Program-made: the position numbers and the translations under genes
From: Patescibacteria group bacterium
Lineage (GTDB): Bacteria > Patescibacteriota > Minisyncoccia > Phycocordibacterales > JACZSL01
Length of the DNA: 57,898 bases
Reading direction: 5' to 3'
NCBI GenBank assembly: GCA_022561335.1
Contig: JADFRL010000002.1
Coordinates: 1 to 57,898, forward strand
The notes under the pieces: model-generated
Told to the model about the DNA's origin: nothing
The model's input: the letters and a program-made list of their open reading frames with translations, nothing else
Database searches by the model: none
Shown here: positions 1 to 57,898 of the stretch, piece after piece
How the letters are laid out: the number at the start of each line of letters is the position of its first letter
How positions within the stretch are numbered: the first letter of the stretch is position 1

Positions 1-149
1 CTCTACTATGTCCACAAAAATAAGGAGTGGTTCGATTATATTTTTGTAGGATACTGAGCCAATAGGCGAATGTGTCCATAATTTGACATCTCTATATTTA
101 TAGGATATAATCTGCATTGAAAAGTTTTTGGCTCTGTAGGGAGAAGAAC

Positions 150-329
150 ATGATAGGCAAGGTAACGTTCATCATAGGTGCACTGCTGTGGATTGCCATT
201 TCAATCGATTACCTATTGGGCAAGCCCACAGACGTATCTGAATGGCTAGAGTTTGCGAGCGGCCGTGAGGGCTTCGTAACACTCATGGTTGGGGGCATCG
301 GTTATCACTATTTTTTCGAGCGAGAGTGA
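150..329 (+). CDS. small membrane protein (59 aa)
   Basis: ATG at 150 after GGAGAAG; two hydrophobic segments; followed by a terminator hairpin. Confidence 0.55.
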   Translation: MIGKVTFIIGALLWIAISIDYLLGKPTDVSEWLEFASGREGFVTLMVGGIGYHYFFERE

Positions 330-358
330 ACCGAATGCCACACACTTAGAAAGGAGTA

Positions 359-400
359 AAAAGTGCCGTGCAGGGTTCACCCCAGTGCGGCACTTTTATT
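359..400 (+). terminator. intrinsic terminator
   Basis: AAAAGTGCCG (359-368) ... CGGCACTTTT (388-397) inverted repeat with T tail. Confidence 0.6.
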
Positions 401-701
401 TTCTACTGTTCCATTACCACCCTGTGATAAACAACCAGCCTAAACTAAGACTGTTTTTTCATGTTTAAGCCCAGAAATCGTCTCAGATGCTTCTCCCTCG
501 ACAAGCTCGGGACAAGAAAAACCCATTTATGCTCCCGACTTGTTCAAAAGCGTAGTGATTGAATACAAGTCGCAGTCCAGCGAGCGTAGCGAGTCGGGCT
601 CCCTGTTTGTTCACGCTGACGTGAGTTACAAACAGCAGTCCCGATAGCCTTTGGCTGGGAGGGGTAGACGTTTCTAACTTTGCTCCACTATGTCCACAAC
701 G

Positions 702-737
702 AAAGAAAAATCTCGCTTCGTGCGAGGTTTTTCTTTT
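702..737. terminator. hairpin / bidirectional terminator-like
   Basis: AAAGAAAAATCTCGC-TTCGT-GCGAGGTTTTTCTTT. Confidence 0.5.
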
Positions 738-961
738 GTCGTTGCGAGACATCGAAAGGAATCGAAAGCCGGAAGAGCGCATGCTGTGCACGAAGAAGCT
801 CTGAGGCCAGACCAAACACACTTAGCGAGCTAGCGAGCTTAGTGATGACTAGGGCATCTTCAGGTATTCATAAACATGGCTGAATACGGCTGTGTACTGC
901 GCTTTTCCGTATTTCACCAATTCCTCATTACAAATGTATATTTTTGTGCTAGGCTTTTTAT

Positions 962-1129
962 ATGGAAGACAAAATTATTGGGTACTGCATGAAGTGCAAG
1001 GAGAAGCGGGAAATGAAGGATGTCGAAAAGACTGAGATCAAGCCGGGACGTCCTGCTGCAAAGGGGAAGTGCACTACGTGTGATACCAAAATGTACAAGA
1101 TACTCAAGACACTCCCCAAGGACGGCTAA
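962..1129 (+). CDS. DUF5679-like zinc-ribbon protein (55 aa, not in ORF track)
   Basis: Translated by hand: MEDKIIGYCMKCKEKREMKDVEKTEIKPGRPAAKGKCTTCDTKMYKILKTLPKDG; two CxxC pairs in DUF5679 spacing. Confidence 0.8.
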   Translation: MEDKIIGYCMKCKEKREMKDVEKTEIKPGRPAAKGKCTTCDTKMYKILKTLPKDG

Positions 1130-1316
1130 TACACCGCAGAAAAATTTCTTATAGCAAACCTTATTTTTTTGAGGGAGGGTTATTGTGCTTTGAAAAGTTG
1201 CTGTAGGCACGCGACATTACGCGCGGATTGTTTATGGCGAGATGGCGAGTTGTTTTTAGTTCCCTCTGCTTTGAGGTTTGTTCTAAGGAATTTATATTTT
1301 GATATTCTTGTAAAGA

Positions 1317-2654
1317 ATGGAGGAGAGTAAGAAATCAGTGGCAGCGATTATAGTTTCTGTATTGGCTTTCATATTTTTTGGAAGCCTGCTTGCCATTGCA
1401 TGGAACGTTGCACAAGGTTTGTTTGCCGAAGGCGGTCTTGAGATAGTTGCTCTTAAAAATACCAATCTTGAGGAGAGTTTACTTTTTTATCTCTTTCTAG
1501 TAGGAATTGTAGCAGATGTGTTTTTCTCACTCTTTCTTTTTTTACTGTTGACCACCTATAGGCAAGCGGGATTTCTGGCGAGTCGTATGACCAGAGATTT
1601 ACTTGCTTCCCGTGAAATGTTTCTTCAACTCTACAACAACAGCCCTGTCCCGTACCTTTTAATTTCCAAAGATAGTAAAATTAACCTCCCCAACAAAGCC
1701 GCTCTTCGTTTGTTTGGGTTATCTGCGCAGGAACTTGAAGATCAAAATCTTCTGGATTTTTTTCTGGCAGATGATCTAGATCACGTCCAGACACTTCTTT
1801 CGCGTGTAAAAAATGGCGTGCCCTTTCATGAAGAAGAACTTCAAATAGTGCGCTCCGATGGAACGGTCCGTTGGGTTATCTTTTCAATGTTTTCGTTTAA
1901 AAGTGTGCCTGGTAAAAAATATAAAAGCGGACTTGCAACATTTGTGGATATTACCGAGCGTAAGGAAATAGAGAAAGTTAAAACCGAATTTGTGTCACTC
2001 GCGGCACATCAACTTCGCACTCCTCTCTCTGCGATCAAATGGTACACAGAGCTCCTCGCTTCAAAGGATGTGGGAGGGCTGACGCCCGAGCAAGAGAAGT
2101 ATCTTGAGAAAGTGTATGCGGGGAATGAGAGGATGATTGATTTAGTGAACACTTTTCTTAACGTGTCCAGACTTGAACTGGGAACACTCGCCGTTGATAT
2201 CAAACCAACGGATGTCGTTGAGCTTATGGAGAGTGTTTTTGAAGAGCTTGAAGTTCAAATTCAAGAAAAATATTTTAAACTCCATAAGGAGTATGATGAA
2301 AATATTGCTTTGGTGAATACTGATCCAAAACTGCTCCGTATGGTTTTTCAAAATCTGTTATCAAATGCCGTGAAGTATACACCCAAAGGGGGCGAATTGA
2401 GGGTAGAGATCAAAAAAAGAGGCTCTGAATTTCACATTATAGTGGAAGATTCAGGTTTAGGAATTCCTAAGAATCAACAGGATAAGATTTTTACGAAGCT
2501 CTTTCGGGCTGATAATGCACGTGCACTTGAAACAAAAGGCACGGGATTGGGTCTTTATATAGTAAAAATGATAGTAGAGAAATTCGGAGGTTCCATTAGC
2601 TTTACGTCGGAGCCCAACAAAGGGACCACGTTTAAGGCGGTGTTGCCACTTTGA
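1317..2654 (+). CDS. PAS-domain sensor histidine kinase
   Basis: 2 TM, PAS, H-box AHQLRTPL, N-box NLLSNAVKY, G-boxes DSGLG/GTGLGL. Confidence 0.93.
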   Translation: MEESKKSVAAIIVSVLAFIFFGSLLAIAWNVAQGLFAEGGLEIVALKNTNLEESLLFYLFLVGIVADVFFSLFLFLLLTTYRQAGFLASRMTRDLLASREMFLQLYNNSPVPYLLISKDSKINLPNKAALRLFGLSAQELEDQNLLDFFLADDLDHVQTLLSRVKNGVPFHEEELQIVRSDGTVRWVIFSMFSFKSVPGKKYKSGLATFVDITERKEIEKVKTEFVSLAAHQLRTPLSAIKWYTELLASKDVGGLTPEQEKYLEKVYAGNERMIDLVNTFLNVSRLELGTLAVDIKPTDVVELMESVFEELEVQIQEKYFKLHKEYDENIALVNTDPKLLRMVFQNLLSNAVKYTPKGGELRVEIKKRGSEFHIIVEDSGLGIPKNQQDKIFTKLFRADNARALETKGTGLGLYIVKMIVEKFGGSISFTSEPNKGTTFKAVLPL

Positions 2655-2703
2655 ATACTAAAAGGTATGGTAATATAAGTGCTATAAGTGTATTTAAGGG
2701 ACT

Positions 2704-3087
2704 ATGATTGATAAAAAGTTAATACTCATTATTGACGAAGAGCCGGATATAACTGACGCTCTGAGCCAGAAACTTGAACAAGAAGGATTTAGCACCATTG
2801 CCGCTTATAATGGGGAACAAGGGCTGATGATTATACATGGGGAACCGAAACCGGATCTCATCTTGCTTGATTTGGTCATGCCTACTATGGATGGGTTTAA
2901 AATGCTTGAGGAGCTTCGCAAAGACGAGTGGGGAAGGAAAGTTCCAGTGATATTTCTTACAAATTTGGATGATGAGGAAACAGTTTCGAAGGTGATGAAG
3001 GATAAAGGGTATGAATATCTGGTCAAAACTGAGTGGAAGATTGAAGACGTTGTTTCCAAGGTAAAGGAAAAACTTGAGGGAAAATAA
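2704..3087 (+). CDS. single-domain response regulator (receiver)
   Basis: PDLILLDLVMP phosphoacceptor, LTN, YLVK. Confidence 0.9.
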   Translation: MIDKKLILIIDEEPDITDALSQKLEQEGFSTIAAYNGEQGLMIIHGEPKPDLILLDLVMPTMDGFKMLEELRKDEWGRKVPVIFLTNLDDEETVSKVMKDKGYEYLVKTEWKIEDVVSKVKEKLEGK

Positions 3088-3097
3088 AAAAAGTCAT

Positions 3098-3514
3098 ATG
3101 GATACGAAGAAAACAATTCTTGTCATAGAAGATGAAAAAGACCTCGCCGAAGTTCTTAAAGTAAAGTTGGAAGATGCAGGCTTTGCAACTCACGTCGCTT
3201 TTGACGGAGAAAGTGGTCTAGAGGTAGCAGTTGCTGAACATCCAGATTTAATACTCCTTGACATAGTTTTGCCCGGGATGAACGGAGTGGAAATGCTAAA
3301 GCAATTGCGAAAAGATGAGTGGGGCAAAAACGCTTTGGTAATGATCCTTACCAATTCAGACGACGTAGAGACGATGTCGCAAGTTATAGAAGATGGAGCT
3401 TATGAATATTTTGTCAAGACTGAATGGAAGATTGAGGATATTATTTCCAAGATAAAAGATAAACTAAATGCTGATCAAAACAGAGCAGTATGGAAGGTGG
3501 AAAGAAAATTTTGA
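3098..3514 (+). CDS. single-domain response regulator (receiver)
   Basis: IEDE, PDLILLDIVLP, YFVK; ATG 3098 preferred over TTG 3074. Confidence 0.9.
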   Translation: MDTKKTILVIEDEKDLAEVLKVKLEDAGFATHVAFDGESGLEVAVAEHPDLILLDIVLPGMNGVEMLKQLRKDEWGKNALVMILTNSDDVETMSQVIEDGAYEYFVKTEWKIEDIISKIKDKLNADQNRAVWKVERKF

Positions 3515-3870
3515 TTATAGAAGATGAAGAGGATTTGGCAGAAGCCCTTAAAATAAAACTAGAGGGCGCAGGTTTTACTGCAGGAGTTGCTCTTGATGGA
3601 GAAGAGGGTCTCAAGTTTGCCCTAGCTGATCATCCTGATCTCATCCTTCTAGACATAATTCTTCCAGGGATGACTGGGATAGAAGTGTTGGATAGACTGC
3701 GGGAGGATACATGGGGCAAAAACGTTTCGGTTATATTTCTCACTAATATGGATGATGACAAAAGCATTGCTCAAGCCATGGTTCACCAGAGCAGTGGATA
3801 TATTGTTAAGTCAAACACTAAGCTTGAAGAGGTAGTCGAGAAAGTTAAGATGACCCTTGAGGAAGAATAG
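3490..3870 (+). CDS. single-domain response regulator (receiver)
   Basis: IEDE, PDLILLDIILP, YIVK. Confidence 0.9.
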   Translation: MEGGKKILIIEDEEDLAEALKIKLEGAGFTAGVALDGEEGLKFALADHPDLILLDIILPGMTGIEVLDRLREDTWGKNVSVIFLTNMDDDKSIAQAMVHQSSGYIVKSNTKLEEVVEKVKMTLEEE

Positions 3871-3962
3871 GTGTTTCAACATAGCATAATGGCAACCCCC
3901 AAATATACGCCTAAAGCATATGATGGGATAGATGTGTATAGCTTTGAGATAGAACTCTTTCT

Positions 3963-4033
3963 CGGGCTGTAGCATAGTGGTAGTGTGCACGCCTCGGGCG
4001 CGTGTGGCCCGGGTTCGATTCCCGGCAGCCCGA
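3963..4033 (+). tRNA. tRNA-Pro (CGG)
   Basis: Acceptor CGGGCTG/CAGCCCG, anticodon arm CACGC-CTCGGGC-GCGTG, T loop TTCGATT; CCA not encoded. Confidence 0.93.
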
Positions 4034-4143
4034 GAAAGAGTTCTATCGAACGTTTGGAGAACGTCTATGGCTTCGGAGGAAAGTATAGTCCGAATTTCCT
4101 ACCTGCGCACGCGGGGGTTCTCGGCACTCCGATATATTTAAGT

Positions 4144-4221
4144 ATGTCGTGGAAACAGCATGTAATAATTATTGTTTTACTTTCAGTGTTGTGGTTTATT
4201 GTTTTTTTGATTTTTGATTAG
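4144..4221 (+). CDS. possible 25-aa hydrophobic peptide
   Basis: MSWKQHVIIIVLLSVLWFIVFLIFD, single TM; no SD. Confidence 0.3.
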   Translation: MSWKQHVIIIVLLSVLWFIVFLIFD

Positions 4222-4238
4222 TAGTCTGGTCGCTACAT

Positions 4239-4267
4239 AAAAAAAAAGAGTCGACACGCGCCGACTC
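4239..4267 (-). terminator. intrinsic terminator
   Basis: Minus strand GAGTCGGC-GCGT-GTCGACTC-TTTTTTTTT. Confidence 0.65.
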
Positions 4268-4434
4268 ATCGACATCATTGCTAGAATAAAGAGCAGGCGG
4301 ATACTGGCGTGCCCATTCTGATTGTCATCACCACCAATCATACTAGGACAGGAGAACTTGAAATAATTCGAGTGCTCCGAGCGCGCATCATCCTGGGAGA
4401 CCCGTCCCAGGAGGCGCAGCTCACACCAGCATCC
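4239..4434 (-). ncRNA. candidate structured ncRNA
   Basis: Minus-strand TCGACT-N17-TATAAA promoter, 13-bp closing stem (4422-4434 with 4299-4311), three internal hairpins, terminator with 9 U. Confidence 0.45.
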
Positions 4435-4546
4435 AATATAATTTATACTTTATTTATCATTATAAGTCGAGATGTAATTAGTCGAATTATCCCCTATATT
4501 AGAATAGCCTTCTTGAAACGGCGTAAAATGAGACTACAATTTTAAT

Positions 4547-5401
4547 ATGAAGGAAACTGACATTCGGCGTTTCCCTGTGTATGGTGGGGGAGGATCAGTG
4601 GGGATTTTTGATTCGGGTTTTGGAGGACTCAGTATCTTGCGTGGTCTGGTTGATGTACTTCCACAGTACGACTATGTTTATTTTGGGGACACAGCTCGTA
4701 CGCCATATGGCACGCGCTCCAGTGAGGCTATATATGCATTTACCGAGCAGGCAATAGATTTTTTGTTTAATAAGGGATGTCACATTATCATTCTTGCGTG
4801 CAATACAGCATCGAGTGAAGCGTTGCGGAGACTTCAGCAGGAATATTTACCCCGTCATTTCCCCGATAGGAAGATACTCGGTGTCATCATCCCGTCCGCA
4901 GAGGAGGCAGTATCTGTTACGAAGAATAAGAAAATAGGAGTTATTGCGACAGCCGGAACCATAGCTTCCGGGGCGTTTGAGCGAGAACTGCAAAAACTCA
5001 ATCCTGAAATAATGGTTGTAGAAAAAGCTTGTCCACTTCTTGTTCCGCTTGTAGAGGCTGGGGAAGACGATCCTATTGTAACACAGCTTATTTTGTCGAA
5101 TTATCTTGATCCGCTGTTAAGTCAGCACATAGACACTCTCATATTAGGATGTACGCACTACGAGTTTTTAGTAAGAGATATTCAGTATATTGTAGGAGAC
5201 AATCTGAACATTATTACTCAGGGGAGAGTGCTTACCAAAAGTTTTAAAGACTATTTGAAGCGGCACTGTGAATTAGAGGGGAAGTTAGGGAAAAAATCAA
5301 AACTTAGTTTTTTTAGTACAGATCTTTCAGATAAGTTTACAGTACTTGGCAGTAAGTTTTTCGGAAGAACCATTATACCGGAGCATGTTCGGCTGGATTA
5401 A
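4547..5401 (+). CDS. murI: glutamate racemase
   Basis: FDSGFGG, PYG, ACNTAS, LGCTHY. Confidence 0.95.
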   Translation: MKETDIRRFPVYGGGGSVGIFDSGFGGLSILRGLVDVLPQYDYVYFGDTARTPYGTRSSEAIYAFTEQAIDFLFNKGCHIIILACNTASSEALRRLQQEYLPRHFPDRKILGVIIPSAEEAVSVTKNKKIGVIATAGTIASGAFERELQKLNPEIMVVEKACPLLVPLVEAGEDDPIVTQLILSNYLDPLLSQHIDTLILGCTHYEFLVRDIQYIVGDNLNIITQGRVLTKSFKDYLKRHCELEGKLGKKSKLSFFSTDLSDKFTVLGSKFFGRTIIPEHVRLD

Positions 5402-5454
5402 GTGTTTCTTCGAAACTTATTTCACGGTTGCACTTATATTAAAAATAGTACCAT

Positions 5455-5525
5455 GGGCCTATAGTTTAATGGTAGAACGTATCTATGGCATAGATATGGT
5501 CCGGGTCCGATTCCCGGTAGGTCCA
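5455..5525 (+). tRNA. tRNA-Ala (GGC)
   Basis: Acceptor GGGCCTA/TAGGTCC with G3:U70; anticodon arm TATCT-ATGGCAT-AGATA; atypical T loop TCCGATT. Confidence 0.9.
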
Positions 5526-5562
5526 CCTAGCATTTGAGTGACGAATTCGTTACAATATCACC

Positions 5563-5811
5563 ATGGGAGTAGAACTAGGTAAAGTTATACATTGGTATGA
5601 CAAAATTAGCGTTGCGGTGGTTAAGCTCAATGCGCCGCTCAAAAAGGGAGACAGGATTGTTGTGAAGCGCGGTGAGGAGGAGTTCGAAGACACGATCACC
5701 TCTATTCAGATCGACCATAAAGATGTTGAGAGCGCAAAGAAGGGTGACGCTGCAGCCGTCAAACTCTCTCAGAAGGCTAAGGAGGGTTCGCTGGTTTGCG
5801 AAGCGGGATAA
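5563..5811 (+). CDS. translation elongation factor-like beta-barrel protein (U32 C-terminal-like)
   Basis: GKVIHWYDKISVAVVKL..LKKGD..SIQIDHKDVESAKKGD pattern. Confidence 0.7.
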   Translation: MGVELGKVIHWYDKISVAVVKLNAPLKKGDRIVVKRGEEEFEDTITSIQIDHKDVESAKKGDAAAVKLSQKAKEGSLVCEAG

Positions 5812-5993
5812 GGGTTCGTACCAAAGTTTAAATAGGGCAAGCTGGTCTACACTATTCATTTTTTGATTGGTCTGTTGCTTATTTCCATCTTCGCCCGCTA
5901 CGGGGCTTCGATGGTGCGGCTGTATCTTTTCTATATACCATCCGATAAATAAGTATTTACAAACTGGCCTTCGCTTCGTATAGTATTACTATC

Positions 5994-8789
5994 ATGATGC
6001 AAAAACGTCTTGCTTTGTATGGTATCTACGGCCTGATAGCATTGTTTGTTTTTATCGCGCCGCGCTTTTTTCAACTGCTCACTGATTGGTACTGGTTTGG
6101 AGAAATCGGCTTTAGCAATATTTTTACCACCATACTTTTCACGAAAATTCTCTTGGGATTAGGGGTGGGTGCTCTGACCTTTTTTATTATCTACGGCAAT
6201 CTTTGGCTGGCTAGGCGGCTTGTAGCACCAAAGCCGCTGATTGTTCGCCTGCAAAACGGTTTGCAAGAAATAGATTTGGAGAGGTATATTAGTAAATTCT
6301 CCTTGGCCGTCTCGCTGTTTTTTGGATTTTTGACCGGTCTGTTCGGAGCGAGCAAATGGGAGACGGTACTGAAGTATTTTAACGCGGTGCCCTTTAACAC
6401 GGTCGATCCGATTTTTGGCCGTGATATTGGCTTTTACTTTTTTGATTTACCGTTTATTCAGTTTTTGGTCGGGTTTGGGTTTTGGCTCATTATTGTTTCT
6501 TTTATAGGAGCTTTCCTAAGCTACGTTGTACGGGGCGCTATTACTATAAAATCTTTATCCACCCCGTTAGAGGCCCTCTCCTCCTTTGGCAGAGCGGCAG
6601 CCGCCAAGGGCGGCTTGTCTCTAACGGGGTGGATGGAAAAGCCGGCCAAAGTTCACTTGTCAATCCTTGTCGCTTTTTTGTTTGTTTTAACTAGCTTCAA
6701 GATTTATGCCATAAAAATTCCCTCTCTGCTCTATAGCTCTACTGGACCGTTTACAGGTGCCAGCTTTACTGATATTAATGCTGTTTTACCGTTCTTGAAA
6801 ATACTTATTTTTGTTGCCATTATCGCAGCCGTGCTGACTGTGATAAATATTTTTAAAACAAATAACCGACTTCTCATTTTAGCTGTTAGTATTTATGCCG
6901 TAACTTCTATTTTGGGCGGCTCCGTATACCCTTTCTTCCTGCAAAGATTTGTGGTTTTGCCAAATGAGCTGGTTAAAGAAACCCCTTACATAGAGTACAA
7001 TATTGCGGCTACGCGAAAAGCATTTGCCTTGGATCAGGTGCAAGAGCGCGATCTGACAGGTGAGGCCACGCTAACCATATCTGATATCAATAACAACCGC
7101 TCTACCATTAAAAATGTGCGGCTCTGGGACCGCGAACCCTTGCTTGACACATTTGGTCAGCTTCAGGAAATTCGCACATACTATGATTTTATCTCTATTG
7201 ACAACGACCGCTATAACTTGAACGGCGACTACCGCCAGGTTTTGCTTTCTCCCAGAGAGCTTGATTCTGCGAGTCTTCCTCAGCGTACCTTTATCAACGA
7301 GCGTTTGACCTTTACGCATGGTTTCGGGCTTACTCTAAGTCCGGTTAATGAAGTAACGCCAGAGGGTCTGCCGGTGCTATTTTTAAAAGATCTGCCGCCT
7401 TCCTCCAGCATAGACTCGCTTAGAGTGAGCAGGCCGGAAATATACTACGGAGAGTTGGTCAACGATTGGGTTGTGGTCAACACACAAGCCCAAGAGTTCA
7501 ATTATCCATCTGGCGATAAAAATGTCTTTGCAAATTATGAAGGACGGGGGGGTGTTGAAATTAAATCAATTTTCCGCAAAGCGCTGTTTGCCCTGAAATT
7601 TAGGTCATTAAAAATTCTTTTGTCCAATGATATAACAGAAGAGTCAAGAATAATGTATTACCGCAATATTGAGGAGAGAGTCAAGCGGGTGTTGCCTTTT
7701 TTGAGTTTGGATGGTGACCCTTATATAGTTGTTACCAAAGAAGGTGATTTGAAATGGATTTATGACGCCTATACAACCTCAGACCGTTATCCGTATGCTG
7801 AGCGAATGAGAGATATGTTCGATTCCTTATCTAACCGACAGACAAGTTTGCCGGGCAAGAGCCTCAATTATATAAGGAATTCGGTTAAAGTGGTGATTAA
7901 CGCTTATGACGGCAGAATGGTATTTTATATTGCAGATGAAGACGATCCGATTATTAAAACCTACGCCAAGATTTTTGAGGATTCGTTTTTGCCGCTTGAG
8001 CAAATGGATGATGATCTGAAGGCTCATATTAGGTATCCAGAAGATTTATTTGTTTACCAAACGACACTTTACACGGTGTATCACATGGGTGAGGCGCAGA
8101 TTTTCTACAACAGAGAAGATCAGTGGCAGATTCCTGTCATTACAAGCGATGCACGGGCGGACCCCATGATGCGGCATATGATTATGAAACTGCCAGGCGA
8201 AGCCAAGGAAGAGTTTATCCTGATGATCCCGTTTACGCCTCGCGGCAAAGACAATCTCTCGGCATGGATGGTGGCGCGCAATGACGGAGAGTTTTATGGC
8301 CAGTTGGTAGTGTACCGTTTTCCCAAGCAAAAATTGGTCTTTGGACCCAAACAGATTACGAACCGTATCAATCAGGACACAGACATTTCCCAACAGATAT
8401 CTCTCTGGGATCAAAGAGGTTCTGAAGTAATTAGAGGAAGCCTTTTGGTAATTCCGATTGAAGAGTCGCTTATTTACGTTCAACCTATTTATCTGCGGGC
8501 TGAAGGCGGCAGGATTCCTGAACTTAAAAGAGTGATTGTGGCTTATGAAAACCGCATTGCCATGGAAAAAACTCTTGATTTAGCATTAGAGCGAGTGTTT
8601 GGCGGCCAAGTTGCAGTGGACGAAAAAGCGACCACGGCAGTTTTGGGCAAGCAAGCGATTAGCCAAGATTTAATCAAGCAAGCCAGAGATTATTTTGACC
8701 GGGCTATGTCTGCTCAGCGCCGCGGCGACTGGGCTTTGTATGGCGTAGAAATCAGAAAGCTGGGTGAGATATTTGAGAGCGTGAGGTAG
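5994..8789 (+). CDS. UPF0182 family membrane protein
   Basis: DWYWF, DPIFGRDIGFYFF, NVRLWD, DNDRY, FTHGFG, NYIRNSVK, PELKRV. Confidence 0.92.
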   Translation: MMQKRLALYGIYGLIALFVFIAPRFFQLLTDWYWFGEIGFSNIFTTILFTKILLGLGVGALTFFIIYGNLWLARRLVAPKPLIVRLQNGLQEIDLERYISKFSLAVSLFFGFLTGLFGASKWETVLKYFNAVPFNTVDPIFGRDIGFYFFDLPFIQFLVGFGFWLIIVSFIGAFLSYVVRGAITIKSLSTPLEALSSFGRAAAAKGGLSLTGWMEKPAKVHLSILVAFLFVLTSFKIYAIKIPSLLYSSTGPFTGASFTDINAVLPFLKILIFVAIIAAVLTVINIFKTNNRLLILAVSIYAVTSILGGSVYPFFLQRFVVLPNELVKETPYIEYNIAATRKAFALDQVQERDLTGEATLTISDINNNRSTIKNVRLWDREPLLDTFGQLQEIRTYYDFISIDNDRYNLNGDYRQVLLSPRELDSASLPQRTFINERLTFTHGFGLTLSPVNEVTPEGLPVLFLKDLPPSSSIDSLRVSRPEIYYGELVNDWVVVNTQAQEFNYPSGDKNVFANYEGRGGVEIKSIFRKALFALKFRSLKILLSNDITEESRIMYYRNIEERVKRVLPFLSLDGDPYIVVTKEGDLKWIYDAYTTSDRYPYAERMRDMFDSLSNRQTSLPGKSLNYIRNSVKVVINAYDGRMVFYIADEDDPIIKTYAKIFEDSFLPLEQMDDDLKAHIRYPEDLFVYQTTLYTVYHMGEAQIFYNREDQWQIPVITSDARADPMMRHMIMKLPGEAKEEFILMIPFTPRGKDNLSAWMVARNDGEFYGQLVVYRFPKQKLVFGPKQITNRINQDTDISQQISLWDQRGSEVIRGSLLVIPIEESLIYVQPIYLRAEGGRIPELKRVIVAYENRIAMEKTLDLALERVFGGQVAVDEKATTAVLGKQAISQDLIKQARDYFDRAMSAQRRGDWALYGVEIRKLGEIFESVR
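6557..6634. mobile_element. 78-bp inverted-repeat element inserted in frame in the UPF0182 gene
   Basis: Perfect 16-bp IR ATCCACCCCGTTAGAG / CTCTAACGGGGTGGAT; internal hairpin AGCCGCC-AAG-GGCGGCT. Confidence 0.7.
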
Positions 8790-8900
8790 TATGACTATAA
8801 TTTTAAAAAGGTCAGATGATGAATGTTGTCTGCTGAAAAATTTTTCAGAGGTGTGCGTATAGTGTAAATTTATGTTATATAATCAGTATACATTTGAATC

Positions 8901-9083
8901 TTGTTTGCGGGCTTTAGCGGAGGGATTATAAGGAGTGTTGCCGGTTTTATCAAACACCAGTTCAAATTCAAGAATGTGGTGTTTAAACCGCGGTATTTCT
9001 CCGGCACACTGCTCTCGTTCGAATCAGTTGGTCCCTTTACCGCGATTATGGTAAAGGGAGTCGGTATTGGATCCAGCAGTTAA
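8901..9083 (+). pseudogene. probable degenerate small membrane protein gene
   Basis: GFSGGIIRSVAGFIKHQF resembles a small membrane family I recall from CPR genomes; weak start, early stop. Confidence 0.3.
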
Positions 9084-9145
9084 TAGAGAAAGGTATCCCA
9101 TGCTTTTTTCTGGGGCTAGATTTAGTTTCCGCGTATAATGAGTTC

Positions 9146-9766
9146 ATGAGATGGGTGTTCATGGCAGTGGGTGCAATTGCGGCAGTGCTGTTGGTGTTTT
9201 ATCTCCTTGAGGATGACCAGCTCAGCTATGTCACCAACTATCCGTCGGAAGGCAATACAATTGTCGCCTTCGGTGATAGTCTCGTCCTAGGAGTTGGGTC
9301 AACAGCGGGAAACGACTTCGTGTCTGTGCTTTCAAGGAACATTGGGCTGCCTATAGAAAATCTTGGCGTGAGCGGCAATACGACTGCGCAGGGACTAGAT
9401 AGAATTAACGATGTCCTTGAAAGGGATCCTGATATAGTACTTCTTCTCTTGGGGGGTAATGATTACTTACGGCAAATTCCGAGAGAGATGATACGGCAGA
9501 ATCTAGGAAGCATAATCATAAAGCTCCATGAGGCCGGATCCATAGTTGTGCTCTTGGGGGTGCGCGGAGGTGTGCTGCGGGATAATCTCAGAGAAGACTT
9601 TGAAAACTTAGCTAGAGAGTACAACACGGCGTATGTACCAAACGTCCTCGACGGATTGATAGGTAAGCCGGAGTTCATGTATGACGGGATTCACCCAAAT
9701 GATAGGGGGTACGCTCTGATTGCGGAGAAAATTGAACCCACTTTGGAGGAATTGCTTGTACAGTAG
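9146..9766 (+). CDS. SGNH/GDSL hydrolase (arylesterase/TesA-like)
   Basis: FGDSL, GVSG, GGND, DGIHPN; N-terminal TM. Confidence 0.92.
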   Translation: MRWVFMAVGAIAAVLLVFYLLEDDQLSYVTNYPSEGNTIVAFGDSLVLGVGSTAGNDFVSVLSRNIGLPIENLGVSGNTTAQGLDRINDVLERDPDIVLLLLGGNDYLRQIPREMIRQNLGSIIIKLHEAGSIVVLLGVRGGVLRDNLREDFENLAREYNTAYVPNVLDGLIGKPEFMYDGIHPNDRGYALIAEKIEPTLEELLVQ

Positions 9767-9792
9767 CCTCAATTGCGGTATTTTATTAACGA

Positions 9793-9810
9793 CCTGCCCG
9801 TGCAGGCAGG
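9793..9810. repeat. REP-like palindrome CCTGCC-N6-GGCAGG
   Basis: CCTGCCCGTGCAGGCAGG followed by GAGCT; sibling at 50446. Confidence 0.6.
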
Positions 9811-9914
9811 GAGCTACTATATACAAGCATATAATTCCACCGCTCGGACATTGTGAAAATGAATTTTCACATGCTCCTCGCTTGAAATTATAAAGGGTGC
9901 GCTGGACCTTCTTT

Positions 9915-9944
9915 CCCCGCCGCACGCGGATGCAAGCGGCGGGG
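9915..9944. repeat. GC-rich inverted repeat
   Basis: CCCCGCCGC-N12-GCGGCGGGG. Confidence 0.5.
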
Positions 9945-10043
9945 CATACCGGAGAAAGCGAGTTCTGGTATTATCTCGATGAAACAGTGCGTCGCACTAT
10001 TTTATTGTCCCGGGGGCCTATTATAAGTAATAAATTAAGCACT

Positions 10044-10577
10044 ATGCAGGAATTTATAATTAACATCATTAAACAAAACGCAGTGGATATTATCTGGATC
10101 ACTATTTTGTTCTTTTTTGGAAAATTAATTTTGAAATTAATCGTAAAGCGGCTGGCGCGGGTAGTTGACGACGGGGATGGCGCACGTGTTTCTCAAAAAG
10201 GAAAGAGAGCGGAAACTTTGGGCCATATTATTATGTCAATCGGAAATATCGTTATTTACGCCATAATTTTATTTATGGTTCTAAATTTGTTCGGCGTCGA
10301 CATAAGACCGGTTTTGGCAGGCGCGGGCGTTATCGGTCTAGCCATTGGTTTTGGCGCCCAGTCGCTTGTAAAAGATTTTGTTTCGGGGCTGTTTATTTTA
10401 GTTGAAGATCAATATGGCATCGGCGATAAAGTAAAGATAGGCAATTCCGAAGGAAATGTTATTAGAATCACAATGCGTTCTACTGTATTAAAAGACAAGG
10501 AAGGAAAATTATATTACATATCCAATGGATCAATTAAAGATGTGATTAATATGTCCCAACAAAAAAAATCCTCGTAA
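10044..10577 (+). CDS. small-conductance mechanosensitive channel (MscS family, short)
   Basis: GAGVIGLAIGFGAQSLVKDFVSG, GDKV, RST; ATG 10044. Confidence 0.9.
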   Translation: MQEFIINIIKQNAVDIIWITILFFFGKLILKLIVKRLARVVDDGDGARVSQKGKRAETLGHIIMSIGNIVIYAIILFMVLNLFGVDIRPVLAGAGVIGLAIGFGAQSLVKDFVSGLFILVEDQYGIGDKVKIGNSEGNVIRITMRSTVLKDKEGKLYYISNGSIKDVINMSQQKKSS

Positions 10578-10756
10578 GAAATTTATATTATTTTAGAGAG
10601 GTTCGGTAAATTCGTCAGTGTGAGTTTACTTGTGATGAGCTTATCGAGCTATAGAGTGGTTTTTTCAGCAGGGGATGACTTAAATATAAAAAACCATGGG
10701 GCCTCACCGTATATCAACGGATATTGGCCACACAGTTAACTGGTGGGGAATGGGTG

Positions 10757-11518
10757 TCATCCTTGTTCCACCTCCCTACGCTCGAGGAAGGCCTTGCCAT
10801 GACCATACTCTGTATTAACCGGGATGCCTTTGAAGCAGAGTCCGTGGTCAGCACAATCTGCTTCAGAATAACTATTCCGGTTCACATCCATGAGAGCCTC
10901 GAGTCGGCGAACACCTAAGTCAGTGGCGGTGACATTACCACCATTGGCTAAAACACCGATGGCGATAAGGTTGCCGCCGACGTCTATGACGGCATGCGCT
11001 GCTCTGCGAGCAGACCCTCCTGTGGTTAAGATATCTTCCACGAGGAGAATGCGCCTGCCGTTGACATCAGCGGCAAAACCTCGTCTTAAAACAAACGCTG
11101 GGTGTTTAATGATGAGCTGGTCGCCTTTTTCAAGTGTCACAGAAACTGTTTTTCTTCCATCGATGATGTCCAATGAAATCGATGCATATTTAGATGCTGT
11201 GATAACATCCTCTTGATGCTCGGCATAGAGTGTCAGGACCTCGGGACGATCTGGTCTGAGACGAGTCAGATGGTGAGCTGTCCACTGCGATAAGGCAATA
11301 CCACCAAGAGCAGGTGAAACAACAGCATCAATGTCTTCGTCAGCAAACCGCTCTGCAATTCCCGAACAGAGCTTGGATGCGACACTCGAGAGGAGAGTAG
11401 CGCGATCTTTTGCCACGTAGGTGTCAAGATGTAAACCACTTGTACCTACGAAATGGCCCTTGAGAATTGCACCCTGTGCTTCTAATAGCTTTCGAGTACG
11501 GTCGGGGGTCATACTCAT
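10757..11518 (-). CDS. pyrE: orotate phosphoribosyltransferase
   Basis: GHFVGTSGLH..Y, PALGG, PRPP motif LLVEDILTTGGS; next to pyrF. Confidence 0.85.
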   Translation of the reverse strand: MSMTPDRTRKLLEAQGAILKGHFVGTSGLHLDTYVAKDRATLLSSVASKLCSGIAERFADEDIDAVVSPALGGIALSQWTAHHLTRLRPDRPEVLTLYAEHQEDVITASKYASISLDIIDGRKTVSVTLEKGDQLIIKHPAFVLRRGFAADVNGRRILLVEDILTTGGSARRAAHAVIDVGGNLIAIGVLANGGNVTATDLGVRRLEALMDVNRNSYSEADCADHGLCFKGIPVNTEYGHGKAFLERREVEQG

Positions 11519-11548
11519 AGTTTTTCTCCTTTCCCCTTACTTACTCAA

Positions 11549-12274
11549 TCATGTGGCTGTCTGTGATTCGACGAGATTAAGTACCTTTTGCAGGTTCCTT
11601 ATGGGATCCTCTGCTTTCGTGACAGTGCTTCCAAGAACGAGGATGTTGGCACCGTCTCTTGCAGCCTGATCTGGTGAGCCCATACGAACCTGTCCGCGAG
11701 CCTCAGTGTCACCTGGCAATCTAATTCCAGGAACCGCGAAGAGCATACCGTCGAGGGCTGGATTTTGTGAAAGGACACCGACCTCTTTCGCTGAGCAAAC
11801 AACTCCGTGGGCTCCAGCCGATTTAGCCAGTATTGCAAGACGTAGTGCCTCATCCTGTATATTGACACCAGGAGGTAAATCGTCATCGTCAAGGGAGGTA
11901 AGTAAAGTCACGGCGAAGATCCGGGGTGGGCCATACTCAACAGCGGCCTCGATCATTTTGCGCCCTCCCTGAGCGTGGACAGTGGCCGTGTCAATACCGG
12001 CCAGTCTGGCTTGGAGGGCTCGATTAGCAACCGTACCTGGGGTGTCGTGAAATTTCAGGTCGGCCCAGAGATTTAATGCTCTGACACTTCCTTTGGTTTT
12101 AGGGTTTTTATTCCAAGCGTCCCGCAACCCCTTCAATAGGTACGGGTAATTCCATTGGGTATCCCAGAGATCGTTGAGTTTGAGGCCGTCAAGCAAATGC
12201 GCGGTTTTGCGTACGATATTGAAGGCTTTATCAGGACTCATGCCATCAAGGGCTAGGTAAAGTGTGGTTTTCAA
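11549..12274 (-). CDS. pyrF: orotidine-5'-phosphate decarboxylase
   Basis: LALD, DLKFHDTPGTV, VTLLTS, GVVCS, VPGIR. Confidence 0.92.
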   Translation of the reverse strand: MKTTLYLALDGMSPDKAFNIVRKTAHLLDGLKLNDLWDTQWNYPYLLKGLRDAWNKNPKTKGSVRALNLWADLKFHDTPGTVANRALQARLAGIDTATVHAQGGRKMIEAAVEYGPPRIFAVTLLTSLDDDDLPPGVNIQDEALRLAILAKSAGAHGVVCSAKEVGVLSQNPALDGMLFAVPGIRLPGDTEARGQVRMGSPDQAARDGANILVLGSTVTKAEDPIRNLQKVLNLVESQTAT

Positions 12275-12503
12275 GGCTCTTCTCCTTCTTTAGATATTGA
12301 ACTTTCGATATTAAAGAACTCTCCAGGCAGACTATCAAAGGAATACTGGACGCGCAACAAGCTATAATACTATGACACACACTCGCCTAAATCATAGGCA
12401 TAAAAGAAACCCTCTCTTTCGGGGATAACTTGGTTTTTGGGTTTATAAGTCCCTGATATAATGTAGGCACTGCATTTATATGTAGCGGAATGCTTTATTA
12501 TCT

Positions 12504-12770
12504 ATGAAAGATGTAGCTCTTGAAATGCTCACTTCTCCCGGCTGCCATAACTGTGCGATCTTTGCCGCATTTTGGGAAACTGAAAAGAGAAACTGGCCCA
12601 ATGTGACGTTTAAAGAAGTAAATATTACAGAGCCAGAAGGGCAGGAGTTGGCACAGAAACACATGATCATGGCTTCTCCGGGGATTATCATAAACGGAGA
12701 GCTATTCTCTACAGGCGGTGTCAATCAAAAGGAATTTTTAGAAAAGCTAAAGGAGCTTTCAGCAGAATAG
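12504..12770 (+). CDS. thioredoxin/glutaredoxin-like protein
   Basis: SPGCHNC, cis-Pro SPGIIING. Confidence 0.85.
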   Translation: MKDVALEMLTSPGCHNCAIFAAFWETEKRNWPNVTFKEVNITEPEGQELAQKHMIMASPGIIINGELFSTGGVNQKEFLEKLKELSAE

Positions 12771-12804
12771 ACTTTTATAGCAAGAGAATAATTAAGTAAT
12801 ACTT

Positions 12805-15333
12805 ATGGAAGAACACGTACATGAAGCGATGGGCACTGAACCAGAAGTAGATACAGGACAGCCAAGTGCCGATGACAAAAAAATTAGATTTCGTTTAGCA
12901 ATGACAGGATTTGTCCTGTTCATTATTTTTGTTATAGGCATCTTTTGGTTCCTATCCAATCCAGAAATGGGTGCTGGGCTCACACTTTCATTTATCGCAG
13001 GGCTTACCATGATATTTTTGCCGTGCACGCTTCCTATGGCGTTTGTCATCGTACCGATGACGCTCGGCAAGGCTCCGATGAAGGGCTTCCTCATGGCGCT
13101 ATTCTTTGGATTAGGACTTGCGATCACACTCTCTTTTTACGGCGTGTTCATTGCATTTATTGGAAAATTCCTGGGTCTAACCGCAGCAACACAGATTATG
13201 CTTATTGTGGGCGGCTCCGCCTCGCTATTTTTTGGAATTTCGGAAATAGGGCTTATTAAATTTCGTCTGCCGTCATATACCGGTAAATTTCCTGATTTTA
13301 TTCAAAAGCAAGGTGACTACATCAAAGTATTCCTTCTCGGACTTTTCTTGGGGAATGCTGGAGTCGGGTGTCCTAATCCTGCGTTTTACGTGCTCATGGG
13401 TTATATTGCTACCGTTGGGGACCTCTTTAATGGCTGGTTCCTAGGATTTGTTCACGGAGTTGGACGGGCAGTTCCGCTTATCTTTCTTGCGATCCTTGGA
13501 ATTCTTGGTATCAATGCGACAAGTAAAGTTGCCGGAAAGCAAGAAATTATTGAAAAATATATGGGGTGGGTACTTATATTTATCGGTGCTTTTATTATGA
13601 CATTCGGACTTTTTGGACACGACTGGTTTATTTCGTCAGGGTTTCATACCACATGGGAAAAGGTAGTTGTTGCGGTTGCAGGTGAACAATTTGGAGAAAA
13701 TATTCTTCAGCATAACCATAGACTGGTAGATATTAAGGGGTTCATCGAGTATGGAAATATGTTTTTCTTGGGGCTCGTAGGACTCATCATTGCATTATTT
13801 GCAAAATTCAATAAACCGAGTAAGAAATTTCTCACGAGGCTTCTCATACTCTATGCGGTTCTCGTACTTTCTATTGGTTATATGACCGGCTGGACGTTTA
13901 AGTTAAGCATCGATGTTACACCTCACGATAGTAGGGCGATCTCAGGGGAAGGGGAAGCTGTAGTGCCTTTTGGTCTTGACGGTGCTTTCGTACAAGATGA
14001 TGGAAAGGTAAGAACCGCAGATGGGGGTAATGCGGACGGCGCACATGTGATGCCTGACGGGACGGTAATGAGTGGAAGTGGAGCAGTGATCTCTGGAGCT
14101 CATGTCATGCCTGATGGCACCGTGATGGTAATGCAAAAGGTGAGTGCGTCTGTTATTTCGTCACTTCCCAAAAGAAGTCCAGCAGATCGAATTTCCGAGC
14201 TACCTTATGTCATGAAAGACGGTGTCAAGGAGTTCCGCCTCACGGTTGATGAAATTCAGTGGGAATACGAGCCGGGGCGGTACATTCATGCGTGGGCATA
14301 TAACGGTCAAATACCGGGCCCAACCATTCGTGCCACAGAAGGAGAAAAAGTGCGTGTCATAGTAAAGAACAACTTGCCTGACGCTACAACCATCCACTGG
14401 CACGGCCAAGCTATTAACTGGGAAGCAGATGGTGTTCCCAATCTTACACAAAAACCGATCGAGCCGGGTGAAGAGTTTGTTTATGAATTTTCACCAAAAC
14501 CAGAAGGAACGAAATGGTATCATTCACACGGGAATAATGAAAAAACAGTAGCACAACAAGTAGACATGGGCCTCTCAGGCGTGTTTATTATAGAGCCAAA
14601 AGTACCGACAGTTGAATATGACAGAGAATATATACTTCTTCTCGACGAATGGAATATTCTTCCCGGAGGTGTCAATCCGGCTATAGGACACGTGCACGGC
14701 GCCGCAACACCGGGAGCCGTTCCAGAATTCAATACCTTTACTATAAATGGACGCATCTTCCCCTACATTGATCCGATCAAAGTTAAAGAGGGAGAAAAAG
14801 TGCTGATTCGAATTGTAAATGGGGGAACCTCTGCATTTCACCCCATGCATACGCATGGCCATGATTTCGAACTCGTAGCACTTGACGGCAATCCGGTGCC
14901 GAAAGCCGCAATACAAAAGCGAAATGTATATACAATACACCCCGGTGAAACTGCCGACTTCTTACTCACTGCAGACAATCCCGGCAATTGGCTTTTCCAC
15001 TGCCACCAGGCACATCATGCAGCAGCCGGTATGGTCATGCTTATTGAATACGAGGGGTTTGATGGTCCAACAACGGATGATCTTCGAAAAATGAAAGCGG
15101 AAGCAGCAGATATTGCGGGGATACATATCATGGCGGATGGAACCGTTATGCTTGGGAGTGGCGAAGCAGTGGAGGGCGCCGAGGTTACAAGCGACGGAAT
15201 GATCAAGCTTCCAGGTGGTAAAATGGTAACTCCGGTCATGGATATGCGTGAGGGTGGATCTATGGATGAAATAAAGATGGAAACTGACGATCATGAACAC
15301 GCGTCCGAAATACCAGATGACCATACACATTGA
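12805..15333 (+). CDS. CcdA/DsbD-beta membrane domain fused to two-domain multicopper oxidase with His/Met repeats
   Basis: FLPCTLP and GVGCPNP; IHWHG, WYHSH, HPMHTHGH, FHCHQAHHAAAGM; HVMPDGTVM repeats. Confidence 0.85.
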   Translation: MEEHVHEAMGTEPEVDTGQPSADDKKIRFRLAMTGFVLFIIFVIGIFWFLSNPEMGAGLTLSFIAGLTMIFLPCTLPMAFVIVPMTLGKAPMKGFLMALFFGLGLAITLSFYGVFIAFIGKFLGLTAATQIMLIVGGSASLFFGISEIGLIKFRLPSYTGKFPDFIQKQGDYIKVFLLGLFLGNAGVGCPNPAFYVLMGYIATVGDLFNGWFLGFVHGVGRAVPLIFLAILGILGINATSKVAGKQEIIEKYMGWVLIFIGAFIMTFGLFGHDWFISSGFHTTWEKVVVAVAGEQFGENILQHNHRLVDIKGFIEYGNMFFLGLVGLIIALFAKFNKPSKKFLTRLLILYAVLVLSIGYMTGWTFKLSIDVTPHDSRAISGEGEAVVPFGLDGAFVQDDGKVRTADGGNADGAHVMPDGTVMSGSGAVISGAHVMPDGTVMVMQKVSASVISSLPKRSPADRISELPYVMKDGVKEFRLTVDEIQWEYEPGRYIHAWAYNGQIPGPTIRATEGEKVRVIVKNNLPDATTIHWHGQAINWEADGVPNLTQKPIEPGEEFVYEFSPKPEGTKWYHSHGNNEKTVAQQVDMGLSGVFIIEPKVPTVEYDREYILLLDEWNILPGGVNPAIGHVHGAATPGAVPEFNTFTINGRIFPYIDPIKVKEGEKVLIRIVNGGTSAFHPMHTHGHDFELVALDGNPVPKAAIQKRNVYTIHPGETADFLLTADNPGNWLFHCHQAHHAAAGMVMLIEYEGFDGPTTDDLRKMKAEAADIAGIHIMADGTVMLGSGEAVEGAEVTSDGMIKLPGGKMVTPVMDMREGGSMDEIKMETDDHEHASEIPDDHTH

Positions 15334-15375
15334 TTATTTTTTTAGAGATGTTAGAAGTATAAACAACTAAAAAAT

Positions 15376-15681
15376 ATGAATAAACGTCTAATCATTGGAA
15401 TTGTAATAGCCCTCATTGTTGTTGTTGGAATACTGATGTTTGGAAATAATGAGACAGAAATGCAATCGTATGAAGGAATACATATTATGGCGAACGGAAC
15501 CGTAATGCTTCCAAATGGCGAAGAGGTGGAAGGTGCTGAGGTTACAGAGGACGGAATGATCAAGCTTCCGAACGGTGCAATCATAGAGCCAGTAATGGAT
15601 TTAAGAAAAGGAGGGTCTATGGGTGAAATGAAGATGGAAAATGATGAGGACATGCCGATGGAAATGGAAGGGGATGGATAA
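15376..15681 (+). CDS. membrane-anchored Met/His-rich protein, paralog of the oxidase C-terminal domain
   Basis: N-terminal TM then GIHIMANGTVML..GAEVTEDGMIKLP..PVMD. Confidence 0.75.
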   Translation: MNKRLIIGIVIALIVVVGILMFGNNETEMQSYEGIHIMANGTVMLPNGEEVEGAEVTEDGMIKLPNGAIIEPVMDLRKGGSMGEMKMENDEDMPMEMEGDG

Positions 15682-15685
15682 GAGC

Positions 15686-16036
15686 ATGGGTAAAAAGTCA
15701 AAAATCAAAATGACACGTCAAATGCCAAAGCTGTTTTTATTTGGGGTGATTACCGTATTGGTACTGCTCTTTGTACTTGCTGTACCAACTTTAGGGTATG
15801 CTGACGAGGGTCATACAGAAAATGTTCCTCACAACGAAACTTCACAATTACCTGTACTACCTATTGAAGAAGATGATGATTTTGTCGGAGACAGGCATGC
15901 CGACCATACGCATGCAATAACAGTAAAAGAACCTTGGTATCAGGATGGGCAGTGGTGGATATTTTTTATTATATCCCTTTTTCTTATAGCACTTTTTTCG
16001 TTTGGAGTTTATAGATATTTGCAGGTTAAGGATTGA
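15686..16036 (+). CDS. small His-rich membrane protein
   Basis: Signal/TM, HADHTH, C-terminal TM; start uncertain. Confidence 0.6.
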   Translation: MGKKSKIKMTRQMPKLFLFGVITVLVLLFVLAVPTLGYADEGHTENVPHNETSQLPVLPIEEDDDFVGDRHADHTHAITVKEPWYQDGQWWIFFIISLFLIALFSFGVYRYLQVKD

Positions 16037-16157
16037 CGTATGAATCTCGATAGTAATCACGGACACTTATACTATATATAATGAGAAAGTTGATTATTTA
16101 TAAAAAGTTTAATTATATGGTAAGGATATTATTAGTCCGTACCCTATTACTATCGGG

Positions 16158-16907
16158 ATGAACAAATATATAATAATTGTAATAGTTCTCGTGCTCATAA
16201 TTGCAAGTGGCGCTGTATATCGGGCAAAATTTGTACCAGAAGTAGAAAAGGCAGTGGTTACCGGTATAGAACGTTCTATATCTATTGTGACATTTGAAAA
16301 TACATGGGCGTTTGAACCGGAGTTTATTGAAGCTGATCAAGGTGACAAGATAATCTTTACCATAACCAATCGAGACGATTACGATCACGGGTTTGCCATT
16401 GATGCATTCGGTATTTCACAACGAATGCCGGCAAAAAGCACCATTGTTATTGAATTTGTTGTGACACAAGCAGGTGATTTCCCCTACTACTGCTCTGTGT
16501 CCTGTGGATCCGGTCTTGTCGATGGTGAAAAGAGAGGTCACTTTAATCAAGTCGGACGGCTTCATGTAAAGAGCATAATTAGCGAGACGTCTGATTTTGG
16601 AAAAACAGTTTCCGACGAAGATTTTGCAAAATCTGCACGGCATGCATCCGCTGTTGCACCAGCTAATGAGAAAGCAGAAGAGCTTGGATATGATGTGTCA
16701 AATTTGGAGATTCTCTTTGACGAGGATAATACACTGTGGGGAATCTATGTTGATTCAGAAGACATCGATGTGAAAGAATTAAATCTTTCGGAAGAGCAGC
16801 AGTACCAATCAATTCTCTATCGGGACAACGATTCAAATCCTGTATTGTGGATCTTTATCGATAGTTTTGAGGGGGAGGTAATTAATGTATTTGAAGTAGG
16901 AGAATAA
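16158..16907 (+). CDS. cupredoxin-domain protein (CuA-like)
   Basis: WAFEP, HGF, YYCSVSCG..GHFNQ. Confidence 0.8.
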   Translation: MNKYIIIVIVLVLIIASGAVYRAKFVPEVEKAVVTGIERSISIVTFENTWAFEPEFIEADQGDKIIFTITNRDDYDHGFAIDAFGISQRMPAKSTIVIEFVVTQAGDFPYYCSVSCGSGLVDGEKRGHFNQVGRLHVKSIISETSDFGKTVSDEDFAKSARHASAVAPANEKAEELGYDVSNLEILFDEDNTLWGIYVDSEDIDVKELNLSEEQQYQSILYRDNDSNPVLWIFIDSFEGEVINVFEVGE

Positions 16908-16982
16908 AAATGAAAAATCAAATTTTAAAAGTAGAAAATGAAACAGGATGTGTATTTCTAAGGTGAATTATTACGCAACTAT

Positions 16983-19421
16983 ATGACTAAACTTGTACTG
17001 AAAGTTAAAGGAATGCACTGCGCTTCTTGCTCGATACTTATTGATAAGTTGCTTTCAAAACAGGAGGGAGTAATAAGCGTAAAGACAAATTATAGTGCTA
17101 GTAAAACGGCACTTGAGTTTGATGAGTCAAAAATAACGCTTGAAGAGATCGATGCGTTTGTAAATAAGCTTGGCTATGATGTCATTCGACCAGATGAAGA
17201 AAAAGGAACCATTGAAGAAGAAGAGGTAATAGAAGAGAAACAAATTAAGCTGGCAAAACGGCGTGTCATTGCGTCATTTGTTATTGCCTCTCCCATCATC
17301 GCTTACTACATGCTCATACACATGTTCAATATTCCCCATGTGCATGAGGTTTTTGCTCTTCTTAAACTCTTTGGAATCAATATAGATACTACGCTCCGAA
17401 TTGATTTGAACTATGTCTATTGGATATTGAGTACTCCCATTCAGTTTATTATCGGGTGGCCTTTTTATCGCAACGCTTACACTGCAGTTCGTGTGGGAGC
17501 GGCGAATATGGATGTACTTGTGGTGCTGGGAACTTCAGCTGCGTACTTTTATAGCATGTTGGGGTTTCTCTGGTTTAATATTGACCATCCTTTCTGGGAA
17601 AGCTCCGCGGCTCTTATTTCATTCATCTTGCTGGGGCGTTATATTGAGGTGCTTGCAAAAGGTCGTGCATCAAGTGCTATTAAAGAGCTCTTAAAATTAG
17701 AGGCTAAAGAAGCTCATGTTGAGCGGGATGGGCATGAGATAACTGTTCCTCTTGATGAGCTTACCGAGGGAGACATTGTCATTGTGAAGCCTGGAGAAAA
17801 GATTCCTGTTGACGGTATTATTATAGAAGGCGTGTCACACATTGATGAAAAAGTGGTAACGGGGGAATCGTTTCCTGTTAAAAAAGAGGTGGGCGCTGAG
17901 GTTATAGGCGCCACGGTTAATCAGGAAGGACGTTTCAAATTCAAAGCGACAAAAGTCGGGAAGGACACCCTCTTGTATCAAATCATTACCATGGTTGAAG
18001 AAGCGCAGGCTAGCCGTGCGCCTGTTCAGGACCTTGTCGACAAGATTAGCGAATACTTTGTTCCAGCTGTTGTTGTTTTATCTGTTTTAGTCTTTGCCGG
18101 CTGGGTATTTGTTGCAGGATTGCCATTTAGAACCGGGCTTTTGAGGATGATTGCCGTACTTGTTATTTCGTGTCCCTGCGCCATGGGACTTGCGACACCG
18201 ACTGCTCTTGTTATCGGTATTGGTCGTGCTGCCAAGTTTGGGATTATTTTAAAGGGTGGAGAGGCACTTGAGAAAGCCTATAGAGTAACCTCAATAATAT
18301 TTGATAAGACAGGGACACTGACCATCGGAAAACCGGTTGTCACCGACTTTGTAATGCTTAGAGAAGATATTTCAAAGGACGACGCTTTATATATGGCCGC
18401 GTCAGCAGAAATGGGATCGGAGCACCCGCTCGCACGTGCTATCATCGAAAAAGGCCAAGAGCAAGGAGATCTTGCAGATCCGAAGGATTTCAAGGCAGTT
18501 CAGGGTATGGGTATTCAGGCAGTTATTAAGCGAGGTAACGATAGAACGGTTGATATCGGCAATCTTACTTACATGGGCAAGCTCAACATAGATGTTACAG
18601 CATACACTGAGCAGCTTGAAAAACTGCAGTATGAGGCAAAGACAGTGGTCTTTATGCTTGTGGATGGTAAGCCAGCAGCCCTCATTGCAATGGCAGATAC
18701 TCTAAAACCGTATGCTAAAGAGGCGATCGACGAATTGAAAAAAATGGGCAAGGAAATCATTATGATTACGGGTGATAATATAAAAACCGCTGAAGCCATT
18801 GGTCGTGAGGTGGGAATTGATAGGGTTCTCGCTGAAGTGCTTCCTCAAGATAAGGCTCTGCAAGTAAAGAAATTACAAGACGAGGGGAAAAAGGTTGCCA
18901 TGGTGGGAGATGGTATAAATGACTCACCCGCACTTGCGCAATCCGATCTCGGTATAGCTATTGGTTCAGGAACTGACGTGGCGATTGAAACAGGAGATGT
19001 TGTTCTTGTGAAGGATGATCTTCGGGATGTGGTCACCGCGCTTCAACTATCTAGGAAGACGATTAAAAAGATATGGCAGAATCTTTTCTGGGCGTTTTTC
19101 TATAACGTTGCCGCAATTCCAATTGCAGGAGGTGCGCATCTTTTGATTACACAATCATCACTGGGTATTGCAGCAGCATGGGTAGTTGCCATTCAATCCA
19201 AATTTGCAGGAGCAGGGCAAATCTTCTTCAATTTATCACAGGCAACACTTCGGCCAGAAATTGCCGGCTTTGCCATGGCATTTAGCTCAGTTTCAGTTGT
19301 TCTCAATTCATTGCTGCTTAAGCGTTATGTACCTCCTATTGAAAAGAAGATTGCCGATAGTGAAGATAAAGGCAAAAGAGGAGGAAGTATGGCTGAATCA
19401 GTAGTAAAACCTGCCACGTAG
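16983..19421 (+). CDS. copA: Cu(I)-translocating P1B-type ATPase
   Basis: GMHCASC, TGES, CPC, DKTGT, GDGIND, YN, MAFSS. Confidence 0.93.
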
Positions 19422-19448
19422 GATTACTATAATAAACAACACAAACTT

Positions 19449-19655
19449 ATGGAGACAATAGAGTTAAACATAGAAGGTATGCATTGCGGTGCTTGTGCAA
19501 CAGGCATTCAGATGATCGCATCAGGAATTGATGGGGTGGAATCGGCGTTTGTTGACTACGACGGGAAAAAGGGAAAATTCGAATTAGATTCTTCAAAAGC
19601 AAGTAAGGAGCAGATCATTAAAGCTATAGGAGAACTTGGCTATACAGCGTCCTAA
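19449..19655 (+). CDS. heavy-metal-associated copper chaperone (CopZ-like)
   Basis: GMHCGAC HMA motif. Confidence 0.88.
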   Translation: METIELNIEGMHCGACATGIQMIASGIDGVESAFVDYDGKKGKFELDSSKASKEQIIKAIGELGYTAS

Positions 19656-19673
19656 AGTAGAATCAATGTATGG

Positions 19674-19795
19674 ATCCCGTTAGAGGCTGCGGTCGCCCAT
19701 TGAGTTTACAAGATTATGTTTCAAGGTCAGATATTGTTATGAATAAATTAGCAAGAAGCAGTTTTTACATGACCGCGACCTGCCTCTAACAGAAT
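19674..19795. mobile_element. inverted-repeat element (CCCGTTAGAG family), intergenic copy
   Basis: ATCCCGTTAGAGGC..GGTCGC / GCGACC.GCCTCTAACAGAAT; ATGGA at both ends (19670, 19794). Confidence 0.6.
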
Positions 19796-20294
19796 GGACC
19801 CCCTAACGCTATTGATTATCGGGCATCTTATAGGAAGCGTGCTTGGTGTTGGGGGTGCAACCTTTATTGAAATATTTTTAAACAAGGCGTTGCGGGATGG
19901 AGAAGTAAATCCTACAGAAGGAAGTTTCCTTAAGGCGACATTTACGACAGTCCGAGTAGGTCTCCTTATAAGTTTGGTTACTGGCATTGGATTAATATTA
20001 CTGTACCGATTTGAGGACCAATCATTTAGGTTGTATGATCCCACCCTATGGGCGAAGTTCACGATCATAGGGGTGATTGTCGTCAACGCGCTTCTACTCC
20101 AAGCACACAAAATACCTGTTTGGCTTGGCAGTCCGCTGTCGTTTGTTTCATGGTACTCAGTACTTGTGATCGGGGTACTTCTTCGAGGTCCCTCGGTGCC
20201 TTATTTTGAAGTACTATTTTATTACTCTATTGCTCTTGTACTCGGCGGGCTTATTCTTGAAGGTATTAGACGAGGACTTGGCATTAAACTATGA
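19794..20294 (+). CDS. hypothetical multi-TM membrane protein
   Basis: About 5 hydrophobic helices. Confidence 0.7.
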   Translation: MDPLTLLIIGHLIGSVLGVGGATFIEIFLNKALRDGEVNPTEGSFLKATFTTVRVGLLISLVTGIGLILLYRFEDQSFRLYDPTLWAKFTIIGVIVVNALLLQAHKIPVWLGSPLSFVSWYSVLVIGVLLRGPSVPYFEVLFYYSIALVLGGLILEGIRRGLGIKL

Positions 20295-20734
20295 ATACCG
20301 AGTTGATATTTTTTTTATCGCTACACGTATACTTTCTGTTTGCCGCGGCAGTGATGTTTTATGGAATGCTGCTCAATCTTTTAGCGAGGCGCGGCACTAC
20401 CAAATATGTGCTTCTATGGAAAGCGCTTGCGGGAATGTTCGCCGTCATCTTTGCCTTACTCATAGAGAAAACATTTCTTGGCGGCTATTTTATTGGAAAA
20501 TTAGGGTTTGTTACTGATCTCAGTGTGACGTCTCTTATTCCTATCTTTGTATTTATCCGCGAAATTGCTTTGGCGGTTCTCATCGTTGTTTCAGTTATCA
20601 TGGCGGCTCTTGTCTACGCTAAGGGAGCAGTCATAAATGAATATACAAAATTAAAAATGACGCTTGTATCGCTAGCGTCACTTTCGTTTGTCATAGCCGC
20701 AGCCCTTGTATTTCTCGGAGTGCTGGTTCCTTAA
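20291..20734 (+). CDS. hypothetical membrane protein
   Basis: 4 TM; ATGA overlap with upstream gene. Confidence 0.7.
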   Translation: MNTELIFFLSLHVYFLFAAAVMFYGMLLNLLARRGTTKYVLLWKALAGMFAVIFALLIEKTFLGGYFIGKLGFVTDLSVTSLIPIFVFIREIALAVLIVVSVIMAALVYAKGAVINEYTKLKMTLVSLASLSFVIAAALVFLGVLVP

Positions 20735-20958
20735 AAAAAGACCCTGGGTCCTCTCTCCATCCGAGGATGGTTTGAGGTCCCAGGGCCCGTGTCGGTTTAA
20801 ATCGACGTGGTTTCTGTCTTACGACTTTCACCAGTTCGGCGCGTTTGTAAAATCGGCTAGGTGCAAACCCGTACCCACGTTAAATCGTTCGATCTTGCGA
20901 TAGAACAATTCGCAGTGGGGAGTCGAAATTCTTAGCGTGCCAAACAGCACAGTGCTAA
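20733..20958 (-). ncRNA. candidate structured ncRNA
   Basis: TTGACA-N16-TATCCT promoter (20992-20965), GNRA-capped hairpins, long terminal hairpin with U7. Confidence 0.4.
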
Positions 20959-21137
20959 TAGGGCAGGATACACGAATCACAGAAATTGTCAATAGCAATT
21001 TTCAATTACACATTAAAAAACATCTACTTGTCAATTTTTGCAATAATTACTGTAGTGTTATCGAGAAGTCAGGTTTGTAATAGATTGTCTGAGACGAAAT
21101 CTCTTGTTACACTTATAAATAAGGGGTAATTATATAT

Positions 21138-21362
21138 ATGCTAAAGCGTTTACTACTTAAAAAAATGCTGGGAAAGCAGCTTGCCGGAATGCCGGAAGAA
21201 GAGCAGGAGAAGATGCTTTCCATGATTGAAAAAAATCCAGAGTTATTCCAAAAAATGGCTTTTGAAATTCAGGGAAAAATAAAAGGAGGTAAAGATCAAA
21301 TGACAGCGACGCTTGAGGTGACGCAAAAATATCAAGCCGAACTTAGCGAAACACTGAAGTAG
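21138..21362 (+). CDS. hypothetical small helical protein
   Basis: Clean ORF, 3 nt upstream of next gene. Confidence 0.7.
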   Translation: MLKRLLLKKMLGKQLAGMPEEEQEKMLSMIEKNPELFQKMAFEIQGKIKGGKDQMTATLEVTQKYQAELSETLK

Positions 21363-21365
21363 AGT

Positions 21366-21941
21366 ATGAAAGTTTATATAGTACTGGGACATTCAGACAA
21401 AGATACCTACTGCGGAGCACTTGCTGATAGTTATGAACAAGGAGCCCGCGAGGGGGGTCACGAGATCAGGCGTACCAATCTTGGAGACATTGTTTTTGAT
21501 CCTATACTGCATAAAGGATACAAAACAATCCAGGAATTAGAACCGGATCTCATAACCATTCAGGAAAATATTACGTGGGCGGATCATTTTGTTATTGTGT
21601 ATCCCAATTGGTGGAATACCATGCCGGCAATCCTGAAAGGAATGTTTGACCGGATGTTTCTTCCCAATTTTGCATTCCACATTGATAAAAAAACCAAGAA
21701 GGTCGATATGCTTCTTGCCGGAAGAAGTGCCCAGGTCATCATTGTTTCAGGCACCTATCATTCTTTTTATATTCGGCTTAAATTCGGAGATTTTACAAAT
21801 GAAATTGAACGCGGCATCTTGAAATTTGCAGGCTTTTCTCCCGTGCGGGTGACAACGTTGGGTCCTATAGAACACTGCTCTGCCGCAAAAAGGGAGAAGG
21901 GAAGAAAACGTGTGTATAATTTAGGCAAGCGAGGGATTTGA
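21366..21941 (+). CDS. NAD(P)H-dependent oxidoreductase (flavodoxin-2 family)
   Basis: WADHFVIVYPNWWNTMPAILKGMFDR. Confidence 0.9.
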   Translation: MKVYIVLGHSDKDTYCGALADSYEQGAREGGHEIRRTNLGDIVFDPILHKGYKTIQELEPDLITIQENITWADHFVIVYPNWWNTMPAILKGMFDRMFLPNFAFHIDKKTKKVDMLLAGRSAQVIIVSGTYHSFYIRLKFGDFTNEIERGILKFAGFSPVRVTTLGPIEHCSAAKREKGRKRVYNLGKRGI

Positions 21942-21971
21942 CCTCAAGATAAGGCCCACGACGTGCTTAAA

Positions 21972-22003
21972 AGAGGAGGTTAACAGTCATGCTAACCTCC
22001 TCT
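21972..22003. terminator. hairpin between convergent genes
   Basis: AGAGGAGGTTA...TAACCTCCTCT. Confidence 0.55.
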
Positions 22004-22030
22004 AGTGTTTCCATTCGGAATTGAAGACAG

Positions 22031-22693
22031 TCATAATACTTCCTTGATAAAATCGTTGACAGTCTGGATAGGAATAGAGAATCCCACATTAGAAATAGGG
22101 ACCTTGATAGTTATGTCAGGACTGACTGAAACTGGTTGTATCCCTTCCTTAACCACAATTCCCACTAGCTCAAAGTGTTCTTCGTGCCTTCGGTACACCG
22201 CACCTCCTGAATTTCCACCCACTGTTGGAGCGGAAAACTGAATGAGCTTGTGTTTACCGTTTTGAGGATTTGAGATTATCCCCATTGCAGGATATGGAAG
22301 ATAACCACGCCCAGCACCGACAACAAAGATCCTTTCGAAGGTTTTGGTTTTGAGGCTCGCTTTGTTGTGGATATGGGCTACAAAATTGGTGTATATTTCC
22401 ACTCGGAGAATAGAGAGATCAAGCTTCTCACTCTCCTTCACAAGCTCGGCACTGTACAGCTCACCGTTCAAGAAGACTTTAAGCTCCTCTTGTCCCCTGG
22501 TAACGTGATTAGCTGAGATGATGAGCGTATAATCCCGTGAGTAAAAGACCACACCGCTTCCGGAAGTGCCGGATGCCGTAAAGACCTTGGCAACAGGGCG
22601 AACCATCATGTCGTACTTCTGCTCTTGTGTAGGAGGTAAAGTGCATCCAGCCAAGAACAAGAGCAAGGGTAGAAGACTCTTTTTCATTACCAT
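22031..22693 (-). CDS. trypsin-like serine protease lipoprotein
   Basis: Lipobox LAGC; SANHV, DLSIL, GNSGG triad. Confidence 0.85.
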   Translation of the reverse strand: MVMKKSLLPLLLFLAGCTLPPTQEQKYDMMVRPVAKVFTASGTSGSGVVFYSRDYTLIISANHVTRGQEELKVFLNGELYSAELVKESEKLDLSILRVEIYTNFVAHIHNKASLKTKTFERIFVVGAGRGYLPYPAMGIISNPQNGKHKLIQFSAPTVGGNSGGAVYRRHEEHFELVGIVVKEGIQPVSVSPDITIKVPISNVGFSIPIQTVNDFIKEVL

Positions 22694-22697
22694 CTCC

Positions 22698-22805
22698 TTA
22701 GTTTTCTAATACTTTTAATATGAAGGCAAAGATGCCCATCAAGATAAGCAGGGCGAAGATAAGGCTCACCATTACTTTCAGTAGCAACTGTCTTTTCTCT
22801 GTCAT
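22698..22805 (-). CDS. 35-aa single-TM peptide (not in ORF track)
   Basis: MTEKRQLLLKVMVSLIFALLILMGIFAFILKVLEN; its stop overlaps the AAGGAG RBS of the protease. Confidence 0.5.
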   Translation of the reverse strand: MTEKRQLLLKVMVSLIFALLILMGIFAFILKVLEN

Positions 22806-23072
22806 GATTGACTCTTTTCAAAGAGCTGCAGTTTTATGACTTGCTGAGGTCACACTGCATTGAATTAAAACATCTATCGTGCTGAGGTTTTTCCTTTTAT
22901 GAATTAAAGATTATATCTTCTCTGTCCTTGATGTTTTGTGGACATCTCTCTGCACATCTAATAAAAAAGTACTGCATTAAGAAAATAAGTCAATCATGCT
23001 CCACAGGCAGGAATTTTGACCTCTTTTTCACAGATTTCTAATATAGTGTATAGTGGCATATATACCGTTTTC

Positions 23073-23192
23073 TCCCATTAGAGGTCACGAACGCTTCAGT
23101 GAAAAATATTTTATGATAAATAAGGTCAAATTTAGAAATAGGTTAATCGATAATAGAATGCGACCATCATTCGCATTCTATCTCTAACGGGA
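23073..23192. mobile_element. inverted-repeat element (CCCGTTAGAG family) ending at the ychF start
   Basis: TCCCATTAGAG / CTCTAACGGGA; internal perfect hairpin ATAGAATGCGA-N7-TCGCATTCTAT. Confidence 0.55.
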
Positions 23193-24283
23193 TGAAAATT
23201 GGTATAGTAGGACTACCTAATGTTGGTAAATCAACATTATTTAATGCACTTACGAAAAAAGGAGTGCCGGCTGAGAATTTTCCTTTTTGTACTATAGACC
23301 CTTCTGTAGGCATAGTTGCCGTACCCGACAGGCGTCTAGAACAACTTGGTCAATTTTCACACTCGAAAAAAATCATTCCTGCGATCGTTGAATTTGTTGA
23401 CATTGCGGGGTTGGTCAGGGGTGCGTCACAAGGGGAAGGGTTGGGTAATCAGTTTTTAGGCCATATTCGGGAAGTAGATGTCATAGCCCACGTAGTACGC
23501 TGCTTCGATGATGAAAGCATCGCTCATGTCCACGTTGAGGTAAATCCGTTAAGCGATATCGAAGTTATAAACCTAGAGCTTATAATAGCTGATATAGAAA
23601 CTGTGAAGCGGCGGCTCAGTACGATTGATAAGGATATCAAGAGTGGTAGAAGGGAAGCAGAGGAAGAGAAGAGTGTTCTTCAAAAAATGCTACAGACTCT
23701 CGTGAGCGGGAAACTTGCCTCAACTCTTCTCTATTCTGAAAAGGAGCTCCGTATTGTAAAAGGACTGCACCTTCTCACAGTCAAACCGGTTCTGTATGTC
23801 TTGAACAAAAAAGCTGGAGGGCATAACCTTGATGAACTCAATGACGGGAGGTTTACTGCCTGTAGCGAGTACTTGCGTGAACGAGGCTTACTCTCGGTAC
23901 TCATTGACGCGGGGGTCGAGGACGAGCTGTCTCTAGTCTCACCGGATGACAGGGAGGAATTAAAAAGACAATTAGGAGCAGTGGATGACGGAATAAATAG
24001 TTTAATAACAAAAGGATATGAACTTTTAAATCTTATTACCTTTTTTACAACAGGTGAGGACGAAACGCGAGGTTGGACAGTAGTCAAAGGGGCGACGGCG
24101 CCGAAAGCGGGGGCTGTCATACATACTGACTTCAAGGATACATTTATTCGAGCTGATGTTATTAATTGGAAGACATTACTTGAAGAGGGTTCTTACGCAC
24201 GAGCTCGCGAAAGGGGGCTTGTAAAAACCGCTTCGAAGGACTACGTAGTCAAAGATGGCGATGTTATTGAATTTAAGATATGA
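23192..24283 (+). CDS. ychF: redox-regulated ATPase YchF
   Basis: GIVGLPNVGKSTLFN, FCTIDP, DIAGLV, TGS domain. Confidence 0.96.
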   Translation: MKIGIVGLPNVGKSTLFNALTKKGVPAENFPFCTIDPSVGIVAVPDRRLEQLGQFSHSKKIIPAIVEFVDIAGLVRGASQGEGLGNQFLGHIREVDVIAHVVRCFDDESIAHVHVEVNPLSDIEVINLELIIADIETVKRRLSTIDKDIKSGRREAEEEKSVLQKMLQTLVSGKLASTLLYSEKELRIVKGLHLLTVKPVLYVLNKKAGGHNLDELNDGRFTACSEYLRERGLLSVLIDAGVEDELSLVSPDDREELKRQLGAVDDGINSLITKGYELLNLITFFTTGEDETRGWTVVKGATAPKAGAVIHTDFKDTFIRADVINWKTLLEEGSYARARERGLVKTASKDYVVKDGDVIEFKI

Positions 24284-24326
24284 TTCGGTGTATTATGGGA
24301 ATACGTAGCAAATAATTTTCACTATT

Positions 24327-25274
24327 ATGGAAACTGAAAAAATAGTAAAAATGACTCCAAAAGATTTTTTCTTACATATTGCGGCAATAGCAACGCTTTA
24401 CATAAGTGCTATCAGCCTGCTTATCTTATGGTTTCAGTACATCAATGTTCTTTTCCCCGATCAACTTGAGTTTTATCGCGATCCATTTTCCGGTGCCATA
24501 CGTTTTTCAATAGCGTCTCTAATCATTATTTTTCCGCTTTATCTGTTTCTTACAAGATATCTTAATCAAGATGTCAGAAGAAATCCAGAAAAGAAAAATC
24601 TTAGTATTCGTAAGTGGCTTATCTATATCACACTTTTTGTCGGCGGAGTCACCGTTGTTATTGATCTCATCGTGCTTATAAACACATTTCTTGGGGGGGA
24701 GTTGACTGTCCGTTTTATCCTTAAGGTTTTGTCTATATTAATTGTTATTGGTGGAGGTTTTGGTTACTACTTCTATGATCTCAAGGGAAAGTGGGAGATG
24801 GAACTTAAATTAGCAAAGATAATAGGATGGATAGTTTCTCTCATTGTTGTGGTTAGTGTAGTCGGAGGGTTCTTTATTATCGGTTCCCCTCAGAAGCAGC
24901 GAGATGTTCGCTTAGACCATCAGAGGGTGGGAGATCTCAGCTCCATCCAACGGCAGATTACAAATTTTTGGCAAGACAAAAAACGATTGCCCAACAATCT
25001 CGATGAACTCGAGGATCCTCTCATAGGATTCATCGTGCCAGTTGATCCAGAAACACAAGATGCTTATACGTATCGTGTAACCGGCAATATATCATTTGAA
25101 CTGTGTGCTACTTTTAAGCAAAAAAGCATCTCAGATCCAAAGGTCAAGGCACGTTTAGAGTTTGGATTTACTGATGCAAACTGGACTCATGGTATGGGGG
25201 AAGAATGTTTTGAACGTACCATTGACGAAGAGCGATTTCCTCCACTACTAAGAGAATTACCTATTAGACGCTAG
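24327..25274 (+). CDS. DUF5671-like membrane protein
   Basis: TPKDFFL, RKWLIYITLF, GSP..QR..RLD..R..DL, DPET..Y.Y, FELCATF. Confidence 0.7.
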   Translation: METEKIVKMTPKDFFLHIAAIATLYISAISLLILWFQYINVLFPDQLEFYRDPFSGAIRFSIASLIIIFPLYLFLTRYLNQDVRRNPEKKNLSIRKWLIYITLFVGGVTVVIDLIVLINTFLGGELTVRFILKVLSILIVIGGGFGYYFYDLKGKWEMELKLAKIIGWIVSLIVVVSVVGGFFIIGSPQKQRDVRLDHQRVGDLSSIQRQITNFWQDKKRLPNNLDELEDPLIGFIVPVDPETQDAYTYRVTGNISFELCATFKQKSISDPKVKARLEFGFTDANWTHGMGEECFERTIDEERFPPLLRELPIRR

Positions 25275-25279
25275 TTTGA

Positions 25280-27691
25280 ATGGAGAAATACAATCATACT
25301 AAAATTGAAAAGAAGTGGCAAAAGGAATGGGAAAAACAAGAGCTATACAAAACCGACGAAGAATCAGATAAAAAAAAGTTTTATATTCTCGATATGTATC
25401 CCTATCCTTCAGGGGAAGGGCTTCATGTGGGGCATGTAGTAGGATATACTGCGACAGATATATATACTCGCTTTAAGCGAATGAACGGGTTTAATGTACT
25501 CCATCCCATGGGGTGGGATGCCTTTGGGCTGCCTGCGGAAAATTACGCAATAAAAACAGGTATGCATCCGAAAGATACGACACAAAAAACCACTGACATA
25601 TTTCGAAAGCAAATACAGCATCTTGGACTTTCCTATGACTGGAGTCGAGAAATCAGTACACATAGGCCAGAGTATTACAGATGGACACAGTGGTTCTTTC
25701 TTCTTCTTTATGAAAATGGGTTGGCAGAAAGAAAATTTGCAAAAGTGAATTGGTGTGAATCGTGTAAAACAGTTCTTGCCAACGAGCAAGTTTTAAGCGG
25801 CTTTTGTGAGCGATGCAAAAATGAGATAGTACAAAAGAATCTTGAACAGTGGTTTTTCAAAATTACTGAGTTTGCCGATGCTCTCATTGATGATTTAGAT
25901 GATGTGGACTGGCCGCAGTCTACTGTGATCAACCAGCGTAATTGGATTGGGAAAAGTGAAGGAGCGGAAATAGAATTCAGAATTCAGAATTCAGAATTCA
26001 GAATTTTGGTTTTTACGACGCGAGTCGACACGCTTTTTGGTGTAACCTATATTGTCCTTGCGCCCGAACATCCACTGGTTGCGGGACTGCTTCAAGATAT
26101 TTCAAATAAAAAAGAAGTAGAAGCTTATGTTAAAGAAACCTCTACTAAAACTGAGCTTGAGCGAACGGCAGAATCAAAAGAAAAAAATGGGGTTGAATTA
26201 AGAGGAGTAAAGGCGATCAACCCAGCAAACAAAAAAGAGATACCCATTTTTGTGGCGAACTATGTACTCACACACTATGGAACAGGCGCCATAATGGCTG
26301 TACCGGCACATGATGAGCGCGATTTTGAGTTTGCTAAGAAGGTTAAATTATCAATCGTAGAAGTTGTAAGAGATAAAACTAGAAATTCTAAAGCCGGTGG
26401 TGTGGCCAGAGTATATACAGGGTCTGGCCAGCTAGTCAATTCAGGGAAGTTCGATGGGATGGATAGTGGTGAGGCTCAAGAAAAAATTTTGGCATATGTG
26501 AAGGGAAAAAAGAAGACAACCTATAAACTGCGGGATTGGCTTGTGTCGCGCCAGAGATATTGGGGTGCTCCGATACCTATAGTGTACGACAAACAAGGTA
26601 AACCGCATTCAATTCCCAAGGAGTATCTACCGTGGCTGTTGCCAACCGATGTTGAATTTAAACCAACCGGTATATCACCTCTTGCTGAGTCAAAAGAGCT
26701 TAGAGGTAGAGTTGAAAATATTTTTGGAAAAGGATGGAGGCCCGAAGTAGACACTATGGACACATTTGTGTGCTCCAGCTGGTATTTTTTTCGGTTTGCT
26801 GACCCGAAGAACGAAAAAGAATTTGCTTCACATGAGCAGATAAAAAAGTGGCTCCCCGTAGATCTCTATATGGGTGGAGCTGAGCACACTGTATTGCATT
26901 TAATGTATGCACGCTTTTTTACCAAAGTTTTAGAAAAGCTTAAGTACATTGATTTTAAGGAGCCTTTTTCCAAACTTCGACATCAAGGAATGATTTTGGC
27001 AGAAGATGGAAGGAAAATGTCAAAGTCACTTGGTAATATTACTAATCCCGATGAGATAGTAGAACGCTTTGGCGCTGACACCATGCGTATATATGAAATG
27101 TTTATGGGACCGCTTGCTGATTCCAAGCCATGGAATACGCAAAATATCATGGGTGCACGGCGATTTATTGAGCGTATTTGGCGATTGCAGATAAAAGTTA
27201 AAAATCAAAAATCATCTCTCGATAAAAATAAAGAGTTGGATACATTACTGCATCAGACCATTAAAAAAGTAGGCAGTGACATCGAGAATTTAAAATTTAA
27301 TACAGCAATCAGTCAGATGATGATTTTGGTGAATGCATTGGAAAAAGCGACCGTTGTAAATTTGTCCTCGTATAAAATTCTCGTACAGCTGGTTGCTCCC
27401 TTTGCCCCACACGTAGCTGAAGAGCTTTGGCAAAAAATGGGGGGCACAGACTCTGTCCATAAAAAGGAATGGCCGCAATTTGACGAGAGTCACATTATAG
27501 CTGAGACATATACCATAGTCGTGCAGATAAATGGAAAAGTAAGAGCTAAATTTGAAGCTTCCACGGACTTATCGGAGGCCCAGATAAAAGAAAAAAGCCT
27601 TAGTATGGAACGTATTAGGAAGTGTCTTTCAGGTAAAAAACCGCAGAGGATCATATATGTTTTCGGCAAGATTGTTAATATCGTTGTTTAG
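25280..27691 (+). CDS. leuS: leucine--tRNA ligase
   Basis: PYPSGEGLHVGH, DWLVSRQRYWG, KMSKS. Confidence 0.97.
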   Translation: MEKYNHTKIEKKWQKEWEKQELYKTDEESDKKKFYILDMYPYPSGEGLHVGHVVGYTATDIYTRFKRMNGFNVLHPMGWDAFGLPAENYAIKTGMHPKDTTQKTTDIFRKQIQHLGLSYDWSREISTHRPEYYRWTQWFFLLLYENGLAERKFAKVNWCESCKTVLANEQVLSGFCERCKNEIVQKNLEQWFFKITEFADALIDDLDDVDWPQSTVINQRNWIGKSEGAEIEFRIQNSEFRILVFTTRVDTLFGVTYIVLAPEHPLVAGLLQDISNKKEVEAYVKETSTKTELERTAESKEKNGVELRGVKAINPANKKEIPIFVANYVLTHYGTGAIMAVPAHDERDFEFAKKVKLSIVEVVRDKTRNSKAGGVARVYTGSGQLVNSGKFDGMDSGEAQEKILAYVKGKKKTTYKLRDWLVSRQRYWGAPIPIVYDKQGKPHSIPKEYLPWLLPTDVEFKPTGISPLAESKELRGRVENIFGKGWRPEVDTMDTFVCSSWYFFRFADPKNEKEFASHEQIKKWLPVDLYMGGAEHTVLHLMYARFFTKVLEKLKYIDFKEPFSKLRHQGMILAEDGRKMSKSLGNITNPDEIVERFGADTMRIYEMFMGPLADSKPWNTQNIMGARRFIERIWRLQIKVKNQKSSLDKNKELDTLLHQTIKKVGSDIENLKFNTAISQMMILVNALEKATVVNLSSYKILVQLVAPFAPHVAEELWQKMGGTDSVHKKEWPQFDESHIIAETYTIVVQINGKVRAKFEASTDLSEAQIKEKSLSMERIRKCLSGKKPQRIIYVFGKIVNIVV
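25972..26006 (+). repeat. heptamer tandem repeat (AGAATTC)x4 + AGAATTT within leuS
   Basis: Directly visible; encodes EFRIQNSEFRI. Confidence 0.9.
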
Positions 27692-27766
27692 CTTGACGGT
27701 TATATATATATATGCTAAAAATTAGAATACCAAATCACTCATTTGGCTAGAAGAGCTTTGTCGTAT

Positions 27767-28795
27767 ATGGCACCCATCACCTTTAAACCAAAACAAGCAA
27801 CTAAAAGACTTCTTGCGGAGCTTTCCGAGCGCGCACAGGAAATTTTGATTAGACGATACGGGCTTGGCTTTGATGCCAAAAAGATGACTCTGGAATCAAT
27901 AGGACAGAAATATAAGATAACCCGCGAGCGAGTGCGCCAAATTGAAAATTATGCGCTCTCGGCAATCAGGAAATCTGATGCTTTTGGAAATGAACAAGAG
28001 ACTTTTGATGAACTTGAGAGTCTTATTACAACTCTCGGGGGACTTATCTCTGAAGATGAATTTTTGGATTATATAAGCGAAGAGAAGAGTATACAGAATA
28101 ATATACATTTTTTATTGGTGCTCGGCAACGCCTTTAAGCGAGCCAAGGAAGATAGCGAGTTCAAGCATCGCTGGTTTGTAGATGACGAATTGGTTAAACG
28201 TATTCATGCATCACTTCAAACTTTGTATCGTAATCTTACTGATGATGATCTTATTATTGAGTCGGAACTTATTGAATTGTTTTTAAAGGAAATTAAGGAT
28301 TTGAACCAAAAATATAAGAATGAAGAGATTGTCCGCAGATGGTTCAATGTTTCAAAGAAGCTTGGAATAAATCCTCTTGGTGAGTGGGGAAGAGCTGATT
28401 CATCAAATGTGCGTGTAAAGGGAATGCGTGACTATGCGTATCTTACTATTAAACGGCATGGTTCCCCTATGCATTTTACAGAAGTAGCCAAGGCTATATC
28501 GAATATTTTTCATCGGAATGCGCATATAGCTACATGCCATAATGAACTCATAAAGGATGCGCGATTTGTACTCGTAGGACGCGGTCTGTATGCTCTTTCT
28601 GAGTGGGGATATACAACAGGAGTGGTAAAGGATGTCATCATGGATATTCTTAAGGTGAATGGCTCTCTTACGCGTGATGAAATAGTGGACAAAGTGCGCA
28701 ATGAGCGGTATGTAAAGGACAACACCATAATTGTCAACTTGCAGGACTCAACGTGTTTCAGGCGAAATAAGAGCGGGAAATATACTCTTGTCTAA
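27767..28795 (+). CDS. sigma-70 region 4 HTH + HARE-HTH domain protein
   Basis: TLESIGQKYKITRERVRQIE; PMHFTEV, HNELIKDARFVLVGRGLYAL. Confidence 0.8.
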   Translation: MAPITFKPKQATKRLLAELSERAQEILIRRYGLGFDAKKMTLESIGQKYKITRERVRQIENYALSAIRKSDAFGNEQETFDELESLITTLGGLISEDEFLDYISEEKSIQNNIHFLLVLGNAFKRAKEDSEFKHRWFVDDELVKRIHASLQTLYRNLTDDDLIIESELIELFLKEIKDLNQKYKNEEIVRRWFNVSKKLGINPLGEWGRADSSNVRVKGMRDYAYLTIKRHGSPMHFTEVAKAISNIFHRNAHIATCHNELIKDARFVLVGRGLYALSEWGYTTGVVKDVIMDILKVNGSLTRDEIVDKVRNERYVKDNTIIVNLQDSTCFRRNKSGKYTLV

Positions 28796-28934
28796 AGTCT
28801 GGACATCTTAGCTCAAAGTAACATACTCAGTCTACATACTGAGTACACCATTTTATACTACGACATCCCCGCAAGTAGCGTGTATTAATGCTCTATACCA
28901 CAGAAGTTGTTTACGGTATGATAGACCGTACAAT

Positions 28935-30191
28935 ATGATAGGCGAGTTAGTTAAGGATTTTTTTACTCTATTTTACTCTGGCCTCTTTGTCAGTTCCGTA
29001 GCAGTCTTTACAAAGACTGCCGTTATTTGGCTGCCCATTTTTTTGGCTGTAACCTTTTGGAAGATTTGGATACGATATATTCAGAAGAAGTTTATACTGA
29101 GCTTTGATTACACTCTTCTTGAAATACGGTTGCCTGTTGAAATTCAAAAATCACCTTTGGCAATGGAGGTCGTATTAAACGGACTGCATATTTCGTTTGG
29201 AGAAACAACGTGGATTGATCGTTACATTCATGGGAAATCGCGTCCATGGCTTTCACTTGAATTAGTCTCAATCGACGGTGAAGTCCATTTTTATATTTGG
29301 GGGCGGTCCAATCAAAAAAACGTTATTGAAGCGCAACTGTATGCTCAATATCCGGAAGTAGAGATTATAGAGGTGGAGGATTATGCTCGGAAAGTGCAAT
29401 TTAAGGTGGGGGAGACAGCATTGTGGGGATGTGATTTCAAATTAACGAAGCCAGACGCGTACCCCATCAAGACCTATGTGGACTACGGACTTGATAAAGA
29501 TCCCAAAGAGGAGTTTAAAGTAGACCCTTTGACCAATGTGATCGAATTTTTGGGGTCGCTTCAGAAAGGAGAGCAGGTATGGTACCAAATTATTATTGAA
29601 AAAGAGCGAGATAGAAAGAAAAAGGGAGTGTTATTCGGCTCTACTGTTTTTCGTCAGACTGATTGGAAGAAAGAGGCAGATGAGCTTATCAAAAAATTAA
29701 GAGCAGAAACCATTCCGGAAATGCCCGGGGAGCACTTTCCTGGGATTCCCAATCCGACTAGAGGCCAAATAGAAACCATGGCGGCAATCGAGAGAAGTAT
29801 TTCAAAACAGGGTTTCAGCTGCGGTATCAGGGGGATCTATTTTGCAGAGAAAGATAAATTTGATCCCTCAAATATAGGACCCCTTTTGAGCTCCTTTAAG
29901 CAGTTTAGCTCTAAGACGTTAAATGGTTTTGTACCTACACGATGGCTTGTTATTTTTGATTACCCGTGGCAGGATTTTCGGGATATCAGAAAAAACAGAA
30001 GACGTGTTAGATTGCTCGATGCTTACCGTAGACGTTCTTGGTTTCATCCCCCGTATAAAACCCCTTCCTATGTTCTCAATACCGAGGAATTGGCGACGCT
30101 TTTTCATTTTCCAGGCCAGACCACGCAGACTCCCACTCTTTCGCGTATTTCCTCAAAAAGGAAAGAGGCGCCCCCTAATTTGCCCAGATAG
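28935..30191 (+). CDS. conserved hypothetical membrane-anchored protein
   Basis: LLEIRLP..SPLAME, AQYP..EI, LNTEELATLFHFP; resembles the N-terminal region of VirB4/TraD-like ATPases but has no P-loop. Confidence 0.6.
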   Translation: MIGELVKDFFTLFYSGLFVSSVAVFTKTAVIWLPIFLAVTFWKIWIRYIQKKFILSFDYTLLEIRLPVEIQKSPLAMEVVLNGLHISFGETTWIDRYIHGKSRPWLSLELVSIDGEVHFYIWGRSNQKNVIEAQLYAQYPEVEIIEVEDYARKVQFKVGETALWGCDFKLTKPDAYPIKTYVDYGLDKDPKEEFKVDPLTNVIEFLGSLQKGEQVWYQIIIEKERDRKKKGVLFGSTVFRQTDWKKEADELIKKLRAETIPEMPGEHFPGIPNPTRGQIETMAAIERSISKQGFSCGIRGIYFAEKDKFDPSNIGPLLSSFKQFSSKTLNGFVPTRWLVIFDYPWQDFRDIRKNRRRVRLLDAYRRRSWFHPPYKTPSYVLNTEELATLFHFPGQTTQTPTLSRISSKRKEAPPNLPR

Positions 30192-30219
30192 TATGAGGTC
30201 GGTATGACTTTAGAGAAGT

Positions 30220-31242
30220 ATGGACAATAGGGTAGTACATATATTAAATGTAGGCTCAGATTTCCTGCTTAGGAAAAGCAAAAATCTAAGCGTCCATAAA
30301 CGTCAAGTAATCATTTCATTAGTGGCTGTGGTTTCAGTACTTGCGGTCTTTTATGTGGTTCTCTATAGAGCGCCCGTAAATTTCCCCGAAGGGGGGACGA
30401 TAACTATTGAAGAAGGGGCTCATTTAAGTGGAATAGCACAGCAGTTTGAACGAGAAGAAGTTGTGAGATCTGCCTTTGCACTGCGAATTCTCATCCTGCT
30501 TTTTAATGGAGAGCGTGAAATATTTGCTGGGGATTACTATTTTAATTCTAAAACCAGCTTGCTGGGAGTTGCTCAAATAATTACCCGTGGGGAGTTTGGT
30601 TTGGTGCCGGTCAAGGTGACTCTTTTTGAGGGGGCAACCGTGGACGAAATGGCTCTAATTTTTGAGAATAATTTTGATCTGTTCGACGTAGAAGAATTTC
30701 TTGAGTTGGCTCTACCGAAGGAGGGGTACCTTTTTCCTGATACCTATTTTTTTCTTCCCACAGTTACCCCTAAAAAAGTGATAAAAGTCATGGAAGAAAA
30801 TTTTACAGCAAAAATTCAGGAAATCAGTGATGACATTGATGAGTTTGGGGAGTCTCTTGAAGATGTTGTTATTATGGCGTCTCTACTTGAAAAAGAGGCA
30901 CGCACCACCAAAACCAGGCGCACGATAGCCGGTATATTATGGAACCGAATAGCTGTGGGTATGCTTCTTCAGGTTGATGCAGTATTTCTCTATATAAATG
31001 GGAAAAATACTTTTGAACTGTCGCTTGAAGATTTACAAATTGATTCGCTTTATAACACATATCTTTATCCAGGTTTGCCCCGTGGTCCCATTGCAAACCC
31101 AGGCCTTGATGCTCTCAAGGCCGCAGTAAACCCAATTGAGACAAGTTATTTCTACTATTTATCTGATCGAGAGGGAATTATGTACTATAGTAAGACATTT
31201 GAGGAGCACAAGTTCAATAAAGAAAGATATTTAAGACAGTAG
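30220..31242 (+). CDS. mltG: endolytic transglycosylase MltG
   Basis: EGYLFPDTY, ASLLEKE, YNTY..PGLP.GPIANPG. Confidence 0.93.
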   Translation: MDNRVVHILNVGSDFLLRKSKNLSVHKRQVIISLVAVVSVLAVFYVVLYRAPVNFPEGGTITIEEGAHLSGIAQQFEREEVVRSAFALRILILLFNGEREIFAGDYYFNSKTSLLGVAQIITRGEFGLVPVKVTLFEGATVDEMALIFENNFDLFDVEEFLELALPKEGYLFPDTYFFLPTVTPKKVIKVMEENFTAKIQEISDDIDEFGESLEDVVIMASLLEKEARTTKTRRTIAGILWNRIAVGMLLQVDAVFLYINGKNTFELSLEDLQIDSLYNTYLYPGLPRGPIANPGLDALKAAVNPIETSYFYYLSDREGIMYYSKTFEEHKFNKERYLRQ

Positions 31243-31243
31243 A

Positions 31244-31288
31244 AAACCGCTCATCATTTAACCTTTACAGGTCAGTGATGAGCGGTTT
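31244..31288. terminator. bidirectional terminator-like hairpin
   Basis: AAACCGCTCATCA...TGATGAGCGGTTT between convergent genes. Confidence 0.6.
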
Positions 31289-31303
31289 ATTTAGCCTCAC
31301 TGT

Positions 31304-31588
31304 TCATTTTATAAAGACCTTTTCTACTTGCCATGCTCGGGATGCTTTTCCTTTCCACTGATTGTCTTTTGGATCATGGACTGAGATAAAACGATATTCT
31401 GTCCCATCAAGAGTGAGAATCATTTCGTAACCGCGATAGACTCCCTTCTTGAGACGGTATGCGAAGTTTCGCCTACTTGCTGCAACTTGAATCGGATCGC
31501 CAAGGTTGCTGACTTCTTCCTCTGCAGTTACTGCAACCGGACGAACGATCCGGATATTTTTATGTACAGGGAACATAACTTGATTCAC
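31304..31588 (-). CDS. hypothetical protein (94 aa)
   Basis: GAAAGGAGGT SD upstream of GTG 31588; ends at the hairpin. Confidence 0.55.
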   Translation of the reverse strand: MNQVMFPVHKNIRIVRPVAVTAEEEVSNLGDPIQVAASRRNFAYRLKKGVYRGYEMILTLDGTEYRFISVHDPKDNQWKGKASRAWQVEKVFIK

Positions 31589-31683
31589 AGCAGACCACCT
31601 CCTTTCACGGTAAGAGGGCACTCGATATCTTATATAATTATGGCTTAATTGTAGTTTACTGTCAATAATGGCATAATAAAGCG

Positions 31684-32805
31684 ATGAATAAAGATCCTGC
31701 AGGGAAAAAAGTGTTTGTAGCACTTTCAGGCGGAGTTGATTCCTCAGTATCCGCCGCTTTACTGCAGAGGGAAGGGTATGATGTTACGGGAGTGTTTATT
31801 AAGGTATGGCACCCTGACTTTTTACCGTGTACGTGGAAGGAAGAAAGACTGGATGCCATGAGGGTTTGTGCTTTCCTTAACATTCCTTTCTTAACTTTTG
31901 ACTTAGAATCTGAATACAAGGATCACGTGGTCAATTACATGATCAATGAATATGCTCTCGGCAGAACCCCCAATCCCGATGTAATGTGCAATAGGTATAT
32001 AAAGTTCGGCGCTTTCTTTAAGAAAGCTCGGGAAAAGGGTGCCGATTATATTGCAACGGGGCACTATGCTATTAAGAAAGAATCAAAAAGCAAAAATCAC
32101 CCCTCGGTCTTGAGCTTGGGGTCGAAGAAAAAAATACGTTACCAACTTCATACCGGAATTGATACTGATAAAGATCAGAGTTATTTTCTCTGGACATTAA
32201 ACCAAGAGGTTCTCAGGCGTATTCTCTTTCCTATTGGAGGGTATACGAAGCCAGAGGTTCGGGTATTAGCGCGAAAATTTAAACTTTTAACTTCCGAAAA
32301 AAAGGACAGTCAAGGGTTGTGCTTTATGGGGAACATTGATATAAAAGAATTTCTAGGACGGTACATCCCGATCAGTAAAGGGGTCGTGGTCAATATCAAA
32401 GGGGAAGTAGTTGGCAGCCATAGGGGTGTGTCTTTTTCTACTGTAGGCCAACGACGGGGAGTCGGAGTGACTACTAGAAATCCATTTGAGAAACCGTATT
32501 ATGTAATTCAAAAAAATGCAGTCGCAAATACACTCATTGTGTCCCATGATCCTTTAACGCAAAAAAAAGACTCAAAGGAAGTATATTTGGAGCATGAAAA
32601 TTGGATAGCTGACACATTGCCTGCAGCTGGAGATTATTTGGCTAGATTTCGTCATAGACAGGATCCAGAAGAGTGCGAACTATTTTTTGATTTAGCTGGC
32701 AAACCCACTGTCCGATTTAAAAGACATCAGATAGGTTTATCAAGCGGACAATCACTTGTTCTCTACAACGGGGCTCACTGTATAGGAGGAGGTATAATGA
32801 AGTAG
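31684..32805 (+). CDS. mnmA: tRNA 2-thiouridine synthase MnmA
   Basis: SGGVDSS, TPNPDVMCN, ATGHY, KDQSYFL, DSQGLCF. Confidence 0.96.
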   Translation: MNKDPAGKKVFVALSGGVDSSVSAALLQREGYDVTGVFIKVWHPDFLPCTWKEERLDAMRVCAFLNIPFLTFDLESEYKDHVVNYMINEYALGRTPNPDVMCNRYIKFGAFFKKAREKGADYIATGHYAIKKESKSKNHPSVLSLGSKKKIRYQLHTGIDTDKDQSYFLWTLNQEVLRRILFPIGGYTKPEVRVLARKFKLLTSEKKDSQGLCFMGNIDIKEFLGRYIPISKGVVVNIKGEVVGSHRGVSFSTVGQRRGVGVTTRNPFEKPYYVIQKNAVANTLIVSHDPLTQKKDSKEVYLEHENWIADTLPAAGDYLARFRHRQDPEECELFFDLAGKPTVRFKRHQIGLSSGQSLVLYNGAHCIGGGIMK

Positions 32806-32854
32806 CAGTTCGATTGAAGTGTATTCACTTTTTTATGTTATACTGAAAGTTACA

Positions 32855-33292
32855 ATGTATCCAAGGACGTATACGACAGTAGTAGCTTTTTTAATAACAG
32901 GTGTCATTATCGCCGGGTGGATCTATGTTTTAAATACGTCACCAACGTCGCGAGACGAGACAGTTTCTTCACCGCTCCAGACTATTACTGTACGGCATCG
33001 GTATGATGAAGGAGAACATCGTTATTTCGGTTCTATCAATGTACCCACGCCCTGCTACTCACTTATATCGCAAGCTGTCGTACATCTTGAACTAGAACCG
33101 GATGAAGTAATGTTGAATCTTACGGCTTCAGCTGATATGGAGGAATGTGAGCCAGAGGTCACATCAAAAATATTTCTCATAACGTTTAAGGCGGAAAAGA
33201 ATGCATTGATTGCTGCGACATTTAACAGTGAAAAAATTCTTCTTGAGACCATAGAGGTAGAGGAGGAAGAGTCAGTAGTGTTGATTCAATAA
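32855..33292 (+). CDS. hypothetical membrane-anchored protein
   Basis: N-terminal TM, PTPC..C pair. Confidence 0.65.
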   Translation: MYPRTYTTVVAFLITGVIIAGWIYVLNTSPTSRDETVSSPLQTITVRHRYDEGEHRYFGSINVPTPCYSLISQAVVHLELEPDEVMLNLTASADMEECEPEVTSKIFLITFKAEKNALIAATFNSEKILLETIEVEEEESVVLIQ

Positions 33293-33310
33293 GGCCGCTA
33301 CTTATAATGC

Positions 33311-34171
33311 ATGCCATCGTACGAACAGATTTACATCACTAAGGCAAATGGTGATAGGGAGCTTTTCGATGCTAAGAAACTGTCGTTGTCTCTTAAGCAT
33401 TCAGGAGCTTCAGATTTGGCGGTGCAAGAGGTGATAGACCACATAGTCAAAGAGCTAAAGGACGAGATGAGCACCACGTACATCTATCGTCACGCTTTTT
33501 CGCTTTTGCGGAAGATTGAACAGCAGCCCGTTGCAGCCCGCTATTCACTTAGGCGTGCAATTCTAGAGTTGGGTCCGACGGGGTTTCCTTTTGAAGACTA
33601 TATAGCCAAAATATTTTCTGGTCTTGGATATAGCACGGCAACAGAGCAGATGATAGAGGGAAAGTGCGCTACTCATGAAGTCGATATGGTTGCACATAAA
33701 GGGAATAAATGTATCGGAGCAGAAATTAAATTTCACAACAGATTAGGCATCAAGACGGATCTCAAAGTAGCCCTTTATGTTCATGCGCGATTTGAGGATA
33801 TCAAAGGCAATATATGCTCCAAAGGAGACAGGAGTGGCGAAGAGGAGGGATGGCTTATCACCAATACGAAATTTACAAAAAATGCCATTACTTATAGCAG
33901 GTGTGTCGGCCTCACGCTTATAGGATGGAATTATCCACAAAGGGGGAATCTTTCCGATCTCATTCAAGAAACGGCTGTATATCCCATAACCACACTTTCA
34001 ACACTTACGCATACTGAAAAGGCGGCTCTGCTCGGAGTGGGAGTGGTACTGTGCGGAGATTTATCAAGTGACAGAGAGGCCCTTGCCCGGGCCGGGGTCG
34101 CGGCTTCCAAAATAGCTACAGTAATAGAGGAAAGTCAAGCCTTGTGCGGGGCAGGGCATCGTATAGAATAA
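33311..34171 (+). CDS. ATP-cone + Mrr-like restriction endonuclease-fold protein
   Basis: KANGDRELFDAKKL ATP cone; GFPFE, HEVD, EIKFH, ITNTKFT. Confidence 0.8.
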   Translation: MPSYEQIYITKANGDRELFDAKKLSLSLKHSGASDLAVQEVIDHIVKELKDEMSTTYIYRHAFSLLRKIEQQPVAARYSLRRAILELGPTGFPFEDYIAKIFSGLGYSTATEQMIEGKCATHEVDMVAHKGNKCIGAEIKFHNRLGIKTDLKVALYVHARFEDIKGNICSKGDRSGEEEGWLITNTKFTKNAITYSRCVGLTLIGWNYPQRGNLSDLIQETAVYPITTLSTLTHTEKAALLGVGVVLCGDLSSDREALARAGVAASKIATVIEESQALCGAGHRIE

Positions 34172-34175
34172 CGGT

Positions 34176-34712
34176 ATGGAATCAGTAGGAAAAGCAGATA
34201 ATAAAATCTATAAAGGAGGGATAAGGCACAGTAGAGTGGTATTGTCTTTAGTTATAGGTTTTGTTTTGGGATCAGTTACCACATGGATTGCTCTTGGAAG
34301 TACTGCCTTTTCGCCGACAATACTTATTGACTCCCCTGAGCTTTTAGGAGATGCGACAATGACGGCTTCGACGTCTCTTGAGTATGTAATTGTGGAGGAT
34401 CAGCTGGCAGGGGACAGAGTTCTCATAAAAGAAATCGCATTGACAGATTCTGGGTGGGCTGTAGTGCATGAAGACGCAGGGGGAGTTCCGGGTAATGCCC
34501 TCGGGGCCCAACGCTTCGATAAGGGAGTACACAGCGGTACGATTCATTTGCTCCGCAACACCGAAGCGGATCAGGGGTACTACATACTTCTGTATCAGGA
34601 CAATGGAGATAGAAAATTTGATCTTGAAACAGCTATTTTAATTACTGATGCAGAAGCCATTCCCATCAAGAGTACATTTCAGGTTATCAGGATTGACAGA
34701 AAAATCAATTAG
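34176..34712 (+). CDS. hypothetical membrane-anchored protein
   Basis: TM, DQLAG, GWAVVHE..G.PGNALGA, DNGD..FD. Confidence 0.65.
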   Translation: MESVGKADNKIYKGGIRHSRVVLSLVIGFVLGSVTTWIALGSTAFSPTILIDSPELLGDATMTASTSLEYVIVEDQLAGDRVLIKEIALTDSGWAVVHEDAGGVPGNALGAQRFDKGVHSGTIHLLRNTEADQGYYILLYQDNGDRKFDLETAILITDAEAIPIKSTFQVIRIDRKIN

Positions 34713-34739
34713 CAATAATAGCTGTGTTATACTGCTAAT

Positions 34740-35648
34740 GTGGCAGGGTATAATCCAAATCGTTCAGCAGATTGGAACTATGGAGGCAAAAAATGGCGGC
34801 TCTCTCGCTCAAAGATAGAGCTCTTTATTGAATGCCCCCGTTGTTTTTATCTTAATAATAAGTTAGGAACCTCACGTCCGCGCGGCCCTGCATTTACTAT
34901 TAACATTGCGGTTGACACTTTATTTAAAAAAGAATTTGATGTCTATCGCATTAAAAAAATTCCCCATCCGCTTATGCGAGAGTATCGAATTGATGCAGTG
35001 CCATTTAAACACAAAGATTTAAACACATGGAGGAATAACTTCGAAGGACTTCAATTTAAGCACATTTCCACTGACTTTACTGTTTCTGGCGCCATAGATG
35101 ATGTGTGGCAAAACCCAGAGGGAGAGCTGATAGTGGTTGATTATAAGGCAACTTCAAAAAAGGGGACGATTGCATCACTATCTGATTCATCCTGGGAGGA
35201 GCAATACAAAAGGCAAATAGGGGTGTACCAATGGTTACTCAAGCACAATGGGTTTTCTGTTCATAAGACAGGATATTTTGTGTACGCCAATGCAAGTACT
35301 GACAAGGAAATGTTTGACGGAAAGCTGGAGTTTGAGGTTACGCTTGTGCCGTGCGAGGGGGATACCGACTGGATAGAGCCGATACTCCATGATATTAAAG
35401 AATGTCTTGAACGTGAAAGTGTACCTCCCTCCGGAGAACGTTGTGAATTTTGTCCGTATCGGGAAGCTGCAGGGAAGAAGTTGCAGAAGATACAATTAGC
35501 TCGAAAGAGCTTCAAAGTGGAGGGAGACACGAAAAGAGAGACTTTGGGGCCAAAACGTGCCTTGAAAAAGAGCATGTCGCAGAAAAAGCAGAAGGGAGAA
35601 CCTGTTCAGGGAGAATCTTCCGATATCAAAACAGCTACACTTTTCTAA
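34740..35648 (+). CDS. PD-(D/E)XK nuclease (RecB/Cas4-like, solo)
   Basis: LSRSKI..F.ECPRC, GAIDD, VVDYKAT, Q...Y, CEFC. Confidence 0.85.
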   Translation: MAGYNPNRSADWNYGGKKWRLSRSKIELFIECPRCFYLNNKLGTSRPRGPAFTINIAVDTLFKKEFDVYRIKKIPHPLMREYRIDAVPFKHKDLNTWRNNFEGLQFKHISTDFTVSGAIDDVWQNPEGELIVVDYKATSKKGTIASLSDSSWEEQYKRQIGVYQWLLKHNGFSVHKTGYFVYANASTDKEMFDGKLEFEVTLVPCEGDTDWIEPILHDIKECLERESVPPSGERCEFCPYREAAGKKLQKIQLARKSFKVEGDTKRETLGPKRALKKSMSQKKQKGEPVQGESSDIKTATLF

Positions 35649-35649
35649 A

Positions 35650-35904
35650 ATGTTATTTAGCGAAAGAGCAAAGAAAATTGTATCACGTATACCTAAAGGG
35701 AGCGTGCTAACGTACAAAGAGGTTGCACGTCTTGCCGGAAACCCAAAGGCTTCCCGCGCTGTGGGTACTATCATGAGTAACAACCGAGACATAAACGTTC
35801 CATGCCACCGCGTTATTAGGTCAGACGGTCGTGCTGGTGGATACAATAAAGACGGGAGCCGTCAAAAAATTGCGCGACTTAGAGAAGAGGGTGTATTCTT
35901 ATAA
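35650..35904 (+). CDS. MGMT family O6-alkylguanine DNA-binding/transferase domain
   Basis: IPKGSVLTY, RAVG, PCHRV. Confidence 0.9.
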   Translation: MLFSERAKKIVSRIPKGSVLTYKEVARLAGNPKASRAVGTIMSNNRDINVPCHRVIRSDGRAGGYNKDGSRQKIARLREEGVFL

Positions 35905-35910
35905 CATATT

Positions 35911-36333
35911 ATGTGGGCTATCTATGCACTTCTTTCAGCACTGGGAGCAGCACTTGTTGCGATTCTTGCAAAGCTTGGGCTGGAGGAGATTGACTCGACT
36001 CTAGCAACTACCATCCGTTCGATTATAATGGCAATTTTTTTGGTGCTGGTAAGTTTATTGTTCCATAAATTCGATGGTTTTACACTTGGGGCTCTGACAT
36101 CACGGTCATGGGTGCTTATTGCACTTGCCGGTATTGCAGGAGCAATGTCGTGGCTCTTCTATTTCCTGGCACTCAAAACAGGCGCTGCCACAGGCGTCGT
36201 TGCCATTGACCGTTTGAGTATAGTGCTCGTTATCATATTGGCGGCGGTCTTTCTCGGAGAGGCATTGACCTGGAAGGCTGCCCTAGGAGCCGTGTTAGTG
36301 GTAACCGGAGCACTTCTTATTTCATTTAAATAA
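35911..36333 (+). CDS. EamA/DMT family transporter
   Basis: AKLGL..IDS.LAT.IR, SWLFYFLALK, LGE. Confidence 0.88.
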   Translation: MWAIYALLSALGAALVAILAKLGLEEIDSTLATTIRSIIMAIFLVLVSLLFHKFDGFTLGALTSRSWVLIALAGIAGAMSWLFYFLALKTGAATGVVAIDRLSIVLVIILAAVFLGEALTWKAALGAVLVVTGALLISFK

Positions 36334-36426
36334 TTTTACCATTCTATGAGAACGGGTTGGAATCTAAAAAGTACTCCCACTCTATAGTGGTGTGGCGTTT
36401 TAACAAGAGAACAGTACTGATACTAA

Positions 36427-38409
36427 CTACCAAATAACAACGCGGTCTTTTGGAGGGCGATACATTTTGTCTTTTTCGGTAACGTCAAATGCCTTATAGA
36501 ACTCCTCCATGTTTGACATGGGACCGTTAATTCTAAATTTAGCAGGAGAGTGTGGGTCAATTTTAATTGAAAATTTTGCAATTTCATTGCGGTAAAGTCC
36601 GCGATCTGCAATTGCGGCACCTATGAAAAAACGCTGCTCGGGAGTAAATCCGTCGATCTTTGAGGTTTTCTTGCCCCTCCGTGCTTTCCGCAGCGCTCTA
36701 AAGGCAATGACTAAACCACCGAGGTCTGCGATGTTTTCCCCGAGTGTCAATTCGCCATTGACGCTTATGCCCCCCATGATCTTAAACGAATTAAATTGAT
36801 TAATGAGTACCTTTGTTTTTGCCTCAAAATTTTTCCTATCCTTTTTTTTCCACCAGTTTTTGTGATTGCCCTTTGCGTCAAATTGAGAACCTTTGTCATC
36901 AAATCCATGAGTTAATTCGTGCCCAATAACTGCACCGATTGCGCCGTAATTGATCGCATCATCTGCATCAGGATTAAAGAAGGGTGGTTGCAAAATACCT
37001 GCAGGAAATGCAATGTTGTTGAGACTTGAACTGTAGTACGCATTTACTGTTGGGGGAGTCATGAACCATTCCTTCCGATCAACGGGTTTCCCAAGCTTTT
37101 TCATGTCTCGCTTAAAGAAGAATCGTGAGAGAGTCATGCAATTCTCTGCATACGAGAGATCAGAATTGATACGCACTCCTTTATAGCTTTTCCACTTTTC
37201 GGGATACCCGATTTTAGAAACGATCGCTTGAAGTTTTTCATGGGCTTTCTTTTTGGTAGCGTTATCCATCCAGTCGAGTTCATCAATCCTCTCTGCGTAT
37301 GCTCTCATGAGATTTTTCACGAGTGACTCCATCTTTTTCTTTGCAGATGGATGAAAGTGCTTCTTTACGTATAATTCTCCAAGAGCTTCTCCAAGCCCCG
37401 CATCAAGTGTAGAAAGACTCCGCTTCCAACGTGGCTGCAGCTTTTTGTTGCCACCAATAACTCTCCCATAAAAATTAAAACTCTCATTAACAATTGGATC
37501 ACTAAGTTTTCCTGTGTATGCACTTATAAGGTGCCATATTAAGTATAGTTTAATCTTTTTAAGCGAAGTAGACTGCAGAATACGGTCCATAGTCTTTAGA
37601 AATTTAGGCTGATCAACAATAACGCTTGATAGTTTGGAAACACCAATGAGTTTTAGGTACGTCTTCCAATCAATGTGTGGTGACATTTTTTGAAGTTCTG
37701 TGATCGTATTCTTGTTATATTGCGCCGAGATATTTCGAAGTTCGACGTGGGTCATCGATGCTTTAGCTAATTTTAACTCAATATTCATTACTGTTTTGAG
37801 TATTTCTGTCCTTTCATTCACGCTGCGACTTGTAAGCTTGAGCATAGTAAGGACATGCTTTTTAAATGCACTTCTTACACGCCTTGAGTCCTTATCAGCT
37901 TTTGTATAGTAGTCACGATCCGGCATACTGAGACCTCCTTGGTGTATTCGCAGTACGATTTTTTCACTATTCTTATCGTCCTGATCTGTGTAGACTTCCC
38001 AAAACACACCCACACCTATTTGGTGAAGATAAGCCAAAAGTGGTATTACCTCGTCCTTTTTCTTAAGAGCCTCAATACGTTCGAGTATTTTTTGAAGAGG
38101 TTTCATTCCATCTTTGTTTCGTCTGGCCCCATCCATCCCCAGAAGGTATAAATCTCGAAGTTTTTGTATGTTGCTGCCTTTAAGCACTCTAGTTGTTTTT
38201 ATAAGATCATTTACAATTGCATGCAGCTTTTTTTTACTGTCGTCATGTAGAACGTAAAAGGAGCCCCACCTATTTTCGGTAGGTGGGATCTTTGTTTTTT
38301 TGAGCCAGCCCCCATTCACAAATTGATAAAAATCATCGGCGGGACGTACGGACTTATCGAAGTCATGTAGACGTACGGGTCTATATTTTTTGTTTATTAT
38401 TTTTACCAT
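36427..38409 (-). CDS. M13 family metallopeptidase (PepO-like)
   Basis: DDFYQFVNG, VNAYY, HELTH, GENIAD, DPHSP. Confidence 0.94.
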   Translation of the reverse strand: MVKIINKKYRPVRLHDFDKSVRPADDFYQFVNGGWLKKTKIPPTENRWGSFYVLHDDSKKKLHAIVNDLIKTTRVLKGSNIQKLRDLYLLGMDGARRNKDGMKPLQKILERIEALKKKDEVIPLLAYLHQIGVGVFWEVYTDQDDKNSEKIVLRIHQGGLSMPDRDYYTKADKDSRRVRSAFKKHVLTMLKLTSRSVNERTEILKTVMNIELKLAKASMTHVELRNISAQYNKNTITELQKMSPHIDWKTYLKLIGVSKLSSVIVDQPKFLKTMDRILQSTSLKKIKLYLIWHLISAYTGKLSDPIVNESFNFYGRVIGGNKKLQPRWKRSLSTLDAGLGEALGELYVKKHFHPSAKKKMESLVKNLMRAYAERIDELDWMDNATKKKAHEKLQAIVSKIGYPEKWKSYKGVRINSDLSYAENCMTLSRFFFKRDMKKLGKPVDRKEWFMTPPTVNAYYSSSLNNIAFPAGILQPPFFNPDADDAINYGAIGAVIGHELTHGFDDKGSQFDAKGNHKNWWKKKDRKNFEAKTKVLINQFNSFKIMGGISVNGELTLGENIADLGGLVIAFRALRKARRGKKTSKIDGFTPEQRFFIGAAIADRGLYRNEIAKFSIKIDPHSPAKFRINGPMSNMEEFYKAFDVTEKDKMYRPPKDRVVIW

Positions 38410-38502
38410 AGCAGGGTCTATAGTATCTTATATTGAAGCGGCGTTCAATATTAAATTATGGTTGAATTTTATGATTTTTTTGTACATAATAGTCATGTAA
38501 CT

Positions 38503-38733
38503 ATGGAATTTGATTTACTCTTTTGGGGAATAACACTCGGTTTTCTTGGAAAGGTTCTGCTTGGTATTACGGTCATTCGCGTCCACGGACGTATAATTAA
38601 AGAGCATCATATTGATGAGATTGTACTCAAGGAGATGAGAAGTGAGAAACTACTTGCAATAGCAGCTATTATGCTGATAGTAATTGGGTACTTTTTAGAA
38701 ATCACTTATTTTGAATTTCTACCAATCTTTTGA
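38503..38733 (+). CDS. small membrane protein
   Basis: 2 TM, H.RI.KEH.ID motif. Confidence 0.6.
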   Translation: MEFDLLFWGITLGFLGKVLLGITVIRVHGRIIKEHHIDEIVLKEMRSEKLLAIAAIMLIVIGYFLEITYFEFLPIF

Positions 38734-38776
38734 TACTCCTGTGAAAAAATAGTAAAAATATAGTATTGTTGAGCTC

Positions 38777-40594
38777 ATGACAGCTGATGAAGTCCGGAGT
38801 AGGTATTTAACTTTTTTTAAGAAGCGGGGGCACATTATTATTCCCTCCGCTTCTCTTGTTCCGGAAAATGATCCCACGACTCTGTTTACCGGCTCGGGAA
38901 TGCAGCCGTTGCTGCCGTATTTACTGGGGGAAAAGCATCCGCAAGGGGATAGGTTAGTCGATTCGCAGAAATGCCTCCGAGCAGAGGATATAGAAGAAGT
39001 GGGAGATAATCGTCACACCACGTTTTTTGAAATGCTTGGTAATTGGTCTTTAGGGAGTTATTTTAAAAAAGAGCAGCTTTCGTGGCTTCTTGAGTTCCTG
39101 ACAGAGGAAATAAACATTCCTAAGAAGCGCCTTTGGGTAACATGTTTTGAAGGAGATGAGAAGCTGCATCTCCCACGCGATAATCAGTCGGCAGCAATCT
39201 GGAAAGAGCTTGGAATACCAGAAGAACGAATCTGTTTTTACGGCTCAAAAAAAAATTGGTGGAGCAGGGCAGGGGAGCCGGAGAATATGCCGAAGGGAGA
39301 GCCTGGTGGCCCTGATTCGGAAATTTTTTATGATTTTGGGACTGTCCACGATCCAGCGTTTGGAGAGAACTGCAACCCTAATTGCGACTGCGGTCGTTTT
39401 TTGGAGATTGGCAATTCAGTTTTCATGGAATATATCAAGCAGGAGGATAGCTCATTCAAAGAATTACCGCAAAAAAATGTTGACTTTGGCGGAGGGCTGG
39501 AGAGACTTACAGCAGCGGCAAATAATGATCCTGATGTTTTTAATATTGACGTACTCCGTGTTGTGATACAAAAGATCGAACAGCTTTCAAAAAAACAGTA
39601 TACGAACACCACACATCAAAAATCGTTTCGCGTCATTGCTGACCATCTTCGTGGTGCAGTATTTATGATTGGAGACGGTGTATTTCCTTCAAATACTGGT
39701 GAAGGGTATATTCTAAGGCGGTTACTTCGCCGTGCTGTTCGGCATGCCGACGTGCTTGGTATGCCGGGTGATTCCTTGAAATTACTTGTGCAGGGTGTTG
39801 TCACTGTGTATAAAGGTGCTTACCCAAACCTTGTTGCGGTAAAACAATCGTATAAGATTGAAAAGGAAATCTCAGGAGAGGAAGAAGTGTTTCGAATGAA
39901 ACTCCAGTACGGCATGAAAAAGTTTGAAGCAATGGCAATGAATAAAGCTATTTCCGGCGAGGATGCTTTTCAGTTATTTTCAACCCACGGCTTCCCTTTT
40001 GAATTAACACTAGAATTAGCAAAGGAGAAAGGCATTAGTGTTGATGAGAAGGAATTTCGTGCGGCAATGCAAAGGCATCAGGGGGTATCACGCAAGGGAG
40101 CAGAGAAAAAATTCAAGGGGGGTCTTGCTGACCATAGCGCTCTATCGATTAAGTACCACACGGCTACTCATTTACTGCATCAGGCTCTCAGAGACATTTT
40201 GGGAAAACATGTGTTTCAAAAGGGAAGCAACATCACGGGAGAAAGGTTGAGGTTTGATTTTTCACATTCACAAAAAATGACTGACGAGGAAAAAAAGCAA
40301 GTGGAGGATTTAGTTAATCAAAAAATTAGAGATGAGCTTCCAGTTTCATATGAAGACATTCCTGCTGGGGAGGCTGTAAAACTTGGTGCGATAGGTCTCT
40401 TTGAGAAAAAGTATGGTGATAAGGTGCGCGTGTATAAAATAGGCGGCCTCGACGTAGAGTCAGGGAAAGTTTACAGTCTTGAATACTGTGGCGGTCCGCA
40501 TGTTGAAAACACCAAATCACTCGGACATTTTAAAATAAAAAAGGAGGAGGCAGTATCTGCCGGAGTGCGCCGTATAAAGGCTGTTTTAGAGTAA
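38777..40594 (+). CDS. alaS: alanine--tRNA ligase (no C-Ala domain)
   Basis: HTTFFEMLGNWS, DHLR, HTATHLL, CGGPHV, GVRRI. Confidence 0.95.
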   Translation: MTADEVRSRYLTFFKKRGHIIIPSASLVPENDPTTLFTGSGMQPLLPYLLGEKHPQGDRLVDSQKCLRAEDIEEVGDNRHTTFFEMLGNWSLGSYFKKEQLSWLLEFLTEEINIPKKRLWVTCFEGDEKLHLPRDNQSAAIWKELGIPEERICFYGSKKNWWSRAGEPENMPKGEPGGPDSEIFYDFGTVHDPAFGENCNPNCDCGRFLEIGNSVFMEYIKQEDSSFKELPQKNVDFGGGLERLTAAANNDPDVFNIDVLRVVIQKIEQLSKKQYTNTTHQKSFRVIADHLRGAVFMIGDGVFPSNTGEGYILRRLLRRAVRHADVLGMPGDSLKLLVQGVVTVYKGAYPNLVAVKQSYKIEKEISGEEEVFRMKLQYGMKKFEAMAMNKAISGEDAFQLFSTHGFPFELTLELAKEKGISVDEKEFRAAMQRHQGVSRKGAEKKFKGGLADHSALSIKYHTATHLLHQALRDILGKHVFQKGSNITGERLRFDFSHSQKMTDEEKKQVEDLVNQKIRDELPVSYEDIPAGEAVKLGAIGLFEKKYGDKVRVYKIGGLDVESGKVYSLEYCGGPHVENTKSLGHFKIKKEEAVSAGVRRIKAVLE

Positions 40595-40642
40595 AACGTA
40601 TTGCTTCAGGATTGTCTGGCACATATAATTAAGATTATAACT

Positions 40643-41860
40643 ATGCGTTTATTTCAAATTCTTCACAAAGAGCCAAGAATCAAACAAGCAGCAATTTTTG
40701 ATATCGCAAGTGGCAGTGTTGGAGCGTCACTGGTTGAATTTGATTCAAAGAACGATCACCCGACTATACTGTGGAACGCTCGTAGTACCATGAGTTTTCA
40801 AGAGGTTCCCCATTTTAAGCAGTTGACCAAATCAATGCTCTCCACATTGCTTGATGTCGTGCTGAAGCTTCAGACTGAAGGATTTCAAGTGCTCGCAGAG
40901 TTGTCACGAAAAACCGTTATTGACGATATGATGTTTGTATTTGCATCTCCGTGGCATACCATGCAGACAAAAGTGGTTACACTTGAAAAGGAAAAGCCTT
41001 TTAGTATAAGTAAGTCATTTTTAGATGCCTTAGTCAGTAAAGAAGAGAAGCAATTTACAGACATAGCCGCTAAAAGTATAGGGGATAATACTGAAACAAA
41101 ACCACGATTGATAGAAAAGGAGATTATTCAAATTGTACTTAATGGATATATCACCCAAAATCCCTACAATAAGATGGTGCACAAAGCTAAAATTGATCTT
41201 ATACTGAGTGCCGTCCCCCAAAATGTACATGAAAAAATTTCTGAAATAGCGACACAAATGTTGAATGGAGAAAGTGGAGTATTTCATTCGTTCACACTCG
41301 TCTCATTTTCTGCCGTACGGGATATCTTTCACAACAGAGATGATTTCCTGCTTCTTGATATAAGTGCAGAAATAACTGACGTAACTCTAGTGCATAACGG
41401 AGCAATTCTTGAGACTGCATCGTTTCCCCAAGGAAAACATTTTCTGGTTCGGGAAATTGCGTCAGAATTTAATACCATATCGGAAGAAGCCGCGTCTCTT
41501 GTGCGGGCCTACTTCAGTGGGCACATTGGTGCAGAGCATTATAAAAAAATCACATTAGCACTCACAAAGGCGGCTGAATCCTGGGTGCACGCTCTTGATG
41601 AGACACTTATACAATTGTCTGAAAATGTCTCAATTCCCGGGACGGTATATATGACGGTTGATGATGATTTTAGTATATGGTTTAAAGAAACTATTAAAAA
41701 AAAGGATTTTAGTCATTTAATATTTTCTGAATCATCATTTGACGTTATACTATTAGATGACGCGCTGTTGGCCAATTATGTAGAGCGTGGAAGGGGCGTC
41801 TCTTTCATCGACCCCTTTTTGACGCTGGAGGCCTTATTTTTCAGAAAGATTGTTTTTTAG
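40643..41860 (+). CDS. actin-fold (FtsA/PilM-like) hypothetical protein
   Basis: FDIASGSV and LLDISAEIT phosphate-like motifs; LNGY. Confidence 0.55.
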   Translation: MRLFQILHKEPRIKQAAIFDIASGSVGASLVEFDSKNDHPTILWNARSTMSFQEVPHFKQLTKSMLSTLLDVVLKLQTEGFQVLAELSRKTVIDDMMFVFASPWHTMQTKVVTLEKEKPFSISKSFLDALVSKEEKQFTDIAAKSIGDNTETKPRLIEKEIIQIVLNGYITQNPYNKMVHKAKIDLILSAVPQNVHEKISEIATQMLNGESGVFHSFTLVSFSAVRDIFHNRDDFLLLDISAEITDVTLVHNGAILETASFPQGKHFLVREIASEFNTISEEAASLVRAYFSGHIGAEHYKKITLALTKAAESWVHALDETLIQLSENVSIPGTVYMTVDDDFSIWFKETIKKKDFSHLIFSESSFDVILLDDALLANYVERGRGVSFIDPFLTLEALFFRKIVF

Positions 41861-41894
41861 GTTATACTTAATATATATAAACAACGTAATTGAT

Positions 41895-43175
41895 ATGAGT
41901 TCTCGAAGCACCATCCGTGATATCTTGCCTCCTGAGGGGAGACAATCGCGCCGACCGCCGCGGAGATTGCAGGAGACGGATCAAGATATATTCTCAGACA
42001 AGAGGGATCCTCACTTAAAAGGTATTAGCCGAAGGAGAAGAGTACCATGGCTTTATGGATTGGTTCTGATTGGCGCACTTATTATAATTTTATTCTTTCT
42101 TTTTTCCTTTCTCTTCACGGGCGCTCAGGTAGTAACTTTTCCTAAATACGAAAAAGTCGTGGTCAATGGTGATTTCACAGCTTCGACTGATGTAGCGCTA
42201 TCAAGTTTGCCGTATGACATAATGACTTTAGAGCTCACAGAATCTCAATCAGTTGTCGCTACGGGAAGAGAGGAGGTTTCGCTGAAAGCGTCTGGAAAGA
42301 TAGTTATATATAATAATTATAATACAGCAATCCAAAGACTTATCCGGAATACACGGTTTGAGACTCCTCTCGGCTTGATCTACCGTATCAATGAATCGAT
42401 TGTGGTGCCTGGACAAACTTCCGAGGGGGGCAAAGTTACTCCCGGAAGCATAGAAGTAACTGTATATGCAGATGAACCGGGAGAGGCTTACAATGTCGGG
42501 CTGACTGACTTCACTGTTCCTGGTTTTAAGGGGGCTCCTCAATTTGAGTACTTTTATGCCCGTTCAAAGTTCCCTATGACGGGAGGTTTTGTAGGAGAGC
42601 AGTTAGTTGTTGAGGAGTCCGTACAGGAAAGTGCTCGAGAAGAGCTTAGAGTGACACTTAATGAACAACTGCTCCTGGAGGCTTTCTCACAAGTTCCAGA
42701 GGGATTCTTGCTTTTTGAGGATGCCGTTTTCGTTGAATTTGAATCTCAGCCCACTATTGAGCAAGACGGAAGTGTAGTATTGACCGAAAAAGCTATCCTC
42801 TTCGGGGTATTGTTCGAAGAGAAAGCCTTTGCTCGGCACCTAGCACAAAATACACTTGCCGGATTTGATGACAGTCCTGTAGAACTGAAGAGTCTGGAGT
42901 CCCTTTCTTTAACTGTTCTTGACAAGGAAAATATGCGCCCTTGGGAGAAAGATATTTTTACGTTTAGTCTCTCTGGAAATGCTACGCTCGTGTGGCTTTT
43001 CGATGAAGCTAAACTTAAAGATGACCTGGCAGGTCGTGATAAAAGAGCTATTTATACCATTCTTTCTGGATACCCGAGCATAGAAAGAGCTGAAGTTATA
43101 ATCCGGCCATTCTGGCGGCAATCTTTTCCGGATGCTATAGAAGATATTACAATAGAAAGGAATCTGGAGGATTGA
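41895..43175 (+). CDS. membrane-anchored protein with baseplate-J-like domain
   Basis: TM then KASGKIVIYN, TRF, VPG, A..PGEAYN, MTGGF. Confidence 0.55.
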   Translation: MSSRSTIRDILPPEGRQSRRPPRRLQETDQDIFSDKRDPHLKGISRRRRVPWLYGLVLIGALIIILFFLFSFLFTGAQVVTFPKYEKVVVNGDFTASTDVALSSLPYDIMTLELTESQSVVATGREEVSLKASGKIVIYNNYNTAIQRLIRNTRFETPLGLIYRINESIVVPGQTSEGGKVTPGSIEVTVYADEPGEAYNVGLTDFTVPGFKGAPQFEYFYARSKFPMTGGFVGEQLVVEESVQESAREELRVTLNEQLLLEAFSQVPEGFLLFEDAVFVEFESQPTIEQDGSVVLTEKAILFGVLFEEKAFARHLAQNTLAGFDDSPVELKSLESLSLTVLDKENMRPWEKDIFTFSLSGNATLVWLFDEAKLKDDLAGRDKRAIYTILSGYPSIERAEVIIRPFWRQSFPDAIEDITIERNLED

Positions 43176-43271
43176 TTAACAGTCGATTTTTCTCAAAGGT
43201 GCTTACGCTGCTTGCTTTGGGGAGTTGACCATGCTGCGGTCTTCTGGTAAAATGGTCAGACTGTAACTACA

Positions 43272-43490
43272 GTGATGGTAAGCAACAACGAAAAAGGGAC
43301 AATAAACGGTACAGTTGATGAAGCATTGCCCAATACGCTTTTTAGAGTAACTTTAGAGAATAGCGACCAGATTCTCACGTATCTGTCGGGTAAAATGAGA
43401 AAGTACCGCATCCGTGTCCTCATTGGAGACAAAGTCGTGGTTGAGCTTGATCACTACGGCGGTAAGGGACGAATCATTAAACGGTTGTAA
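43272..43490 (+). CDS. infA: translation initiation factor IF-1
   Basis: [23 protein letters not shown]. Confidence 0.96.
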
Positions 43491-43579
43491 TTGCATTATA
43501 TAACAATAGCTACCATGTTCTGAAGGCGGGTTTGTAGCTTTGTTATCTTTGGTACAGCGTCTTTTATAATATGTGATAA

Positions 43580-43693
43580 ATGAAAGTAAAGGCATCTGTA
43601 AAAAAAATATGTGCTAAATGTAAGACTGTTCGTCGGAGAGGGCGTGTATATATTATTTGTACAAACCCTCGCCATAAACAACGCCAAGGGTAG
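43580..43693 (+). CDS. rpmJ: 50S ribosomal protein L36 (not in ORF track)
   Basis: [37 protein letters not shown]. Confidence 0.97.
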
Positions 43694-43846
43694 GTAAACC
43701 TCAAGATTCTATAAGCTTTGCGAAATAAAATACAGCTTATACAATTTACCCAGTCACCACTTTTTAGATGCGGAAGATACTGCTTCTCAAAAGTGGGGAC
43801 GGGTCTGAGAATACTAAGTCTACTTTGTTTACTAAACTGATCTAAC

Positions 43847-44227
43847 ATGAGAATTTCAGGGATAACCATAAAAGACAACAAGCGGCTAGCCGTCAGCCTC
43901 ACAGGTATTTATGGTATTGGTTTCTCTCGTGCTAAAGATATTTTAGCTCAGGTCGATATCGATCCTGAGAAGCATGCCGGTAATCTGTCCAAGGATGAAG
44001 AGAATTTGATTAGGACGGCTGTAGGCGAACTCAGAATTGAAGGAGATTTAAAACGCGAAATTTCTGAAAATATTAAACGTCTGAAAGATATAAAATCGTA
44101 CAGAGGCAGTCGTCACGACAAACACTTACCGGGACGAGGGCAGCGCACAAAAACAAATTCTCGGACAGTGAGGGGAAATGTTCGCAGGACAATGGGATCG
44201 GGGAAGCGTAAGCTTGAGAAGAAATAA
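43847..44227 (+). CDS. rpsM: 30S ribosomal protein S13
   Basis: IYGIG, YRG.RH..LP.RGQRTKTN. Confidence 0.97.
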   Translation: MRISGITIKDNKRLAVSLTGIYGIGFSRAKDILAQVDIDPEKHAGNLSKDEENLIRTAVGELRIEGDLKREISENIKRLKDIKSYRGSRHDKHLPGRGQRTKTNSRTVRGNVRRTMGSGKRKLEKK

Positions 44228-44263
44228 GTGAGCAATTGTTTATTTACTAAATTAATCTAACCT

Positions 44264-44698
44264 ATGGGCAAAAAGCGTGTTATTAAAAAAAGGGGACAGG
44301 GTATGGATGCCGGCTTAAAGTCACGTGCACTTTCTCGTGTACCGAAGAAAAAAATGGACAAAGGGATACTTTATATTCATGCTACCTATAATAACACTAA
44401 ATTAATGCTCACAGACATGGGAGGAGGCGCGGTCATTTTTTCATCTTGCGGGGCATTGGGTTTTAGCGGGGCTCGAAAGGGCACTCCTTTCGCTGCTGCA
44501 AAGGTAGGAGAGATTATGGGAGAAAAAGCCGCACTTATGGGTGTCAAGGACGTAAGTGTCGTGATAAAGGGAGTGGGTTCAGGGAGAGAATCGTCACTAC
44601 GGGCTTTTGCAGGCAAGGGAATTGGTATTTCTGAAATTAAGGATATGACACCGATACCTTTTAATGGCCCTCGTGCTCGAAAGCCACGACGTGTTTAG
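44264..44698 (+). CDS. rpsK: 30S ribosomal protein S11
   Basis: YNNT, KGTPFAA, TPIPFNG. Confidence 0.97.
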   Translation: MGKKRVIKKRGQGMDAGLKSRALSRVPKKKMDKGILYIHATYNNTKLMLTDMGGGAVIFSSCGALGFSGARKGTPFAAAKVGEIMGEKAALMGVKDVSVVIKGVGSGRESSLRAFAGKGIGISEIKDMTPIPFNGPRARKPRRV

Positions 44699-44848
44699 AA
44701 ATTGTTATGAACGAAGTGAATTACAATTTGTTAACTGACCCCCCAGGATTTTCCAACTTGATTTTTGAATTAGGATAATGTAGAAATGGAGGGGATTAAT
44801 GTAAAGAAATAAGAAAGTTGTTAATTATTAGAAAATTTAGAAAGTCAA

Positions 44849-45469
44849 ATGAAAGTAGGTCCACGTTATAAAATTTGTAAACGTCTAGGAAGCAGTGTAT
44901 TTGAGAAATGTCAAACACAGAAGTTTGTTCTTTCTGAGTCTCGCAGGAATGCAGTACGCAGAACTACTGGAAGACGGCCGCGTGCCGCGTCCGATTATGG
45001 AAAGCAGCTTCTGGAGAAGCAGCGCGTCCGTCTTACCTATGGTCTTACCGAGAAACAGCTGGTACGCTATGTGCGTTCGGCGGGATCTCTCAAGGGAGGT
45101 AATGCCTCCACGGTACTACTCCAGGCACTTGAGACAAGGCTTGATAATGTGGTCTTCCGCCTAGGGCTCGCTCCTACCAGACGGGCAGCTCGGCAAATGG
45201 TTTCGCATGGCCATATTAGAGTGAATACAAAAAGAGCAACTATTCCTTCATATCATATCCAGGAAGGAGACAATATTTCAATTCGAGAAGGAAGTAGGGA
45301 CGGTGTTCTGTTTAGTGAACTTGGCGAATACTTAAAGGAGCACAGTATGCCAGCCTGGCTTTCCTTTGATGAAAATAAGTTGGAGGGATCGATTAAGAAT
45401 CTGCCGACTGAAGAGACCGTCGCTACCCAATTAGATTTGACAGTTATTTTAGAGTTCTACAGTCGTTAA
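44849..45469 (+). CDS. rpsD: 30S ribosomal protein S4
   Basis: YGKQLLEKQ, LETRLDNVVFRLG, EFYSR. Confidence 0.97.
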   Translation: MKVGPRYKICKRLGSSVFEKCQTQKFVLSESRRNAVRRTTGRRPRAASDYGKQLLEKQRVRLTYGLTEKQLVRYVRSAGSLKGGNASTVLLQALETRLDNVVFRLGLAPTRRAARQMVSHGHIRVNTKRATIPSYHIQEGDNISIREGSRDGVLFSELGEYLKEHSMPAWLSFDENKLEGSIKNLPTEETVATQLDLTVILEFYSR

Positions 45470-45501
45470 CAGTAGATGTTTTAGCAATAATTATTTTTCG
45501 T

Positions 45502-46482
45502 ATGCCTGATTATAATGTCACACTGCCGTCAAAACCGAGAGTCGTCTCTGAAGAGGAATTCACGGGTGTTTATGAAATTGATAGTCTATATCCCGGCTAT
45601 GGACATACACTAGGAAATTCACTGAGGCGGATTATATTGTCGTCTCTTCCGGGGGCTGCTATTACCTCAGTAAAGATAGACGGCATACAGCATGAATTTT
45701 CAACAATAAAAGGAGTCCGAGAAGATGTAATTACTATTCTGCTTAACCTCAGGAAAGTTCGTATACAGGTGCTCACCGATGAGCCGCAGACACTCACATT
45801 AACAGTGAAGGGAACAAAAAAAATTACGGCGGGCGATATCCAATTACCTGGGCAGGTGACGGTCCTTAATCCAGATTTGAATATTGCAGAATTAACCGAT
45901 AAAAACAGCAGTCTCGACGTTGAACTGGTTGTCGAGCGGGGTTTAGGGTACATGTCCAAAGAAGTACTGCAAAAGGACAAAGTGGACATTGGTATAATTG
46001 CTGTTGATGCTATCTTTACTCCTATTAGGCGTGTAAACTACGAAGTGGAGAATATGCGAGTCGGTGATCGGACAGACTTCAATCGCCTTCGTATCTTCAT
46101 AGAAACGGATGGGACTATTCTTCCGAAAGAGGCTCTGGAAAGAGCTATTGAAATTATGATCAATCAGCTCAAGGCAATTGTCGGATTTAAAGAGGAGGAG
46201 ATTAAGGTAGCTCATACCGAGAGTGAATCAGGTCTTGCAGAGGGCACGGAAGAAATAGTCATACCCAAGGAAGAGATTGATACCGAGTTCTTAAAGAAAC
46301 GTATCGAGTTTCTTGATCTATCGGCACGTACGGTGAACGCTCTTTCAGGCGCAAATATAAGGACGGTGGGAGGACTGGTACGCAAGAGCGAGGAAGATAT
46401 TTTGGCTATTGAAGGACTTGGATTAAAGGGGCTTCAAGAGATTAAACGGGTCTTAAGCAATTTTGGAATTATCTTGAAATAA
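45502..46482 (+). CDS. rpoA: RNA polymerase alpha subunit
   Basis: GHTLGNSLRRIILSS, HEFS, DAIFTP. Confidence 0.97.
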   Translation: MPDYNVTLPSKPRVVSEEEFTGVYEIDSLYPGYGHTLGNSLRRIILSSLPGAAITSVKIDGIQHEFSTIKGVREDVITILLNLRKVRIQVLTDEPQTLTLTVKGTKKITAGDIQLPGQVTVLNPDLNIAELTDKNSSLDVELVVERGLGYMSKEVLQKDKVDIGIIAVDAIFTPIRRVNYEVENMRVGDRTDFNRLRIFIETDGTILPKEALERAIEIMINQLKAIVGFKEEEIKVAHTESESGLAEGTEEIVIPKEEIDTEFLKKRIEFLDLSARTVNALSGANIRTVGGLVRKSEEDILAIEGLGLKGLQEIKRVLSNFGIILK

Positions 46483-46500
46483 TTCTAAAAAAACCATATC

Positions 46501-46851
46501 ATGCGTCACTCAAAAAGCACAAAAACACTGGGGAGAGTAAAGAGACAGCGGGAGGCGCTACTTCGCTCTTTAGCACGCTCCTTGGTAATGTATGAACACA
46601 TTGATACGACAGAAGCGAAGGCAAAAGCACTTCGTCCTTTTATTGAAAAGTTGATAACAAAAGGGAAAGCCAATTCACTTGCTTCACATCGTATTGTTTT
46701 AACACGTCTGGGGGGACAGCGGGAGGCTAAGAAACTGCTTCAGACGATAGTGCCTAAATATAAGGATAGAGCTGGCGGTTATACTCGAATCATAAAATTA
46801 ACAGACCAAGGGATTAATATACGGAAAAGGGCTCGCATCGAGTTCGTATAA
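46501..46851 (+). CDS. rplQ: 50S ribosomal protein L17
   Basis: MRH..LGR, TTEAKAK, GGYTRI. Confidence 0.96.
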   Translation: MRHSKSTKTLGRVKRQREALLRSLARSLVMYEHIDTTEAKAKALRPFIEKLITKGKANSLASHRIVLTRLGGQREAKKLLQTIVPKYKDRAGGYTRIIKLTDQGINIRKRARIEFV

Positions 46852-46882
46852 AGGGACAAGAATATAATAGTATAGATATAAT

Positions 46883-47233
46883 ATGAAGCACGTACACACC
46901 ATTGACGCACAAGGAAAGCGTATAGGGCGTATCGCCAGTGAGGCGACTGGTTTACTGAGAGGAAAACACCGTCCCGATTTTACCCCTCATAAAACTTTCG
47001 GCCAGCGTGTTCACATTGTAAACACTCAGCATATGAACATTGAAGAGTCTAAACTCAAGAATAAATTTTATACACGATATTCAGGTTATCCGGGCGGCCT
47101 CAAGCATGAGTCTTTGGAAAACGTGATTGCACGGAAAGGATATTCCGAGATAGTCCGAAGGGCCATTTATGGGATGCTTCCCAATAACAAGTTGAGAAAA
47201 AAGATTATGAAGCAGCTTGTAATCACAGATTAG
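46883..47233 (+). CDS. rplM: 50S ribosomal protein L13 (short)
   Basis: IDA...GR.AS, LRGKH, SGYPGG, GMLP. Confidence 0.95.
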   Translation: MKHVHTIDAQGKRIGRIASEATGLLRGKHRPDFTPHKTFGQRVHIVNTQHMNIEESKLKNKFYTRYSGYPGGLKHESLENVIARKGYSEIVRRAIYGMLPNNKLRKKIMKQLVITD

Positions 47234-47240
47234 GAAGCAT

Positions 47241-47678
47241 ATGGCCACAACTATCAAAGCATTAAAAGAAAAAAAAGAGGCCTTAAGGGAGCGGTACATA
47301 GAAACCATTGGCCGCAGGAAGGAGGCCGTGGCTCGGGTGAGGCTTTATAAAAGTGCCCGTGAGTCATTTGTTGTTAATAATAGAGAATTAGCAGAATATT
47401 TTCCCATCAGAGCTCTTCAGTCTATTGTGAAGGATCCTTTTATTAACACAAACTTAACTCAAAAATTTACCGTATCAGCCCGCATTCGGGGAGGAGGGGT
47501 GTCGGCGCAAGCTGAGGCTCTGCGGCACGGCATTGCACGAGCGTTGGCTGTATATGACCTGGAACTTCGAGGTCAGCTCAAAAGGGCGGGGTTTCTCAAG
47601 CGAGATCCACGTGCAAAAGAGAGGAAGAAATTTGGTCTCAAAAAGGCGCGCAAGGCACCTCAATGGTCGAAGCGCTAG
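47241..47678 (+). CDS. rpsI: 30S ribosomal protein S9
   Basis: GRRKEAVARV, GGG, ERKK.GLKKARKAPQWSKR. Confidence 0.97.
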   Translation: MATTIKALKEKKEALRERYIETIGRRKEAVARVRLYKSARESFVVNNRELAEYFPIRALQSIVKDPFINTNLTQKFTVSARIRGGGVSAQAEALRHGIARALAVYDLELRGQLKRAGFLKRDPRAKERKKFGLKKARKAPQWSKR

Positions 47679-47758
47679 GAGTGGTTTTCAATGGGTCTGC
47701 TCTTTTTAGTTGATACTACAGCTCCTTTAAATTGGAGAGTAAGAATGGCACACTATTT

Positions 47759-48349
47759 ATGAAATCAAAGAAACATAGCGATAAATCAAAAGTTGACAAG
47801 AAGAATAAAAGAGAGTATAGTTCTGACGAGGAGTTTGATGTTTTGGACATTGATGAGAAGTCAGGTGAGGCCGTAGCTAAGTTGAAGCAGATGCTTAAAG
47901 AGTGCCAGCAAGAACGGAGGGAATTCCTTGATGGATGGCAGCGCAGCAAAGCAGAGCTTATCAATGCCCGAAAGCAGGATGTCGAGCAAAATAAAAAAGC
48001 TTTCCTGCGTATACAGGAAGATTTTATACTTCGACTACTTCCTATACTCGATAGTTTTGACATGGCATTTGCTGATACAAAAGAGGCGGTAAAAGTTGAC
48101 AGCGATTGGGTAGTTGGAGTCCAAAATATTCACTCTCAATTAAAGGCTTTCCTGAGTTCAGTCGGTGTCAGTACTATAGAGCAGATTGGGGAACCGTTTG
48201 ACCCAAAGAAACATGACTCAGCGGAAACCGTTTTGACAAAAAAAAGAGAAGAAGACGGATTGATTGTCGAGGTGCTTCAGAAGGGATATGTTTTTGGTGA
48301 CACTATTGTTCGAGCAGCTCGAGTACGTGTGGCCGAATTTAATGCATAA
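47759..48349 (+). CDS. grpE: nucleotide exchange factor GrpE
   Basis: LLPILD, FDP..H, QKGY..R.A.V.V. Confidence 0.93.
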   Translation: MKSKKHSDKSKVDKKNKREYSSDEEFDVLDIDEKSGEAVAKLKQMLKECQQERREFLDGWQRSKAELINARKQDVEQNKKAFLRIQEDFILRLLPILDSFDMAFADTKEAVKVDSDWVVGVQNIHSQLKAFLSSVGVSTIEQIGEPFDPKKHDSAETVLTKKREEDGLIVEVLQKGYVFGDTIVRAARVRVAEFNA

Positions 48350-48393
48350 ATTATAAAGACAGTTGAATAAAGGTAATTAAGTAATATATAAAT

Positions 48394-50325
48394 ATGGGAA
48401 AAATTATCGGAATAGATTTAGGAACCACTAACTCTGCCGTAGCAGTTATCGAAGGTGGTGAGCCAAAAATAATTGAGAATGCCGAAGGAGCGCGAACCAC
48501 GCCTTCAGTAGTGGCGCTTTCGAAAGCCGGAGAAAATCTCTCGGGGCTTATTGCAAAACGACAAGCGGTGACCAATCCACAAAATACCATCTCTGGGATA
48601 AAACGATTTATAGGACATCGTTTCGACGAAAAAGCAGTACAGAAGGAAAAGAAAATTGTGCCGTACGCTGTTAAAAAAGCTTCTGATGGGGGAGTACTCG
48701 TTGTCATGGGAGATAAAGATTATCGTCCGGAAGAAATTTCAGCAATGATTCTACAGAAATTGAAGCGAGATGCCGAGGCAAAAATAGGGGAAACAATTAC
48801 TGAGGCTGTCATTACGGTTCCGGCGTACTTCAACGATGCTCAACGAAAAGCAACTAAAGATGCGGGAAGCATTGCGGGTCTCGATGTCAAGAGAATAATA
48901 AATGAACCTACAGCAGCCGCTCTGGCCTATGGCTTCAACAAGAAAAAGGACGAGAAGATAGTGGTGTTTGATTTTGGCGGCGGAACTTTTGATATCTCTG
49001 TGCTTGAGGTGGGGGATGACGTTATTGAAGTGAAATCGACTGATGGTGATTATCGTATGGGAGGCAAGGATATTGATCAGAATATAATTCGCTGGATTGC
49101 AGATGAATTTAAAAAGGAGTCCGGCATAGATATAACGACTGATCCTTTGGCCCTACAGCGTCTGGATGAAGCAGCGGAAAAAGCTAAACACGAACTCTCT
49201 ACGACTACTGAGACAGAGATAAATATACCGTTTATTACTTCCGACGCCTCTGGTCCTAAACATCTGTTGCTCAAAATGAGCCGGGCAACCCTTGAAGAAC
49301 TGGCACGTGATTATATCGATCGTTCAATTAAAATAACAAAGAGAGCTATGGAGAGTTCTTCATTTAGCATATCCGATATTGATGAAATAATTCTTGTGGG
49401 AGGACAGACGCGAATGCCGGCTATTCAGAAGGCTGTAAAGGATTACTTTGGAAAGGAGCCTAATCAGACAATTAACCCCGACGAAGTGGTAGCTATGGGA
49501 GCAGCCATTCAAGCAGGAATATTCCAGGGAGACGTGAAAGATATTTTGCTTCTCGACGTCATTCCTCTTTCCTTGAGTATAGAAACTCTTGGAAGTGTCT
49601 CTACAAAACTTATTGAACGCAATACTACCATCCCGACTTCAAAGACTCAGACGTTTTCAACTGCAGCCGATAATCAGACATCGGTTGAAATTCATGTTAT
49701 TCAGGGAGAGCGAGCTATGGCGGTTGACAACAAAAGTCTTGGGAGATTCATTCTCGACGGTATTCCCCCATCTGCACGAGGCATGCCTCAGATAGCGGTG
49801 ACCTTTGATATAGATGCAGATGGTATTTTGAGCGTTACAGCAAAAGATAAAGCATCCGGAAAAGAGCAATCAATTCGCATTGAAGCCCAATCCAGTTTAA
49901 CTGAAGAAGAGATCGAGCGCATGAAGAGGGATGCTGAGTCACACGTGGAGGAAGATAAAAAAATAAAGGAAACAACGGAAGCTCGGAATCTTGCTGATCA
50001 GCTTGTCTATACTGCCGAAAAATCTATAAAAGATAATGCAGATAAAATTTCAGGGGAATTAAAGAAAACGGTTCAAGAGAAAATCAAAGCTGTTAAAAGT
50101 GTAAAGGATGGTGAAGATAGGGAAGCCATCAAAGAGGCTACGGAGGCTTTATCTTCGCAGCTTCAGAAGATAGGTGAGGCGGTCTATGAGAAAGCTCAAC
50201 CCCAACCAGGCGCCAAAGGAACAGAAGATTCCAACTCAGATAACAGTATTCGTGATGCTGAATTTAAGGAGAAAGACGGCGAAGGAGACGGCGGAAACTC
50301 TGACAGCAACACTGATAAAAAATAA
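48394..50325 (+). CDS. dnaK: chaperone DnaK
   Basis: [23 protein letters not shown]. Confidence 0.98.
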
Positions 50326-50445
50326 ATAGTATATTGCACAGCTATCGTTGATTTTTTGATAGGGTTTGCAATAATAGCAGTAGGCTTATTAGCGACACAG
50401 AACGAGCGAAATGGAGAAGTTTCACTTTTTCATTTCCGAGCCGAG

Positions 50446-50463
50446 CCTGCCTGCGCAGGCAGG
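50446..50463. repeat. perfect 18-bp palindrome CCTGCCTGCGCAGGCAGG
   Basis: Self-complementary; followed by GAGCT like the 9793 copy. Confidence 0.65.
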
Positions 50464-50580
50464 GAGCTCATAATAGGTAAATACCCGAGAAAAGGTGCAT
50501 TGCACTTTTCTCTCTAACTACAAGACGGTATAAGCAAGAGGGCTTGCCCTAAGGGACCTTTACTACTCTAATTAATCGCA

Positions 50581-51639
50581 ATGTCAAAAGATTATTATAC
50601 AATTCTTGGGGTGCAAAAAAGTGCCAATGCCGAAGAAATTAAGAAGGCATTTCGAAAGCTTGCACATAAATATCATCCGGATAAAAACAACGGCGACCTG
50701 GTAAAATTCAAAGAAATAAGTGAAGCGTATAGCGTCCTGTCGAATGAGAAACGCCGGGCTGAATATGATTCGTACGGCCGTGTGTTCAATGAAGGAGGAG
50801 GATCTCCATTTGAGGGATTTGATTTTTCAAGTGCAGGGTTCAATGCTCAAGATTTTGCCAACATTGATTTCTCTGATATATTTGGGGATATTTTTGGAGG
50901 TGCGCGAAGTAGAATACGACGTGGACGTGACATTTCGATTGACATCGAGCTTACGTTGAGAGAGGCTATCTTTGGAGGTGAAAAGCGTGTGCTGATTACA
51001 AAGGTTTCCCTTTGCGGCACCTGCAGTGGCAGTGGCGCCAAGATAGAGACCGAACTGGGCACCTGTACCGTCTGCAATGGCAAGGGAAATATCCATGAAA
51101 ATAAACGTTCTCTGCTGGGCACCTTTACTACCATGAGGGCGTGTGGAGCGTGCTATGGGAAAGGTACGGTACCTAAACAGAAGTGTTCAGCATGCAAGGG
51201 GCATGGCGTGCTCAGAAAAGAAGAAGAAATTATTATCGCCGTGCCTGCAAATATAAACGACGGAGAGATGGTCCGCATGAGCGGGGCAGGCGAAGCTGTC
51301 TCTGCAGGAACGCCAGGAGACCTTTATGTTAAGCTTCACGTTGAGAGTGACCCTCGCTTTAGGCGTGAGGGACACAATATAGTAACCAATCTTACCATTA
51401 AACTGACCGACGCAATGCTTGGCAAAGAGTATACCGTTCCGTCTTTTGATGGGGATCTCTCAGTTAAAATTCCATCAGGCGCAACGCCAGGTGAGATGCT
51501 CCGAGTGCGCGGCAAAGGAGCTCCAAAAGGAGGCGGTCAGCGCGGAGATCTTCTTATAAAAGTAAACATAACACTTCCCAAGAAATTATCACGAAAAGCA
51601 AGAAGACTTGTTGAGGAACTGCAAAACGAAGGAATTTAA
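50581..51639 (+). CDS. dnaJ: chaperone DnaJ
   Basis: HPD, four CxxCxGxG repeats. Confidence 0.97.
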   Translation: MSKDYYTILGVQKSANAEEIKKAFRKLAHKYHPDKNNGDLVKFKEISEAYSVLSNEKRRAEYDSYGRVFNEGGGSPFEGFDFSSAGFNAQDFANIDFSDIFGDIFGGARSRIRRGRDISIDIELTLREAIFGGEKRVLITKVSLCGTCSGSGAKIETELGTCTVCNGKGNIHENKRSLLGTFTTMRACGACYGKGTVPKQKCSACKGHGVLRKEEEIIIAVPANINDGEMVRMSGAGEAVSAGTPGDLYVKLHVESDPRFRREGHNIVTNLTIKLTDAMLGKEYTVPSFDGDLSVKIPSGATPGEMLRVRGKGAPKGGGQRGDLLIKVNITLPKKLSRKARRLVEELQNEGI

Positions 51640-51671
51640 TCGCTCTTAATTATAAATGCGCATAATGGAAT

Positions 51672-52199
51672 ATGGAATTCGGCTTTTCCACATTAGCACA
51701 GAGCGCACGAGCATATACTGCCACCACTTCAATTGAATTAATGCTGTTTGGTGGGATTTTCCTATTAATGCTTGCCTGGGGACTTGCATATGGAAAGTAT
51801 AGACTCAGCACTTTGATTATTTCTTTATATGCGGGTCTGACGCCATTCTTGCTGTTTCCTTATATCGATTCCGTCCCGTGGAATCCGGGACTACTTTTTA
51901 ATAAAATTGAAGTGCTGCCTGTGGTGTTATTCGCAGTTTTAGTTTTCTTTATATATTTCACACTAGTACCAATAATTGAATGTCAATTTTCTCGTGGGAA
52001 AATAAGAAGGTGGTTTGAAGCGGCAGTCTTAAGCCTTTCTACGACAATAACTCTCACAGCATCTCTTTATTATATTGGCATTTCTCAAACTATCATCGCA
52101 CCGCAATCACTTTTAGACTCTCTTTTCTTGGAGCCAGTCTATCTTTTCTGGTGGTTTTTAATTCCTCTTGTAGGACTGTATATCACAAAAGACTCTTAA
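51672..52199 (+). CDS. hypothetical membrane protein
   Basis: About 5 TM. Confidence 0.7.
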   Translation: MEFGFSTLAQSARAYTATTSIELMLFGGIFLLMLAWGLAYGKYRLSTLIISLYAGLTPFLLFPYIDSVPWNPGLLFNKIEVLPVVLFAVLVFFIYFTLVPIIECQFSRGKIRRWFEAAVLSLSTTITLTASLYYIGISQTIIAPQSLLDSLFLEPVYLFWWFLIPLVGLYITKDS

Positions 52200-52205
52200 T
52201 AATAT

Positions 52206-52889
52206 ATGAATAAACTGTATTTTATTTCACCCTTGATCTTACAGACTGCTATTTGGCCGATTACATGGCTTCTTTTTAATTTTTTTCTGCATCTTAAGAT
52301 ACAAGGACTGGAGAACTTCAAGCACCTTCCGCGCGGCGTTATTTTTGCTTCAAATCACTCAAGTGAATGGGATGTTATTTTGATACCCGCAAGTCTTCCT
52401 TTTTTATCTTCCTTTATGCCGATGTTTTACGTAGCAAGTGAAGACAAGGAATTTAAACATCCTAGATTTGGTTGGAAAAAGTATCTATACGGAGGTTTCT
52501 TTTTTAAAGCTTGGGGGGCATATCCAATAACGAAGGGGAAGCAAAACTACGACAGTGCGCTTAAGACTCACATTCGACTCTTACAGCAAAAGCGGAGCCT
52601 GTCAGTTTTTCCAGAAGGCGGAATACGTTCAGATAACATACCGCAAACTGCACATGGAGGGGTTTCGTTTCTCGCTCATAAAACGGGGGTCCCTATAATA
52701 CCTGTTGCAATAAACGGCATATCCAAGATTACATGTACAGAATTTATTTTACGAAAACGAGACGTAACAATTTACTTTGGAAAACCACTATACTCAAAAG
52801 ATATTTTTGATGACTCAAAAAATGTGAATATTCGAGACTATAAAGATGCCGCCAAAAGAGTGATGAAAGGTATATATAATCAAGTGTAA
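52206..52889 (+). CDS. PlsC-family lysophospholipid acyltransferase
   Basis: NHSSEWD (HxxxxD), FPEG, PIIPV. Confidence 0.9.
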   Translation: MNKLYFISPLILQTAIWPITWLLFNFFLHLKIQGLENFKHLPRGVIFASNHSSEWDVILIPASLPFLSSFMPMFYVASEDKEFKHPRFGWKKYLYGGFFFKAWGAYPITKGKQNYDSALKTHIRLLQQKRSLSVFPEGGIRSDNIPQTAHGGVSFLAHKTGVPIIPVAINGISKITCTEFILRKRDVTIYFGKPLYSKDIFDDSKNVNIRDYKDAAKRVMKGIYNQV

Positions 52890-52998
52890 AAGTTCAATCG
52901 GGAGTATATTTTTTAACATAACAACTTTTATCTTGTTCTACAAGGAATAAGTTATAATATTGTTACTACTCAATCGTATGTAGCTAAGTAATCAATAT

Positions 52999-53874
52999 AT
53001 GGAACCTATCGTTGATAAAGATCCACATCTTAATTATGAAGTTAACACTGTATTTAAAAAAGTACTTAATGTTTTTCTTATCCCTGTATTAAATGCTATT
53101 CCGTCTTCTTTTCAAAAATATATAAAAAAAACACATAAATCAGCTGAAGAAATTATTGAACACGCAACAACCCATCAAGCACTTGAAGTGTTATATAGAA
53201 AAGGTGATGAAAAGTATTCCAAGTCACTCTTCCACAGATTTTTCCATACAGTATGGTTCAATACAAATAACTCAAAAGCTGTAAGAAATCGCCTGCGGCT
53301 CACAAAAAGAGAAATAAAACGGTGTATTGATACATTAATAACTCAACGTAAAGATATACATATTTTAAGTATTGCTTCTGGCTCAGCTCGTTCTATAATC
53401 GAAGTACTTGCTGATATTAGGAACTATAATGGTGTCCTCGTGTCAGTTACTTTTTTAGACAAAGACCCTGTTGCACTCGAATACAGTAAGAATCTTGCCA
53501 AAGAACTTGATACAGTATTTGACTTAACATGGACAAACAGTACAGTGAATAATTTTTTTAATAATCTCACTGCAGCGCAGAAATTCAATATTATAGAAAT
53601 GGTGGGGCTAGTAGATTATTTCGACAATAACAAAACTACGTTAATCTTCTCATCCATATTTGATCACCTTGATGTTAACGGATTTTTAGTTACCGCCAAC
53701 ATCAATCATAATAGCGAGCAGAAATTTGTAACTGATGCTGTCGGATGGAAAATGAAATATAGATCTGCAGAATATCTTGCCGTGCTCATCACTAAAGCTG
53801 GATTTAATTCCGACAAGATGGATATATATTATGAACCCTTAAAAATACATTGTGTTATTACAGCATCTAAATAA
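52999..53874 (+). CDS. class I SAM-dependent methyltransferase (PhcB/YnbC-like)
   Basis: AVRNR, ILSIASGSA, FLDKD, GLVDYF, GW.M.YRS. Confidence 0.8.
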   Translation: MEPIVDKDPHLNYEVNTVFKKVLNVFLIPVLNAIPSSFQKYIKKTHKSAEEIIEHATTHQALEVLYRKGDEKYSKSLFHRFFHTVWFNTNNSKAVRNRLRLTKREIKRCIDTLITQRKDIHILSIASGSARSIIEVLADIRNYNGVLVSVTFLDKDPVALEYSKNLAKELDTVFDLTWTNSTVNNFFNNLTAAQKFNIIEMVGLVDYFDNNKTTLIFSSIFDHLDVNGFLVTANINHNSEQKFVTDAVGWKMKYRSAEYLAVLITKAGFNSDKMDIYYEPLKIHCVITASK

Positions 53875-53877
53875 TTT

Positions 53878-55482
53878 ATGGAAATATTTGCAATTTCGGG
53901 ACTTATAAATGGAATCGTTGCACTTGGTTTTGGTACTCTAGTCTTTTTTAAAAACAGTAAGGCATTGATAAATGTCTTATTTTTCCTTATGACGTTAGCT
54001 CTTACACTTTGGGCGTTTAGTTATTGGCAGTGGATGTCTAGTGGTGATGCTACAACGGCAATTTTTTGGGTAAGAGTACTATCGATTGGTTCACTTCTTA
54101 TTCCTGTCTTTTTCTTTCATTGGGTATTAGCAGTATTAAAAGAGATACGCGGTGTAAAAAAAATAGTCCTTGTATTTGCATACGTATTCGTATTAGCAAG
54201 TTTATCTTTTTCTTTTTCTCAATATTTTATCATAGACGTAGAACAAAAATTATATTTTCGTTTTTGGCCAAACCCGGGAATTGTTTATACTCTTTATTTC
54301 TTTGTTATATATATTGGTCTTATACTTTACTCTCTGTACTTACTCATAGCTCGCTTTCTTACTTCAGTTGGAGAACATAAAAACCAAATCCTATACATTA
54401 TTTTAGGAGCTATCTTTGGTTTCGGAGGTGGTTTGAGCAACTTTTTTTTGTGGTATGACATTCCCATACCCCCCTATGGCAATTTCTTAGTTGTTTTATT
54501 CCCTTTCTTTCTTAGTTACTCAATAGTTAAATATCGCTTTTTTAATATAAAGACGATTGCTACTGAGATTTTAGTTGTCTTTATCCTTATCACACTTTTT
54601 ATACAAATCTTACTTGCAAACTCATTATTCGAGATGATACTGCGGGGAACTTTTTTTACTCTTGTTGCAATTCTTGGATATCTTCTAATACAAAGCGTAT
54701 ATCGAGAAGTACAGACACGTGAAGAAATTGAAATGCTTGCAGAGGATCTTGAAAAGGCAAATGTGCGTCTGAAAGAGCTTGATCGTCTTAAATCAGAATT
54801 TGTTTCCATTGCTTCCCATCAATTACGGAGCCCTCTCACTTCCATAGGGGGATATGCATCACTTATCCTTGAAGGCTCATTTGGAGAGGTTTCAAAAGCA
54901 GTTAAAGAAGCGGTAAAGAAAATTTTTGACTCAAGCGGCCTCATGATGACTTCTGTTCAGGATTTCCTTGATGTGTCTCGCATTGAACAAGGCAAAATGG
55001 ACTACCATTTTGAAATTTTTGATATAAGGAAATTGACTGAGCTTGTCGTAGAAGAGTTGCGCCCCACAGCTCAAAAAAAGGGTCTTACCCTCTCTTTCAA
55101 CGCAAGTGAAAATGGTAGGTATAATATCAAGGCTGACTACAGCAAAATAAAACAGGTTTTGAACAACTTAATAGATAATGCGATAAAGTACACTGTGAAA
55201 GGCTCCGTAACTGTTGGTGTGTCTAAAAAGGAGGAGAGTAAAAAGGTGCTTATAGCAATTGCAGATACTGGAATGGGAATATCAAAAGAAACATTACCGA
55301 AACTGTTTGATAAATTTGTGCGCGCACGCAATGCCAATACTGTAAATGTTACTGGCACGGGACTTGGCTTGTACGTTGTAAAGGAGATGATCAAAGCCCA
55401 TAAAGGAAAAGTCTGGGCAGAATCAGATGGGGAGGGAAGTGGAGCTACTTTCTATGTAGAACTCAATGCCCATCAAGATTGA
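53878..55482 (+). CDS. 7TM (HisKA_7TM-like) sensor histidine kinase
   Basis: Large multi-TM N-terminus, SHQLRSPL, NLIDNAIKY, GTGLGL. Confidence 0.92.
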   Translation: MEIFAISGLINGIVALGFGTLVFFKNSKALINVLFFLMTLALTLWAFSYWQWMSSGDATTAIFWVRVLSIGSLLIPVFFFHWVLAVLKEIRGVKKIVLVFAYVFVLASLSFSFSQYFIIDVEQKLYFRFWPNPGIVYTLYFFVIYIGLILYSLYLLIARFLTSVGEHKNQILYIILGAIFGFGGGLSNFFLWYDIPIPPYGNFLVVLFPFFLSYSIVKYRFFNIKTIATEILVVFILITLFIQILLANSLFEMILRGTFFTLVAILGYLLIQSVYREVQTREEIEMLAEDLEKANVRLKELDRLKSEFVSIASHQLRSPLTSIGGYASLILEGSFGEVSKAVKEAVKKIFDSSGLMMTSVQDFLDVSRIEQGKMDYHFEIFDIRKLTELVVEELRPTAQKKGLTLSFNASENGRYNIKADYSKIKQVLNNLIDNAIKYTVKGSVTVGVSKKEESKKVLIAIADTGMGISKETLPKLFDKFVRARNANTVNVTGTGLGLYVVKEMIKAHKGKVWAESDGEGSGATFYVELNAHQD

Positions 55483-55551
55483 CAAAATTAGTTCCTTCTA
55501 TAATGCTTTAAAATAAGTGCCTGAAACATTATTCGTATCACTTGATAAGGA

Positions 55552-56053
55552 ATGAGCAAAGAAAAATGATATTCGAGAAAGTCCGCTCAGGCGCGCGTAT
55601 TTGCTTCTAAACGTGAATAATCCAACTGAACTTTTCAATACATATTTGATAGAAGATCAGAAAATAGTTACATCTAAAATTTCTGATTATCATGATCCAA
55701 AACTTATTACAAACAAAGTAAGAAGCATATTAGAAAAGGTTGATGCTCGTAAGATAACAAAGGAAGAGCAACACGAACGGCGCTTAATATTATGGCTCTG
55801 GTATCACCACGCGATCAGCTATGCCGTGTGGGGATATAAAGATAAAAGACGAGCTCAGAAATACTCATCATTGGCTCTTAAATACCATCCTACGAATCAT
55901 CCCAATAAAATTACTCGCTTATTATATTTACTCGTACGTGATCGATTTGCAGAGGCAAATACATGGGCAAAAACTATCAAAAAAGAAAATTTAGGGCGTA
56001 CAACTGCATTTAAATTATTGAAATTCTACAAAAAAGGAGGATTTTTTAATTAA
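55552..56053 (+). CDS. unknown WYHHAIS/NHPNKITRLLY protein, copy 1 (5' frameshift; track ORF 55601-56053)
   Basis: Paralog of 56415-56915; homology extends upstream of TTG 55601, and ATG 55552 is one base out of frame. Confidence 0.7.
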
Positions 56054-56064
56054 AAATGCCTAAC

Positions 56065-56093
56065 TTTACTGTATTCAGAGTTTGTAGTATTCT
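56065..56093 (+). promoter_or_regulatory. sigma-70-like promoter of the precursor gene
   Basis: TTTACT-N17-TATTCT. Confidence 0.4.
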
Positions 56094-56149
56094 GCAGACA
56101 GAGCTGTAACTTAGCTCTGCTAATTAACCTGAAAGGAGGTGATCTCTTA

Positions 56150-56308
56150 ATGAAAGACATTAAAGAGTTCGAAATAAACGAACGCACACCGCTTATGCTA
56201 CGGCGGATCGAGGAGAAGCCAGCGGTGACTCACCCAACCACGAACAACATGACGGTTGTGACGACTCCAGGTATGGAGCCCGAAATGCATGACCAAAAGG
56301 AAGATTAA
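56150..56308 (+). CDS. putative graspetide (ATP-grasp RiPP) precursor, 52 aa (not in ORF track)
   Basis: GAAAGGAGGT SD; MKDIKEFEINERTPLMLRRIEEKPAVTHPTTNNMTVVTTPGMEPEMHDQKED; own terminator; ATP-grasp ligase nearby. Confidence 0.75.
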   Translation: MKDIKEFEINERTPLMLRRIEEKPAVTHPTTNNMTVVTTPGMEPEMHDQKED

Positions 56309-56346
56309 CAGCGCGAAGGGTAGTTTTCTCCCTTTGTGCTCCAATA

Positions 56347-56376
56347 AAAGCCGCGATGAGTTTTCATCGCGGCTTT
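56347..56376 (+). terminator. intrinsic terminator after precursor
   Basis: AAAGCCGCGATGA-GTTT-TCATCGCGGCTTT. Confidence 0.75.
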
Positions 56377-56414
56377 ACTTATCAAATTATATTATGCTCT
56401 GCTATAATCAAAAT

Positions 56415-56915
56415 ATGGGAAGTAAAAAGAAGATTAACATTAAAAAAAGTCCACTTAAAGAAGCATATATATTGCTAGATGCAAAAGATCCCGGGGGACT
56501 CGATACTAAGTATAGAGAGAAAGATCAAATTCTCATGAAATCAGTTTCATGGGATTATAAGAGCCCAACACTTTTAATTCATAAAATAAAAGATATTTTG
56601 GAGCACGCTGAAATAAGTGGACTTTCAGCAGACGAGAAATATTGGCGCCTACACATATTGTGGTCATGGTATCATCACGCGATCAGTTGTGCCGTCTGGC
56701 GCTATCATGACCAAGCAAAAGCGCAGGTGTTTGCAAAGCAGGCCCTTATATATCAACCGGAAAATCATCCGAACAAAATTACGCGCCTTCTGTACTTTCT
56801 TGTGCATGATAAGCTGGCGGAGGCTGAAACATGGCAAAAAGGCATTACTACAGAACCAGAAAAAACTACGGCTATACGTCTGATGGAAGAATACAAAATT
56901 AATGGTCTTTTTTGA
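56415..56915 (+). CDS. unknown WYHHAIS/NHPNKITRLLY protein, copy 2 (166 aa)
   Basis: ATG 56415 six nt after extended -10 TGCTATAAT; paralog of copy 1. Confidence 0.75.
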   Translation: MGSKKKINIKKSPLKEAYILLDAKDPGGLDTKYREKDQILMKSVSWDYKSPTLLIHKIKDILEHAEISGLSADEKYWRLHILWSWYHHAISCAVWRYHDQAKAQVFAKQALIYQPENHPNKITRLLYFLVHDKLAEAETWQKGITTEPEKTTAIRLMEEYKINGLF

Positions 56916-56932
56916 CAGCTTTTGGTCGTAAA

Positions 56933-56967
56933 AAAAAGCCGCGATAATGAAATCTCTGCGGCTTTTT
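56933..56967. terminator. bidirectional terminator
   Basis: AAAAAGCCGC...GCGGCTTTTT between convergent genes. Confidence 0.65.
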
Positions 56968-56970
56968 CCC

Positions 56971-57897
56971 TTATACTTTCTTTCTTTCAAAAAGTGACTC
57001 GAGCATATCTGCTACGGCCTCAGGTATAGGAAGCTTAGCAAAGTCTGCAATCCAACCCCACTGTCCGGTTGGATTGACCTCTAAGAAGACAAAGTCTTCC
57101 TCGGGGGTCTCGATGAGATCTATCGCGCCGTATCGTAATCCAATTTTTTCCATGAAGCGCAGCAATTTCTGCTGAATATTTGCAGGTAGGTGAGATTGAA
57201 CGTGCGCCACATGCTCAAAGTCATAGTGCCGCCAGTCTACCTTTGTTGCTTCACTTGCTTGAGAATCTATTCTGCAAGACAGAACACGATTTCCAATTAC
57301 CATAACCCTGTGCTCGCAGTGTTTCTTTATGTATTATTGAGAGAAAATTGGGCACGCACGAATTGCTATACTTCTTTTAATCAACTCCTTGTGAGAAAAC
57401 CGTTGGGAGTAGAGAAAGTATCTTCCCTTATCGTCCAGACGAACATAACCAATTGACTTCAGCAAAAGTCCGTCGTGGTCATCAGAAAAGATTGTAACAC
57501 TCTCTGGATCGTTGCTTATCAATGTACGTGGTGCGATTAGACCGCACTGTTGTGCAATTAGCTGCTGATAGAGTTTGTTGCTTGCAAGAAAATCGACGGT
57601 CTCTTTCCGATTTACCCAAGAACATTCAAGGGTGGAAAGCAGAGAGCGGACAGCAGTCCGCGACTCGTTCTCAACGAATCGATCTTCAAGAGAGGAGCAC
57701 GTCGCTGTTGAGGAAACAGCACTCCCGCGTACATACCATGCAACATCAATGTCCGAGATAGGCAAGCGGAAACTCTCAGGCTCTCCCGTGTCCAATCTAA
57801 AGACATCGACGAAGCCAACAATATGACCTCCTTCATCCAAAGCTACACTAATCCTTTCTTCACTAGGGAAGCGCGAAGGGTCGAAAACATATATACA
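56971..57897 (-). pseudogene. MvdD/RimK-like ATP-grasp ligase interrupted by one in-frame TAA (5' end beyond window)
   Basis: FDPSRFP, WVN..A.NKLYQ..A...GL..PRTLISNDP, PIFSQ*YIKKHCEHRVMVIG, IDSQ..DWR, YGAIDLI, FLEVNPTGQW; both ORFs share one frame. Confidence 0.85.
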
Positions 57898-57898
57898 T

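Follow-up and report, generated by a model that had tools for sequence, protein, structure and literature searches.

A probable minimal graspetide module with a conserved 52-residue precursor in a Patescibacteria genome

Organization of the locus

The window (the whole stretch of DNA analyzed, 57,898 nucleotides) ends in a compact group of genes. A 7TM histidine kinase gene (53878-55482, forward strand; Pfam HisKA_7TM, HisKA and HATPase_c) is followed on the same strand by parA (55552-56053), a TPR-like accessory gene of family f8 with a disrupted start in this assembly, by a 52-aa graspetide precursor gene (56150-56308), and by parB (56415-56915), whose 166-aa product was assigned to the same TPR-like family by homology and a structure model. 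A graspetide-type ATP-grasp ligase gene (56971-57897) runs toward them on the reverse strand, with a weak hairpin (56933-56967; fold −13.8 kcal/mol, z −2.1) in the gap where it converges with parB. As the window is a whole contig, the ligase gene is cut by the contig end, with its 5′ end beyond it; judged from one homologue, ∼30 N-terminal residues are missing, and a search of the other contigs of the genome did not recover them. The paralogous genes parA and parB, which flank the peptide gene and went unmentioned in the preliminary description of this DNA, are 46 to 47% identical to each other, and a repeat search of positions 55300-57898 returned only this paralogy and hairpins.

The precursor gene and its family

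The 52-aa open reading frame (ORF) is present as previously described, with a leader (TPLMLRRIEE) and a core (TVVTTPGMEPEMHDQKED), and is a real gene. It is small and easily overlooked by gene callers, and therefore deserves annotation. Its Shine-Dalgarno (SD) sequence (AAGGAGGTGATC, 56133-56144, forward strand) matches the anti-SD complement perfectly over 12 nt and ends 5 nt upstream of the ATG. Both the perfect match and the SD-poor character of the window had been pointed out from the sequence, and both hold: when the 20 nt upstream of the 40 window ORFs of at least 150 aa were examined, 37 had a match of 5 nt or fewer and three had one of 6 nt. The sequence AAGGAGGT occurs five times in the window (1.6 expected), and SD-like sequences also stand upstream of most homologous peptide genes. 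Two terminator-like hairpins follow the precursor stop codon (56310-56340 and 56347-56376, forward strand), recognized by RNA folding and as an inverted repeat (13 nt, 100% complementary, within 56310-56376). Folded together they reach −40.7 kcal/mol (z = −7.0; 0/200 shuffles were equally stable), in agreement with the proposal that the gene has its own terminator. A simple terminator scan did not detect these hairpins, in our opinion because A-U pairs lengthen the stem so that it reaches into the T-run. The promoter that had also been attributed to the gene was not recovered: a consensus scan gave no site upstream of the peptide gene, where by eye only an 8/12 candidate is visible, and the sole good promoter-like site of the locus (TTATCA-18-TATAAT with TG, 56379-56408, forward strand; a 10/12 consensus match only) precedes parB, not the precursor gene.

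Close homologues of the precursor numbered two among 5.8 billion proteins. A precursor profile searched against 1.84 billion representatives returned 39 matches at E ≤ 1e-3; the 34 of them that reached E ≤ 1e-10 are between 55 and 83 aa long. Conservation of the small ORF beside homologous ligases, by which the preliminary description had asked to be judged, was found by tblastn in 28 of 30 related loci (those with a ligase at least 45% identical to the window ligase; many are near-duplicates, with 23 distinct peptide sequences). No precursor homologue was found beside 11 remoter ligases (33 to 43% identity), which have other candidate precursors adjacent. Mean pairwise differences at codon positions 1, 2 and 3 were 0.25, 0.22 and 0.62 in the core and 0.36, 0.13 and 0.73 in the leader; third-position variation is thus ∼3 times that at positions 1 and 2, the pattern of a coding gene. 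The family leader reads TP[LIV][LM]LRR and the family core T-x-x-[TS]-[TS]-x-G-x3-E-x2-D-Q-x2-D, with invariant columns at P and L of the leader and at T, E, D, Q and D of the core. Three hydroxyl donors (Thr/Ser) and three acid acceptors (the invariant Glu and two Asp) are conserved in the core. The core had been described as carrying Thr donors, Glu/Asp acceptors and a Lys; the donors and acceptors are family features, but no conserved Lys was found in the core across the family. On these data, the ligase is genetically linked to a precursor with a leader and a donor- and acceptor-rich core.

The ATP-grasp ligase

The stop codons of precursor and ligase are 663 nt apart, matching the distance of about 0.7 kb first noted, and the ligase translation contains every hallmark that had been listed for it (FDPSRFP, NKLYQQ, PRTLISND, IDSQ..DWR and FLEVNPTGQW). 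The proposed test of whether the ligase groups with graspetide synthetases came out in favor of that grouping: the best NCBIfam models were TIGR04187 (190 bits), TIGR04185 (176 bits) and TIGR04184 (169 bits), against 50 bits for RimK, 42 for MptN, 26 for LysX and 18 for glutathione synthase among the other NCBIfam models and 17 for GSH-S_ATP, and the two halves of the ligase searched separately scored in the same pattern. All scores fall under the curated NCBIfam cut-offs (190 versus 350 for the best model; 176 versus 425 and 169 versus 475 for the MvdC/MvdD equivalogs), which suggests a divergent member of the MvdC/MvdD lineage; Pfam gave no significant ligase match. A PDB search with an intact homologue returned, at E ≤ 0.01, only AMdnB (3.6e-32), MdnB (5ig8; 1.2e-30), CdnC (3.6e-30), MdnC (5ig9; 5.6e-30) and one MvdD-like protein. 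By sequence, then, the enzyme belongs to the MvdC/MvdD (graspetide synthetase) lineage as a divergent representative.

It is very improbable that the enzyme is instead an amino-acid ligase of primary metabolism of the RimK, LysX or GshB type, next to an unrelated or spurious small ORF. In favor of this reading are the weak secondary matches given above, including that to the RimK family alpha-L-glutamate ligase, and the ATP-grasp fold common to these families. However, the graspetide models score 3 to 4 times higher, the RimK score falls well short of its own cut-off (50 versus 143 bits), no RimK-type structure was retrieved from the PDB at E ≤ 0.01, and the partner here is a small leader-core peptide that co-occurs with the ligase in 28/30 loci and carries a coding signature.

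Lesions in this assembly

The ligase gene is interrupted by an in-frame TAA at 57334-57336, a position at which all homologues read on, and no intact ligase reading frame was found in the present genome. Among 27 ligase matches from 301 genomes of the order, only this copy and one other contain stops. At the start of parA, 5 nt are absent in this assembly relative to all four runs: the table-11 ORF starts at TTG 55601 while homology to parB reaches up to 55559, and the ATG at 55552 is out of frame with parA unless the 5 extra nt that the runs carry after 55554 are restored. With both the in-frame TAA and the lost parA start frame, this copy would not function in its assembled form, provided that neither lesion is an assembly error. 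Intact versions of the lesioned genes are present in near-identical strains. None of the sequencing runs carrying the locus is listed as RNA, and one labelled metatranscriptomic WGA is probably DNA. In sister-strain contigs (∼99.4% identical), position 57336 is a C and the codon accordingly GAA (Glu) in both of the runs covering the site, so that the ligase lesion is either strain specific or an assembly error.

One reading of these lesions, to which we give somewhat less than an even chance, is that the locus is a decaying relic: with a pseudogene for a ligase and a parA gene deprived of its start, the strain would make no modified peptide, and only the recent date of the lesions would explain why the peptide gene is still there. 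Beyond the lesions themselves, this would fit with the failure to find a second ligase in the genome (89.7% complete). Against it stand the GAA codon in the sister contigs and the precursor ORF, SD and terminator, in which window and sister contigs do not differ. The ligase also preserves each of the 48 columns that show no variation among 20 homologues, and including the window ligase leaves the list of invariant columns unchanged.

Accessory genes

A third gene is adjacent in 29 of the 30 related loci, belonging to a TPR family in 13, to f8 in 12 and to DUF6624 in four. The AlphaFold model of ParB (pLDDT 94.2) has eight helices, and its top structural matches (VIA) are the TPR domains of Sec72, PlcR and FKBP, at Z values of 8 to 10, a range common for helical repeats. 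A Foldseek search of the PDB with this model yielded nothing at E ≤ 0.001; the entries that superposed best were TPR domains (TM 0.5 to 0.58), and the ESM Atlas leads pointed to TPR clusters (0.93 to 0.95). Sequence models are less responsive: parA and parB have no Pfam match at E ≤ 1, one f8 homologue reached E 0.056 with TPR_2 (14 bits, under the cut-off of 27), and no significant match of family f8 to the TPR models of Pfam was found. Aligned by hhalign with f4, a true TPR neighbour family, f8 gave a probability of 2.7%, which establishes no homology between the two accessory families. Homologues of f8 occur without a nearby ligase in three genomes (G017, G023 and G027), and the family is therefore not strictly tied to the module. 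A predicted complex of ligase, precursor and f8 protein (a homologous trio, run with alignments and with f8 as the partner) scored 0.19 against a mark of 0.32, a value uninformative on binding either way.

Interpretation and comparison with known systems

We read the locus as a minimal module for a graspetide, an omega-ester RiPP, in a Patescibacteria/CPR bacterium, consisting of a precursor, an MvdD/MvdC-type ligase and a TPR-like protein, with a probability of roughly 0.85. The earlier proposal of a graspetide cluster is thereby supported, through the ligase grouping and the recurrence of the peptide in the related loci. As we infer its operation, the TP[LIV][LM]LRR leader would dock on the MvdD/MvdC-type ATP-grasp ligase, which would use ATP to activate the carboxylates on the side chains of one Glu and two Asp, all invariant; these would then be joined to the conserved Thr/Ser hydroxyls of the core, three in number. 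With three conserved donors and three conserved acids, up to three macrolactone rings would be expected, with a loss of as much as 54 Da, and since Lys is not conserved, no lactam (omega-amide) is expected. The third, TPR-like protein would belong to the module and be duplicated here as parA and parB. The window encodes neither a leader peptidase nor a dedicated exporter, and a search of the genome for Peptidase_C39 gave no match.

The nearest solved enzymes are the ligases of microviridin biosynthesis (MdnA with MdnB/MdnC; MvdE with MvdC/MvdD), with which the module would share the logic of leader-guided macrocyclization by ATP-grasp enzymes, joining Thr/Ser to Asp/Glu (predicted here). Unlike microviridin systems, it has a single ligase in both locus and genome rather than two, and it lacks a TxKxPSD core, a conserved Lys and an acetyltransferase. 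The established activity of microviridins is the inhibition of proteases. The core had been said to match neither known motif, and indeed neither the microviridin nor the plesiocin motif is present.

The suggestion that this is a new kind of system does not stand. A literature search found no graspetides under the name Patescibacteria, but under “candidate phyla” it led to Makarova et al. (2022, Biol Direct 17:7, PMC8939145), whose available text describes graspetide clusters of CPR bacteria (ATP-grasp branches 1 and 2) together with their precursors, with a core signature TxxxTx(6-10)Dx(1-4)D, TPR neighbours and an uncharacterised family as a neighbour. The core of the window peptide (T-VVT-T-PGMEPEMH-D-QKE-D) fits that signature, and the pattern is kept across the family. 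As far as that text goes, the two share host group, MvdD-like ligase, short precursor, hydrophobic P-led leader, core signature and TPR-repeat neighbours, and the present precursor family may already be listed among the 10 clusters of that study. They differ in two respects. The leader motif given there for branch 1, Phhx(1,2)h located in residues 1 to 30, is approached by P-L-M-L-R-R-I (residues 14 to 20) here, which is likewise P-led and hydrophobic but has a spacing of three, not one to two, to the last hydrophobic residue; and the accessory gene here belongs to a short TPR-like family under Pfam thresholds, unlike the TPR neighbours reported there. RODEO graspetide groups 27 and 42, many of whose members come from candidate phyla, appear in the accessible part of Carter et al. 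(2026, ACS Chem Biol 21:698, PMC13097080), where DUF6624 is a highly frequent companion of group 42. The related loci resemble group 42 in the four cases with DUF6624 as third gene, whereas the window carries f8 genes instead.

The conceptual advance is accordingly small, with CPR graspetide clusters, the core signature and TPR neighbours all published in 2022 in the portion of that article available. In the available portions of the two articles (PMC8939145 and PMC13097080), however, no characterised CPR graspetide is reported. The genomes of CPR/Patescibacteria are tiny and few specialised metabolites are known from them, and a defined precursor family with an unambiguous enzyme partner is a cheap expression target that could yield the first experimental CPR graspetide.

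The histidine kinase neighbourhood

The module adjoins the 3′ end of the 7TM histidine kinase gene, its neighbour and apparent insertion site, and a degenerate copy of this 3′ end appears to bracket it. Homologous histidine kinases, or 3′ remnants of them, lie within the retrieved flanks of 12 of the 30 related loci. In the agr system, a cyclic AgrD peptide is sensed by AgrC, and by analogy the peptide might be a signal here, exported as a macrocycle and sensed by the adjacent 7TM kinase. The direct contact between a HisKA_7TM kinase gene and the module, and the kinases or remnants in those 12 flanks, are what such a signal would lead one to expect, but we regard the idea as improbable. The adjacency has a simpler cause in an insertion scar combined with conserved synteny, which it resembles given the degenerate 3′-end copy that appears to bracket the module; moreover, no response regulator was found beside the kinases examined, and no exporter is consistently present across the 30 loci.

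A broader scenario, which we consider rather unlikely as a whole, would have ligase, precursor and accessory gene form a cassette that inserts or is captured at the 3′ end of 7TM histidine kinase genes and leaves a duplicated 3′ remnant behind. The interchangeable third gene (TPR, f8 or DUF6624) would then encode a partner that the synthetase or the peptide cannot do without, amounting to a CPR-specific, partner-dependent graspetide biosynthesis that might be tied to histidine kinase signalling between episymbiont and host. The near-constant third gene and the duplicated kinase 3′ end offer testable leads on the function and movement of the cluster. It is also worth recording that the contigs of four runs break at 55453-55482.

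Locus layout and identity of the ligase

Four genes lie at the right end of the window, beyond a 7TM histidine kinase (HK) gene (53878-55482, +; Pfam HisKA_7TM, HisKA and HATPase_c): parA (55559/55601-56053, +), a 52-aa graspetide precursor ORF (56150-56308, +), parB (56415-56915, +) and an ATP-grasp ligase (56971-57897, -), which is convergent to the other three, extends past the contig end and carries an in-frame TAA at 57334-57336. Both the graspetide module and its precursor gene, one that is easily missed, are real. The two flanking genes parA and parB, a pair absent from the preliminary description, are paralogous members of one family (f8; 46-47% identity). The source genome (667 kb, 36 contigs, 89.7% complete) contributes the window as one entire contig. 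Upstream lie housekeeping genes (ribosomal protein S9, GrpE, DnaK and DnaJ; 47241-51639), and an acyltransferase followed by a Methyltransf_20-like gene stands immediately 5' of the HK.

To score the ligase against protein models, its stop was read through as X. It reached 190 bits against TIGR04187 (ATP-grasp ribosomal peptide maturase), 176 bits against MvdC (TIGR04185) and 169 bits against MvdD (TIGR04184), versus 50 for RimK, 42 for MptN, 26 for LysX and 18 for glutathione synthase, which bears out its proposed placement nearer graspetide synthetases than RimK, LysX or GshB; the motifs by which it had been recognized were all found in the translation. Judged from its sequence, the ligase is a member of the graspetide synthetase lineage, and a divergent one because every model score falls below the curated cut-off and Pfam gave no significant match. 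With an intact homologue (45% identical to the window ligase) as query, PDB sequence matches at E ≤ 0.01 were limited to five solved structures (AMdnB, MdnB, CdnC, MdnC and one MvdD-like protein), the best being AMdnB (7m4s, 3.6e-32). All 48 columns invariant among 20 ligase homologues were still invariant with the window copy included. Distribution across the order is patchy: TIGR04187 (E ≤ 1e-25) matched 23 of 301 sampled same-order genomes (22 of the 190 genera) but none of 14 control genomes. The named relatives are MAGs from Patescibacteria, assigned to Paceibacterota, Wolfebacteria, Uhrbacteria and "Saccharibacteria" (TPA assemblies).

The window copy looks broken as assembled. When contigs of four public sequencing runs, representing near-identical sister strains, were compared with window 55400-57898, position 57336 was C in both covering runs, giving GAA (Glu) instead of TAA; Glu also occupies this site in the ligase of the related genome G042 (QEYIEK). 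Five extra nucleotides (AGCAA) after 55554 in all four runs bring ATG 55552 into the parA reading frame, and the peptide gene and parB showed no difference. The window copy therefore has two disruptive lesions without counterpart in the sister strains; they stem either from recent decay or from errors in the assembly. Neither a second ligase nor a C39 peptidase was found in the genome. Seven of the nine substitutions between window and sister contigs fall within 55567-55779, in the 5' part of parA, a cluster that adjoins both the site of the missing 5 nt and the point where the contigs break.

Conservation and predicted product of the precursor

In the related genome G042 the ligase (330 aa) is intact, and convergent to it lies a 68-aa ORF with leader and core as in the window peptide; a search among 5.8 billion proteins returned two more peptides, 72% and 80% identical. 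Ligase scans gathered 28 metagenome and 10 genome loci. In a close clade of 30 loci (the window, L003, L015, L018-L038 and L046-L051), whose ligases are at least 45% identical to that of the window wherever compared full-length, tblastn located the peptide next to the ligase in 28; near-duplicates occur among the loci, and distinct peptide sequences number 23. The two misses were L036, whose contig stops 128 nt beyond the ligase, and L033, where the neighboring gene is truncated. Where the ligase is more distant (33-43% identity; 11 loci), tblastn detected no window-type peptide, and three of these loci hold another candidate precursor family. A peptide profile search of 1.84 billion representatives gave 39 proteins at E ≤ 1e-3, including 34 at E ≤ 1e-10, all 34 of 55-83 aa; one weaker match (P0041), an odd, repetitive protein, was disregarded as a precursor homologue. 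Among 19 different nucleotide versions of the gene, mean pairwise differences at codon positions 1, 2 and 3 were 0.25, 0.22 and 0.62 in the core and 0.36, 0.13 and 0.73 in the leader, with synonymous variation at codons of the invariant Thr, Glu, Asp and Gln. The 52-aa ORF is thus a conserved gene linked to the ligase, in line with the precursor role given to it in the preliminary description.

Within the leader motif TP[LIV][LM]LRR, Pro and Leu are invariant. The core follows the consensus T-x-x-[TS]-[TS]-x-G-x3-E-x2-D-Q-x2-D, in which Thr, Glu, Asp, Gln and Asp are invariant and two Thr/Ser and one Gly nearly so; hydroxyl donors and carboxyl acceptors thus number three each. Previously counted as part of the core chemistry, the Lys within DQKED of the window peptide is not conserved (N, E, R, Q, S, C, M and others replace it). 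From these donors and acceptors and the variable Lys, we would expect a product with at most three omega-ester rings and without an omega-amide; the ring order might, as a guess, be nested and hairpin-like around the conserved Gly.

Expression signals

The Shine-Dalgarno (SD) sequence of the precursor, AAGGAGGTGATC at 56133-56144, matches perfectly over 12 nt and is exceptional for the window, where SD matches upstream of ORFs of at least 150 aa reach at most 5 nt in 37 of 40 cases and 6 nt in the other three; the perfect, unusual SD noted earlier thus holds up. AAGGAGGT occurs five times in the window against 1.6 expected. SD-like sequences also lie 5' of most homologous peptide copies. The terminator first seen by inspection was likewise recovered, as two hairpins 3' of the stop (56310-56340 and 56347-56376; -40.7 kcal/mol, z = -7.0) that none of 200 shuffles equaled in stability. 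The peptide's supposed own promoter was not: a consensus promoter scan gave no site 5' of the precursor, and its sole good match (56379-56408) is upstream of parB. SDs are nearly absent from the contig as a whole, and the three longer ORFs with 6-nt matches (about 10757-11518, 11549-12274 and 22031-22693) are all on the minus strand.

Neighboring genes and mobility

One further gene directly adjoins the module in 29 of the 30 close loci, the exception being L029, whose contig stops immediately past the peptide. This third gene encodes a TPR protein of 227-243 aa (Pfam TPR_12 and others) in 13 loci, a member of f8 in 12 and DUF6624 in four (PF20329; 84 bits for L043). For the f8 family, Pfam gave no significant match, and profile comparison with the TPR neighbors detected no similarity. 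Its all-helical model (pLDDT 94.2) best matched TPR domains (Sec72, PlcR, FKBP TPR and PrgX) at Z 8-10, a range common for helical repeats; many of the top structural matches are peptide-binding TPR domains, and ESM Atlas leads likewise pointed to TPR clusters. Three related genomes carry f8 homologues without a nearby ligase: L012, L013 and L014 (G023, G027 and G017, respectively) have no ligase or peptide within 1.5 kb. A ligase N-terminal query found no ligase in these three genomes, and the TIGR04187 model had no match in G017 or G023.

HK genes or HK C-terminal remnants flank 12 of the 30 loci. Such adjacency could reflect a signaling link between peptide and kinase, but a duplicated HK 3' end accounts for it more simply, and no response regulator was found beside the HKs examined. 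In two loci the module sits between the 3' end of a full-length HK and a degenerate direct repeat of this end (L021, 5209-5306 and 7577-7674, 98 nt, 74% identical; L037, 7889-8025 and 5171-5307, 137 nt, 88% identical), a bracketing that resembles a scar left by insertion at the 3' end of the HK gene. Another contig of the same genome, C17, carries a frameshifted HK 3' remnant (5105-5210) 38 nt from its end, which over 108 nt shares 87% identity with window 55361-55468 and is followed by ORFs that resemble tRNA synthetases, judged by eye from their N-termini. The L019 module is flanked by tryptophanyl/tyrosyl-type and Asp/Lys/Asn-type synthetases (Pfam), and both families are present in L021 too. 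Run contigs break at 55453-55482, the HK 3' end, in four of four runs, and one reaches 226 nt beyond the window end. These observations suggest that C17 probably follows the right end of the window and that the module occupies a duplicated HK 3' end. Two of the runs have a contig that departs from the window at 56116, just 5' of the peptide SD, into HK-C-terminus-like sequence, suggesting strain-level rearrangement of the cassette.

Relation to described graspetide families

The locus had been put forward as a new graspetide system; the module and its precursor gene are real, but the kind has already been described. In the sections drawn on here, Makarova et al. 2022 (PMC8939145) place graspetide ligases from CPR in two branches, describe precursors that combine a Phhx(1,2)h leader with TxxxTx(6-10)Dx(1-4)D as the core signature, and name TPR proteins and an uncharacterized "cluster 23" family as neighbors. 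The window core (T-VVT-T-x8-D-x3-D) fits that signature, whereas the leader matches only loosely. In the corresponding sections of Carter et al. 2026 (PMC13097080), RODEO groups 27 and 42 are attributed to candidate phyla, and DUF6624 is a frequent neighbor. The window family may already be among those catalogued in one of these papers, whose sections cited here report no experimentally characterized CPR graspetide.

Other small ORFs beside more distant graspetide-type ligases in related genomes (L004:914-1102, +; L005:930-1124, -; L007:396-560, +; L009:2187-2318, -; L010:916-1083, -) look like further CPR precursor families. Their leaders are of the PF[ML]F/PLML type and their tails place Thr/Ser before Asp/Glu; one includes a microviridin-like TKDPYSD. 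A different small-peptide family lies directly 5' of ligases 33-43% identical to the window's (L041:5448-5714, +; L043:1128-1319, +; L045:92-325, +), with LPFLLL or PFALAF leaders and T-rich then D-rich tails; two of these three loci, L041 and L043, have DUF6624 downstream. On a Paceibacterota contig (L051:2183-3471, -), a second ligase and a DUF6624 gene lie about 2.4 kb from a ligase-peptide-f8 module.
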